DNA from: an uncultured Gemmatimonadales bacterium
GTDB lineage: Bacteria > Gemmatimonadota > Gemmatimonadetes > Gemmatimonadales > GWC2-71-9
Assembly: GCA_963739455.1 (NCBI GenBank)
Contig: CAVUAK010000001.1
Coordinates: 1,664,001 to 1,728,000 of the forward strand
Length of the DNA: 64,000 bases
Direction of reading: 5' to 3'
Made by a program: the position numbers and the translations under genes. The notes below the pieces were generated by a model that saw only the letters and a program-made list of their open reading frames with translations, was not told the DNA's origin and ran no database searches. Of this stretch, positions 1-64,000 are shown piece by piece (the stretch's first letter is position 1; each line of letters starts with the position of its first letter).

Positions 1-1153
1 CTCGCCTCGGCGTTGGATAGGGTATCGAGCGCTCGGCTCAATTCCGGCGCACCCCGCACCGCGGCAATCGTTCGGAAGGCGTCGGTCGATGCTGCGCCCG
101 TAGAGAACTGGTTGAGTGCCGACGTCAGCGCCTCGCGGTCGCGCGCAATCGAGTCGACCTTGATCTTCTCGTCGAAGTACTGCTTGATCACCGTCGGCTG
201 GGTCATGGTCAGGCCGGCGGCCACAGGTACGTCGGACGGCAGTGTGATCGTCTGGACCCGGAAGCCCTCGAGCGCCGTCTCGGCGTCGCGCAACTGCGTC
301 GCACTGTATTGCAGCTGCTCCTTCAGGACGGCGGCAGTCTCACGGAGCTTCGCCCGCTTCAGGTCGGCAGCCAGTTCCACGAACTGCGACGGTCAGCCCG
401 TTCACCACGTCGGCTGCGCGCTGCGGATCCTCGCCCGACAGCGATACCCGCATGAAGTTGCCGTTGTCGGCCATCACCACGCGCAGCTTCTTGAGCAGGA
501 GAGCCGAGGCATCGCGGTGCGACGCCACCGTGAACTCCGCCTTCTGTCCCGGCGCGAGTGCGCTCGGTGTCGGCACCCATTCAAAGCCGACTTCGCGGCC
601 CGAGCGAGTCGTTGACCGCGGCCCGCGCTACCTCGCTGCCATCATCCAGCAGCAGGCGGAAAGAACCGGACGACGCGTCGCGCTCCACCGTGTACCGGCC
701 CGGCCGGAACCGGGACGCCAGGCCAAATCCCTTGAGTAACAGCGTATCGCGCGACCGTGCCGGCGTGACGAACAGCGCCTGTCGCTGAACCACCGAGTCG
801 AGCACCGCGTTGGTCTTGAGGAGTTCCACCCACTGGACTGAGGCGAGCAGCTCTTCGGCCCGAATCGGCCCATTCTTGTCGGTTGGAGTCTCGATGTAGA
901 TCGTTGAGGTGACGGTGTACTCCGGCTTCACGAAGCGGGAGCCCAGCACACTAAGCGCTGTCCCCACCACCGCCACCATGATCACCAGCCAGCGGTATCG
1001 CTTGATGGCCGCAATGAACCGCTCCCACGGGATGCCAGCCTCCGGCTCCTCGAGCGGCGGAAGCTGTCCCTGCCATGGAACCCCGGCGGCGCCGGGGGCG
1101 GTGAGGGATGCTCCGAGTACCGGCGTGATGGGACCGGTCAATTCGCTGGCCAT
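1..1153 (-). CDS. Polysaccharide co-polymerase / Wzc-GumC family protein (5' part, runs off window; two apparent frameshifts at ~595 and ~388)
   Basis: N-terminus IPWERFIAAIKRYRWLVIMVAVVGTALSVLGSRFVKPEYTVTSTIYIE is a Wzz/Wzc start. Continues in shifted frames as FMRVSLSGEDPQRAADVVNGL and FVELAADLKRAKLRETAAVLKEQLQYSATQLRDAETALEGFR (coiled coil). Confidence 0.85.
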
Positions 1154-1334
1154 GCAGTCTCCTTGGGAATTCCACCCCGGGGCGGGCGGTCTATCGTGCA
1201 GCGTTCGCGGCGGAAAATCGCAAGACCAGTACCCGCCCGAACCCCTTCACCCCCGGTCACGCCAAATCACCCAATTCGTTACCCCGGTGGCGGTTAGGTG
1301 CTTCTCTCCAGTCTCCGGGTGTGGCGCCTTCGCA

Positions 1335-1351
1335 TCGGCATGTTGCTTGCC
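1335..1351 (+). promoter_or_regulatory. Putative sigma54 -24/-12 promoter
   Basis: TCGGCATGTTGCTTGCC: GG(1337-1338)-N10-GC(1349-1350), close to TGGCACG-N4-TTGC, upstream of a sigma54 activator gene. Confidence 0.55.
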
Positions 1352-1480
1352 TGTGGCATGGTACAGGGATATCGCGTAAACCTGCTTGACGCACGCAACA
1401 GGGGCGGCTAGTGTGACCAGACACCCGGACCGCAAACTTTGCAGGCGCAAGACACCCCGGAGCTCAAGCTGACAAGTCTC

Positions 1481-2976
<1,496 letters not shown>

Positions 2977-2980
<4 letters not shown>

Positions 2981-4137
2981 GCTCCGGCTCCGTCACGACG
3001 GCGGCACCCCTGCAGGGTGCTGCCGCAGGCGCTGTGTCATCCGTACCCGTCTGGGACCCGTCCGGGCCCGAGGCGACCCTGGTCGCTCCCGCCCTGCTCG
3101 AGGCATTGCGCCAGGCGGTGCTGGAAACTGACGCCGAGTCCCGGCGCCTCCTGCATCACGCCGGTACCGCGGAGGAAATGGCGCAGCTCCTTCGCGACAT
3201 CGGTAACGCCGTACGGTCCAGCCTCACCACCGATGCTGGTGAGTGCCCCGCACTTCCGCGCACCATCCTCGCGCGCGCGCAGCTCGGCCTGCTGCGTCAT
3301 CGCCTCGCTGCAATTCTCGAGGGCTGGCCCTCGCCCCTTGATGCGCAGCAGGTTGTTCGGGTCTTTGCCGCATTTGAGCGCGTCAGCAACGCCCTCGAGC
3401 TCGACTGGTCCCAGCAGTTCTCCGACCGGCTCTCCGGTCACGATGGGCTCGAGCTCGTGGTCGAGGTGGCGCACGACCTCCGCTCGCCCCTGACATCGAT
3501 TCTCTTCCTTGCCGAGACGCTGCAGCGCGGCCGGAGCGGTCCCCTCACGCCGGTGCAGGAGCGCCAGCTGGGGCTCATCTACAGCGCGGCATTCGGGCTC
3601 AGCACGGTGGCGAGTGACGTGATCGAGCTCGCGCGCGGTGGCGATCGCCTGGTCGACCTCGAGGCGGTTCCCTTCTCCATCAACGACATCTTCGAGTCGG
3701 TGCGAGATATCGTGCTTCCCATCGCGGAGGAGAAGGGGCTCGCTGTCAACTTGAGCCCACCCGATGCGGACTTCCACATTGGGCACCCGGTGGCCCTGAG
3801 TCGCGTACTCCTCAACCTCACGACCAACGCCCTCAAGTTCACCAACGAGGGGCATGTCGAGGTACGCGGCACCAACCTCGAGGGCAGCCGCATCGAGTTC
3901 TCCGTGCGCGATACCGGGCGGGGCATTCCGCCCCAGGCCATGGCCTCATTGTACGAGCCGTTCCGCCGGCGACAGCGCCAGGCTGAATACGCCTTTTCCG
4001 GCTCCGGACTCGGCCTCTCCATCTGCAGGAAGCTGGTCGAGGCGATGCACTCCACCATGCAGGTGGAGACAGAGTCAGGGCAGGGCACTCGCTTCTACTT
4101 TGCGCTCGACCTCCCCCGGGCAAGCCACGGCGGGTAG
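2977..4137 (+). CDS. Cytoplasmic sensor histidine kinase (HisKA + HATPase)
   Basis: H-box AHDLRSPLTSI, N-box NLTTNALKFT, DTGRGI, GSGLGLSIC. No transmembrane segment. GTGA overlap with the regulator. Confidence 0.92.
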
Positions 4138-4158
4138 TCCCTCGCCGCTTCCACACTG

Positions 4159-5238
4159 ATGCCACGCCTCCTGCACGTCGTGGGCGCACGGCCCAACTTC
4201 ATGAAGATGGCGCCGATCATTCGCGCGCCGTCTCCGCAACCGGTCGAGCACATCATCGTGCACACCGGTCAGCACTATGACGCCGCGATGAGCGACGCCT
4301 TCTTCCGCGACCTGGCACTTCCCGCTCCCGACGTGAACCTCGGCGTCGGCTCCGGCTCTCACGCCGCGCAGACCGGGAAGATGCTCGCCGATCTGGAGCC
4401 GGTGTTCGATCGCTACACCCCTGATTGGATCGTGGTCTATGGTGATGTGAACTCGACGCTCGCCGCCGCCCTGGTGGGACAGAAGAAGGGCATGAAGGTG
4501 GCACACGTCGAGGCCGGGGTGCGGAGCTTCGATCGCACCATGCCCGAAGAGGTGAACCGCGTCCTGACTGACCAGCTGGCCGAAGTGTGCCTCACGCCCG
4601 GCGCCGCAGCTGACGGGAACCTGCGTCGCGAGGGCATCCCCGACGAGCGGATACGCACCGTCGGGAACGTCATGGTCGACACACTGCTGGCACTTCGCCC
4701 GAGTGCCGCGAAGCTCGGCATTCCGGCCCAGATGGGCGTGGCTTCCGGCGACTATGCCGTGGCCACTTTCCATCGCGCCGGCAACGTGGACGATTCCGTC
4801 ACCCTGGCAGCGCTGCTTGCCGGGCTGGCCCATGTCGCCCGCGACATGCCGGTTCTGTTCCTGGTGCACCCTCGCACTCGCCAGCGCATCAAGGACTTTG
4901 GTCTCGAGGAAAAGGCACACGGTGTGCGCCTCCTCGATCCAGTCGGCTATCTCGAGACGGTGGGCCTCGTCGAGCGCGCGGCCCTGGTGGTCACCGACTC
5001 CGGAGGCCTCCAGGTCGAGACGACCATACTCGGCGTGCCCTGCCTCACCGCCCGTCCCAACACCGAGTGGACCGAGACCATCGAGAGCGGCACCAACCGC
5101 CTGGTGGCCCCCACGCTGGACGCGATCACCGCCGCCTTCGCCGAGGTCCGGGCACAGAAGCGCGCCCAGGCTGCTCCACCACGCCCTCCCCTCTGGGACG
5201 GCCACACCGCCGAACGGATCGTGGCACTGCTGACCTGA
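4159..5238 (+). CDS. wecB: UDP-N-acetylglucosamine 2-epimerase (non-hydrolysing)
   Basis: VGARPNFMK, HTGQHYD, YGDVNSTLA, HVEAGVRS, MPEEVNR, TDSGGLQ motifs. Confidence 0.95.
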   Translation: MPRLLHVVGARPNFMKMAPIIRAPSPQPVEHIIVHTGQHYDAAMSDAFFRDLALPAPDVNLGVGSGSHAAQTGKMLADLEPVFDRYTPDWIVVYGDVNSTLAAALVGQKKGMKVAHVEAGVRSFDRTMPEEVNRVLTDQLAEVCLTPGAAADGNLRREGIPDERIRTVGNVMVDTLLALRPSAAKLGIPAQMGVASGDYAVATFHRAGNVDDSVTLAALLAGLAHVARDMPVLFLVHPRTRQRIKDFGLEEKAHGVRLLDPVGYLETVGLVERAALVVTDSGGLQVETTILGVPCLTARPNTEWTETIESGTNRLVAPTLDAITAAFAEVRAQKRAQAAPPRPPLWDGHTAERIVALLT

Positions 5239-5506
5239 GCCGGCGGAGGCGCCCGACACCTGTTCCAAGTATGGGGTTCCCGCTACATTTGCCCCCGATC
5301 CCGATCGACGCCCAGCGCCGTCGGGATCGCCTGCCCGCACCGGACTCCGGTCACCGCGTGAGCGGCGAATGCGCGCGTCGCCTGGCCAATGGGGCCTCAG
5401 GGCGGCGTCGGCATCCCCCGCCGCGGCGACTGAGGGACGGCAGGGTGGCCGCTCGATCCAATGGGGATCCAGCGGATGACGCGACCCACAGAGGATTCAC
5501 CCTCGT

Positions 5507-7136
5507 ATGCCTTCGCACTTGCGGCCGGCCGCCACGCGCGCCGAACCGCCCGTCCACGCGCCCAACGCTGCACTGCTCATCGATTTCGACAACGTCACGT
5601 TGGGCGTTCGCTCCGAGTTCACCAAGGAACTCCGCACCCTCCTCAATAGCGACATCATCAAGGGCAAGGTCGCCGTCCAGCGCGCCTATGCCGACTGGCG
5701 CCGCTATCCGCAGTACATCATGGGGCTCTCCGAATCGTCGATCGACCTGATCTTCGCACCAGCTTTCGGCTCGGTGAAGAAGAACGCGACCGACATTCGC
5801 CTTGCCATCGATGCCATCGAGCTCGTCTTCACCCGCCCCGAGATCGGCACCTTCATTCTCCTCTCGGGTGACAGCGACTTCTCGATGCTGGTTACCAAGC
5901 TCAAGGAATACGGCAAGTACGTCATCGGCGTCGGCATCCGCGAGTCGGCGAGTGACATGCTCATCCAGAACTGCGATGAGTACTTCTCCTACAGCGATCT
6001 CGCCGGGCTCACCAAGGAGCCTGACACGCCCGTCGGCGCAGCGCGATCCCTGGGAGCTGGTGAAGGAAGCCGCCGCGCAGATGGTCCGGAACGGCGACGT
6101 CATGCGCTCCGATCGCCTCAAGCAGGTGATGCAGCAGATCGACTCGAACTTCGACGAGCGCAACGCCGGCTTCAACCGGTTCAGCAAGTTCGTCACCGAG
6201 GCGGGCGGCAAGGGCCTGATCAAGGTCACCAAGCTCGACAACGGACAGTATGAAATAGCGCCGACCGCGAGCGCGCCTGCGCGCGAAGTCCCGAGTTCGA
6301 AGAACGAGGGACCTCGTGATGCACGCGCGGAGTCGGCGGCGGCCAAGACCGACGAATCTCGTGAGCGCAGCCGTTCCCGTGGTCGCCGCGGTCGCGGCGG
6401 CCGTGGTCGTGAGCGCTCAGAGGAGGGCAGTACCCCGACGTCAGAAACACCGGCGCCGCGTCACGAGACACGTCACGAAGGTGCGGGCGGCCTGTCACTC
6501 GCCGCCGCATTCAACCTCATGCGTGAGGCCCTTGCCCAGCTCGGGTCATCCGTCGGCCATGAGGCGCTACGTCTTCGCATGGCAGCGGTTCATGGCAAGG
6601 ACGACGCGATGCTGACCACCGAGAAGTTTGCGCGCCTGCTGCGCCAGGCCAACGACGCAGAAGTCGCGGACGTGCGGAAGATCGGCGAGGATGATTTCGA
6701 GGTCTCGCTGCACCCGACCGAGGACCCGCGTGCCCGGGCAGGCGCTGGGTATAGCAGGCGCCAGCAGGCGCCCGCGGCCCCGACGCAGGCGAACGGAACG
6801 GAGCCCGAACCGGCAGTGAGCGCCGGTGTTGAGGCTCCACCCGCTCCGCGCTACGGCGTGCGCTCGCGCCCGGGCACGCGCCCGGCAGGCCGACCCTCCG
6901 CGTTGCGGCTGGTAGGCGTGGTCAGTCTCGATGACGACGCTCCCGCCCCGGCCGCAGTCGAGGCGGCGCCGGCCCGAAAGGGCCGCGTCGCGGTTGCGAA
7001 GCCGGCCAAGGCTGACAAGCCGGTGAAGGCGGCGAAGTCCGTGAAGGCCGCCAAGGCACCGGCGAAGGAAGCGTCGTCGGCACCCTCGGCCAAGCCGAAC
7101 CGCCCGCGCGCGAAGGCAGCGAAGAAGGCGGAGTGA
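5507..7136 (+). CDS. NYN (LabA/DUF88) domain protein with OST-HTH/LOTUS-like domain and low-complexity basic tail; frameshift ~6030
   Basis: LIDFDN, KNATDIRLAIDA, LSGDSDFS, CDEYFSY in ORF 5507; RDPWELV...RLKQVMQQIDSNFDERNAGFNRFSKFV in ORF 5802. One extra C joins the two. Confidence 0.88.
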
Positions 7137-7157
7137 CGCGCACGTGAGGATGGTGAC

Positions 7158-7754
7158 GTGACCAGCACGCGACGGGCAGCCTTGCTGCCCGTTTCGTTTT
7201 TTGAGCGCCCCACCGAAATCGTGGCGCGCGAGCTGATCGGGCGCGTCCTCGTGTCCGGTACCGGCAGGCAGCGCACGGTCGGCCGGATCGTCGAGACCGA
7301 GGCGTATCTCGGCCACCGCGACCCTGCGTCACACGGTTTCGCCAACCGTCGCCACAGCCGGAACGAGACGTTGTACGCCAACGCCGGCACCTGGTACGTC
7401 TACCTGTCGTACGGCGTGCATTGGTGCGCCAACCTCGTCTGCGAGCGCGAGACCAACGCCGGGGCCGTGCTGTTGCGCGCCCTGGAGCCACTGGAGGGAC
7501 AGGAGATCATGCGGGAGCGAAGGGGTGGGGTGGAGCGGGATCGGCTGCTCGCGTCGGGCCCCGGGCGCCTGACACAGGCCTTCGGCATCGATCGCGAACT
7601 TGACGGCATCCCCATGCGAAAGAGCAGTGTCGCGATCCTGGCCCGTGACCCCGACGACATCAAGGTCCTGGTGAGCCATCGGATCGGCATCACCAAAGCC
7701 GTCGACTGGCCGCTCCGCTTCACGGAACGCGGCAGTTCATGGGTGAGCCGCTGA
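7158..7754 (+). CDS. mpg: DNA-3-methyladenine glycosylase (MPG/AAG family)
   Basis: VARELIG, GRIVETEAY, YVYLSYGVHWCAN, AVLLRALEP, SGPGRLTQA, RIGI motifs. Confidence 0.93.
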   Translation: MTSTRRAALLPVSFFERPTEIVARELIGRVLVSGTGRQRTVGRIVETEAYLGHRDPASHGFANRRHSRNETLYANAGTWYVYLSYGVHWCANLVCERETNAGAVLLRALEPLEGQEIMRERRGGVERDRLLASGPGRLTQAFGIDRELDGIPMRKSSVAILARDPDDIKVLVSHRIGITKAVDWPLRFTERGSSWVSR

Positions 7755-7792
7755 CGACTCACTGCCGACTGTCGACGGTCGACTGCCGACTG
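7752..7792. repeat. GACT(G/C)NC heptamer tandem repeat, copy 1
   Basis: GACTCAC-TGCC-GACTGTC-GACGGTC-GACTGCC-GACTG right after the mpg stop. Confidence 0.7.
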
Positions 7793-7797
7793 GAAAG

Positions 7798-7831
7798 CAG
7801 AAGGGGCCCGGCTCTCGCCGCGCCCCTTCTG
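7798..7831. terminator. Hairpin between convergent genes
   Basis: CAGAAGGGGC (7798-7807) / GCCCCTTCTG (7822-7831) inverted repeat. Confidence 0.7.
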
Positions 7832-7886
7832 TTGCGTTGCCCACCCGGGCCTATCCGCTCACTTCACGTCCTCACGCCCTCACGTC

Positions 7887-8561
7887 TTATCTGTTCTCCA
7901 GGCTGTTGTCCCTCGAGCTGCCCAGCAGGAGTCGCAGGCCGACGCTCGCCGTCTGCGTGCTGCCGACGAACGCGTTGCCGCGCGACGGTGCCGTATTGAT
8001 CTGGTACTGGCCGAAGATCATGAACGGCCCGCCCTTGATCTGGACGCCACCCACCACCGACGCGAAGCCGGTGCTGGTCAGGTCATCGATCGTGTCGTAG
8101 AGGGCCAGCAGCTCGGTCGGCGTGTAGCCGGCCACGTTGAGCGCCTGGGGACTTACCGCGTACATGATGCCGCCGCCGACGCCGATGTACGGCTCGACGA
8201 CACCGCGCCACGGATACGCCATCATGTGGAAGGAGAAGCGCAGCACGTCGTTGAACGCGATCTGCTGCGAGCCGGTCGCGGAAGGGGCGTAGGCAATCGT
8301 CGCCACTTCATTGCTGCCGAGCGCGTCGTCGACCGAGACCAGCAGGCCGGTGCGCTTCGCGATGATCATCGTGTGACCACCGACTGAGGGAATCCACCCC
8401 CGCGTCTGGCCGGTCGTCTGGAAGTTGAACACGCCACCCTGGCCGCCGATGTACCACCGGTAGTTCGAGTAGCCCCGCGGCCTCTGCTGGGCGGCGAGCG
8501 CCGTCGCGCCGACTCCAAGCGCCAGCACTCCCAACGTGATGCTACGCGTGAGCATGCTCAT
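7887..8561 (-). CDS. Secreted hypothetical protein, probable small outer-membrane beta-barrel
   Basis: GGAGG then ATG 8561; signal peptide MSMLTRSITLGVLALGVGATALAA; amphipathic strands WYIGGQGG, VEPYIGVGGG, ASVGLRLLL. Confidence 0.7.
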   Translation of the reverse strand: MSMLTRSITLGVLALGVGATALAAQQRPRGYSNYRWYIGGQGGVFNFQTTGQTRGWIPSVGGHTMIIAKRTGLLVSVDDALGSNEVATIAYAPSATGSQQIAFNDVLRFSFHMMAYPWRGVVEPYIGVGGGIMYAVSPQALNVAGYTPTELLALYDTIDDLTSTGFASVVGGVQIKGGPFMIFGQYQINTAPSRGNAFVGSTQTASVGLRLLLGSSRDNSLENR

Positions 8562-8870
8562 CCGAACGGCCTCCATGGCGGTGGTACGGTACCCGGGGCG
8601 CGATGGCGGTCCCGGTGAACGACTTTGGTCAGTGACTGCGGAGTTCTGCACTGGCAGGCCACTTCGTCGGCCAACCCCAACTCCACACCTGACAAGATAT
8701 TGTTTAGCAACAGGTTCCGTGAAGGGCCAAGCGGCAGGCCCGGGCGACGGACGACCCCGTGTGCACACCCCATCCTGTATAGCAGCAGTCACAGGATCGC
8801 GCACACGGCTGCACCAAAGTGCAAAGACCGGGCCTCGGAGGGAATTGGCCCGGTTTCCGGCGCTCAGGAT

Positions 8871-10067
8871 CTATATAAGTCCAAGTCGGCGGCCAACTTG
8901 GGAGAAGGCAGCAAGGGCTTGATCGAGGTCGGCACGGGTATGGCCAGCCGAGACCTGACAGCGGACTCTTGCCTGACCCTGCGGCACGACGGGATACCCG
9001 AAGCCGGTTACGAAAACCCCTTCCTCGAGCAGCATTTCGCTCATCCGGATGGCATGGGCAGTTTCGCCCAGGATCACCGGCACGATCGGCGTCTCCCCCG
9101 CCAGCGGCTTGAAGCCCAGCGCCGTAAGCTGGTCCCGGAAGTAACGCGCGTTCTCCCGGAGCAGGGTTACCCGCTCCGGATGGGCTGCCAGGAACTGGAC
9201 GCTGGCCAGTGTGCTGGCCGCCACCGTTGGCGGGAGGGCGTTTGAGAACAACTGGGGTCGGGCCCGCTGTGTCAGGAAGTCACACACCGCCTCCGATCCT
9301 GCCACGAACCCGCCGGCGGCCCCGCCCAGTGCCTTCCCAAGCGTCGACGTGATGATGTCGACCTGGCCAACCAGGCCGAAGTGCTCCGCCGTGCCTCGCC
9401 CCGTGGCACCCAGCACTCCGGTCGCATGGCTGTCATCCACCACCAGCACGGCGCCGTGCTTCCGGCACACCTCGATGAGGTCGGGCAGGGGGGCAATCGC
9501 GCCCTCCATGCTGAAGACGCCGTCGGTGATCACCATCTTGATCCGCCGGTCCTTCGCCGCCGCCAGCTTTGCGTCGAGGTCGGCCATGTTCGCATGCAGG
9601 TAGACGCCCGTTTGGCACTTGGCGATCGCCTTCGACAGCCGCACGCCGTCGATGATCGACGCATGATTCAGCTGGTCGCTGAGCACGAGGTCGTCCTCGC
9701 CCAGCAATGTCCCCGGCACCGCCTCGTTGGCACTCCAGCAGCTCACGAAACTCAGCGACGCCGGCGTACCCACCAGCCGTGCCAGCGACTGCTCCAGTTC
9801 CCGGTGGATCGTGAACGTGCCGCAGATGAATCGCACCGACGCGGTACCCGCGCCATAGCGGTCGAGCCCGGCCTTGCCCGCCTGGACGACCTCGGGCTCG
9901 TTGCACAGGCCGAGGTAGTTGTTGGAGGAGAGGATGATGACGTCGCCTCGTCCCTCCATCTTCGCCCGCGGCCCCTGCGGGCCATCAAGGTGGTTGAGGC
10001 GCTTGTAGACGCCATCCTTCTTGAATTCCTCCAGCTGGGACTCGAGCCGTCTATCGAGCAGCGTCAC
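8871..10067 (-). CDS. kbl: Glycine C-acetyltransferase (2-amino-3-ketobutyrate CoA ligase)
   Basis: SSNNYLGL, SVRFICGT, LNHASIIDG, DGVFSMEG, DDSHATG, TLGKALGG; adjacent to tdh. Confidence 0.95.
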   Translation of the reverse strand: MTLLDRRLESQLEEFKKDGVYKRLNHLDGPQGPRAKMEGRGDVIILSSNNYLGLCNEPEVVQAGKAGLDRYGAGTASVRFICGTFTIHRELEQSLARLVGTPASLSFVSCWSANEAVPGTLLGEDDLVLSDQLNHASIIDGVRLSKAIAKCQTGVYLHANMADLDAKLAAAKDRRIKMVITDGVFSMEGAIAPLPDLIEVCRKHGAVLVVDDSHATGVLGATGRGTAEHFGLVGQVDIITSTLGKALGGAAGGFVAGSEAVCDFLTQRARPQLFSNALPPTVAASTLASVQFLAAHPERVTLLRENARYFRDQLTALGFKPLAGETPIVPVILGETAHAIRMSEMLLEEGVFVTGFGYPVVPQGQARVRCQVSAGHTRADLDQALAAFSQVGRRLGLI

Positions 10068-10088
10068 GTAGTCTCCTGTTCCCTGTTC

Positions 10089-10140
10089 CCGCAGTTGCAG
10101 TTCCCCCTCACGCTGTTGCTGTTCCTCCTCACGCGGTTAC
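10089..10140. repeat. 21-bp unit intergenic repeat (CTCACGC-WGTTGC-WGTTC-CYC), locus 1
   Basis: CCGCAGTTGCAGTTCCCC CTCACGCTGTTGCTGTTCCTC CTCACGCGGTT; overlaps the tdh stop codon. Confidence 0.8.
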
Positions 10141-11184
10141 CTCGAGAATCACCTTGCCCGCGCTCCCATCTTTTATCACCTGGATCGCATCCGCAATCCG
10201 TTCCAGCGGGAAGCGGTGCGTAATCACCGGACGCGGGTCGAGCTCACCGGCCCGCAGGAAGCGCTGCATCTCGTCCCACGTGCGGTACATTCGCCGCCCC
10301 GTGACACCGTAGAGCGTGAGTCCCTTGAAGATGAGGTCCCGCGCGAAGTTCACTTCTGTCGTGCGGCTCGGCGTCCCCAGCATGTTGATCCGCCCACCCA
10401 GGCGCGCCGCCGCGAACGCCTGCGCGTGCCCGTTCGGGTGGCCACTCATCTCGCAGACCAGGTCGGCACCATCGCCATGGGTCAGTTCCCGCACCCGCGC
10501 CACCACATCGTCATTGGCCGGGTTGAGTGTTACATGCGCGCCCATCGCCTTGGCCAGCGCCAGTCGCGTGGGGTTGAAGTCGCTCGCGATGACCTGCGCC
10601 GCGCCCGCCGCCCGCGCCACGCCCACCGCGAAGCACCCGATCGGGCCACACCCAAGTACCAGCACGTTGGCCCCAGCCACCACCTGGCCCTCGAGCACCG
10701 TGTGAACCGCGTTGCCCATCGGGTCCATGATGGCCCCGATCTCGGTGGGGATCCCGTCGAGCTTCATCACGTTCGACGCCGGCATCGCGATGTAGTCGGC
10801 GAAGGCGCCGTCACGATCGACGCCGATGATCTGCGTCCGCCGGCAGAGGTGAGCGTCGCCGAGCCGGCACTGCAGGCAGTGGCCGCACACGATGTGACCT
10901 TCCGCCGTCACCAGGTCGCCCACCGCCAGCAGGCCGCTTGCCGCGGCATCGCGCCCGAGCTCGGCGATCTCGCCGGCGAACTCGTGACCGATCACCACCG
11001 GTGGCTTGAGTCGGTTACTGGCCCAGCTGTCCCACTCCCAGATGTGCAGGTCGGTGCCGCAGACCCCGGCATGGTGCACCCGGATCAGCACGTCGTTCGG
11101 CCCGTAGGTGGGGCGCGGTACGGTGCGCACCTCCATGCCAGGCCCCGCCTGCGTTTTCACCAGGGCGCGCATGGTGCCGCTCAT
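10129..11184 (-). CDS. tdh: L-threonine 3-dehydrogenase
   Basis: CGTDLHI, GHEFAG, EGHIVCGHCLQC...HLC zinc sites, GCGPIG, GVTGRRMY.TW; ATGA overlap with the upstream gene. Confidence 0.95.
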   Translation of the reverse strand: MSGTMRALVKTQAGPGMEVRTVPRPTYGPNDVLIRVHHAGVCGTDLHIWEWDSWASNRLKPPVVIGHEFAGEIAELGRDAAASGLLAVGDLVTAEGHIVCGHCLQCRLGDAHLCRRTQIIGVDRDGAFADYIAMPASNVMKLDGIPTEIGAIMDPMGNAVHTVLEGQVVAGANVLVLGCGPIGCFAVGVARAAGAAQVIASDFNPTRLALAKAMGAHVTLNPANDDVVARVRELTHGDGADLVCEMSGHPNGHAQAFAAARLGGRINMLGTPSRTTEVNFARDLIFKGLTLYGVTGRRMYRTWDEMQRFLRAGELDPRPVITHRFPLERIADAIQVIKDGSAGKVILEVTA

Positions 11185-12749
11185 TGTGTCCGCCGGGTGA
11201 ATACCACGTAGTCGCCCGCTGAATCGACCGGCGACCACGATTGGGCCAGCACCCGGCCAAACTCCGGGAACAGGGCAGGGATGCTCTTGCGCGGGAAGGG
11301 CTCTACGCCCGCGAGGGCACCGCGCGTTACCGCGACAAACCGCGTCTGCGGATCATCCAGGCCAGCCAGGTACTCGGCGCGGATGCGTTGCTGCACCGGG
11401 CCCGGCTCGAGCGAGCCTGCCGCAGTCGAGGCTGGGTTCACCAGCGGGAAGAAGAAGCCGACACGTGTCGGGGCACGGCGCTGCGCGAGTGCGCCGGCGA
11501 GTGGACTGTCCCAGATGATCACGCGGTCCTCGGGCAAAGAGTGCGACGTCAGGTATTTCGCGAGCGCCATGTCATTCTGGACGATGGCCGTTTCATCCGG
11601 CAGGAACTGGCGCACGAATGTTTCCTGGTTCATCCTGCCGGTCGCGTAGTCGGCCGCGTCGCGCACGCGCACCTGCAGTGGCAGTACCAGGAGTGCAGTG
11701 AGCAGCGCGAGCAGTCCTCCCGCCAGCGCGCGGGCAGGCGCGAATGACACCCCATCCGGCCGGCGGAGTGCCACGCTGAAGCCGATGCCCGCGAGCGGCG
11801 CCACCGACCAGAACACCGGCTGCCAATGGTAAATGAAGAACCGCCTTTGCGCCGCCACCGCTACCCATGCTCCCGCAGCCCACGCTAGCAGCAGCAGGGA
11901 CGAGCGCCGGTCGGACTTCCACAGCCAGGCGACGCCCAGTACCGCGGCCGGCAGCGCCAGGCCGAGCGGTGTCACCTGCGCCCGTACCAGCGACCATGCG
12001 GCGGCGCGCCACACGCTGCCCGTCAGGTTCCGCGACAGCTCGAGATTGAGGCTCAGGTACCCCTCGATCAACTGGGGCAGGGCTCCCCGCGAATGGAACC
12101 ACGCGGCGGCAACCGCCGCTGGCACGAGGGTGACAATCGACAGCAGTGCGGCGACCAGCAGCCGCCAGGCGATCGGTCGTGCGCCGAGCATGATGGCCAG
12201 CGCTGGGAGCGGGAGCCAGATGGCAAAGGTTGGTTTCTGCAGGAGCCCGGCACCCAGCAGCAGGGCGGCAACTGCGGCGAGTCCCGGCCGGCGATGCAGG
12301 TCGGGTCGGAGCAGCGCCGCCATGGCGATCGCGGATATGGCGGCAATCCACGCGTCCGGCTGCGCGGTGTTGTAGAAGTCGGTGGAGTAGTGAGTCAGGA
12401 CGAGGAAGAAGGCCGTCAGCACGCCGGCATTGCCCGGCACGAAGCGCCGTACGATGGCTGCCACTGCGACGGCCCCGGCAGTGACGAAGGCGAGGTCCAG
12501 GAGACGCACCGGCCACATCACCGGGATCTCGCTGCGCTGCACCAGGGCATACGCGTAGTACGCGAACGGCCCCTTCGCATCCCAGGCGTCCCGGTACGGA
12601 AGGCCACCGTGCCGGATGATGTCGCCAACCCAGGTGAAGATCCCCGGGTCCCACGCAAAGGGCCACGTCAGTGACGCGAGACCCACGAGCAGGGTGAAGA
12701 GACCGAGAGCCCAGGTCGCGAGTTGCCCGAGGTTGGCCGGGCGAATCAC
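11181..12749 (-). CDS. Polytopic membrane glycosyltransferase, GT-C (ArnT/PMT, GT39-like)
   Basis: D.GIFTWVGD...GGLPYRDAWDAKGP loop, many TM helices, KP motif, RRFFIYHW. Confidence 0.75.
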   Translation of the reverse strand: MIRPANLGQLATWALGLFTLLVGLASLTWPFAWDPGIFTWVGDIIRHGGLPYRDAWDAKGPFAYYAYALVQRSEIPVMWPVRLLDLAFVTAGAVAVAAIVRRFVPGNAGVLTAFFLVLTHYSTDFYNTAQPDAWIAAISAIAMAALLRPDLHRRPGLAAVAALLLGAGLLQKPTFAIWLPLPALAIMLGARPIAWRLLVAALLSIVTLVPAAVAAAWFHSRGALPQLIEGYLSLNLELSRNLTGSVWRAAAWSLVRAQVTPLGLALPAAVLGVAWLWKSDRRSSLLLLAWAAGAWVAVAAQRRFFIYHWQPVFWSVAPLAGIGFSVALRRPDGVSFAPARALAGGLLALLTALLVLPLQVRVRDAADYATGRMNQETFVRQFLPDETAIVQNDMALAKYLTSHSLPEDRVIIWDSPLAGALAQRRAPTRVGFFFPLVNPASTAAGSLEPGPVQQRIRAEYLAGLDDPQTRFVAVTRGALAGVEPFPRKSIPALFPEFGRVLAQSWSPVDSAGDYVVFTRRTQ

Positions 12750-12801
12750 ACCAGTGCCGGTTCCCTGGTGCCCGCTTTCTCGATGCGCACGGCGCTCACT
12801 T

Positions 12802-13647
12802 TCAGGCGCCGGCGGCCTGGCGGTGTTCGGTGGGCGTGGGCTTTACCAGGACACAACCGGATGGGCGCGGCCCACGTCGCCGCCGGGGTGTTTCCTCCCG
12901 ATCCCAGCCGTCGTAAAACGTGAAGACCGCCTCGGGTACAAGGGCGGTCGAGGGGAGCAGCACGTGGAGTCCCCGCGCATTGGTCTGGGACTGCAGGGCA
13001 CGCAGGGCATCGAATCGGGTCGGGCTGTCGAGTTCGGCCAGCGCCGCCAGGTCCACCACCACCAGGTCAAACGGCTCGGTGCACGGCGGCAGCCAGTCGC
13101 CGAACTGCACCATCAGGGCGAAGAAGCGCGCGGCGAGGGACTCGGTGGCAAGCCGCTGCTCCAGCCGCTCGACGACGCCAAGGTCAGACGCCCAGAACAC
13201 CACGTCAACGTCATGCGCGGTGAGCAGGCAGGCGCACGCCTCGGCTCCCTTGCCTACTACGAGCGCGCGGTCGGTCGGCACCAGCCGCTGGAGCAGCGGT
13301 ACGACTGGGCACACTTCGTCGAGACCCCAGTGGGTTGGCTCCTTCTGCGCGGCGCGCAGCTTGAGCACATGCTCCCCGAACTTCTTTTGTGTCTTGAGCT
13401 TGAGTCGCTTGCGGATGAGCGCGTCCACCACTTCGCCAGTCAGCAGCTCAGTGAGCACGAGCTGGCTTTCATCCGAGTCGTAGAGGCCGGCGGTTGCCTC
13501 ACCAGCGAGACGCATGATTTCGTCGCGCGTCACCGAGTTCTTGAACGCCTCGATGCGCTGCATGACGTATTCGTGGTACAGCTGGGTCAGGGACGGAGGC
13601 GGACGACGGCGCCCGGCGGTTCGGAGGGCGTCGGCGGCCGTCAGCAT
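12802..13647 (-). CDS. Hypothetical protein; helical N-terminus plus degenerate class I methyltransferase-like C-terminus
   Basis: Operon position and protein-like composition; RALVVGKG...FDLVVVD...GLHVL pattern. Start uncertain. Confidence 0.6.
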   Translation of the reverse strand: MLTAADALRTAGRRRPPPSLTQLYHEYVMQRIEAFKNSVTRDEIMRLAGEATAGLYDSDESQLVLTELLTGEVVDALIRKRLKLKTQKKFGEHVLKLRAAQKEPTHWGLDEVCPVVPLLQRLVPTDRALVVGKGAEACACLLTAHDVDVVFWASDLGVVERLEQRLATESLAARFFALMVQFGDWLPPCTEPFDLVVVDLAALAELDSPTRFDALRALQSQTNARGLHVLLPSTALVPEAVFTFYDGWDREETPRRRRGPRPSGCVLVKPTPTEHRQAAGA

Positions 13648-13715
13648 GCGTTGCGGACGTTCGAAGGGGTATTTGCAGCCATCTCCTTGCAAATTCGGCA
13701 ATTAGCTCGGATCAG

Positions 13716-14888
13716 TCAAGCCAGTGCGCGAATCAGGGCTCCCTTTAGATATCCAGTCTCGGGCACGGCCAGGAGCTCCGGATGGTCGGCCCCCTGCCCG
13801 AGCACATGTTCCAATATGAGACTCCGACCAGAATCGGCTGCCGCGCCCGCCAGCATGTCCAGGAAGTCGGCCCGGCGCACATGGTGTGAACAGGAGGCGG
13901 TGAGCAGCACCCCTCCCGGCGCGAGGATCCGCATCGCTCGGCGGTTCACCTCGGCGTAGCCCTTGAGCGCCTGCGGCACCGACGATCGTGACTTTGCGAA
14001 AGCCGGTGGATCGAGTGCGATGGCGTCGAAGCGTTCCCGTCCGCGGTCGAAGCCGCGCAGGATGTCGAACGCATCGCCCTCGAGCCAGTCGATGTTGCCG
14101 AAGCCATTCAGCAATGCGTTCTGCTTTCCGCGCTCCAGTGCCTCGGCGCTGGCATCGAGCGCAACCACGGCACCACACCGCGCGGCGAGGTGCAGCGCAA
14201 ACGATCCATGGTACGCGAAGCAATCGAGTCCGCGTCCACCCGACTTTGCGAGGGCGCCGAGCAGCATGCGGTTCGGTCGCTGGTCGAGGAATGCGCCGGT
14301 CTTCTGTCCGGTCCATGGTGCAGCGAGGTAGTGCACCGCGCCCTCCCGCACGTCGATCGACTCCGGCACCGCGCCCATAACCAGCTCGACGCCGGCCGGC
14401 AGTCCTTCGCGCTGGCGGGTGGAGTTGTCGTGCCGCAGCAAGACACCTTCGGGCTCGAGCACCTCTCCAATGGCGGCGAGGATATCGCCGCGCATCGTCT
14501 CGAGGCCCGCCGACAGGAGCTGGGCCACGACCCAGCGGTCATAGCGGTCGATGATGAGCGAGGGGAGGCCGTCACCCTCGCCGTGAACCGTTCGATAGGC
14601 GGTGGCGTCGATGCCCTCGCGCCGCCCGAGACAGGACGCGAGCCGGTCTCTCCACCACGCGGCGTCGACGCTGCGCTCGGTTCGCTCCAGTAGCCGGAGC
14701 TGGATCTCTGATCGGGGAGAGAACAGCGCCTGGCCCACGAACTTGTCTCGCGGGTCGAACACGGAAACGAGACCGGCCGCCTCGGGAGCGGCCGTAACGT
14801 CGCTGCGATAGATCCAGGGATGCCCGCGCGTCCATCGTTCCGCACCACGCGCCGTAACCCGAGCCACTGGGGCCCGCTCACCGCTCAC
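13716..14888 (-). CDS. rlmI: Class I SAM-dependent rRNA methyltransferase (RlmI/YwbD-like)
   Basis: GHPWIYRSD PUA start, HGEGDGLPSLIIDRY, GQKTGAFLDQR, LDPPAF, SCSHH, PETGYLK. Confidence 0.88.
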   Translation of the reverse strand: MSGERAPVARVTARGAERWTRGHPWIYRSDVTAAPEAAGLVSVFDPRDKFVGQALFSPRSEIQLRLLERTERSVDAAWWRDRLASCLGRREGIDATAYRTVHGEGDGLPSLIIDRYDRWVVAQLLSAGLETMRGDILAAIGEVLEPEGVLLRHDNSTRQREGLPAGVELVMGAVPESIDVREGAVHYLAAPWTGQKTGAFLDQRPNRMLLGALAKSGGRGLDCFAYHGSFALHLAARCGAVVALDASAEALERGKQNALLNGFGNIDWLEGDAFDILRGFDRGRERFDAIALDPPAFAKSRSSVPQALKGYAEVNRRAMRILAPGGVLLTASCSHHVRRADFLDMLAGAAADSGRSLILEHVLGQGADHPELLAVPETGYLKGALIRALA

Positions 14889-14897
14889 CGCTTACCA

Positions 14898-14946
14898 CTC
14901 ACGCAGTTGCGGTTCCACCTCACGCAGTTGCAGTTCCTCCTCACGC
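14898..14946. repeat. 21-bp unit intergenic repeat, locus 2
   Basis: CTCACGCAGTTGCGGTTCCAC CTCACGCAGTTGCAGTTCCTC CTCACGC; supplies the aroH stop; preceded by CCGCT(C/T)A heptamers. Confidence 0.85.
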
Positions 14947-15327
14947 TTTTCCCGCGCGATCTGGACGCAGGGCAACTGCCTCGCGCAGGTAGATGTGCCG
15001 AATCTCCGACCTTGGCCTGGTCGTGTACGCGTGCACCAGTAGCCTGATACAGCGGGGCAGCGATCCCGGCACCGGGATCTCCGTCGAGTGCAGCAGGGCC
15101 ACGATGTTCCACCCGTAGTCCTCGGCTGCGCGCGCGGGGAACGCGGCGTCCAGGTCGCTCGTGACAGTGAAGATGCCGCTCACGATGTCGTCGGGCTGGA
15201 GCCCGTTGCTCTCGATGAGGTGCCGCAGCAGTTCATCGGTCGCCCCCAGGATCTGGGCGGCATCATTCGCGGCGACCGTGGTGGCCCCGCGAATCCCCTG
15301 CAGTCGGTAGTTTTCCCGGTCAGACAT
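14941..15327 (-). CDS. aroH: Chorismate mutase, AroH class
   Basis: GIRGATTV, FTVTSDLDAAFPARAA, EIPVPGSLPRCIRLL, HIYLREAVALRPD. Confidence 0.93.
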   Translation of the reverse strand: MSDRENYRLQGIRGATTVAANDAAQILGATDELLRHLIESNGLQPDDIVSGIFTVTSDLDAAFPARAAEDYGWNIVALLHSTEIPVPGSLPRCIRLLVHAYTTRPRSEIRHIYLREAVALRPDRAGKA

Positions 15328-15940
15328 GGCGACTAATCTAGCGCAGGCACTGCGCCTCATGCTGGTCACCGACGACACCGTCCTCCGGGGCCGCGATCTC
15401 GTCGCCGTCATCCAGGCGGCGGAGCAGGGGGGAATCACCTCGGTGCAGCTCCGACTCAAGCGGGCCACTGCGGCGGAACTGGCCCGACTGGGACGGGCAC
15501 TCCTGCAGGCGGTTGGCATACCCGTCATCATCAACGATCGAGTCGACGTCGCCATCGCCATCGGCGCACATGGCGTGCACCTCGGCCCCGACGACATGCC
15601 GGTGGCCATGGCACGCCGCATCGCGCCTCCCCGCTTCATCATCGGGGCGAGTGTCGGGCTCGAGAGCGAGGTGGGGAACGGTGCTGGCGCCGACTACTGG
15701 GGAATCGGGCCCTGGTCAGGAACGAGTACCAAGCGCGACGCCGGTGCCGCGCTCGGTGCAGCAGGGTTCGCCCACATCAGGGCCCATGCCGGCGCCCGTC
15801 CCTGCATGGCAATCGGCGGCATCCAGCCGGAGGATGCTGCTCCCGCCCTCGCCGCCGGCGCTGCTGGAGTTGCAGTTGTCTCAGGAATTCTCGGTGCGGA
15901 AGACATCGCCGCCGCCGCACGCCGCTACCGCGACTTGTAG
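15326..15940 (+). CDS. thiE: Thiamine-phosphate synthase
   Basis: VQLRLK, IINDRVDVA, GVHLGPDD, IIGAS, TSTK, AIGGI, GVAVVS. Start may be 15359. Confidence 0.93.
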   Translation: MATNLAQALRLMLVTDDTVLRGRDLVAVIQAAEQGGITSVQLRLKRATAAELARLGRALLQAVGIPVIINDRVDVAIAIGAHGVHLGPDDMPVAMARRIAPPRFIIGASVGLESEVGNGAGADYWGIGPWSGTSTKRDAGAALGAAGFAHIRAHAGARPCMAIGGIQPEDAAPALAAGAAGVAVVSGILGAEDIAAAARRYRDL

Positions 15941-15985
15941 CCACGACTCACGACTCCTGTCGACTGCCCACTGACGACTGACGAC
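15941..15985. repeat. GACT heptamer repeat, copy 2
   Basis: GACTCAC GACTCCT GTC GACTGCC CACTGAC GACTGAC GAC between convergent thiE and mltG. Confidence 0.7.
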
Positions 15986-16969
15986 CTAATTGTCCTCTGG
16001 CCCCCTGCTTCGGCGCACGCGGGCAATCGCCCTCAGGTGCTCCCCATACGTCCGCGTGAACACATGATGCCCATCACCGGCAGCCACGAAAAACAGGTAC
16101 GGCACCGGGGCAGGGTAGAGTGCCGCCTCAATGCTCGCCTTCCCCGGTGAATTGACCGGGCCCGGCGGCAGTCCTGTATTGAGGTAGGTGTTGTAGGGAG
16201 ACTTGAAGCCGTAGTCCTTGAGAAGCAGTCGCGACTTGCGTGATCCGGTTGCCATCTGGATGGCGTATTGCACCGTCGGGTCGGCCTGCAGCGGCATCCC
16301 CTTCTTGATCCTGTTCCAGTAGACAGCGGAGATGACCGGGCGCTCGCTGTTCACCTGGGCCTCGCCCTCGATGATCGACGCGAGTGCCAGCAGGTGCAGG
16401 CGCGTCATGCCAAGGGTGTCGAGCCGTGCCGTCCAGGCCGGATCCCACACTTCCAGGCCCTGCTGTGCCATGATCCGCACCAGGGCTCGCGCGTTCACTC
16501 CGGCGGGCACGAGGTAGGTCTCCGGCAGCAGCAGCCCCTCGAAGTTCATGGCTCCGACCACGAACGCCGAGGCGCTGGCCTGGTCACTCGCGGCGGCCAT
16601 GAACGAATCCACCGGGATTTCCAGCGCCTCGTTCGCAATCAACGCGATCTCCGGGAGGGTCAGCCCCTCGGGCACCGTAATGCGCAGCATCAACTGGTCG
16701 CCCCGCTTGAGCGCATCCATCACCGACCAGGCGGATGAACCACGCGGCAGCTGGTACACCCCGGCGCGCACCGATCGATCGAGTCCCCGCACCCGCGCGA
16801 GCAGCTTGAACCACTTGGGGTGCTCGATCACGCCATGTGCTGCGAGCGAATCAGTCACCACGGAAAACGAACTGCCGGACGGAACGGTCACTTGCTCCAC
16901 CGGCCCTGTGGCGGGGCCGACACACGCCGCAACGAGGATTGCGAGCACCATCCACGACTGACGACTCAC
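15986..16969 (-). CDS. mltG: Endolytic transglycosylase MltG
   Basis: ITVPEGLT, EGLLLPETY, LASIIEGE, LQADPTVQY, SPYNTY, GLPPGPVNSPG, YLFFVA. Confidence 0.95.
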   Translation of the reverse strand: MSRQSWMVLAILVAACVGPATGPVEQVTVPSGSSFSVVTDSLAAHGVIEHPKWFKLLARVRGLDRSVRAGVYQLPRGSSAWSVMDALKRGDQLMLRITVPEGLTLPEIALIANEALEIPVDSFMAAASDQASASAFVVGAMNFEGLLLPETYLVPAGVNARALVRIMAQQGLEVWDPAWTARLDTLGMTRLHLLALASIIEGEAQVNSERPVISAVYWNRIKKGMPLQADPTVQYAIQMATGSRKSRLLLKDYGFKSPYNTYLNTGLPPGPVNSPGKASIEAALYPAPVPYLFFVAAGDGHHVFTRTYGEHLRAIARVRRSRGPEDN

Positions 16970-16997
16970 TGTCGACTCACGACTGTCGACTCACGGC
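16953..16997. repeat. GACT heptamer repeat, copy 3
   Basis: GACTGAC GACTCAC TGTC GACTCAC GACTGTC GACTCAC across the ruvX/mltG junction. Confidence 0.75.
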
Positions 16998-17494
16998 TCG
17001 GCATTCGCGCGCCGATCTCCCCCACCTCTCCTCGAGTCCAGGAACCCCTGCAGCAGCACACTTGCCGCCAGTGCGTCCACGTCCGCCTTGCGTCCCCGTG
17101 TGCTCCCGCCCTGTTCCTGGATTGCCCGGAGGGCGCGCGCCGTGCTCATGCGCTCGTCCCAGTAGGTCACCGGCAGGTGCGCGCGCTTTCCCATGAGCGT
17201 GCCGAGCTCCCGGGCGAAGCCTGCCGACTCGCCTTCGTCGCCCTCGAGCGTCAGCGGCAGTCCCACCACGAGGCCGACGGGATGATGCGCCTCGACGTGC
17301 CCCAGCAGCACTGGCATCGGGAACCGCTTTCCGTCACGCCGAGTCACGGTAGCGAGCGGCGAGGCGATGAGCTGCAGCTCGTCGCTCATGGCGAGGCCAA
17401 TGCGGCGCTCGCCCCAGTCGAGGGCGAGGATGCGGCCCTGGCCCGGGAGGTGAGGGGTGAGGGGTGAGGGGTGAGGAGGAAGCGTGTCGGGCAT
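16991..17494 (-). CDS. ruvX: Holliday junction resolvase-like / pre-16S rRNA nuclease YqgF
   Basis: RILALDWGERRIGLAMSD, VVGLP, WDERMST, VDALAASVLLQGFLD. Start uncertain; the N-terminus contains a CCTCACC repeat. Confidence 0.93.
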   Translation of the reverse strand: MPDTLPPHPSPLTPHLPGQGRILALDWGERRIGLAMSDELQLIASPLATVTRRDGKRFPMPVLLGHVEAHHPVGLVVGLPLTLEGDEGESAGFARELGTLMGKRAHLPVTYWDERMSTARALRAIQEQGGSTRGRKADVDALAASVLLQGFLDSRRGGGDRRANAEP

Positions 17495-17554
17495 CCACAA
17501 AACCTAAGCGGGTACGACCCGTAGGCCGCACCCGCTGGGAACACCCCCTCACCC

Positions 17555-17590
17555 CTTACGCTGTTGCAGTTCCCCCTTACGCCGTTGCGG

Positions 17591-17592
<2 letters not shown>
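17555..17592. repeat. 21-bp unit intergenic repeat, locus 3
   Basis: CTTACGCTGTTGCAGTTCCCC CTTACGCCGTTGCGGTT immediately after the rho stop. Confidence 0.75.
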
Positions 17593-18838
<1,246 letters not shown>

Positions 18839-19008
18839 GGAGGGACTCCAAGCGGGTCGGAGCCGCCACAGGGCGCGGCGGTCAGCAACGGAGGGTTGGG
18901 GAAAGGCTCAGCAACGTGAAAGAATTAATGGCGGCAGGCGCAGAACGGCGTCACTCAGCCATCAAGGTTGTCTGGGGGAGCAAAGGTGTACGGGGCTTGA
19001 CAGGGGAT

Positions 19009-19038
19009 AACGTAAGGTGCGTCCTGTCATGTCGTCAA
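19009..19038 (-). promoter_or_regulatory. Putative sigma70 promoter of rho
   Basis: TTGACG (19038-19033), 18 nt, TACGTT (19014-19009); gives a ~165-nt C-rich leader. Confidence 0.5.
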
Positions 19039-19067
19039 GAGGGCGTGCCCCTGGCCCCTGGCACCGG

Positions 19068-20318
19068 GTGAACCGCCGAACCGCGTCCTTCGCCGCGGCC
19101 CTCATGGTCGTGGCCGTCCTCCTGCTCACCCTTTGGCCGCTTCCCGAACAGGCCTACCGGTCGTCACTCTCGCCCGTGACCTGCCTGGTTTGCGGCGACC
19201 AGGGCGTTCAGGATGTCTTCCAGAACATCATCATGCTGCTGCCGCTCGGCCTGGCCCTCGGCCTGGCTGGCGTGCGGCCCGGCAGGGCGGCGCTCGGTGC
19301 GTTCGGGCTCGCGGTGCTGGTGGAGTCGCTGCAGTACACTGTCGTCCCTGGCCGCGATGCGAGCCTGAGCGACGTGCTGACGAACACCGTTGGAGCGGCA
19401 CTCGGAGCGGCGATTGCACCGCATCTGCCGACGCTCCTGCGTCCGGGACGCCGTGCCGCGGCGGCCCTTGGCGTCATGGCAATAGTATGCTGGGCGTCAG
19501 CCTGGCTATTCGGTGCCTGGGCGTTGCAGGGAAATATTGGCGCGGGGCACTGGCGCGGGCGGTTCCCAGGAGACCTGCCTGACGCGCCTGCCCTGAACGG
19601 CGAGGCTCTGCGCGCGAGCATCAGTGACGCGCCCCTGGCACGGGTCCCGGCAACCCTGCCGCTCAGTGTCGAGCAGGGGTTCGCGCGCGACTCGTTCTCG
19701 CTGCATGTGGAGGCCAGGCCGGGCCCGCCAATCGCATGGCGTGAGAATGTCGTCACCATCATCGATTTCCGGGACAATGGTGGGGACGCCAACAACAGCC
19801 TTGTCATGACACTGAACCGCGTGCGAACTCGCGCGCTCCTGACCTTCCGGATCAACGCGGCGCGGGCGCGGCTCCGAACACCGAGCTTCAATCTCGGCCC
19901 GGCTTTCGATGTGCCGCCCGGCGGTGACGTGTCGCTTCAGGTGTCCAGGCAGCGGGGGACGCTGCACGCCGAAGCACAACGTGGCGGACAGTCGCTCGTC
20001 ACGGAGTATCGCATCGGACCCGAGCTCCTCTGGAGCGTCATGGCGCCCCGAACCCCGTGGCCGGGCCCGGTGTGGATGGTTGAGGCATTCCTCTGGGCGG
20101 CGGCACTGCTGGGAGTCGGCGGATACTGGGTCGGTCGCTCGCGGTCCGCAGGTATCCTCATCCTCGTGCTGGCCCTGTCGGTTTCGGTACAGCTCCTGAC
20201 GCCACGCTTCTTCGCCGTAGCGCCGCAGTCGCTCCTTGGCTGGATCATGCTTCTGGGCGGCTTTGTCATCGGCGTCTTCGTGGGCCGCCGAAACGCTGCC
20301 CCGGCTCCTGACTCTTAA
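19068..20318 (+). CDS. VanZ-family membrane protein with periplasmic beta domain
   Basis: LLLTLWP, DVFQNIIMLLPLG, VESLQYTVVPGRDASLSDVLTNTVGA. Start may be 19017, 19029 or 19068. Confidence 0.8.
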   Translation: MNRRTASFAAALMVVAVLLLTLWPLPEQAYRSSLSPVTCLVCGDQGVQDVFQNIIMLLPLGLALGLAGVRPGRAALGAFGLAVLVESLQYTVVPGRDASLSDVLTNTVGAALGAAIAPHLPTLLRPGRRAAAALGVMAIVCWASAWLFGAWALQGNIGAGHWRGRFPGDLPDAPALNGEALRASISDAPLARVPATLPLSVEQGFARDSFSLHVEARPGPPIAWRENVVTIIDFRDNGGDANNSLVMTLNRVRTRALLTFRINAARARLRTPSFNLGPAFDVPPGGDVSLQVSRQRGTLHAEAQRGGQSLVTEYRIGPELLWSVMAPRTPWPGPVWMVEAFLWAAALLGVGGYWVGRSRSAGILILVLALSVSVQLLTPRFFAVAPQSLLGWIMLLGGFVIGVFVGRRNAAPAPDS

Positions 20319-20337
20319 CTCTTAACTCTTAACTCTC
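20311..20337. repeat. ACTCTTA heptamer x3-4
   Basis: ACTCTTA ACTCTTA ACTCTTA ACTCTC; provides the VanZ stop. Confidence 0.8.
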
Positions 20338-20345
20338 GACTGCCC

Positions 20346-20690
20346 ATGCCCAGAGCGCTCCAGGCCGTCATCCTGCTCATCTTCTCAAACATCTTCATGA
20401 CCTTCGCCTGGTACGGCCATCTCCGTACGCTGGCCGACCGACCGTGGTACCTGGCCGCGGTTGTGAGCTGGGGTATCGCCCTCTTCGAGTACCTGCTGCA
20501 GGTGCCGGCGAACCGTATCGGATACACCGTGATGACGCTGCCCCAGCTCAAGGTGACCCAGGAGGTCATCACGCTGCTGGTGTTCGTCCCCTTCGCCATC
20601 GTCTACATGAAGCAGCGAATGCACTGGGATTTCGCCTGGGCGGGCCTCTGCCTCCTCGGCGCGGTGTACTTCGTCTTTCGCCCCAAGTGA
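20346..20690 (+). CDS. DMT family small membrane protein (DMT_6-like)
   Basis: SNIFMTFAWYGHL, SWGIALFEYLLQVPANRIG, QLKVTQEVITL. Confidence 0.9.
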   Translation: MPRALQAVILLIFSNIFMTFAWYGHLRTLADRPWYLAAVVSWGIALFEYLLQVPANRIGYTVMTLPQLKVTQEVITLLVFVPFAIVYMKQRMHWDFAWAGLCLLGAVYFVFRPK

Positions 20691-20709
20691 CGCCGAATGG
20701 CGCGAACGC

Positions 20710-20743
20710 AAAAAGGGCCGCATCCGTGAGGATGCGGCCCTTT
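20710..20743. terminator. Bidirectional intrinsic terminator
   Basis: AAAGGGCCGCATCC-gtga-GGATGCGGCCCTTT perfect 14-bp stem between convergent genes. Confidence 0.9.
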
Positions 20744-20760
20744 CGACGTTCCCTGAAGAA

Positions 20761-20970
20761 CTACTTCTTCCGGGCGACGTTCTCGGCGGCGGGACCCTTG
20801 GCCCCCTGCACGATGTCGAACTCAACGACCTCGCCCTCGCTCAGCGTCTTGAAGCCCGAGCCCTGGATCGCCGAGTGGTGCACGAAGCAGTCCTTCTCGC
20901 CGCTGTCAGGAGTAATGAAACCGAAGCCCTTGGCGTCGTTGAACCACTTCACCTTGCCGGTGGTACGCAT
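20761..20970 (-). CDS. Cold-shock protein (CspA family)
   Basis: [19 protein letters not shown]...[16 protein letters not shown]...KGPAAENV. Confidence 0.97.
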
Positions 20971-21281
20971 GTGAAACCCTTTCAAAATGACTTGTGCTGT
21001 CGGGTGTCCGGACATGCCGTACCCACCGACTGCTGGCGGAAACAACCCTCCGCCGTGGGTGCGGTCACTCGACCGCGATGGCTAGACACAATGAGAGGAC
21101 CTAGGATGGTCCCAGGTCCTCTTGGAAGAATCTGGCCATAACTGCTCGCGCACCAGCGCGAACCGCAACAATGTACCGTACCCGGCCCCGGTTTGCAATC
21201 GGCCCCTATTCCGGGACGCCTTGGAGTCGAATTCGCCATCTTTGGGGCCCCGCCTGCAGGGCCTCCCCGACCTGGAGAATC

Positions 21282-23000
21282 ATGGGACGAGTGGTGCGTG
21301 CTTGCATAATCCTGGCCGGGCTGGTCGGCCTGCCGGCATTGGCCGGAGCCCAGACCGACTACAGGAACCTCGACGACGGGCGCCCGGTTCGCACCGAGGA
21401 CGCGTTCGTTGCTGATCACCATGCCTTCGAGTTGCTCGCGCCGATCATCTTCGATGCCGACGTATCCGGCGCCAACCGCTACACCGCCCAGCCTGAACTC
21501 GAATATGGGGTGATCCCCAACGGCCAGCTGAGCGTCAGGCTGCCCTTCGGGGTGGTCGATAGCGCCGGGAGCGACTGGGGCATGGGAGGCGCGCAGCTGT
21601 CGGCCATGTACAACTTCAACGCGGAGGGCCCGGTACTTCCCGCGTTCTCGGCGCGCGTCGACCTGGCACTTCCGGTGGGCGCGCTCGCCGGCGACGTCGC
21701 CCTCACGACGGTGAAGGCGGTGGCGACCCGGACCTTCGGGCTGACGCGCCTGCACTTGAATGGTGCCTGGACCTTTGGTACCTCCGCAGTGGCTGGGCCC
21801 CGCCTCGAGGCATCTCCCCGCTGGTTCGCCGGCGCGGCCATGGACTACACCTTTTTCCGGAAGAGCATCCTGCTGGTCGGCGAGGTGACTGCCTCCCAGC
21901 AGTACGAGGCGGCACCCACCGCCGTGGCGGCAGCGGTCGGTGCCCGCTGGCAGTGGACGCCCACCCTGGTGCTCGACGCCGGCATCGCGCGGCGCCTGAC
22001 GAGCAACGCCGGCCCCGACCTCCGGCTGACCGTGGGCCTCACCCACGTCTTCGGTATTCGTGGCCTCATGCCTGGGGCTGAGGCGGGAGACATCAGCCCC
22101 AGCCCGGTGTACGTCAGGGTCCGGGCCGAGCAGTTCTACGTTCCGGGCAGCTTCAACTGGCAGTTCCTGGCCCGGTACCCTGCGGCTGCCCGGCTCTTCA
22201 ATGCCTTCGACTATGGGCACGCAACACTGTACGAGCACCTCCTTACATCGCCCCCGGGGGAGCGATCGGCCGCGCTCGAGCGCGAGTACCAGTTCCTCAC
22301 CACAGACCTGCTCCGCCGGCCGCCACATTTCGGCGTGGCTGAAGTGGCAATCGAGCCCCAGTACGCGCGGATCGCGAGGCAGGCCAGGCTCATGTTTGAC
22401 TGGGCCCATGTGCTGCACCGGCAGGTCTACGACGTCTATGCCGATTCGTCACTGTCAGTGACGCAGAAGGATTCCCTGATCGAAACCCTGACCGATTACT
22501 ATCTGAGTCGGCGGGGCTATGCCTTCTCCCCGGTGCCGAAATCGATGGCACTGATGGACGGGCAATGGTTCAGCCAGCGCTTCAGGACGGCCGAGATTCG
22601 GTTCAACGGATTGATTTGGGCCTACCACTGGCTGCAGGTGAGCCTGTACGAGCCGTTCGTGGCCAGCGACATCCCCGCGGTGCAACGGGCCGGGGTGGAT
22701 TCGACGGTGGGGCGGTTCTGGGCAATGTTGGAGGCCGGTGGCGAGGCCCCGACGATCATGCCAATGACGGCCTCAGTGGCTCCCGGGTTCTCGCGGCAGC
22801 ATCCGCGTGCGGCGGTGATCTTCGACAACTTGCACATGATGCACGACATCATCTCCGACATCCTCATTGTGGACACCTTGTCACGGCGGGAGAAGGGTCG
22901 GCTCATCCGGGAGCAACTCGCGGAGTTCCGCGACTCGTCCCGCAACGTCATGACGATGGACGAGTGGCGGTCCATGGGCGGGATGACGCACCAGCACTGA
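21282..23000 (+). CDS. Secreted fusion protein: outer-membrane barrel-like N-half + His/Met-rich helical repeat C-half
   Basis: GGAGA RBS and signal peptide (...PALAGA-Q); beta-strands ending LRLTVGLTHVF; then helical region with paired HxxH motifs. Confidence 0.75.
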   Translation: MGRVVRACIILAGLVGLPALAGAQTDYRNLDDGRPVRTEDAFVADHHAFELLAPIIFDADVSGANRYTAQPELEYGVIPNGQLSVRLPFGVVDSAGSDWGMGGAQLSAMYNFNAEGPVLPAFSARVDLALPVGALAGDVALTTVKAVATRTFGLTRLHLNGAWTFGTSAVAGPRLEASPRWFAGAAMDYTFFRKSILLVGEVTASQQYEAAPTAVAAAVGARWQWTPTLVLDAGIARRLTSNAGPDLRLTVGLTHVFGIRGLMPGAEAGDISPSPVYVRVRAEQFYVPGSFNWQFLARYPAAARLFNAFDYGHATLYEHLLTSPPGERSAALEREYQFLTTDLLRRPPHFGVAEVAIEPQYARIARQARLMFDWAHVLHRQVYDVYADSSLSVTQKDSLIETLTDYYLSRRGYAFSPVPKSMALMDGQWFSQRFRTAEIRFNGLIWAYHWLQVSLYEPFVASDIPAVQRAGVDSTVGRFWAMLEAGGEAPTIMPMTASVAPGFSRQHPRAAVIFDNLHMMHDIISDILIVDTLSRREKGRLIREQLAEFRDSSRNVMTMDEWRSMGGMTHQH

Positions 23001-23059
23001 GCAGGCACCTGGTTCACTGTTCTACCGATTCAATCGCTGACCCACAGGAGCACGTTTAC

Positions 23060-23791
23060 ATGAACCGTCGTCTGGCTCGTCTCGCCGTTGCGATGTTACT
23101 GTGGGCAGTGCCGGTTCGCGCCATCGCACAGAACGTCCCCGCCGAGGGATGGAAGTTCACCATTACGCCCTACTTTCTGTTCCCGAACATGAGCGGAACT
23201 GTCACCGTGGGGCCGGTCGTGTCGGATATCGACGCCAGTCCCGGCGACATCTTCAGCAACCTGCAGTTCGGGTTCATGCTATCGGCTGAGGCGCGGAGCC
23301 CTGAATGGGCCATCGGGTTTAACTCAGTGTACATGGACCTGAGCAAGGACGGTCAAAAACTCGCGACCCAGTTCGATGGCTATCAGGGGAGTTTTGAGCT
23401 CACGGGGTTTCGCCGTCTCATGCCCTGGTTCGAGATCCTGGCTGGCGGCCGCCTCAACATCATGGGGGCGAGTGCCAAGCTGCAGCCAGTGGGCACCGTG
23501 TTTAACAAGGACATAGCCTTCTTCGACCCGTTTCTCGGCGCCCGGTTCACCGTCCCGAACACCGGCAAGTGGGACATCATGTTGCGGGGCGATGTCGGCG
23601 GATTCGGGGTGGGCTCGCAGTTCACCTGGCAGCTGCGACCGACGGTGTCATATCGCCTGTCAAAGCTCGTCTCCGTTGGCGCCGCATATTGGATCTTCAG
23701 CGTGGACTACGACCAGGGCACCGGCATCGACTACTTCAAGTGGGACGTGACGACATTCGGGCCGGAAATCGGCATCTCGTTCACGTTCTGA
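23060..23791 (+). CDS. Outer-membrane beta-barrel protein
   Basis: AGGAG RBS, signal peptide, WKFTITPYFLFP, DPFLGAR, RGDVGGFG, C-terminal GPEIGISFTF (terminal Phe). Confidence 0.85.
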   Translation: MNRRLARLAVAMLLWAVPVRAIAQNVPAEGWKFTITPYFLFPNMSGTVTVGPVVSDIDASPGDIFSNLQFGFMLSAEARSPEWAIGFNSVYMDLSKDGQKLATQFDGYQGSFELTGFRRLMPWFEILAGGRLNIMGASAKLQPVGTVFNKDIAFFDPFLGARFTVPNTGKWDIMLRGDVGGFGVGSQFTWQLRPTVSYRLSKLVSVGAAYWIFSVDYDQGTGIDYFKWDVTTFGPEIGISFTF

Positions 23792-23835
23792 GACTCCAGC
23801 ACCTGACGCAGCATCCCTGAGCAAAGGAACCCAAA

Positions 23836-24544
23836 ATGACTCCCCACACGGTGCGCCTGGCGCGGCACCTGCCGCTGGCCGGACTCTCCCTGCTCCTGCT
23901 CGCCGCCGTTGCCCCGGTCGCCACGGCGCAGGCCCCGAATCCCGGCCAGATGGCCGATGCCTATGCGACAGGCGCCAAGGCGAACGCCCAGTTGATGCAG
24001 AAGTACACCTGGAAGATGCGCGTGCAGCTCACCTATAAGGGCGAGCAGAAGCCGGCCTCGCTCTACCAGATGAACTATGTGGGCGGCCAGCTGCAAAAGA
24101 CGCTCATCAGCGCGCCGCCGGAGGAATCAGGCAGGAAGCACGGCATCAAGCACCGCGTCACGGAAGACAAGATGGCGGAGATCAAGGGTCAGATTGACTC
24201 ACTGGTCGACCTGACCAAGAAGTACATGGCGCCCACACCAGGCCAGATGTTCGACTTCTACTCCAAGGCGACCATCGGGCCGGCCCCGTCCGGCGGGGTT
24301 CAGGCGTCGGGAACCAACTTCGTCCAGCCGGGCGACCAGGTGACCTACTTCATCGATCCTGCCACCAAGAGTCCCACGAGCTTCAACTTCTCGTCGGCGC
24401 TGCAGGGCAAGCCCGTCACCGGCACGGCGACGTACGCCCAGGTGCCCGGCGGCCCCAAGTACGCATCGCAGCTGACGATCAACGACCCGACCGACAACCT
24501 GTCGGTGGCGGTGACCAATTTCGAGTACGTGCTTGAACCAGTAA
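23836..24544 (+). CDS. Exported hypothetical protein, paralog A
   Basis: Signal peptide ending VATA-Q. True end is probably VLNQ* (TAA 24542-24544), as in paralog B, after removing one extra T at ~24533. Confidence 0.8.
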
Positions 24545-24571
24545 CCATCATTTGCGGCGATGGAGGATGGG

Positions 24572-25251
24572 ATGAGACAGGTGCTGATGTCGGTGGCCGT
24601 GCCTGGCGGCGGCAACGGGGTCGGTGGCGCACGCCCAGACCCCGAACCCGGGACTCGCGGCTGACGCCTACGCCACTCATGCGAGGGCGAACGCCCAGCT
24701 GATGCAGAAGTACACCTGGAAGATGCGCGTCCAGCTCACCTACAAGGGCGAGGACAAGCCGGCGCAGCTCTACCAGTTGAACTACGTCAACGGGCAGCTG
24801 CAGAAGACGCTGCTCAGTGCCCCGCCAGCCGAGACCGGGCGGAAGCACGGCATCAAGCACCGCATCAAGGAACAGAAGATCGACGAGTTCAAGGCGTGGG
24901 CCGCGCAGCTCACCGACCTGGTCAAGCGCTACATGTCGCCATCTCCCGGCACCATGATGGACTTCTACTCCAGCGCCACCTTCAGCCCGATGCCCAGCGG
25001 CAACGTGCGCGCGACCGACACCGGCTTCATCCAGCCCGGCGACACCGCGACGTACTGGATCAATCCAGCCACGAAGCAGCCCGTCGACGTACGCCTTCGC
25101 GACGTCGCTGCAGGGCGACGCGGTCAATGCCACCGTGACGTTCGGCCAGGTGCCGGGCGGGCCGCAGTACGCATCGCAGGTGAACATCTCCGTGCCGGCG
25201 AAGGAAGTGTCGGCCACGATCACGAATTTCAACTTTGTCCTGAACCAGTAA
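24572..25251 (+). CDS. Exported hypothetical protein, paralog B (frameshifts ~24602 and ~25084)
   Basis: GGAGG then MRQVLMSVAV/LAAATGSVAHA-Q. Shares ANAQLMQKYTWKMRVQLTYKGE, GQLQKTL, GRKHGIKHR, DFYS, QVPGGP.YASQ and VLNQ* with paralog A. Confidence 0.8.
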
Positions 25252-25269
25252 CCCAGGGTCAATCACGTG

Positions 25270-27555
25270 ATGCGGTACTGGAGATCAGCTCTTGTGGGCG
25301 CAGCAGCGGCGCTGTCACTGGTCGTCGCTCCGCCCGCGAACGCGCAGGAAGTGACACAACTGAGCTGGCCCCGCACGCGCATTGCCCCCAACGGCATGCA
25401 AGTCACGCTCTTCCAGCCCCAGGTGGACTCGTGGAGCTACTACGTCGTCCTCGACTACCACATGGCAGTCGAGCTCCAGCTGCCCGGCGCCTCCTCCTCG
25501 GTGCCCGGGGCGCTGTTCATGACCGGCGAGACGAGTACCGATCTCGAGTCGCAGACCGTGGCGCTCTACAACCAGAAGATCGTCAGGGTGAACTTCCCCG
25601 GCCTGGATGCCGCCACGGCGCAGCAGTATCAGGACGCGCTGCAGTCGCTCGTTCCTGTTGGCACGATGCACCTCTCGCTGCCGCAGCTGCAGAGTTACGC
25701 CGCGGCCGCAAGCGCCTCGGCGGCAACCGCAGGCTCTCCGCCCGCTGCCGCAGGGCCCAATCCGCGCCCTACGGGCTTGCCGCCATCCCTCGCGCAGCCG
25801 GCGCCGCCGATCTACTACAGCCAGTCTCCGGCGATCCTCGTCATCTTTTCGGGCGCGCCCGCGTTTGCTCCCGTGACGCAGGGCTCCAAGCTCTTCTTCT
25901 CCGTGAACACGAACTGGGCGGTGTTCCAGGACAAGACCACGGGCACGTACTATCTGCAGGACCAGGCCAGCTGGCTTCAGGCGCAGAACGTGAACGGCCC
26001 CTGGCAGCCGGCGGCGCAGTTGCCGTCCAGCCTGAAGAACCTGCCGCAAAACGCCGAGTGGAGTGACGTCAACAAGAACATCCCCGGCATGTCCTGGTCG
26101 CCGTCGCAGGTGCCCCAGGTGTTCGTGAGCCAGAAGCCCGCGGAGCTGATCCTGGTGCAGGGGGGGCCGCAGCTCGAGGCGATTCCAGGCACCTCGCTGT
26201 CGTGGGTCACCAACTCCGACAGCGACATTTTTTACTACACGCCGACGGCCCAGTGGTATTTCCTCGTGTCGGGACGCTGGTTCAGCTCACCGACCCTTGG
26301 TACGGGGCCGTGGACCTTTGCGACGACGAGCCTGCCGGCTGACTTCGCGAACATCCCCTCGGATAGCCCGCGTGCAGCGGTGCTCTCATCCGTGCCTGGC
26401 ACCCCCGAGGCCAACGAGGCGGTGGCCCAGGCCCAGATGCCGCACAAGGCCGACGTGAACATTGCGACCACCACCGTAAGCGTTGTCTACGGTGGACCGC
26501 CCCAGTTCACGCCCATCAGCGGCACCACCATGCAGTACGCCACCAACACGTCGTACCAGGTCATCCAGGCCAACGGTAGCTACTACGTCTGCAGCAATGG
26601 GGTCTGGTTCGTGTCGCAGTCCCCGAATGGCCCGTTCGCCGTGGCTACCGTGGTGCCGCAGGTCATCTATACCATTCCGCCGTCGTCGCCGATGTACAAC
26701 GTCACTTATGTGCAGGTCTACGACGTCACACCAACGACGGTCACCGTGGGCTACACCTCGGGCTACAATGGCGCCTACGTCGCCGCGGGCGTGGTGATGC
26801 TCGGCGTCGGCATGGCGATGGCCTACAGCTATCACCCGTACTATCCGCCCGGTTTCGGCTATCCGGTCTACTACCATCCGCCGTATCCCTACACCGGCTA
26901 CGGGTATCACGCCGCGTACAACCCCTATACCGGCGCGTATGCGCACGGATACTCGGCGTACGGCCCGTATGGCGGGGCCAGCGCGGGCGCCGGATACAAC
27001 CCGAGCACCGGCACATACGCGCGCGGGGCGTCGGCGACGGGCCCGTATGGGTCGGCGGCCGCCGCGCAGGCCTACAACCCGCGCACTGGTGCGAGCGCCG
27101 AGACCTACCAGCATTCGAACGCCTATGGGTCGTATGGCTCGTCCGTCGTGTCGAAGAACGGCGAGACGGCGTGGACCAGTCACTCATCCAACGCCTACGG
27201 AACATCGGGAACCGCGCAGACGTCTGATGGCGGCAAGGCAGCGGGCGTGTCGACCGCAAATGGCACCACGGCGGCGGGCAAGACGGCGGACGGCGACCAG
27301 TACGCGACGCACGATGGCAACGTCTACAAGAACACCGGGAGTGGCTGGCAGCAGGGAAGCAGCAGCGGCTGGAGCGACGCGCAGAAGCCGTCGGAGACCG
27401 CGAACGACCAGGCTGCGCGCAGTTCGGCCGCCACGAAATCGTCGGCGACCAGCTCGTGGCAGGGCGGGGGCGGCAGCCGCTACAGCGGCGGCAGCAGTGG
27501 TGGGTACAGTGGCGGCTACAGCAGGGGTGGCGGTGGTGGCGGCGGCCGGCGCTGA
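25270..27555 (+). CDS. Large exported repeat protein with Gly/Tyr-rich tail, paralog C (resembles proteins auto-annotated 'carbohydrate-binding family V/XII')
   Basis: Signal peptide; WPR...FQPQVDSW; three ~70-aa modules ending GPW/GPF; YNPxTG repeats; GGGGRR end. Confidence 0.8.
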   Translation: MRYWRSALVGAAAALSLVVAPPANAQEVTQLSWPRTRIAPNGMQVTLFQPQVDSWSYYVVLDYHMAVELQLPGASSSVPGALFMTGETSTDLESQTVALYNQKIVRVNFPGLDAATAQQYQDALQSLVPVGTMHLSLPQLQSYAAAASASAATAGSPPAAAGPNPRPTGLPPSLAQPAPPIYYSQSPAILVIFSGAPAFAPVTQGSKLFFSVNTNWAVFQDKTTGTYYLQDQASWLQAQNVNGPWQPAAQLPSSLKNLPQNAEWSDVNKNIPGMSWSPSQVPQVFVSQKPAELILVQGGPQLEAIPGTSLSWVTNSDSDIFYYTPTAQWYFLVSGRWFSSPTLGTGPWTFATTSLPADFANIPSDSPRAAVLSSVPGTPEANEAVAQAQMPHKADVNIATTTVSVVYGGPPQFTPISGTTMQYATNTSYQVIQANGSYYVCSNGVWFVSQSPNGPFAVATVVPQVIYTIPPSSPMYNVTYVQVYDVTPTTVTVGYTSGYNGAYVAAGVVMLGVGMAMAYSYHPYYPPGFGYPVYYHPPYPYTGYGYHAAYNPYTGAYAHGYSAYGPYGGASAGAGYNPSTGTYARGASATGPYGSAAAAQAYNPRTGASAETYQHSNAYGSYGSSVVSKNGETAWTSHSSNAYGTSGTAQTSDGGKAAGVSTANGTTAAGKTADGDQYATHDGNVYKNTGSGWQQGSSSGWSDAQKPSETANDQAARSSAATKSSATSSWQGGGGSRYSGGSSGGYSGGYSRGGGGGGGRR

Positions 27556-27561
27556 CAAATC

Positions 27562-29820
27562 ATGAAGTCATTGATGAGGGTCGCGGCATCGTTCGTCCTG
27601 GCGCTCTCGCTGGGTGTGTCGGTCGCGCGCGCGCAGTCCACCAACGAACTGGCGTGGCCGCGAACGCTGACTGCACCCGACGGCATGCTGGTGACGTTCT
27701 ACCAGCCCCAGGTTGACTCCTGGGAATACTACGCCGTCCTCGACTACCACATGGCCATCGAGGTGCAGTTTCCCGGTGCCTCGTCAACTGTTCCCGGCAC
27801 GCTCCGGATGACTGGCCAGACAAGTACCGACGTCACCCGCCAGACGGTGGCACTGTACGACCAGACCATCGTCAGCACCACCTTTCCCGGCACCGACCCC
27901 GGGACAGCGCAGCGATACCAGCACGTCGTGCAGTCGGTCATCCCCACCGGGACGATGAACCTGACGTTGCCGCAGGTGCAGGCCTACATGGCCAGCACCA
28001 CGCCAGCGGGCGTCACCTCTGGTCCACCGCCGGTCGCAGCCGGGCCCAACCCCAAGCTGTCACCCGGCCTGCCGCCCACTCTGCCCCAGCCCGCGCCCCC
28101 GATCTACTACAGTGAGTCGCCGGCCATCCTCGTCATCTTCGAGGGCAAGCCTGGGTTTGCGCCGGTGGTCTCGGGGTCGAAGCTCTTCTTCTCCGTCAAC
28201 ACCAACTGGGCGGTTTTTCAGGACAGGACCAGCGGCACCTACTACCTCCAGGACCAGGCGAGCTGGCTCCAGGCGCAGGACGTGAACGGTGCGTGGCAAC
28301 CGGCGGGGCAACTGCCGGCGAGCCTGTCGAAGCTGCCGGCCAACGGCGAGTGGGACGACGTCACCAAGAACATCCCCGGCATGTCATGGGGCCCCGGGAC
28401 GGTGCCGCAGGTCTTTGTGAGCCAGAAGCCGGCAGAACTCATCCTGCTCGATGGGCCGGCGGAACTTCAGCCGGTTCCCGGCACATCACTCTCGTGGGTT
28501 ACCAACACCGAGAGTGACCTCTTCTTCTATACGCCGACGTCCACCTGGTACTACCTCGTCTCGGGTCGGTGGTTCGCTGCGAGCGGCATGAATGGTCCCT
28601 GGACCTTTGCCACCAACAACCTGCCCGGCGACTTCAGGAATATCCCGGCAGACAGTCCGCGCGCCGCGGTCCTGTCATCCGTGCCTGGGACACCGCAAGC
28701 CAGCCAGGCGGTGGCCATGGCCCAGATGCCGCACAAGGCCGACGTCGACATCGCGACCACCAACGTGAACGTGCAATACGGCGGGCCACCGCAGTTCGCC
28801 CCCATCCAGGGCACGCCAATGCAGTACGCCACCAACACGTCATTCCAGGTGATCCAGGCCAACGGCAGCTACTACGCCTGCAACCAGGCGGTCTGGTTCA
28901 ATTCGCAGTCGCCCAATGGGCCGTGGGTCGTGGCCACTGCGGTGCCACAGGTCATCTACACCATTCCGCCGACGTCACCGATGTACAACGTGACCTACGT
29001 GCAGATCTACGATGCGACGCCCACGACAGTCGTTACCGGATACACCGCCGGTTACAATGGCGCCTTCGTTGCCGCTGGCGTCGTCATGCTCGGCGTCGGG
29101 ATCGCCTGGGCCGCCACCAATCCGTACTATCCGCCGGGATTTGGCTATCCCGTCTACTACCATCCCCCGTATCCGTACGGCGCGTATGGCTATCACGCGG
29201 CGTACAACCCGTACACCGGCGCCTACGCACACGGCATGACGGCGTACGGTCCGTATGGTGGCCGCAGTGCCGGCGCAGCGTACAACCCGTCCACCGGCAC
29301 ATACGCTCGCGGTGCCTCCGTGAGTGGACCGTATGGCTCTGCCGGCATGGCGCAGGCGTACAACCCGCGCACGGGGGCCAGTGCAGAGAGCTATCAGCGC
29401 TCGGATGCATACGGTTCCTACGGATCGTCCGTCGCATCGAAGAACGGGAATACCGCGTGGGGAGCCCACGCCAGTACTGCCAATGGCAATACCGCCATTG
29501 GTGGGGTGAACAACAACATGTACGCCTCGCACGACGGCAACGCATACAAGAACACCGGCAGCGGCTGGCAGCAGGCGGGCAGTGGCGGCTGGAGCAACGC
29601 GTCGAAGCCGAGTGAGTTCGGCAATGACGAGGCCGCCCGCTCCGCCTCGTCACTGGGCGATTCGAACCTCGACTCCTGGCGCAGCGGCGGGGGTGGCGGC
29701 TTCGGTGGTGGAAGCGCTGGTGGGGGCTGGGGCCGGAGCGACGGAGGTGGCTTCGGCGGTGGCGGCTTTGGGGGTGGTGGTGGTGGCTGGGGCCGGGGCG
29801 GTGGCGGGTTCCGCCGCTAG
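27562..29820 (+). CDS. Large exported repeat protein with Gly/Tyr-rich tail, paralog D
   Basis: Colinear with paralog C, with long identical blocks (GSKLFFSVNTNWAVFQD, AQMPHKADV, YYPPGFGYPVYYHPPYPY); ends GGGFRR. Confidence 0.8.
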   Translation: MKSLMRVAASFVLALSLGVSVARAQSTNELAWPRTLTAPDGMLVTFYQPQVDSWEYYAVLDYHMAIEVQFPGASSTVPGTLRMTGQTSTDVTRQTVALYDQTIVSTTFPGTDPGTAQRYQHVVQSVIPTGTMNLTLPQVQAYMASTTPAGVTSGPPPVAAGPNPKLSPGLPPTLPQPAPPIYYSESPAILVIFEGKPGFAPVVSGSKLFFSVNTNWAVFQDRTSGTYYLQDQASWLQAQDVNGAWQPAGQLPASLSKLPANGEWDDVTKNIPGMSWGPGTVPQVFVSQKPAELILLDGPAELQPVPGTSLSWVTNTESDLFFYTPTSTWYYLVSGRWFAASGMNGPWTFATNNLPGDFRNIPADSPRAAVLSSVPGTPQASQAVAMAQMPHKADVDIATTNVNVQYGGPPQFAPIQGTPMQYATNTSFQVIQANGSYYACNQAVWFNSQSPNGPWVVATAVPQVIYTIPPTSPMYNVTYVQIYDATPTTVVTGYTAGYNGAFVAAGVVMLGVGIAWAATNPYYPPGFGYPVYYHPPYPYGAYGYHAAYNPYTGAYAHGMTAYGPYGGRSAGAAYNPSTGTYARGASVSGPYGSAGMAQAYNPRTGASAESYQRSDAYGSYGSSVASKNGNTAWGAHASTANGNTAIGGVNNNMYASHDGNAYKNTGSGWQQAGSGGWSNASKPSEFGNDEAARSASSLGDSNLDSWRSGGGGGFGGGSAGGGWGRSDGGGFGGGGFGGGGGGWGRGGGGFRR

Positions 29821-30954
29821 GCGGTCACCGCCCGGAGCGCCGTGCAGAACTGCTTCATTTCTTCTGGAGTGCCCACCGTTATGCGGGCATAGTTGGGCCA
29901 CACCGGCCAGCTTCGTCCGATCAGCACATTCTGCTCCCGCATGGCGGTCGCGAGTTCGGCTGCCGGGCGCTTCGCGTCGAGCATGAAGCAGTTGCTCACC
30001 GCCGGGTGGAACCCGTAGCCGTACTTGGTCAGGAAGGCGAAGGTCTCCTCGCGCGCCTGCTTCGTGTAGGCCCGCCGGGTTGGCACCAGCGTCGGGTCAT
30101 CGATGCTGACCCGCGCTGCCGCGACTCCCGTAATTGAGCTGATCGTTGAGCCGTACGACCGCAGCTGGTCGAGCACCGGCGGCTGGGCGATTGCCAGCCC
30201 CATCCGAAGCCCCGCCATGCCGTACAGCTTGGAGAAGGTCCGCAGCACCAGCAGGTCCCCGTGCGTATCGACCAGGTCCACCACCGACACCTCGTCACTG
30301 AAGTGGATGTAGGCCTCATCCACCAGCAGGATCGAGCCCGCCGGCTTGTTCGCCAGTGCCCAGATGATCTGCTCGCGTGGCGTGGTGGTGCCGGTAGGGT
30401 TGTTGGGATTGCAGATGTAGAGCAGCCCCGCGTTGGGGCTCGCGGCGCACATGGCGCCGGCATCGTGCGCGAGCGTGGACGTCAGCGGCACCGCGATGGC
30501 GGGAGCCCCCGAAATCTTCGCCGCCTGCCAGCCCGCCTCGAAACCAGGTTCGCCATACACATACGGGCGATTCGGGCCGGTGAAGGCCAGCACCGCGCGA
30601 TGCAGCGGGTCACTCGATCCGTTGAAGGTTTCGACGTATTCCGGCCGCAAGCCCCTCGAGTTCAGCGATACGCGTCCGCAACTCCCGGTCGGCCTGGAAG
30701 GCGTAGCGGCCATCCTCCGCCCCAAGCTGTTGCATCGCATCGAGAGCCGCCCGCGACGGGCCGAGCGGGTTCTCGTTGGAGTTGAGCCGGACAGCGCCGG
30801 CTGGAGGCCGGGTTCGCAGGGCCGCGTAGGCGAGCTCGCCCTCGCTCGACCCCCGGGGCAGGGCGAGCCCCGCCGCCGCCAGGGCCATCAGCCGGGAGAA
30901 GTCGCGTCGCGATACGCCAGCCGGCATCGGGGGCAATTCACTTGGATTTGGCAT
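29817..30954 (-). CDS. Tat-exported PLP-dependent aminotransferase, HisC-like (frameshift ~30650)
   Basis: SRRDF Tat motif, LNSNENPLGP, YICNPNNPTG, VDEAY, RTFSKLYGMAGLRMG, RITVG. Confidence 0.88.
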
Positions 30955-31072
30955 GACGCAGAATTGCCCGCGACACCCCGGCTGTCAAGCAGGGTATTGG
31001 TACCTGTGCTGGCGTCGTGGCCACTTTGGCGGCACATTCGCGCTGTCACTCTCTCTCAACTCGGCGGGACCA

Positions 31073-31867
31073 GTGAGGGCATTCTTCAAGCAGATCGCAG
31101 CACGAATGCCACACCGCTGGCAGCAAGAGGCGAAGCGGCACCTCTTCCGCTGGCGCATCGCGCGAAACCAGTACAGTGCCGATGAGCCGGAGGTACGGCT
31201 ACTCGATGGCTTGATTGAACCGGGCGACTGGGTTCTTGATGTAGGCGCCAACGTGGGTCACTACACCATGCGGTTGTCAGAGCTGGTTGGCCCGTCGGGA
31301 CGCGTTCTCGCGTTCGAACCAGTACCCGACTCCTTCGAGCTCCTGTCCGCAGCGGCGTGTCTGTCGCGCTTTTCCAATATCACGCTCTTCAATGCTGCCG
31401 CCTCTGACAACACCTCGCTCGCAAGCATGTCGATCCCACGCGGGCCCAGCGGGTTGCTCAACTACTATCGGGCCCAGCTGGGCATTGGCCCTGCCGATGT
31501 TCGCACGCTGTGCATCCCGATTGACTCGCTCCAGCTCGAGGCACGCGTCACGCTCGTGAAGATCGACGCCGAAGGCCACGAAATGTCGGTACTGCGTGGG
31601 ATGACCCGGCTTCTCGAGCGCGATCACCCTGTCCTGCTGATCGAGGACAGCTCTCAGGCAATTCCGGCATTCCTCGCTACGTTCGGCTACGGGATGACGC
31701 GTCAGGGCGACTCGTTCAACTGCACCTATCGCGCGAACAGCGGCCAGGCTGTTGGCGAGGGCATTGCCGCCCACACGCGTGATGGTACGACTCCGCTATA
31801 CCGCGACGCTGAGTGTGGCCACGAAGCCGGTGGTGACGTCGCCAGCAATCGACGGGATCTCGAGTGA
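31073..31867 (+). CDS. FkbM-family methyltransferase
   Basis: VLDVGANVG, VLAFEP, VKIDAEGHE.SVLRG, PVLLIE. Start uncertain. Confidence 0.88.
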   Translation: MRAFFKQIAARMPHRWQQEAKRHLFRWRIARNQYSADEPEVRLLDGLIEPGDWVLDVGANVGHYTMRLSELVGPSGRVLAFEPVPDSFELLSAAACLSRFSNITLFNAAASDNTSLASMSIPRGPSGLLNYYRAQLGIGPADVRTLCIPIDSLQLEARVTLVKIDAEGHEMSVLRGMTRLLERDHPVLLIEDSSQAIPAFLATFGYGMTRQGDSFNCTYRANSGQAVGEGIAAHTRDGTTPLYRDAECGHEAGGDVASNRRDLE

Positions 31868-32611
31868 CGCGCCGTCGCTGAAGACGTTGTCGGTCGCCAG
31901 GCTCGTCTGGGACAGGTTCAGGATGCTCTGCTCGTAACCCGCCGTTGCATACACCAGGTCACAGGTTGCTTTCGGCAGTGCGAGCTGCGAGGTGGCGACC
32001 TTGTTGCTCGCTGACGTCGCCGCGGCGAGGCTCGGGTACACCTCGAAGTGGATGTGCGGCCAGCGCCCCGAGTAGCACGCGGGGAAGATCGTCGTGAAAG
32101 TCACCTTGCCGTCGGCATCGGCTTCCTGGACGCCTCGCAGGTAGTTCTGGTTGGTTACTCCCGATGAATAGAGCGAGTAGCGCCCCTCCCGGTCGCAGTG
32201 CCAGATGTACACCGCGTATCCCGCCAGCGCCTCGCAACTGCTCGCCGAGATGATGCTGAGGGTTACCGTCAGCGGGATTCCCTCCGCCGTACCGGACAGG
32301 CCCGCGAAGCTGGACCGGATATCCCGGCGCACCACACCGGTGGAGGTGAGCACGTCTGGCCCATTGGACCCATCACCCGGGAAGGGACCGGCTGTCTCCT
32401 CGGGAATGGTCGCCTGGCAATTGTCGCCGTTTCCGTTCGTGTCCGCGACACTGTTGCCGCTGCCGCAGCCAAGCAGGGACACGACGCCCGCGCCGACGCT
32501 GGCACCGAAGACCAGGCGGATGACGTCCCGCCGGCGCATCGCGGAGCCAACCAGGGTGAGGTCCTTGTGCAGCCCCCCAAACTCGTCCTCGTGATCATCA
32601 CGTGCATGCAT
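31796..32611 (-). CDS. Intradiol ring-cleavage dioxygenase-like protein, probable Tat lipoprotein
   Basis: RRRDV...LLGC; ETAGPFP, VYIWHCDREGRYS, LRGVQ, TIFPACYSGRWPHIHFEV (Tyr/Tyr/His/His ligands). Confidence 0.9.
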   Translation of the reverse strand: MHARDDHEDEFGGLHKDLTLVGSAMRRRDVIRLVFGASVGAGVVSLLGCGSGNSVADTNGNGDNCQATIPEETAGPFPGDGSNGPDVLTSTGVVRRDIRSSFAGLSGTAEGIPLTVTLSIISASSCEALAGYAVYIWHCDREGRYSLYSSGVTNQNYLRGVQEADADGKVTFTTIFPACYSGRWPHIHFEVYPSLAAATSASNKVATSQLALPKATCDLVYATAGYEQSILNLSQTSLATDNVFSDGASLEIPSIAGDVTTGFVATLSVAV

Positions 32612-32740
32612 GGTCAGCTTCCCGGTTCGGCGCGGCGATATTGGATCGGTTGTCCGGATGAATACGCGTCTGCCCCGGTTACCGTTGGTAGCGAGCAGTT
32701 GTGAAGAGGCGAACTCACCTTGAAGTCATGGAGAAGGCAT

Positions 32741-33443
32741 ATGCGGATTGAGGATGTGAAGGCCCTGGTCACCGGTGGAAGCGCCGGGATCGGGTTCGAG
32801 GTGGCTCGGGCGCTCGTCGAGCGCGGGGCCAAGGTCGCCATCTCCGGCCGCGACGAGGTGCGCCTGAAGCAGGCTGCCGCTACGCCTCGGTGCCACGCCA
32901 GTTCAGGGCGACGTGAGTGTCGAGGCCGACGCGGTGCGCATGGTGCGGCGCACCATCGAGGCCTTCGGTGACTACAATGTGCTGGTGAACAATGCGGGAA
33001 TCGGTGTGTTTGCGCCGCTGCTCGAGACGACCGCAGAGGACATGCGCCGGGTGTGGGACGTGAACGTGCTCGGCGCCACCATCGTGGCGCGCGAATCGGC
33101 CCGGCACTTCGTACAGAAGAAGTACGGCGACATCATCAACATCTCGTCCACGTCGGGACTGCGTGGCGGGGCCGGCAGCAGCGCCTACGCCTCGACCAAG
33201 TTCGCGCTGCGCGGGCTCAGTGAGGTATGGCGGGCCGAGTTGAGGACCCACAATATCCGGGTCATGCTGCTCAACCCGAGCGAGGTCATCACCGAGTTCG
33301 CCCAGAGGGCCGGCCATGCGCAGCAGGATAACCCGTCGAAGCTCCGTGGCGCCGACATCGCCCACGCGGTGGTGGCGATGCTGGCGATGGAGGATCGTGG
33401 GTTCATCCCGGAGCTGAGCGTCTGGGCCACCAATCCGAGGTAG
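32741..33443 (+). CDS. Short-chain dehydrogenase/reductase (frameshift ~32886)
   Basis: TGGSAGIG, LVNNAG, NISS, YASTK. Confidence 0.9.
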
Positions 33444-33864
33444 GGATCCCCTGGTCTATTGCTAGCGCCACGGCACAGGCGTAGCCGGGGCCGTCGGCAT
33501 CGCCCGTCTCCAGTGCCACTACCTCGAAGCCGGTATCGCCGAGGACCTGCAGCAACGCTTCATCCGAAATTGGCGTGAACCCGGGTTGCGTCACGGCCAG
33601 GCACCGGACCCGCGCGGTCGGCAGGTAACCGACGGCCAGCGTGCCGCCAGCCTTGAGCACTCGGCGGACCTCCGTGAGGCACCGCTCGACGTCGGTCCAG
33701 AAGTGGACGGTGTTGACCGTGAGGACGCGGTCGAACGTCCCGGTGGGGAAGGGGAGCCCGAGACGACGGCCTGCCCCGGCACCGACGTGGAGCACCCTGT
33801 CGCCCGGGCGCGTACCGAGCAGCGCGACCATGCGGTGCGCTGCCGCAGTGGTCCCGTTCGTCAC
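33403..33864 (-). CDS. Class I methyltransferase-like protein, apparently internally deleted
   Basis: PGDRVLHVGAG joined directly to LPFPTGTFDRVLTVNTVHFW...RRVLKAGG; GTGA overlap with the upstream gene. Confidence 0.65.
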   Translation of the reverse strand: MTNGTTAAAHRMVALLGTRPGDRVLHVGAGAGRRLGLPFPTGTFDRVLTVNTVHFWTDVERCLTEVRRVLKAGGTLAVGYLPTARVRCLAVTQPGFTPISDEALLQVLGDTGFEVVALETGDADGPGYACAVALAIDQGIPTSDWWPRRSAPG

Positions 33865-34547
33865 GCGCGCCGCCGCCGCGCGAGCACCGTTCCAAGCACG
33901 ATCATCCAGAGGGGCAGCACATAGTTGTTGATCTCGGCGATCGTCGCGACCAAGGGTGTCACGTTGCGCCACATGGCCACGAGTCCGAGCACCGATGCCA
34001 CGATCCCGGCGCTGGCGACCCAGCCTGGAAACCCGTTCCGGCGAAGACCCAGCGCGGTGAAGAGGAAGAACAGGTTCAGCGACAGTTCGCCGACAAACTC
34101 GCCGATGTAGTTGCCGAGGAAGGAATTCAATCCGTCGAAGACACTCGCGATGGCCTGCTGCTCTGCACCTCCTGCCTTCACGTAGTGCGTCGCGAGCACC
34201 CATTGAATGCTCGGCCAGCGAAGCAGTCCCGCCATCATGGCGGCCGCCGCGATGACCGCGAAGACGACGGCCTGGCGCATGAGTCCGGGTGCGCGGGCCG
34301 CGAGGGCCTCATAGGCCCCGAGGGCGGCCGGGACGAGCAGCAGGGGGATCATTCCGTACAATGCCCAGACGGCGCGGCCGGCCGGGCCGAGCGCCAGGAG
34401 CTGGGGCAGCACGTCGGCGGCCTGTCCATCGAGCACGTCCGGATAGTTGAACGCGCGGGCGAGATAGGCGAACACCGCCATGAACAGGACCGCGGCGGCA
34501 ATGAGCGCCCAGCCGCCGATCTGGACCGACCTGTCTCGTGTGGTCAC
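33861..34547 (-). CDS. DUF4386-like membrane protein
   Basis: YLARAFNYPDVLD, GLLRWP, LNSFLGNYIGEFVGE; six hydrophobic helices. Confidence 0.75.
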   Translation of the reverse strand: MTTRDRSVQIGGWALIAAAVLFMAVFAYLARAFNYPDVLDGQAADVLPQLLALGPAGRAVWALYGMIPLLLVPAALGAYEALAARAPGLMRQAVVFAVIAAAAMMAGLLRWPSIQWVLATHYVKAGGAEQQAIASVFDGLNSFLGNYIGEFVGELSLNLFFLFTALGLRRNGFPGWVASAGIVASVLGLVAMWRNVTPLVATIAEINNYVLPLWMIVLGTVLARRRRA

Positions 34548-34999
34548 TTGCCCCCCAGGCGAATATCGAGGCCGATCGTCGGGTTGACGCGGACTTCTCC
34601 GTTGAACGCGGTAATCACGCCGACACCGCCGCGAAGTGCCAGCCACTTCACCACCGGCACCCGGACGCCTGCCTCGGTAATGATGCCGTTGCTCCAGTCG
34701 TCGTCGAGGCTCACCAGGAGTCCCGGGGAGATGAACGGCGCCACGCCGTGTGAGCGGAGGTACGCCGAGAACCCGAAGCGGAGGAAGTTCGTGTTCTCGT
34801 TCTCGGTCTGCCCGTCAGCCTTGAGTCGCGTTGGGTAGAATCCACCGTTCACGGCGAAGGCGCCGCGACGGAACTCCAGGCCGGTGGAGGGCGACCGGAA
34901 CACGGTGAGGTACAACCCTTGTGGCTTCGGCGCCTGGGCATGGGCCACGGAGGCGGACAGCAGGGCGATCAGGGCGAGGGTGGTGGCGGTAAGCTTCAT
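34544..34999 (-). CDS. Small secreted beta-rich protein (possible small barrel)
   Basis: AGGAG RBS, signal peptide MKLTATTLALIALLSASVAHA, alternating strands ending IGLDIRL. Confidence 0.7.
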   Translation of the reverse strand: MKLTATTLALIALLSASVAHAQAPKPQGLYLTVFRSPSTGLEFRRGAFAVNGGFYPTRLKADGQTENENTNFLRFGFSAYLRSHGVAPFISPGLLVSLDDDWSNGIITEAGVRVPVVKWLALRGGVGVITAFNGEVRVNPTIGLDIRLGGK

Positions 35000-35133
35000 G
35001 GTGTTGCTCCTGGCTGAGGGTGAACTTCGTGCCAGGTAAACTCGGAAATTGGGCGGTCCGGGACATTGATCGCGTGCGCCGTTTGCTTGGCGGATGGCGC
35101 CGACCTGGTGGCGGACCCTTGGGAGGGGACGGG

Positions 35134-36195
35134 ATGCGAGAGACTACCGTCGCAACGTCACTCATCATTGACATGGTGAACCAGCTGGAGGGGCGAGGCT
35201 TCCCGCCGGCCGAGGTGTGTCGTCGCGCGCGCGTCGACCCGGGCTTCCTCTCCCGGCCGCATGATCGCATCCAGGGGTCGGCGGTCGAGCGGATGTGGCA
35301 GGTGGGAGAAGAGCTCACGGGCGACCCGCTGCTGGGGCTGCACCTCACCGAGCACTATCGCACGGGCGCCATCAACATCCTGGGCTACGTCTTCCTCAAC
35401 TGCCGCACAGTGGCGGACGTGCTGGAGCGCCTGTCGCGCTTCGCCGTGCTGCTGAACGATGGCTTGAAGGTGCGCATCGAGCGCGAGGAGGGGCGGGCGG
35501 TCGTGCACCTCGAGGCGGTCGAGGGGCTGGACAACTTCCTCCTCCGGAATGGCCGCCAGGTCATGGAAACGATGGCGGCTGGCGTGGTACTGACGCTGCG
35601 GAGCCTCAGTGGCGGCGCATTCGTCCCGGCCCAGGTCTGGTTCCGGCACGCCGCGGCCGGTGACGTCTCGGAGTATCACCGGATCTTTGGCACGATGGTG
35701 CGCTTCGGGATGCCCGAACATCGCGTCGCCCTTCGCCTGGCCGAGCTGGATACGGTGATCCCCGCGGCGGATCCGTCGCTGTTGGCGCTGTTCGAGCGCC
35801 ATGCCATCGGACGGCTGGATGAACTGGAAAAGCTGGGAGGGAGCAGTCAGCGAGTGATGCGCCTGCTGACGGCGCGACTGACCGGCACGGTTCCGCCCGT
35901 CGGCGTCATTGCCGCCGAGTTGGCGATGAGCGGTCGTCAGTTGCAGCGAGTGCTGCAGGATGAGGGGACCAGCTATCAGGCGCTGCTGGACCAGGCGCGC
36001 CGCGAGCTGGCGATGGCCCAGCTCAAGGTCCCCGACACCACCGCGGCTGAAGTGGCGCTGATGCTTGGCTATTCGGAAGCTGGTGCGTTCACCCGGGCGT
36101 TCCGTCGCTGGACCGGGACGACGCCCGGTGCCTTTGCCGCAAAGCAGGCGCCCCACCAGCGACGGGGCGCTGGTGGGGCGACACTTTCTGGCTGA
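35134..36195 (+). CDS. AraC-family regulator (OruR/Arabinose_bd_2 type)
   Basis: DPLLGLH, GYVFLNC, IAAELAMSGRQLQRVL.DEGTSY, VALMLGYSEAGAFTRAFRRWTG.TP. Confidence 0.93.
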   Translation: MRETTVATSLIIDMVNQLEGRGFPPAEVCRRARVDPGFLSRPHDRIQGSAVERMWQVGEELTGDPLLGLHLTEHYRTGAINILGYVFLNCRTVADVLERLSRFAVLLNDGLKVRIEREEGRAVVHLEAVEGLDNFLLRNGRQVMETMAAGVVLTLRSLSGGAFVPAQVWFRHAAAGDVSEYHRIFGTMVRFGMPEHRVALRLAELDTVIPAADPSLLALFERHAIGRLDELEKLGGSSQRVMRLLTARLTGTVPPVGVIAAELAMSGRQLQRVLQDEGTSYQALLDQARRELAMAQLKVPDTTAAEVALMLGYSEAGAFTRAFRRWTGTTPGAFAAKQAPHQRRGAGGATLSG

Positions 36196-36269
36196 TGGGC
36201 CCGGCGCGATTCGAACGCGCGACCTCTTGCTCCGGAGGCAAGCGCTCTATCCAGCTGAGCTACGGACCC
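36196..36269 (-). tRNA. tRNA-Arg(CCG)
   Basis: GGGTCCGTAGCTCAGCTGGATAGAGCG CTTGC-CTCCGGA-GCAAG AGGTCGCGCGTTCGAATCGCGCCGGGCCCA cloverleaf; CCA not encoded. Confidence 0.97.
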
Positions 36270-36355
36270 GGGTGTGACAAGGGGCAGAAAACTCGCTCAG
36301 GGTAGGCGGTTACGCAACCAGCCGGCGCCGTGACAATCCGGCGGTAAGATCTGCC

Positions 36356-37249
36356 ATGACAGTCGCCGCCGAACCCCTCCAGCCAGCCACCGCCGAACCC
36401 CCTCCGCCTCCGCCAGCTGCCGATGCAGCCATGGCGGCCATCGCCGACGCAGGACGGAGGTTTCGCCGGGCTCGCAAGCGCTTCCTCGAGCGCGAGGACG
36501 CCGAGTCCCTCCACGGCCTCCGGGTGGCCCTGCGAAGGTTGCGGGCGGTGTTCACCCTCTTTCGCCCTGTCCTGGTGCTGCCTCGCCGCCTGGCGGACCG
36601 GGACCTTCGCCGCGCCGGTCACGATCTCGCCGAGTTGCGCGACCAGGATGTGGCCCTCGAGGCCATCCGCGGCGCGCCCTCCGATGGCCCCGACATGGGC
36701 GCCAACCTTCGGCGCCTGGAGCGCCGTCGCCGGCGCGAGGCCGGCCGCGTTGCCGAACGCCTGCGCAGTTCACGGGTGCGCGGCATGCTTCGCGCCCTCC
36801 GCCGGTGGGACAAGTCGCCCGCCTTCAGCGTCGATGAGGACACGCCTGCCACGGTGGTCCTGACTGGCCTGCGCGCGCGCGTAGCCGCGGTCGAGCTGCA
36901 CCCTGCCTGGTCGCTTACGCTCCTCGCCGATGCCACCGGCGCGCTTCGCGCACCAGACGCGATCTATGATGAGGAGACCACCGCCGAGCTCCTTCACCAG
37001 TTGCGCCGTCGAATCAAGCAGGTGCGCTATCAGCTGGAAGTGGTGGCTCGCGTGTTCAACCGCGACTGGATGACGGAGCTCGAGCGGTTGCGGGTGCTGC
37101 AGGAGTCACTCGGGGTGGTACAGGATCTCCGCGTCCTCGGGCCGCTGGGCACCCTCGATTACGAACGAGTGTCGTCAGCAACCGACGCTTGGGAAGAGTT
37201 GCGGGGCGAGCGGCTGGGGCGCGTGCGGGAACTGCTCGACCGGCCCTAG
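36356..37249 (+). CDS. CHAD domain protein (polyphosphate-binding family)
   Basis: ESLHGLRVALRRLRA, LRDQDV, LHQLRRRIKQVRYQLE, LQESLGVVQD. Confidence 0.9.
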   Translation: MTVAAEPLQPATAEPPPPPPAADAAMAAIADAGRRFRRARKRFLEREDAESLHGLRVALRRLRAVFTLFRPVLVLPRRLADRDLRRAGHDLAELRDQDVALEAIRGAPSDGPDMGANLRRLERRRRREAGRVAERLRSSRVRGMLRALRRWDKSPAFSVDEDTPATVVLTGLRARVAAVELHPAWSLTLLADATGALRAPDAIYDEETTAELLHQLRRRIKQVRYQLEVVARVFNRDWMTELERLRVLQESLGVVQDLRVLGPLGTLDYERVSSATDAWEELRGERLGRVRELLDRP

Positions 37250-38728
37250 CGTCCGCGTTGCGCGCCCGCCGGTTGCCGCCGGGCGAACTGCTCACGCGGC
37301 GCGCGTCCAGGCTGCCATACCGCTCGTCCATCGATGCCCTCGGGTACCCGCACATCGAGCCAGTCCAGCAGGGCAGGGAACACGTCGGCGGTGCGCATCG
37401 GTGCGGCCGGCAGCGGACGGTTGGTCCACAGCGGCGTATGCATGTGCGCGCGGATCAGGCTGCCGTGCCCCGACTTGTGCTCCGGAATCTCGTACCGGCC
37501 GCGGAAGTCGTACCCCTCACGGGCCGCAATGACCAGGTCGCCGGCACGCGGCGACGAGAACTGGTCGAGCAGGTGCACCGCTGCATCGGGATAGGCGGCA
37601 TCGAAGGTGTGTGCCAGCCACTCGTCACGGTCTCCCGTGAAGGACGCGCCAAGCTCGAGCGGGTCACCCGAGAGCAGGGTGTAGCGAATCGTGTCCTGGT
37701 CCCTGGTAATGATCGCCTCGCCCGAGGATGAGGCGACCCTGACATTCCCGTCACGGTCCTCGGCGGCCACGAACGCCACCGCGGGCTCGCGCACCAGCGC
37801 CGCGACGAGATCCTCGCTCGACCCGAACGCTTCCGGACGGCGCAGCTGCTCCATGGTCCAGCGCTCGGTGCGACGGTCGCCGGGACGGGCGTAGATCGAC
37901 GCGAACGCGTTGCCCGCCACCATCACCGCCACGCGCGGGTTCCGCGCCCACAGCACCGGGTGATGCAGCGTCGGCACCCCGCGGGCGATGAACCACTGGG
38001 CCAGGTCCACGTGGGTGTGCATCTTCGTCGCGCCATGGTCGCTCACCAGCACGAACAGCGTGTCGTCCAGTTCGCCCTTCTCGTCGAGTCGCACCATCGT
38101 CTGGCCGATCGACCGATCGATCAGTCGGAGCGCCTCGAGCACCTTCGGCGAGTCGGGTGATGCGTTGTGGGTGTAGCCGTCCACCGCCGGGAACTGGGTG
38201 AAGACGAATCGCCATGGCCCGTCCACCGCCGCCAGCAGCTCGCGCGCGGCCCGATTGTCGAGCGCCCCGTAGCAGTCCACGTAGTGCGCCACGCCCCCCA
38301 GCACCTTGCGCGCGTTTCGCGCCGGGTCGCGCTCCGGCGGCAGCCCGCGCGTGATCATCGTGAAGATGCCGAGGCTGTCGGGCACGAGCTGGAAGATGGT
38401 CTGCACCTCGGCTCGCGATGTCGTCATCGAGCAGCGCCGACTGGTAGCCGCAGTAGTTCCGCACTTCGTTGCGGTTCTTCCACCAGCGACCGCCATATGT
38501 GCTGCGGTCGAGCCAGCGGATCGACGGGATGTTGCACGTGCCCGGGAAGCAACCGGTGAGGAACGGCAGGTATCCGACGCTGGTCGTGGTCGGAAAGACG
38601 CTGACAGCCCGGGCGCGTGAGCCTCGTTCGGTCAGCACCTTCAGGTTCGGCAGCTGGCCCGCCGCGATAGCCGCCTCGGCGATATCGGGCCGCAACCCGT
38701 CCACCAGGATCAGGAAAGCACGCTTCAC
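37246..38728 (-). CDS. Alkaline phosphatase superfamily / type I phosphodiesterase-NPP (frameshift ~38414)
   Basis: LILVDGLR, SVFPTTT nucleophile, DGYTH, VSDHG, SGHGSL. Confidence 0.88.
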
Positions 38729-39429
38729 ACCGACTCCGGCGTGGGGGTCACCGGCACCACGGGCACGACGGCCTCGAGTGGTGCGCGGTTCATCTGCCGC
38801 ATCTTGAAGATCATGGCGCCCAGGAACACCAGCCCAAGGCTGAACAGGATGGCCGGCGGCACCTTGAGCGCGATGCCGAGCTGTGCCAGCAGCGCGTAGC
38901 GCAGGCCGCGGCCAAGGATCACCGAGCCCTGGTACTTCCACATCGGGTAGTTATCCAGCACCGCCAGGAAACGCATCGGGTAGTGCGGGATGATCGGCAG
39001 GATGCAGGTGCTCACCAGCGTCCAGAACGGTGCCTTGCGGTACCAGTAGAGCGCCCACCCCGTGATGCGATGTCCCCGGAAGCCGCGCGTGCCCTCGCGC
39101 GAAAGCAGCCGGGCCAGGAGCTCCATGTTCCAGTACTCGATGATCACCGTGCCGACGGTGCCCACCAGCACAATGAGCCATATCGGGTACAGCGGACCGA
39201 GGTACACCACGGCGGGATCATACGGCAGCGGCGCCAGCGAGTTTCCCACGAACGAATAGGGAAGGAAGAGCCACATCCTGGCGTGCGACGGCTGCCAGCG
39301 GGCGCCGGCGAACGCCACCGCCGTGAGGATGAGCATGACGGCTGGCCATAGCCAGACGGGAACCGCCGGGGGCAGGGCCCGCGGCGGTTCCGGAACCAGC
39401 TCAATGATGTCCCGTTCGTCCTTCTTCAC
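38725..39429 (-). CDS. VTT/DedA-like membrane protein
   Basis: AGGAG + GTG; LAPLPYDP, GTVGTVI, LPIIPHYPMRFLA, GRGLRY. Confidence 0.7.
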   Translation of the reverse strand: MKKDERDIIELVPEPPRALPPAVPVWLWPAVMLILTAVAFAGARWQPSHARMWLFLPYSFVGNSLAPLPYDPAVVYLGPLYPIWLIVLVGTVGTVIIEYWNMELLARLLSREGTRGFRGHRITGWALYWYRKAPFWTLVSTCILPIIPHYPMRFLAVLDNYPMWKYQGSVILGRGLRYALLAQLGIALKVPPAILFSLGLVFLGAMIFKMRQMNRAPLEAVVPVVPVTPTPESV

Positions 39430-39561
39430 TCGCGCTCCTGTCCTGGACCGTTCCCAAGGTGCGGGAACGCTATTCGGGCCGGGGCCTCGAAGCAACTTCC
39501 GGGATCCGGTATGCAGGTGACGGCGTTTCAGGGGGACAGAACGTCTCTCCGGAGAAGACAA

Positions 39562-40389
39562 ATGCCACGAATCCTGGCCGCCGCTCCTTTGCTCCTTCTG
39601 CTTCAGGTCTTCACGCCCTCAGGCCCTCATGTCGCAGCCACCACGACCCGGCTCCGCCGTGGCACAATACCAGTTGGCTCAACACCGACCAGCCGCTGAC
39701 GCTGGAATCGCTTCGGGGCAAGGTGGTGCTCGCTCAACTTCTGGACATTTACCTGCTACAACTGCACCAACACCGTCCCCTCGCTGGTGGATTTCGACGC
39801 CCGCTTCCGGGACAAGGGCCTCGTCATCATCGGGATGCACGACCCCGAGTTTCCGCCCAGCGGCGGCGAGCACGCCAGGGCGAATGTCCAGGGCGCGCTG
39901 CTGGATCACGGCATCAAGTATCCCAATGCGCAGGACAATGACCACGCCACCTGGAATCTCTACGGCATCCGTGCCTGGCCCAGCTTCGTGCTGATCGACA
40001 AGAAGGGCAACATCCGCTACGAGGGAGCCGGTGAGTTCCATGTGGGCGACCAGTGGTACAGGCAGTGGGAAGCCCGCATCCAGGAGCTGCTCGCCGAGCA
40101 GGTCGCCTCGGTTGACGTCCAGGTCATTCCATCCGGCGACCGTGTCGTGATTCGCGCCGTCGCGGCGCCGGGCACGAAGATCAACGCCCGCCTCGCGCCC
40201 CAGCTCGAACTCGCCTCGGGCCGGACCGAGCGGCTGACGAGCTCGAGTGTCACTGCCGATTCCGCCTACTTCACCGCTCCCCCCGAAGTCACCATCCCCG
40301 GCAGTACACCGCTGGCTGGCGCACGTTTCCGCGCCAGCGTCTGCGACTCCGGCGCCGCCGTCTGCCGGGTCGTGACCGTGCCGCTCTAG
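39562..40389 (+). CDS. Exported redoxin (DipZ/TlpA-like thioredoxin) with C-terminal Cys-pair domain; frameshifts ~39650 and ~39732
   Basis: WLNTDQPLTLESLRGKVVL, NFWTFTCYNC, IGMHDPEF, AWPSFVLIDKKGNIRY..AGE. Confidence 0.85.
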
Positions 40390-40404
40390 GTACTGCTCCC
40401 GGAT

Positions 40405-40480
40405 CCTCCGCAGTTGGTTCCTCCGCTGTTCAGTTCCCCCTCACGCAGTCGCCTGTTCCCCCTCACGCGGTTCAGTTCCT
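40405..40480. repeat. 21-bp unit intergenic repeat, degenerate locus 4
   Basis: CCTCCGCAGTTGGTT CCTCCGCTGTTCAGTTCCC CCTCACGCAGTCGCCTGTTCCC CCTCACGCGGTTCAGTTCC. Confidence 0.65.
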
Positions 40481-40571
40481 AACAACTCCCAAACACCCAA
40501 CGCTCCCATCCTCACCCCTCCCAAACGCCCCCAGCTCGTAGCATTCCTCCGCACCCAACATTGAGGCGTCG

Positions 40572-40653
40572 GTGGACCTGCTGATGATTGGAATTCTCGC
40601 GGTGCTGGTGGTCGCAACGGCCGGGTCTGATCCGGCTCTGCGCCAGGCTCTAG
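40572..40653 (+). CDS. Small hydrophobic peptide upstream of kdpF (one extra G at ~40624)
   Basis: GAGG then GTG; reads MDLLMIGILAVLVVATAGLIRLCARL* after removing one base; TAG abuts the kdpF RBS. Confidence 0.6.
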
Positions 40654-40663
40654 GGAGGAGCGG

Positions 40664-40756
40664 ATGAACGGACTCTACATACTCGGTGCCATCGTGGCCG
40701 CCGCACTCCTCGGCTACCTGGTATTCGCGTTGCTCAAGCCGGAGAGCCTGTCATGA
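40664..40756 (+). CDS. kdpF: K+-transporting ATPase subunit F
   Basis: [40 protein letters not shown] (YL..ALLKPE motif); ATGA overlap with kdpA. Too short for the ORF track. Confidence 0.92.
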
Positions 40757-42505
40757 CCGGCCAACGACTGGATCCAGGTCGCGCTCTACTTCGCCGTCCT
40801 GCTGGCGCTCGCCATTCCGCTCGGACGGTTCATGGCGCAGGTCATGTCCGGCGAGCAGCAACTGGCTCACCCGGCTCGGGCGACCGTTCGAGCGCGGGCT
40901 GTACCGGCTTGCCGGCGTCTCCGAGGACGATGAAATGACCTGGACGCGATACGCCACGGCGTTGCTCGTCTTCAGTGTCGCCTGCTTCGGCGTGGTGTAC
41001 CTGCTGCAGCGCGTGCAGGGCTTTCTGCCCGCCAATCCCGCCGGTTTCGCGGGGGTGAGTCCGGCTCTCGCCTTCAACACCGCCATCAGCTTCGCCACCA
41101 ACACCAACTGGCAGGCCTACGGTGGCGAGACCACGCATGAGCTACCTCACCCAGGCGCTGGCGCTCGGGGTGCAGAATTTCGTCTCTGCCGCCGCCGGCA
41201 TCGCCGTGGTCGTCGCCCTCATCCGCGGCTTTGCCCGCGCGGAGAAGGGCACCATCGGCAACTTCTGGGTCGACCTGACCCGCTGCACGCTCTACATCCT
41301 GCTGCCGCTCGCACTCGTCTATGCCCTGCTGCTCGTGTCACAGGGCGTGGTGCAGACGTGGCACGCCGTATCCGGTGGCCGAACTGGTCGAGCCGCTGCA
41401 CACTCCGATACCACCGTCGTGTCACCAGCAGACGATCGCGGTGGGCCCGGCGGCAAGCCAGATCGCCATCAAGCAGCTGGGCACCAACGGCGGCGGCTTC
41501 TTCAACGCCAACTCGGCGCATCCATTCGAGAACCCGACGCCGGTCTCGAACTTCCTGGAGATGCTCGCCATCCTGCTCATCCCCGCCGCGCTGTGCGAGA
41601 TGTTCGGCCGGATGGTGAAGGACCGGCGGCAGGGCTGGGTGCTGCTCGCCGCCATGACGGTCATCCTTGTGCCCCTGACGATTGCGGCCACGGCGTCGAG
41701 CAGCGGGGCACGCCGGTGCTCGCCGCCGCCGGTGTTGACCAGGCGCCGTCCGTCGCTGCAGGCGGGCGGCAACATGGAAGGGAAGGAGACCCGGTTCGGC
41801 ATCGTCAACTCGGCCATCTGGGCGTCCGCCACGACGGCCGCGTCCAACGGCTCGGTCAACGCCATGCACGACAGCTTCACGCCGCTGGGCGGCATGATCC
41901 CGATGTGGCTGATCCAGTTCGGTGAGGTGGTCTTCGGCGGCGTCGGGTCGGGCCTCTACGGCATGCTGGTGTTCGCCCTGATCGCCGTCTTCATCGCCGG
42001 GCTCATGGTGGGACGCACGCCCGAGTACCTCGGCAAGAAGATCGAGGCGTACGAGATGAAGATGGCGTCACTCGTCATCCTCATCCCGGCGATGATGATC
42101 CTGTTCGGCACCGCCGCTCGCCGTGAGCACCGGCGCTGGTCGCGCCGGCGTATTCAATCCCGGGCGCGCACGGCTTCAGTGAGGTGCTCTACGCCGTCAC
42201 CTCGGCGGTCGGCAACAACGGCAGCGCGTTCGGCGGCCTCGGGGCCAATTCCACCTTCTACAACCTGCTGCTCGGCATCTGCATGTGGATCGGCCGCTTC
42301 TGGCTTGCGATTCCCGTGCTGGCCATCGCCGGTGCCCTGGCCCGCAAGAAGCTGGTGCCCGCCGGCGCCGGCACGCTTGCCGACGCATACCCCGCTCTTC
42401 GCCGGCCTGCTGGTCGGCACGGTCCTGCTCGTCGGCGCGCTCACCTTCGTTCCCGCGCTGGCACTCGGGCCGATCGTCGAGCATCTCCAGCTCCTCGGCA
42501 GGTAA
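40753..42505 (+). CDS. kdpA: K+-transporting ATPase subunit A (multiple frameshifts)
   Basis: [79 protein letters not shown]. Confidence 0.95.
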
Positions 42506-42510
42506 TCGAT

Positions 42511-44584
<2,074 letters not shown>

Positions 44585-44594
44585 GGAGATAGCC

Positions 44595-45178
44595 ATGCTT
44601 GCGGAATTCCGTCCCGCGCTGGTGCTGCTGGGGGCCTTCACGCTGCTGACCGGCGTGGCATATCCGGCGGTCGTCACTGTCGGCGCGCGTGTCGCTCTTC
44701 CCACGGCAGGCGGAGGGCAGCCTGATTCGCGAGGGCGACCACGATCCGTGGTTCCGCGCTCATCGGCCAGCCGTTCACCGGTGCCGGCTACTTCTGGGGA
44801 CGTCCGTCGGCGACGGTGCCGGCATACAACGCCGCGGCGTCATCCGGATCGAACCTCGGCCCGACCAATCCGGCCCTGGCCCAGGCGGTGGCTGAGCGCG
44901 TGGCGGCGCTCCGCGCTGTCGATCCAGCGAATACTGCGCCGGTGCCGGTGGATCTCGTCACCGCATCGGGCAGCGGACTCGATCCGCACATCACGCCGGC
45001 GGCGGCCGCGTACCAGGTGGCGCGTGTGGCGCGCGCGCGCGGCATCTCCGGGCCGCGGTTCGCGAGCTCGTCGCTGCGCATACCGAGGACCGCACGTTCG
45101 GCCTGCTGGGAGAGCCGCGGGTCAACGTGCTGCAACTCAACCTTGCGCTGGACAGCCTGTCGCGGCGCGCGCCCCTGA
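44595..45178 (+). CDS. kdpC: K+-transporting ATPase subunit C (frameshifted; end 45178 or 45213)
   Basis: [53 protein letters not shown]. Confidence 0.93.
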
Positions 45179-45213
45179 CCTCGTCGAGTCGGCGGGCCAT
45201 TATCCTCCTGTGA

Positions 45214-47874
45214 ATGACTAACCCGCGCCGGCCCGACCCCGATGCGCTGCTTGCACTCGTCCGCGAGGAGGAGGCCCGGCAGCATCGCGGGCGCCTGAAG
45301 CTCTTCTTTGGCGCGGCGCCCGGCGTCGGAAAGACCTACACCATGCTCGAGGCCGCGCGCGCGCGTCAGGCCGAAGGGGTGGACGTCGTGGTGGGTGTGG
45401 TCGAGACCCACGGCCGGAGCGAGACGGCACGCCTGACCGAGGGGCTCGCGATCCTTCCTCGGCAGGCTATCGACTACAAGGGCAGTCTCCTGCAGGAGTT
45501 TGATCTCGACGGCGCGCTCGAACGGAAGCCGGCGCTCATCCTCATCGATGAGCTGGCGCACACCAACGCGCCAGGCTGCCGGCACGGCAAGCGCTGGCAG
45601 GACGTGCTCGAGCTGCTGGACAGCGGCATCGACGTCTACACCACGCTCAATGTGCAGCACGTCGAGAGCCTCAATGACGTGGTGGCGCAGATCACCGGCG
45701 TCACCGTGCGCGAGACGGTACCGGACGCCGTGCTCGAGCGTGCAGACGAAATCGAGCTGGTCGACGTCTCCCCCGACGTGCTGCTGCAGCGCCTCCGCGA
45801 GGGCCGCGTCTATCTGCCCGACCAGGCGAGCAGGGCGCTCGAGCGCTTCTTCCGCGAAGGAAACCTCATCGCGCTGCGCGAGCTCGCGCTGCGGCAGACC
45901 GCCCACCGCGTAGATGCCCAGATGCGCGGGTACATGCGGAGCCAGGGCATCCGTGACACTTGGGCTGCCAGCGACCGCCTCGCCGTCTGCATCGGTGCCG
46001 ACCCCGCGGCACTCAAGCTCGTCCGCGCCGCGCGGCGCATGGCGGAGCGGCTGCAGGCACCGTGGACCGCCGTTTTCGTCGAGGTGCCGGGGCAGGTGGG
46101 CGAGGACGCCCGCGACGCCGTGATCCGCGCCTTTCGCCTTGCGGAGGAGCTCGGTGGCGAGACGGTAACGCTGAGCGGGGCCGGCGTCGCCGATGAAATC
46201 CTGGTCTGGGCCCGGGAGCGCAATGTCACCCGGCTCATCATGGGGAAGCCGCAGCGAGAGGGTCTTCGCGCTCGCCTGCGCGGTTCCCTGCTGGATGCAC
46301 TCGTTGCCGGAAGCGGCAGCATCGACGTCTTCGTGATTAGCGGCGAAGCCGATGACGCACCCTCGCCGGAACCAGTTCGGCGACCGCCCCCGTTGGCCCA
46401 GTATCTGTGGGCGGCGGGCGTTGTGGCAGTCGCCACGGCGATCGGTCTCGCCCTGCGGTCGGTGCTCAGCACCACCGACATGGCGATGCTGTACCTGCTT
46501 GCCGCGGTGATCGTGGGATCGCGCGCGCGCCAGCGCCCGGCACTGCTCGCCTCGGTCCTCAGCATCGCGCTCTTCGACTTCTGCTTCGTGCCGCCCTACT
46601 ACACCTTTGCCGTACACGACATCACGTACATCCTGACGTTCGGGATGATGCTGACCATAGCAATCATCATGAGCCGCCTCACCGGGCGCATCCGCGAGCA
46701 GGCCGATGCCTCGCGCGCCCGTGAGCAGCGTACCGCCAGTGCCTACGCCCTGAGCCGGGAGATGGCCGCAGCCCGCGAGCCGCCTGAGATCGCAGCCGCT
46801 GCTACGCGGCACATCGAGGACGCATTCGCCGGCCGTGTCGCCTTCCTGCTCGCCGGTGCGGACGGGGCGCTTGCGACCGATGATGGCGTGGCGCGGTGGA
46901 CCTTCGAGCATGGCCAGATCGCCGGGCTCGGCACCAGTACCCTGCCGGCGTCTCCGGCGCTGTATCTCCCGCTGCAGGCGTCGGATCGGGTGTTCGGCGT
47001 CGTCCGGGTCGAGCCACGCGAGGCCCTGGATGTGGCAGATCCGGAGCAGCGGCAACAGCTCGAGTCGTTCGTGCGGCAGGCGGCGGTGGCGCTCGAGCGC
47101 GCCGCACTCGCCGAGCGGAACCAGGCGAGTCGCATGGAAGTCGAGGCGGAGCGCCTTCGCACCAGCCTGCTGAGCTCACTGTCGCACGACCTTCGGACGC
47201 CCCTCGGCAGCATCGAGGGCGCGGCCAGCAGTCTCCTCGATGCCGGAGCTACACTGTCGCCCGATACACGCCGTGAACTTGCCGAGACGATCCTCGATGA
47301 ATCACGGCGCATGACCCGGCTGGTGGCGAACCTGCTCGACATGATCCGGGTGGAGAGCGGGTCCCTCGCGGTGCAGAAACAGTGGGTGCCGCTCGAGGAG
47401 GTCATCGGTGTAGCGCTCATCCGCCTCGACGCGCGGCTCAGTGATCATCCGGTCACGACCACGCTGCCGCCCGACCTCCCCCTCGTGTGCGTCGATGATA
47501 TCCTGCTCGAGCAGGTCTTCATCAACCTGCTGGAGAATGCCGCCAAGTACACGCCGCCCGGTAGCGCTATCGAGATCTCGGCGACGGCGCGAGACGGTGA
47601 GGTAACGGTGAGCGTTGCCGACCGTGGCCCCGGTATTCCCTCCGGCGACGAGCAGCGAATCTTCGAGAAGTTCTATCGCGCATCGCAGGGCGATGCCGTG
47701 GGCGGCGTGGGACTCGGGCTCACCATCTGCCGCGGAATCATCCAGGCGCACGGCGGTCGCATCTGGGCTGAGCGGCGCGCCGGCGGTGGTGCCGTGCTGC
47801 GCTTCACGCTGCCTCCCGATGGCGCACCACAGGAATCGTCCGACCTGGACCTGGTCGAGGAGGGAGCCGGGTGA
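45214..47874 (+). CDS. kdpD: Sensor histidine kinase KdpD
   Basis: RPDPDALL, GAAPGVGKTY, DELAHTN, Usp domain, four TM helices, SHDLRTPL. Confidence 0.97.
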   Translation: MTNPRRPDPDALLALVREEEARQHRGRLKLFFGAAPGVGKTYTMLEAARARQAEGVDVVVGVVETHGRSETARLTEGLAILPRQAIDYKGSLLQEFDLDGALERKPALILIDELAHTNAPGCRHGKRWQDVLELLDSGIDVYTTLNVQHVESLNDVVAQITGVTVRETVPDAVLERADEIELVDVSPDVLLQRLREGRVYLPDQASRALERFFREGNLIALRELALRQTAHRVDAQMRGYMRSQGIRDTWAASDRLAVCIGADPAALKLVRAARRMAERLQAPWTAVFVEVPGQVGEDARDAVIRAFRLAEELGGETVTLSGAGVADEILVWARERNVTRLIMGKPQREGLRARLRGSLLDALVAGSGSIDVFVISGEADDAPSPEPVRRPPPLAQYLWAAGVVAVATAIGLALRSVLSTTDMAMLYLLAAVIVGSRARQRPALLASVLSIALFDFCFVPPYYTFAVHDITYILTFGMMLTIAIIMSRLTGRIREQADASRAREQRTASAYALSREMAAAREPPEIAAAATRHIEDAFAGRVAFLLAGADGALATDDGVARWTFEHGQIAGLGTSTLPASPALYLPLQASDRVFGVVRVEPREALDVADPEQRQQLESFVRQAAVALERAALAERNQASRMEVEAERLRTSLLSSLSHDLRTPLGSIEGAASSLLDAGATLSPDTRRELAETILDESRRMTRLVANLLDMIRVESGSLAVQKQWVPLEEVIGVALIRLDARLSDHPVTTTLPPDLPLVCVDDILLEQVFINLLENAAKYTPPGSAIEISATARDGEVTVSVADRGPGIPSGDEQRIFEKFYRASQGDAVGGVGLGLTICRGIIQAHGGRIWAERRAGGGAVLRFTLPPDGAPQESSDLDLVEEGAG

Positions 47875-48560
47875 CCGACGGTCCGCTGGTCCTGCTCATC
47901 GAGGATGAGCCGGCGATGCGCCGGTTTCTCCGCGCCGCGCTCGGCACCCACGACTTCCGCCTGGTCGAGGCGGGGACCATGCGCGAGGGGATGGCCCAGG
48001 CGGCCGGTCGCAATCCCGACCTGATCCTGCTCGACCTGGGCCTCCCTGACGGTGACGGGCTCGATGCCACCCGGCAGCTGCGCGAGTGGACGACGACCCC
48101 GATCATCGTGCTCTCGGCGCGCGGGCAGGAGCAGGACAAGGTTGCGGCACTCGATGCCGGCGCCGACGACTATCTCACCAAGCCGTTCAGTGTGGGGGAG
48201 CTGCTGGCCCGCATGCGCGTCGCCCTTCGGCACCGCGCGACTGGCGGCGAAGTGCCCCAGCTCTTCGAGGTCGGTGCGCTCAGGGTTGACCTGGGGCGCC
48301 GCACGGTGACGGTCGCGGAGAACGACGTGCACCTTACCCCGACCGAGTACAAGCTCCTGGCGGTACTGGTGAAGCACGCCGGAAAGGTGCTTACCCACCG
48401 GCAGATCCTGCTCGAGGTGTGGGGCTCGCACAACGCCACCCAGACACAGGCGCTGCGGGTCTACGTCACGCAGCTCAGGCACAAGATCGAGCGGGACCCC
48501 GCGCGCCCCCGGATGCTGATCACCGAGCCCGGAGTGGGATATCGACTGAAGGACGCCTGA
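47871..48560 (+). CDS. kdpE: Response regulator KdpE
   Basis: LDLGLPDGDG, GADDYLTKPF, HLTPTEY, LRVYVTQLRHKIE.DP, TEPGVGYRL. Confidence 0.97.
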   Translation: MTDGPLVLLIEDEPAMRRFLRAALGTHDFRLVEAGTMREGMAQAAGRNPDLILLDLGLPDGDGLDATRQLREWTTTPIIVLSARGQEQDKVAALDAGADDYLTKPFSVGELLARMRVALRHRATGGEVPQLFEVGALRVDLGRRTVTVAENDVHLTPTEYKLLAVLVKHAGKVLTHRQILLEVWGSHNATQTQALRVYVTQLRHKIERDPARPRMLITEPGVGYRLKDA

Positions 48561-48626
48561 GGCCTTGCTCCGCTGGCCACCTGCCCATTTGCTTCCTGTC
48601 CCCTGATCCCTGGTGAGCACCGGCCA

Positions 48627-49648
<1,022 letters not shown>

Positions 49649-49652
<4 letters not shown>

Positions 49653-50521
49653 TCACTGACGAGATCGCCGAAGAGGTGCGGCGACTCGAACTCGCGACGC
49701 GCCGGCTGGTGCGCGACCTCTCGGCTGGCGACTATGCCAGTGCATTCCGCGGGCGCGGCATCGAGTTCCAGGATGTGCGGGAGTACCAGCCCGGTGACGA
49801 CGTCCGCACCATCGACTGGCGGGTGACGGCGCGACTCGGCGTCACCTACCTGCGCCGCCATCACGAGGAGCGGGAGCTCACCATGCTCCTCCTCGTGGAC
49901 GAGAGCGCGTCGGCGCAGGTGGGCAGCCGGCGCCGTACCCGCTCGGAGCTGGCAGCCCAGGTAGCAGCAGTGCTGGCACTCACTGCGGCGCACGCCAACG
50001 ATCGCGTGGGCGCCGCGTTCTTCAGCGATGGGCTCGGCCGCATGGTGCCGCCCAAGAAGGGGCGGCGCCACGCCCTTCGGGTGCTCGGTGAGCTCCTCGC
50101 AGCGCGCGCCATCGGCTCCACCACCGATCTCGCTGCCGCCCTCGACTCGCTCGAACCGCTGCTGCCGCGTCGTGTCGTGCTTGTCATTCTCTCCGATTTC
50201 TACACCTCGGGCTACCAGCTGCCATTGACGCGCCTGGCGCGGAAGCACGAGGTCATCTGCATGCAGCTGCGCGACTCCATCGAGCAGGCGCTGCCTGCCG
50301 TCGGACTCCTCCGGCTGCGCGATCCCGAGAGTGGCGCGCTGGTCACCGTAGACGCGTCCAGCGCTGCCGTGCGCGACTGGGTTGCGGAGCGGCGCGGACG
50401 GTTCGAGGAGACGCTCGCCCACGACATCTACGCGAGTGGCGCGGAACTCGTTCGCCTCGATGCCTCCGGTGATTTCGCCGAGCCGCTGGTGGCGTTCTTC
50501 CGTCGTCGCGCCCGCCGCTGA
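49649..50521 (+). CDS. DUF58 domain protein
   Basis: FRGRGIEFQDVREYQPGDDVRTIDW.VTAR, EERE, ILSDF. Confidence 0.95.
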
Positions 50522-50529
50522 ACCTTCCA

Positions 50530-51444
50530 ATGCGCCACACGCTTCTCGCCCTGCTGGCCCTGGCCCTTTCGGCCACCCGCGCGCACGCCCAGCACTTCGA
50601 TCTCGAGCTCAACCGTGACAGCGTCAGGCTGGGCGAGGTCGTGGAGTTGCATGCCCGGATTCACATCGGTCCGCAGCAGACCCTCGCGAGCCCCATTCCC
50701 GTGGTGGCGGAAGGCCTCCCCGACGGCGGCCGCGTGGTCGGGGTCGACACCTTGCGACACCAGCAGGACCGAACGCTGCTCCTGGGCACCGTGCGCATGG
50801 CGTTCCTGCGCACCGGCCGGCTGCGCATCCCGCCGCTGCGCGTCATCGTCAAGGCCACGCCCGATGATCGCGGCTTCATGCTCGAGAGCGAGCCGCTCTA
50901 TATCGATGTGGTGCCCTCGCTGCCCGCTGGAAACCCGACGCTGAAGGACATCCGGGACCAGTTGCCGGAGCAGAAGGTTGATCCCTTGATGGTCGCGGCG
51001 GGGATCGCGGCGCTCGCCGCCCTGGCGTGGCTGGTTCGACGGCAGCTCGCGCGCCGTCCCGTGGTGGCCCCGGTGGCCGCTCCTGTTGCCGGGGCGGTAA
51101 CGCCAGCCGATATCGCACGCGCCGCGCTCAGTCGCATCGAGTCGGAGGGATGGGCGGAGCGGGGCGACATGGCCCGCCACTACGAGGCGATCGCGGCGGT
51201 GATGCGTCAGTACCTCGAGTCCATCGATCCCCGGGTGCATGCGGCGCAGACGTCGACCGAGCTGCTGAAGGTGCTCGCTGCACGTCGCTCCAATGGCACC
51301 TGGCACGGCACTGCACAGGTGTTCGGCGACGCGGACCTGGTCAAGTTTGCCGGCGTCTCGCCCGATACGAAGACGGCGCGCGCCTACGTGGCGGGTGCGC
51401 GAAGGGTCATTGATGCGTGGGCGTCCCCCGGGGAGCCGGGCTGA
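50530..51444 (+). CDS. Bat-operon membrane protein (Ig-like + TM + helical domain)
   Basis: Signal peptide, LKDIRD, single TM helix, MRQYLE...QTSTE, ADLVKFA. Confidence 0.75.
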   Translation: MRHTLLALLALALSATRAHAQHFDLELNRDSVRLGEVVELHARIHIGPQQTLASPIPVVAEGLPDGGRVVGVDTLRHQQDRTLLLGTVRMAFLRTGRLRIPPLRVIVKATPDDRGFMLESEPLYIDVVPSLPAGNPTLKDIRDQLPEQKVDPLMVAAGIAALAALAWLVRRQLARRPVVAPVAAPVAGAVTPADIARAALSRIESEGWAERGDMARHYEAIAAVMRQYLESIDPRVHAAQTSTELLKVLAARRSNGTWHGTAQVFGDADLVKFAGVSPDTKTARAYVAGARRVIDAWASPGEPG

Positions 51445-52434
51445 TGCGCTTCGCCACCCCCTGGTTCCTCGTCCTGCTGCTCGTGCCGGTCATTCGCCTC
51501 TGGCTGCGACGCCGGAATGACCGCCGCCGAGACGGGGCGGTTGCCTGGGTGTCAGCCGGTGTGCTTGAGGGGCTGCCTCGTACGGTGCGCGCCCGCATGG
51601 CAAGGCTTCCGCGCTGGCTCGAGTTCGCCGGCGCGACCCTGCTGGTGCTGGCACTCGCCCGGCCCCAGCTGGATGCAGGCAAGGAGCAGATCAGGCTGCG
51701 CTCCCGGAACATCATCGTGGCACTCGACATCTCGAGCAGCATGAAGGCGACCGACTTCCAGCCGGGCAATCGCCTCATGGTGGCGCGCTCCACCCTTCGC
51801 GACTTCGTGGCCCGGCGCGAGGGCGACCTCGTGGGCCTCGTGATCTTCTCCGGCAAGGCGTTCCTGCAGGCACCGCTCACCGCCGACATGACGCTGATCG
51901 GGCGGATGCTCGACCTCACCGACATCGGCCAGTTGCCTGACGGCACTGCCATCGGCACGGCCCTCGCCGTGAGCATCAATCAGCTCAAGAAGCTGCCGGC
52001 GGCATCGAGCACCATCGTGCTCATCACCGATGGGGCCAACAACACCGGTTCACCGACGCTTGCCACAGGCCACCGAGATGGCACGTGCGCTTGGCATCCG
52101 GGTGCATGCGATCGGCCTCACCTCCGCCGACACGACGCAATACGACCTGAACGGCGTCTGGAGCGTGCGCACCCGCGCCGCAAAGCTCTCCAAGCGCGAT
52201 GAAGAGACCCTGCGTCGTGTGGCCGATCGTACCGGTGGCACCTTTGCCCGGGCCACCGATCCTGCCGCACTCGACAGCGTCATGCGCGCCATCGATCCGC
52301 TCGAGCGCACTGAGGTGCCCATCCGTGAAGTGCGGGATCACCGCGAGCTCTTTCCGGTCATCCTCTTCTTCGGGCTCCTCCTGCTTGGGCTGCAGGCGGT
52401 CCTCAGTGCCACCTGGCTCCGGACGGTGCCATGA
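51444..52434 (+). CDS. batA: VWA domain protein, BatA-like (frameshift ~52060)
   Basis: FATPWFL, LALARPQ, DISSSM MIDAS, APLTAD, GTAIG, LITDG, ADRTGG. Confidence 0.88.
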
Positions 52435-54140
52435 TCTTCGCCGTCCCTGCGGTGCTCATCCTGCTCGTGGCGCTGCCGTTCGTGGCGACGTGGCTCATTC
52501 GGCACGCACAGGCCGCTCGTGCCGCCGCGCTCGCGTCGCTCGGCGATCCCGCTGTCCTGGGCAGGACCGGCCTGCGCATCGACCCCGGTTCACGCCGCCT
52601 CCGCGCCCTGCTGCGCACGGCGGCGCTGGCCGCGGGCCTGGTGGCGCTCGCCCGGCCACAGGGTGGCGAGTACGACACGCGCTCCAACCGCTCAGGCCGC
52701 GACCTGCTGATCGCACTCGACCTTTCCCGCTCGATGCTGGTTCAGGACGCTGGTGGAAACCGTCTCGATCGTGCCAAGGCACTGGCGAAGGATCTCGCCA
52801 ACGAGCTCCCGGGCGATCGCGTGGGCCTGGTCATCTTCGGCGGCGCGGCGTTCCTGCAGCTGCCGATGACCAACGATCATGCCGTCTTCGATCGCTTCCT
52901 GGACGCCGCGTCCACCAACGCCATCGACGATCCGAGCACCGACCTCTCGGCAGCTCTTGAGGTAAGCCGGACGGTGTTTGAGCACGAGGGCGGCGACGGG
53001 CATCGCGCGATCGTGCTCCTGACCGACGGCGAGCGGAGCGAGGGCAACCTTGACGGACCGCTCCAGAAGCTTGGCGAGGCGCACGTACCCGTCTTCGCCT
53101 ACGGCATTGGAACGGCGCAGGGCGGCTTCGTGCCCGCCGACCCCGACATGGCCAGCGATTCCGCCAGTCGATGGCATCGCGACAACATCGGCCGGCCGGC
53201 AGAGTCCCGCCTCGACGAAAAGACGCTTCGCCGCATCACGGAAACGTCCGGTGGCGCCTATGCCCGCTGGGATGATCGCGCTGCCCGGCAGGACATGGTC
53301 GCGGCAATCCGGAAAGTCGCCGAGCGACCACTCGGTACCCAGCGGGTGCCGCAGCACGTCGAATTGTTCCAGTGGCCCCTGGCCCTGGCCGTGCTGTTCC
53401 TGGTGCTCGAGCTGCTCGTCGCCGTGACATGGAGCCGTCGTGCTGCCCCTGCGCTGGTGACGGTGCTCCTTCTCATGATGGTGGGCTGCGGCGGCGAGGC
53501 GGGACCCTTCCGGCGGGCCGTGCGCCTGTACCACAAGAGCCGGTATCCCGAGTCATTCGCGCTCTACCAGGGGTTGGCGCAGTCGAAGAATCCGCTGGTA
53601 CAGCTTGGTGCCGGTAATGCCGGCTATCGCGTCAGCCGGTATGAGGACGCGGCGGTAAGCTTCCAGGCCGCGGTCGCTGCGGCATCGCCCGAGACCCGGG
53701 TGGTGGCGCAGTACAATCTTGGCAACGCCTGGTTCCGCGCTGCACAGGCGTCCAAGGAGCGAGCCGCCGATTTCTACGATCGGGCAATTGCCGCGTACGA
53801 GGAGGTGCTCCTTGCAACGCCCGGGGACGAGAATGCCCGCTGGAACCTGGAACTGGCCCTCCGGAAGCGCGACGAGGTGGAGAGTTCCGGCTCGCCTGGC
53901 CGCGGTGGCCGCGCGCTGGCGGGGCAGAGCAGTGGTTCCCAGGAAGGCCTGAACGGCGAGCGGGAGCAGGCGATCGGCGCCATGGCTGGCGGCGGGTCGG
54001 GCGATGCAGCGGGTGAATCAGCCGAGGAGCTGAGCGAGGAGGAAGCGCGCAAGCTGCTCGAGTCGGTGGAGCGCCAGCAACTGTCGGAGCATGAAGGCCG
54101 GCGGCCCAAGGGGAACGGGGGTGACGGCCGGGACTGGTAG
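52431..54140 (+). CDS. VWA + TPR protein (BatB-BatC-like fusion)
   Basis: ALARPQ, DLSRSM, LLTDGE, SRLDEKTL, FQWPL, YNLGNA, ARWNLELA, terminal DW. Confidence 0.88.
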   Translation: MIFAVPAVLILLVALPFVATWLIRHAQAARAAALASLGDPAVLGRTGLRIDPGSRRLRALLRTAALAAGLVALARPQGGEYDTRSNRSGRDLLIALDLSRSMLVQDAGGNRLDRAKALAKDLANELPGDRVGLVIFGGAAFLQLPMTNDHAVFDRFLDAASTNAIDDPSTDLSAALEVSRTVFEHEGGDGHRAIVLLTDGERSEGNLDGPLQKLGEAHVPVFAYGIGTAQGGFVPADPDMASDSASRWHRDNIGRPAESRLDEKTLRRITETSGGAYARWDDRAARQDMVAAIRKVAERPLGTQRVPQHVELFQWPLALAVLFLVLELLVAVTWSRRAAPALVTVLLLMMVGCGGEAGPFRRAVRLYHKSRYPESFALYQGLAQSKNPLVQLGAGNAGYRVSRYEDAAVSFQAAVAAASPETRVVAQYNLGNAWFRAAQASKERAADFYDRAIAAYEEVLLATPGDENARWNLELALRKRDEVESSGSPGRGGRALAGQSSGSQEGLNGEREQAIGAMAGGGSGDAAGESAEELSEEEARKLLESVERQQLSEHEGRRPKGNGGDGRDW

Positions 54141-54302
54141 CCTGGGCGGACAGCTTGTCCCCGTCCTGCGTGCCACTCGCCACGACTGACCCAACGTGCC
54201 CGCGTCAGGTGTCACATTCACTCCCGCAACCGGCAACACCCGGCCACCCGTAACGACCTGCGGTACCAACGCTTAAACCACCTGGAGATCCTGTCGCTCA
54301 AC

Positions 54303-54319
54303 GCGGCGCGATCGATGCA
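54303..54319 (+). promoter_or_regulatory. Possible sigma54 promoter
   Basis: CGGCGCG-ATCG-ATGCA: GG(54305-6)-N10-GC(54317-8), ~36 nt before ATG 54355. Confidence 0.4.
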
Positions 54320-54354
54320 TTGTGTTGGGCTCGTTACCTGTTGGAGTCCCACGA

Positions 54355-55287
54355 ATGATGCTGCACGATCCCACAAACCCGAGCTCAGTCCGTCGCGCCC
54401 CATGGCGACGCCTTCGCGCGTGGCTGCTTGCCGGCGTGGCGCTGCTGGTAGTCGAGGCGAGCCATCCGGCCTGGGGCGACAGTACCGCGTGGGTTGGTAT
54501 CGAGTGGCTGGCAAGCGGCGATGTGCCGGCGAGTGCCTACGATCCCGCCACGACCGCCCTCCTCGCAGACATCCAGCGAAGTTCCTGGGCCTTTATCGCC
54601 CGCCGGGCGCTGGGACTGGTCGATTCCATTCCCGTCGTACCACTGCCGCGCGAGCTTGTGGACCCGCTGACCCTGGGGGTGTACGCCGCACCGCACGACA
54701 TGGTGTACCTGCGCACCTCCCGGCACACCCCACGTATCGATGCCACGAGCGACGCCATCGACGGCGTGCCGATCGGCACTTTCCAGGTCTACGTGCATGA
54801 GCTGGTGCACGCGAGTCAGGCGCGCGATCCGGAGGTGTGGCGGGCACTGTTCCGCGGGGTGCCGCGGCAGAAGGACCTTCGCCGCTACGGCGCGCTCAAC
54901 CCCCTCGAACAGCAGGCCGATGCCGCGAGCTGGGCGCTCACGACGCTGGTGCTCGAGCGCAAGCATGAATGGGTCCGTCACCCGGTGACTGAGGTGAGCC
55001 AGGAAATGCCCGGCGTAAAGCGCATGCTGGGGATCTTCCTGCGGCACCCGGTCTTCACCAACCAGCTCGACAGCCTGGGTCGCTGGCGCGCCGACTCGAC
55101 GGTGGTGCCAGGGGACTCGGTGCTGGCTGACCGGCTCTTCCTGCCGGTGTCGAACAACGCCTGGTCGCGCGCGCTCGCCGTGTTCGGTCTGCAGCAGGAA
55201 GATCCCCGCTGGTGGCGCTGGATGCAGGTCGTTGGGCAGATTCCTGCGGCCAGCCCCGACACAACGGGGCCAGCTCCAGCCGAGTAG
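54355..55287 (+). CDS. Hypothetical membrane-anchored/secreted zincin-like metallopeptidase
   Basis: Hydrophobic N-segment; LGVY...MVYL, YVHELVHASQ (HExxH) and downstream YGALNPLEQQAD. Confidence 0.6.
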   Translation: MMLHDPTNPSSVRRAPWRRLRAWLLAGVALLVVEASHPAWGDSTAWVGIEWLASGDVPASAYDPATTALLADIQRSSWAFIARRALGLVDSIPVVPLPRELVDPLTLGVYAAPHDMVYLRTSRHTPRIDATSDAIDGVPIGTFQVYVHELVHASQARDPEVWRALFRGVPRQKDLRRYGALNPLEQQADAASWALTTLVLERKHEWVRHPVTEVSQEMPGVKRMLGIFLRHPVFTNQLDSLGRWRADSTVVPGDSVLADRLFLPVSNNAWSRALAVFGLQQEDPRWWRWMQVVGQIPAASPDTTGPAPAE

Positions 55288-55315
55288 GTACCCGCCCTCC
55301 CCGCCCTCCCCGCCC

Positions 55316-57547
55316 TCAAACCCCCAGATTCATCTTCCGCAGCAGTGCCTTGAATCTCGGCTGTTCCCGCAATGGCGCGAACAGGAACGAGCCCTTGATC
55401 CCGTACATGCCGCCCGCGCGCTCATCGAAGGCTTGCTCCAGGAGGCCGATCGCCGCATCGGTTTCGCCGAGTCCGGTCTGGACGTACGCCAGGTGCACCG
55501 GCGACACATACCTGCTCCGCGAAAGCTCCTCGAGCTTTTGAAGTATCGCCTTGGCCTCGGACACCATTCCCAGCGAAGCGAGCGCCTGACCCAGCTGTGC
55601 GAGGAAGAGGGTCTCACCTGGTGAGATCGCCACCGCCTTCCGCAGGGCTGCGATACCAGGGTCGTTCATCCCCAGCTTGAGGCAGGCCCAGGCAAGGGTC
55701 GCATGCCCCCTCGCAAAATTGGGATCGAATTCGACCACCGTCGCCGCCACCAAGCGGGCTTCCTCGTAGCGCCCGCGACGGAGGAGGAGGGTGGCGCGAT
55801 CGGACCCCCTCACCATCGGATCCAGTTCGCGGGCCCGCTCAAGCAGCGTGAACGCCTCGTCGTAGCGCTCCAGCGCCATGCACAGCTGCCCGTAGAAATC
55901 GCAGGTCGACGCATTGCCCGGATCCAGCTCCAGCGCCCGCTGGAATTCCTGCTCGGCTCCCACCCAGTCGAAGTCGCTCATGAACTTGAGGAGGGCCAGC
56001 ATGCAATGCGCGTCCGCGAGCCCGCTATCGAGTTCCAGGGCCTTCGCGACCGCGACCTTCGCCCGCCGGTAAGCCGTATCCGGCTTGATCGCAGCAGCGC
56101 CGAGGCGCCCCAGTTCAGCGTAAGCCTGCGCGATGCCCGCATAGGCCAGCGCGTAATTGGGGTCGCGCTCGATTGCCTGCTCGAAGAACTCGATGCCCTT
56201 GAGGCTGCCCTCCTCCGTATCCCGGATCAGGCAGTGCCGTCCCCGCAGGTAGAGCTGGTACGCTTCCATGTCGCTCGTCGGCGCCTTCCGTATCCGCGAC
56301 CGCTCCGCAGGATCGAGTTCCGCCTTGAGTGCCGCCGCGATGTGCAGCGCCACGTCGGTCTGGATCGCGAATATGTCGGTCAGCTGGCGGTCATACGTCT
56401 CGGCCCAGAGGTGCTGGTCGGTGGCGACATCGATCAACTGTGCCACGATGCGTACCCGGTCACCCGCCCGGCGGACGCTGCCCTCGAGGATGGTCGTGAC
56501 CTCCAGCATGCCGCCGATGTCGCGCAGGCTCTTCTCCCGGTTCTTGAACTGCATCACGGACGTGCGCGAGATGACCTTGAGCGCCCGGATCTTCGACAGG
56601 TGGGCAATCACGTCCTCCGTGATTCCATCGGCGAAGTACTCGTTCTCCGGGTCGGGGCTGAGGTTGCGGAATGGCAGCACGGCGACCGAGCGCTCCACTC
56701 CCTTGGCCGCCACGCTCATCACGAGCGCCTCGGCGAAGGCGGTCGCCGACGCAAAGCGGTCGGCTGGCGCCTTTGCGAGCGCCTTCACCAGCGCATGCTC
56801 GATGTCGATGGAGACGCCGGTGCGAAGCGGGCGCACGCTCGGCACCGGATCGATGACGTGGCGCGTGATGATCGCCGCCGCCGTAGTGCCGGTGAACGGT
56901 GGCGCGCCGGTGAGCATCTCGTGCAGCACGCACGCGAGGCTGTACACGTCGCTCCGCGCGTCGAGATCGCGCTCTCCAGTCGCCTGCTCGGGACTCATGT
57001 ACTCCGGTGTGCCCACCACCAGCCCGGTCTCGGTGAGGCGCTGCGCCGGCGACGCGCCCGCTGCGAGGGCAATGCCGAAGTCGGCGACCATTGCCTCGCC
57101 TTCGTACAGCAGGATGTTCTCCGGCTTGATGTCGCGGTGAATGACCTGTCGCGCGTGCGCGTGCGACAGGGCCGAGGCCACCTGTCGCGTGATGCGAACG
57201 GCCTCATCGATGGGGAGCTGTGTCTCGCGCCGGAGGCGATGGCGAAGCGATTCACCCTGGACGTACGGCATGACATAGAAGAGGAAGCCTCCGGCTTCCC
57301 CTGAGTCGTGCAGTGCGAGTATGTGCGGATGGTTGAGCTGGGCAGCAATGGCCACTTCCCGGTCGAAGCGGTCCGGGCCGAGCATGGAGGCGAGCTCCGG
57401 ACGGAGCACCTTGAGCGCCACCTGGCGATGATGCTTCAGGTCGTCGGCGAGGTAGACGGTGGCCGCGCCGCCCCGCCCCAGTTCGCGCTCCAGGCTATAG
57501 CGGCCGGCAAGAGCCGCCTGAAGACTCTCGAACTGGCCAGATTGCAT
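55316..57547 (-). CDS. Ser/Thr protein kinase with TolB-N-like and TPR domains
   Basis: LGRGG, VALK, HRDIKPEN, DFG, GTPEYMSPEQ; SVAVLPF.N, YFADGITED, EGSVR; TPR repeats. Confidence 0.95.
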   Translation of the reverse strand: MQSGQFESLQAALAGRYSLERELGRGGAATVYLADDLKHHRQVALKVLRPELASMLGPDRFDREVAIAAQLNHPHILALHDSGEAGGFLFYVMPYVQGESLRHRLRRETQLPIDEAVRITRQVASALSHAHARQVIHRDIKPENILLYEGEAMVADFGIALAAGASPAQRLTETGLVVGTPEYMSPEQATGERDLDARSDVYSLACVLHEMLTGAPPFTGTTAAAIITRHVIDPVPSVRPLRTGVSIDIEHALVKALAKAPADRFASATAFAEALVMSVAAKGVERSVAVLPFRNLSPDPENEYFADGITEDVIAHLSKIRALKVISRTSVMQFKNREKSLRDIGGMLEVTTILEGSVRRAGDRVRIVAQLIDVATDQHLWAETYDRQLTDIFAIQTDVALHIAAALKAELDPAERSRIRKAPTSDMEAYQLYLRGRHCLIRDTEEGSLKGIEFFEQAIERDPNYALAYAGIAQAYAELGRLGAAAIKPDTAYRRAKVAVAKALELDSGLADAHCMLALLKFMSDFDWVGAEQEFQRALELDPGNASTCDFYGQLCMALERYDEAFTLLERARELDPMVRGSDRATLLLRRGRYEEARLVAATVVEFDPNFARGHATLAWACLKLGMNDPGIAALRKAVAISPGETLFLAQLGQALASLGMVSEAKAILQKLEELSRSRYVSPVHLAYVQTGLGETDAAIGLLEQAFDERAGGMYGIKGSFLFAPLREQPRFKALLRKMNLGV

Positions 57548-57550
57548 GCC

Positions 57551-59845
57551 CTAGCCTACCGTCTTCACCGGCGCCCGGTCTTCCGGCTTTGTGAGCTGGT
57601 CACCCACCGGCAAGCTCCTGATCCGTCGCCCCGTGGCAGCGAAGATTGCGTTGCTGAGGGCAGGGGCCACCGGCGGAACGCCCGGCTCGCCGATGCCGCC
57701 GGGCTTCCCCTCGGACTGGACGAGGTGCACCCGGATGTCGCGCGGTGCCACGTTCATCCGCGTCACTCGATAATTGTTGAAGTTCGTTTGCACCGGCCGA
57801 CCCTCACGGAAGGTGATCTCGCCATACAGTGCGTTGCTGAGGCCCATGATGGTGGCGCCCTCGAACTGCGCCCTCACTCGATCCGGGTTGGCGATGAGTC
57901 CGCCATCGGCGGCCACATCGACCCGTGGGATGGACAGGCTGCCGTCAGGCTTCGACTCCACCTCGATCACCATCGCCACGTAGCTCAGGAAGCTTCGATG
58001 CACCGCAAGGCCGCGCCCTCGTCCCGCCGGCAACGGCTGCCCCCAGCCCGCCTCGTTCGTCACCAGGTCCACTACCCGCCGAAGCCGCCCGGTGTCGAGC
58101 GGATGTGTCTCGAAGCTGTCGCCGTAGTTCCACGGCTTTCCGGTGAGCCCCGCCTTGCTCATGTCCACGATGCGGTCGGGGCCCAGCAGCTCCAGCAGGA
58201 ACTCGCGCGGGTCCCTTCCCGCGGCATGTGCCAGTTCGTCAATGAACGATCCGATGGCGAAGGCATGCGGGATGTTGATCACCGAACGGTACCAGCCGAT
58301 ACGGGCGTGGGCCGGCGCCGGTCCCATCTCCGCCTGGTAGTTGGGTACCGCATAGGGAAAGTCCGTCATTCCCTGGCCCACTTCCCACTCGGCCTGGTAG
58401 AGCACGTCGGGTGCGAACAGCGTACCGATCGATGGCAGCGCCGATCGCTGCAGCCACGACGTCACCCGGCCGTTGGCGTCGATACCACCCTCCAGGTGCT
58501 CCGCAGCCACCGTATGATAGAAGTCGTGCTGGATGTCATCTTCCCGCGTCCAGACGACCTTCACCGGTGCGCCCATTTCCTTCGCCAGTAGCGCGGCCTC
58601 GACGACATAATCGGGCTTCGACTTCCGTCCGAAGCCGCCACCCAGCAGCGTTACATACGACGTCACGTTCTCCACCGGAATGCCCAGCGCCTTGGCTACC
58701 GTCTCGCGCGTCGCCCCCGGATTCTGGGTGCAGGACCAGGTGTCGCAGCGGCCATCCTCGAACACGGCAAGCGCGGCGGGCGGCTCCATCGAGGCGTGGG
58801 CCAGGTGCGGCAGGTAGTAGTCAGCGGCGATGCGTGTCCGGGCTGTACCGAGCGCGCGGCCGGTGTTTCCCTGGGCGCGTACCACCTTGCCAGGCTTGCG
58901 AACTGCCTTCTCCAACTGCACGCGATACTGTTCCGAGTCGTAGCTCTCATTGGGCCCGTCGGCCCACGTGATCTTGAGCTTCCGCCGCCCCTGCATTGCT
59001 GCCCAGGTGTTCGTCGCCACCACCGCCACGCCACCCAGTGCCTGAAATGCAGTGGGCGGGCTCGCCTCCGGCAGGCGGACGATACGCTCCACGCCCGGCA
59101 CTTTCTCCGCTTCACTCGAGTCGAGTGTCGCCACCTTGCCGCCATACACCGGCGGTCGTGCGACCACGGCGATCTTCATCCCGTCACGCCGGAGATCCTG
59201 CCCGAACATCGCCTTGCCCGTCGTCATGTCGTGCAGGTCCAGGCTCGGCACATCCTTGCCGATGTAGCGGAATTGCGACGCGTGCTTGAGCTTGAGGGAT
59301 GCAACGGCTGGAATCGGCAGGGTGGAAGCGGTTGCCACCAGCTTGCCGAAGGGCAACGAGCGCCGGCTGGCCGAGTGGATGACGCGCCCGTTCTGCGCCT
59401 CGACTTCCGCTGCTGGTACACCCCACTCCTGGGCGGCCGCTGCCTCCAGCAGCGCGCGCACGGTGGCGCCAGCTTCCCGGTACTTCGGCAGGAAGTCGCG
59501 GATGCTGGTCGACCCGTCGGTGTTCTGCGATCCGTACTTCTTCTCGTCGCCCGGCGCCTGGACGATCGTCACGTCCTTCCAGTCGGCCTCCATCTCGTCG
59601 GCCACGATCATCGCCAGCGTCGTCCGGATGCCCTGGCCCATTTCGGAACGGGGACAGACGATGGTCACCGTGCCCGATGGGTCGAGCCGCACGTACACCA
59701 CCGGCTCGAACGGATCACCCGCCGGTGCGGTCGGGTTCCGTGCCTCTTCACTGAGGCGCCGGCACCCGGTACCGGTGATCGCAATGACGAGGCTGCCGAG
59801 CGCGGCCGCCCTCACGAAATCGCGGCGGGGCAGCAACTCGCTCAT
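57551..59845 (-). CDS. Xanthine dehydrogenase family molybdopterin-binding subunit (IorB-like), Tat signal
   Basis: [50 protein letters not shown]. Confidence 0.93.
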
Positions 59846-60297
59846 GACGTGCCACCCTTTGCTGCAGCGTGAATGGCGGAACGGATCCGCACATAGGTGC
59901 CGCAGCGGCAGATGTTCCCCTGCATGGCAGTATCGATTTCGTCGTCAGTCGGGTGGGGTGTGGACTCGAGAAGGGCTACCGCCTGCATGATCTGGCCGCT
60001 CTGGCAGTAACCGCACTGCGGGACGTTGGCGGCGCGCCACGCCACCTGGACGGGGTGGTTGCCGTTCGCGTCAAGGCCCTCGATAGTGACGATATGCTTG
60101 CCCTCGAGCACCTGCATCGGCGTCGAGCACGAGCGGACGGCCGTGCCCTCGAGGTGCACGGTGCAGGCCCCGCACGCACCGATGCCGCACCCGAACTTGG
60201 TGCCAGTGAGTCCGAGTTCGTCGCGAAGGTACCACAGGAGGGGCATGGCAACGTCGCCGTCGAAGGTGCGGCGTTCGCCATTGATGAACAGTTGCAT
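59842..60297 (-). CDS. (2Fe-2S)-binding subunit (IorA-like)
   Basis: [40 protein letters not shown] overlap with the large subunit. Confidence 0.95.
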
Positions 60298-60305
60298 GCG
60301 GAATC

Positions 60306-60339
60306 TCCAGCCGGGTTGTCACGTTGCCACCCGGCTGGA
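60306..60339 (-). terminator. Hairpin between the HhH gene and iorA, overlapping the iorA RBS
   Basis: TCCAGCCGGGT (60306-60316) / ACCCGGCTGGA (60329-60339); no U-tract. Confidence 0.5.
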
Positions 60340-60364
60340 AGATATCCGCCTTACAGCATGCAGG

Positions 60365-60733
60365 TCAGTAGCCGCTGCCGACCGTCAACTGGGACTTGGT
60401 CGCACCCAGCACATCCTTTGGCAGGACGTTCGACAGCTGGTCAATCGACTTGTACGGCCGGCCCTTGATGATCTTGTCGGCGTAGGGCTTGAGGCCCGGG
60501 ATCGACTCGAGCTGGGCCTGCGTGGCGGTATTCACGTCCACGCTCGCGAGCTGCCCCGCCTTCTTCATTGCGGTGTCGCTCATGGCGCCCTGCTTCATCG
60601 CGCTATCGCCCATCGCGCCGCCGTGCTTCATGGCGCTGTCCGCCTTGGGTGGGGTCGCTGGAACAGTCTGGGCCGAAGCCACGGCCGCGCCGCCAAGCAT
60701 CATCAGTGCAGCGGCGATCATTACCTTGCGCAT
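60365..60733 (-). CDS. Secreted helix-hairpin-helix (ComEA-like) protein with Met-rich repeats
   Basis: Signal peptide; DSAMK repeats; VDVNTATQAQLESIPGL.PYADKIIKGRPYKSIDQL. Confidence 0.88.
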   Translation of the reverse strand: MRKVMIAAALMMLGGAAVASAQTVPATPPKADSAMKHGGAMGDSAMKQGAMSDTAMKKAGQLASVDVNTATQAQLESIPGLKPYADKIIKGRPYKSIDQLSNVLPKDVLGATKSQLTVGSGY

Positions 60734-60770
60734 GTTTCTCTCCTCGGCGCAGCGCGCCGATTGGTGTCAA

Positions 60771-60816
60771 AGAAAAAAGGCGCATGCCGGACCCGATGGG
60801 TCCTGGAATACGCCTT
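60771..60816 (-). terminator. Intrinsic terminator in the 5' region of the HhH gene
   Basis: Minus strand AAGGCGTAT-TCCAGGACCC-ATC-GGGTCCGGC-ATGCGCCTT followed by TTTTCTTT. Confidence 0.75.
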
Positions 60817-61094
60817 CACGATCGGAGGCAGCTTCCCCCCGGCAGTAAGGTGGCGCGAGTTGTGTCCTCGAGCCGCACTCAGTCTACACACCCGCAACTC
60901 CAGGCGCAGTGACTGTCATCACAAGCACCTGCACTAGTCAGGTCAACTCAACTCATCCACTATCTACTCCACCGCGGACGGGATGATTCGGGGCTGGCCC
61001 CGGCGGTCCGGGACGGCAATCTTCTGGCTCCATCTTCATCGCTCCACCTCGGGAGATCAGTCGTGATCAAGGAGACTCAACTCTGCTGACCGTC

Positions 61095-64000
61095 ATGCGC
61101 GGTCCTCGAGCCCGCATGGTGGCGCGCTGGACGGCGGTGACCTGCGCAGCCATCGGCGGTCTGGTGACGCTGGGCTGGGTGTTGGGCGTCGTCGAGCTGG
61201 TGAGTGTCGTCGAGGGCTACCCGCCGGTGCACATGAACGCCGCGGTGGCGCTGCTCGCCGCGGGTGCAGGTGTGTACGGAATCGCGGAGGCCCGCCGGGG
61301 CTGGATCCTGCTCGGGGCGCTCGTCACCCTCCTTGTCGGCGGGGTGACCCTGTTCCAGTACATGGCCGGCGTCGACCTCGGCGTCGACCGGCTGCTCCTG
61401 TCTGATCCCTCCGCGTTCGAGATTCGCCCCGAGTACTCCGGGCGCATGGCTGCCTCCACCGCGCTGGGGTTTGTGCTCGTCGGTGCAGCATTCCTGACGC
61501 TCCTGTATGCGCGAGCCGAGGATGCGGCGCGCAGTATCATCGGGACGGTTGGCCTCACCTTGCTCGCCCTGTCCGTCGTCACGCTCCTCTCGTACAGCAC
61601 CGGCGTCCTCAGCGACCTGCGATTCGGTGCGGTGACCGGCGTCGCCATCCCCAGCGCGGTGGCGTTTCTGGGGATCGGTGCGACCCTGGTCGCGTTTGCG
61701 TGGGAGCGGAACCGACCGGCACTGCTGCCGGCCTGGGTGCCGCTGGCAGCGGGCGTGGCGACGCTCTGCACCACGCTTGTCGTGACCCGTGCGGTCACGA
61801 GCCAGGAGGAGATGCGCGGGCGCCGCCAGGTGCAGGCCATCGCAGGGACGGCCAGCGCCGAGATCTCCGCCGAACTGCAGACGACGCTCAAGCTCGTCGC
61901 ACGAGTCGCAGCATTTTCAGCCGACCAGGATCCCGTGATCCGGTCGGACTGGGCGACTGCCATGCTCAGGGTGATGGAAGACAATCACGACATCAAGCGC
62001 ATCGTCTGGCTCGACTCGGCGTGGGCTCAGCGGGCCGCCGTCGGCGTGGACGCGGCCCCGGTGGACTCAGCCACCCTGCTGCGGCTGCTCGGCGACGAGG
62101 CCTCGCGCGGTGCCGCCGGTGGGCGCGCGCCGGTTGGCATCGTGGAGGTGGCCGGCCGCGGCCCCGGCACCATGCTGCTCGCTGGGGCGCCGGCCTGCAA
62201 CGACGACCGGTGTCAGGGCGTCATGCTTGTCTTCGTCGATGGAGCCCGACTCGCCGGCGAGGCGCTGACGCTCTACCCCAAGGAATACGGTGTTCGCGTG
62301 CGCGGCCTGGCGCGCGACCTGTACCGCACCGACACACCCCAGACGGGTGTCGCCTGGTTCGCGACAGATACGGTGCATGTGGGTGGACTTCGCTGGAGTG
62401 TCAGCGCCTGGCCGACCAGTTCGGTGCAGGGGCTCTATCGCTCCGACCTGCGCGAGGTCATTGCCGTCCTTGGCGTCATCGTTGCCGTCCTCGTAAGCCT
62501 TCTCCTGCGCCTGCTGCACTTCACCCAGGCCGCTGCACGCACCGTGGAGCGGGAACGACTGCAGCAGGCCCTCGACAGTTCGACCGACGGGCTATGGGAA
62601 CAGGATCTCGACACCGGCGAGTCGCACCGGAGTGAGGGCGTCTGGCGCGGTCTGGGGTATGACCCCCATACGCTTACGCCACGAGGCGCCACTGCAGTCT
62701 GGAACAGCCTCGTCCACCCGGAGGACCGTGCCCGTGTGCAACGCGCACTCGAGGAGCATCTTGCCGGACGCACCGAGACCCTCGATGTCGAGGCCCGCCT
62801 GCAGGCCAGGGATGGGGAGTGGCACTGGATCGTCGAGCGGGGCCGCGTCGTGGAACGTGCACCCGACGGCCGACCCATCCGCATGCTGGGCGCCATTGCC
62901 GACGTCACCGAGCGCAAGCATGCGGTGCAGGCGCTGGCGGCGAGCGAGCGGCGCTTCCGGGCCATGTTCGACGGCGGCGTGCAGCTCAAGACGCTGCTCG
63001 ACCTCGACTGCACCTGTCTCGAGGCCAACCGGGTCGCCCTCGATTTCGCGGGCATCTCGCTCGCCGAGATGCGTGGCAAGGTCATCTGGGAGACGCCATC
63101 CTGGGCCGGCTCGCCGGTGCGGGTCGAGCGGCTCCGGAAGGCCTGTGACGAGGCCAAGCTGGGGAAGATTGTGCAGTACCAGGAAGAGCTGGACGGCCCC
63201 GACGGTCGCCGGGCCACGATCGAGTTTTCCATCAAGCCCATCCTGGGCGACGAGGGCCAGGTCATCCAGCTCCTCGCCGAGGGTCGCGATGTCACCGAAC
63301 GGAAGCAGGTGGAGGCGACGTTGAGGGAACTGGAGTCGATCTCCACCATGGGGCGCCTCGCCGCCAAGGTGGCGCACGAGATCAACAACCCGCTGGCGGG
63401 TATCCAGAACTCGTTCCTGCTCGTCAAGGACGCGATCCCGGAAACGCATCCGTACTTCCGGTACGTCGGCGCCATCGAGCGCGAGATCGGGCGCATTGCC
63501 GGCATCACCCGCCAGCTGTACGAGACGTACCGGCCCGAGCCCGAAGCGTCGAATGCCTCGATCGGGACCATCATCGCCGACGCGGTCGCCATGATCCAGC
63601 AGATCAACCGCAGCTCCAGCGTCACCGTCGAGGTCGACACCACCGGCTCGCCCGGAATCGTGGGCGTGCCCGCCGGCCTGTTGCGCCAGGCCATTTACAA
63701 CCTGGTACAGAACGCCATCGATGCGTCACCAGAGCATGGCCGCGTGCAGGTGCGGGCCTGGCAGGAGAACCAGTCGTTCCTCCTGTCGGTCAGCGACCGC
63801 GGCCCCGGCGTTCCCGCGGCCCAGCGAGAACTCATTTTCGAGCCGTTCACGACGTCGAAGACCGGCGTCAGCAACAGCGGCATGGGACTGGGCCTCGCCC
63901 TCGTCCGCCGTTCGGTGCTGGCGCTCGGTGGAACGATCAAGGTCACCGACGCCGAGGGTGGCGGCGCGGTGTTTACGATATGCGTGCCCCTCAAGCCGGC
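61095..64000 (+). CDS. Membrane-bound multi-PAS sensor histidine kinase (3' end beyond window; absent from the ORF track)
   Basis: Same frame from ATG 61095 to the end: TM block (MNAAV, GRMAASTA), PAS (DGLWE, VHPED, DVTERK) x2, AHEINNPL, NLVQNAIDA, DRGPG, FEPF, GMGLGL. Confidence 0.92.
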   Translation, partial: MRGPRARMVARWTAVTCAAIGGLVTLGWVLGVVELVSVVEGYPPVHMNAAVALLAAGAGVYGIAEARRGWILLGALVTLLVGGVTLFQYMAGVDLGVDRLLLSDPSAFEIRPEYSGRMAASTALGFVLVGAAFLTLLYARAEDAARSIIGTVGLTLLALSVVTLLSYSTGVLSDLRFGAVTGVAIPSAVAFLGIGATLVAFAWERNRPALLPAWVPLAAGVATLCTTLVVTRAVTSQEEMRGRRQVQAIAGTASAEISAELQTTLKLVARVAAFSADQDPVIRSDWATAMLRVMEDNHDIKRIVWLDSAWAQRAAVGVDAAPVDSATLLRLLGDEASRGAAGGRAPVGIVEVAGRGPGTMLLAGAPACNDDRCQGVMLVFVDGARLAGEALTLYPKEYGVRVRGLARDLYRTDTPQTGVAWFATDTVHVGGLRWSVSAWPTSSVQGLYRSDLREVIAVLGVIVAVLVSLLLRLLHFTQAAARTVERERLQQALDSSTDGLWEQDLDTGESHRSEGVWRGLGYDPHTLTPRGATAVWNSLVHPEDRARVQRALEEHLAGRTETLDVEARLQARDGEWHWIVERGRVVERAPDGRPIRMLGAIADVTERKHAVQALAASERRFRAMFDGGVQLKTLLDLDCTCLEANRVALDFAGISLAEMRGKVIWETPSWAGSPVRVERLRKACDEAKLGKIVQYQEELDGPDGRRATIEFSIKPILGDEGQVIQLLAEGRDVTERKQVEATLRELESISTMGRLAAKVAHEINNPLAGIQNSFLLVKDAIPETHPYFRYVGAIEREIGRIAGITRQLYETYRPEPEASNASIGTIIADAVAMIQQINRSSSVTVEVDTTGSPGIVGVPAGLLRQAIYNLVQNAIDASPEHGRVQVRAWQENQSFLLSVSDRGPGVPAAQRELIFEPFTTSKTGVSNSGMGLGLALVRRSVLALGGTIKVTDAEGGGAVFTICVPLKP

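Follow-up and report, generated by a model that had tools for sequence, protein, structure and literature searches.

A run of five co-oriented genes in the genome of an uncultured Gemmatimonadales bacterium raises the question of whether their secreted products form one envelope system, and which of them belong together. The run lies in a stretch of 64,000 nucleotides, hereafter the window, and consists of genes for a small beta-barrel, for a protein A and its paralog A', and for a larger protein B and its paralog B' (Table 1).

Gene layout and reading frames

The five genes are spaced 7 to 45 bp apart on the forward strand, and by inspection each product begins with a hydrophobic stretch ending in AxA-Q. 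The previous description of tightly spaced, co-oriented genes that all carry signal peptides is thus upheld. None of the five matches a Pfam or NCBIfam family at that family's cut-off. The proteins are indeed secreted and undescribed, and the A-B module is undescribed within the literature searched.

Table 1. Features of the five-gene run and its flanks (window positions)
Feature	Position	Strand	Remarks
Co-oriented upstream gene	21171..23000	+	609 aa; 59 bp 5' of barrel gene
Small outer-membrane beta-barrel	23060..23791	+	243 aa, C-terminal Phe; optional neighbour
A, secreted protein with predicted LolA/LolB-superfamily fold	23836..24544	+	~235 aa; AF2 model and fold matches
A', paralog of A	24572..25251	+	~225 aa; ~62% identical to A in intact relatives
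B, secreted	25267..27555	+	762 aa; present in 7/7 congener loci
B', paralog of B	27562..29820	+	752 aa; optional; in 3/7 congener loci
Aminotransferase class I/II gene	29817-30954	-	convergent; closes the five-gene run

Relative to intact relatives (loci L057 and L044), A and A' are frameshifted by three +1 insertions, near 24533, 24600 and 25085. The first carries the A ORF past its stop to 24702 in this assembly, and the other two split A', its signal peptide included. A and A' are intact in six of seven congener loci, and L057 has the complete five-gene layout with intact copies at 94 to 95% identity. Of 36 gene positions checked in the same assembly, 6 or more also have a shifted frame. 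In view of the intact relatives and these other shifts, the breaks are likely assembly errors. The aminotransferase gene, which has a twin-arginine-like N-terminus, is also split by a frameshift (near 30600), and a similar break is found in a relative (L039). Upstream, a block at 17591-21045 with rho, a VanZ-domain membrane protein, a DMT_6 gene and a cold-shock gene is conserved.

Linkage of A and B, and their changeable neighbours

Among the seven congener loci, A-A' and B are always present, B' occurs in three and the barrel in two, and none has all five genes; three have a DUF1254/1214 gene between A' and B. The barrel-AA'BB' architecture is lineage-specific, and B' is optional. The pairing of A with B is more widespread. 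We collected 64 A loci (7 genomes and 57 metagenome contigs) and excluded 14 with too little downstream sequence. Of the 50 that were kept, 29 have a B gene beginning no more than 2 kb downstream of A, 2 have it at another place in the locus and 19 show no B; 2 of these 19 end within a DUF1254 gene. Counted by 70% identity clusters, B is within 2 kb downstream in 5 of 13, and in these five separate clusters the order is strictly A then B. Moreover, among 150 A representatives listed, 4 are full-length A-B fusions with linkers, belonging to different 50% clusters. A-B linkage thus extends beyond the source genome.

In a survey of 151 genomes of the phylum, A occurs in 7 and B in 18. All seven A-bearing genomes also have B, although five of the six other than the source come from a single genus; B is adjacent to A in two, and 11-23 kb away in five, all of one genus. 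Other counts speak against a tight system. In the phylum of G176 (Planctomycetaceae; 201 genomes), B was detected in 31 genomes, at full length in 23 of them, whereas A was detected in one other genome. The 301 genomes surveyed from the phylum of G177 (Rhodopila) all lack A, and A was found in none of five B-bearing genomes.

Of the three families whose recurrence in other genomes had been proposed as support for a system, A and B recur together but the barrel is not conserved. It is missing from five congener loci, and in all five an ortholog is encoded elsewhere in the genome, which removes it as a fixed partner. It lies near A in 8 of the 50 informative A loci, some of whose contigs are short upstream. 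An OMP_b-brl match is found in 14 of 81 barrel homologs and a C-terminal F in 112 of 120. The barrel itself has a weak Phenol_MetA_deg match in Pfam (E 0.012), and its profile found no PDB chain at E<=1.

Six of the seven congener loci have the gene upstream of the barrel, which makes it a commoner neighbour than the barrel, and its association holds within this genus only. Its secreted protein has no sequence match in Pfam, NCBIfam or PDB. Inspection of the sequence suggests a barrel-like N-terminal part and a His-rich C-terminal part, whose HVLHRQ, YHWLQ and LHMMHD motifs could be metal-binding.

A hand-picked subset of called genes, which gives examples and not frequencies, includes these recurrent neighbours of A or B: DUF1254/1214, DUF3313, DUF4136, DUF3300, DUF2092 with a DUF6515-like gene, Gly-zipper proteins, Phenol_MetA_deg and other barrels, sulfatases, AcrB-type pumps, PLA1, patatin, PqiA and glutaminase. 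The source genome's sole DUF1254 match (locus L169, G000:C1:154955-158335) adjoins Phenol_MetA_deg and DUF2490-like barrels, far from the cluster. A domains are also fused to DUF3300 (as in P0440), to SHOCT, to DUF1344/CusF-like repeats and, below cut-off, to DUF6515-like and Gly-zipper segments (proteins P0440, P0394, P0478, P0372, P0386, P0418, P0433 and P0383). P0364 and P0386 have the A domain twice.

Such reshuffling of the same families around A and B could mean that A and B are no dedicated pair but belong to a loosely assembled island of accessory envelope genes, each independent of the others (DUF1254/1214, DUF3313, DUF4136, DUF3300, DUF2092, sulfatases, glutaminase and small barrels) that are co-regulated or co-transferred, probably under stress. 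That B mostly occurs without A, that several of these families are fused to A and that the barrel moves freely are all compatible with this explanation. However, it does not account well for the strict gene order in separate clusters, the four A-B fusions or the presence of B in every A-bearing genome of the phylum, even with most of those genomes in one genus, and we regard it as somewhat unlikely.

Predicted folds of A and B

The AF2 model of A (pLDDT 93.5) is an unclosed antiparallel beta-sheet of amphipathic strands with one hydrophobic face, and helices lie over the concave hydrophobic side. The top Foldseek and VIA-align rows are LolA/LolB-superfamily members, matched over residues 7-207, and an Atlas search indicated the same clan. 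This predicted open amphipathic sheet with concave-face helices resembles LolA, LolB, LolA3, NE2245, DUF1329, TP0789-like proteins, RseB-N, LppX/LprG and DUF2092, and it favours the suggestion that A is a carrier or chaperone.

The A family (1,177 representatives at E<=0.001) differs from LolA and LolB in that its sequence matches nothing in Pfam, NCBIfam or the PDB, that it has no lipobox and that its partner, B, is not a lipoprotein. A and 52 relatives do not match the LolA, LolB, DUF2092, DUF1329 or MucB_RseB models, the A profile retrieved nothing from the PDB at E<=1, and there is no profile match between A and a neighbouring DUF2092 protein (probability 2.9%). Lipobox-like motifs are rare, occurring in 4 of 103 and 5 of 135 A homologs and in 2 of 113 B homologs. 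Because the lipobox is nearly absent from A and B, and a separate canonical LolA is encoded elsewhere in the genome, we rejected canonical Lol lipoprotein trafficking. As modelled, A represents a new family with a predicted LolA fold, distinct from canonical LolA, and would be expected to bind a ligand.

A and A' form separate clades across the genus (support 100/100 and 99/91); the A triplets at L068 and L069 and the A pair of another genus have separate origins. Long identical blocks between paralogs had been read as a sign of heteromeric partners. The blocks are real at the protein level, but the DNA is nowhere identical over more than 31 bp (A/A') or 27 bp (B/B') at a stretch, and of 342 degenerate codons that encode identical residues, 162 are the same. 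Most blocks are family-consensus motifs on synonymously diverged DNA and so reflect purifying selection, not heteromers. Many loci have a single A beside a single B, so heteromers are not required; A/A' and B/B' pairs are possible, but these comparisons do not indicate them.

The architecture of B is carried over from the B' model at 71% identity. A predicted TULIP-like head is followed by three predicted aromatic repeats of ~100 aa, a Tyr/Pro/Gly linker, a predicted Gly/Tyr beta-meander, a small DGNVYK domain and a Gly/Arg tail. Conserved hydrophobic residues alternate in the head, and the repeats share conserved W/Y and a GPW motif. What had been called a low-complexity Gly/Tyr tail is, in B and B', mostly a conserved, periodic segment predicted to form an 8-strand meander (its region ~22 aa shorter in B'); the term fits the last ~50 aa, which are Gly/Arg low complexity. 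In several homologs, Pro/Arg-rich sequence takes the place of the meander. The B family has at least 3,106 proteins, in Gemmatimonadota, Acidobacteriota, Planctomycetota and Pseudomonadota, and no Pfam or NCBIfam model. Unlike the bacterial TULIP protein YceB (DUF1439), the head of B is shorter than YceB's 171 aa, unlipidated, 6% identical and fused to repeats and a meander. Three bacterial TULIP families are named in the abstract of PMC6791001, a small set that B would enlarge if its head is a TULIP domain.

A third, distant B homolog in the source genome (35% identity; G000:C3:437727-440051, L028:9727-12051) lies directly 3' of an AcrB-type gene, and where the meander would be it has a Pro/Arg-rich region. 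Linkage to AcrB of a similar kind is seen in L029, L035, L047, L048, L051 and L053. Small planctomycete proteins with lipobox-like N-termini and no Pfam match (L142:3707-4501, L144:3772-4935 and L145:1078-1446) consist of one or two copies of the aromatic repeat.

The repeats, with their conserved aromatic residues, raise the question of glycan or peptidoglycan binding, in which case A and B might capture polymer for nearby sulfatases. Sulfatases do occur near A or B at several loci, and 3 of 40 plasmid-collection matches bear the RefSeq label 'carbohydrate-binding family V/XII'. However, no CBM model in Pfam, including CBM_5_12, matches B, B' or 46 homologs (E<=0.05-0.1), no CBM is among the structural matches listed, which barely cover the repeats, and neither a sulfatase or glycosidase nor a SusC/D pair is encoded at the source locus. 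The carbohydrate-binding label is unsupported, and this role for B is very doubtful.

Fibre assembly, the logic of pore, chaperone and subunit proposed in the sequence-only reading, fares little better. On that model, the meander would drive polymerisation of B as a surface or matrix subunit, A would chaperone the hydrophobic segment of B across the periplasm and the barrel would export B. The cluster is reminiscent of curli (Csg) and Fap in its operon-like row of secreted genes, one of them for a barrel, and in having a repetitive, Gly-rich segment that forms beta-strands in the prediction. However, no curlin, CsgG, CsgE/F or other curli Pfam model matches (E<=0.1), the barrel profile is unmatched in the PDB search above, the barrel is absent from most loci, and the meander is replaced in several homologs. 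Curli and Fap subunits are also unlike a 760-aa multidomain chain in size and fold. The predicted folds favour lipid handling, and we consider a fibre system quite unlikely.

A candidate carrier-scaffold pair

Two predicted lipid-transfer folds that are repeatedly adjacent and sometimes fused suggest lipid handling in the envelope. The best explanation, to which we assign a probability of about 0.4, is that A, in one or more copies, and B are a carrier-scaffold pair for lipid-like cargo. A, with its predicted LolA fold, is likely a soluble periplasmic carrier. B is likely a scaffold with which A would make contact, and its predicted TULIP-like head may take or give the cargo, presumably a lipid or other hydrophobe. 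We infer that the Tyr/Gly-rich C-terminal half of B holds this cargo at a membrane or wall surface. Extra A copies, of more than one origin, likely widen specificity or raise dosage, and the barrel, B', DUF1254/1214 and the upstream gene would be accessories that come and go. Coupling and fusion of A and B would unite two lipid-transfer folds in one module. B also offers a first experimental way into a recurring group of envelope DUFs. B can be tested now, since homologs exist in culturable Ensifer, Paraburkholderia and Pseudoalteromonas.

A bolder version, which we think unlikely, is a pump-free periplasmic lipid relay. The LolA-fold carrier would dock on a TULIP scaffold that is anchored or polymerised at the outer membrane by the aromatic repeats and meander of B, and A would serve interchangeable scaffolds, namely B, DUF3300, DUF6515 and Gly-zipper proteins. 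If true, a whole group of envelope DUFs would thereby gain a function.

DUF3300-DUF2950 and DUF2092-DUF6515 are likewise secreted pairs in the same neighbourhoods as A and B, and co-localisation of DUF3300 and DUF2950 genes is described in a section of PMC4653623. The Gly/Arg tail of DUF3300 resembles that of B (79% probability, tail only), but in single-sequence comparisons neither DUF3300 nor the DUF6515-like protein is homologous to B's folded domains. One B homolog resides in an island (L134:1735-15455) with glutaminase, a permease of the Asp-Ala exchanger family, DUF4136 and DUF3011, genes that are suggestive of acid stress.
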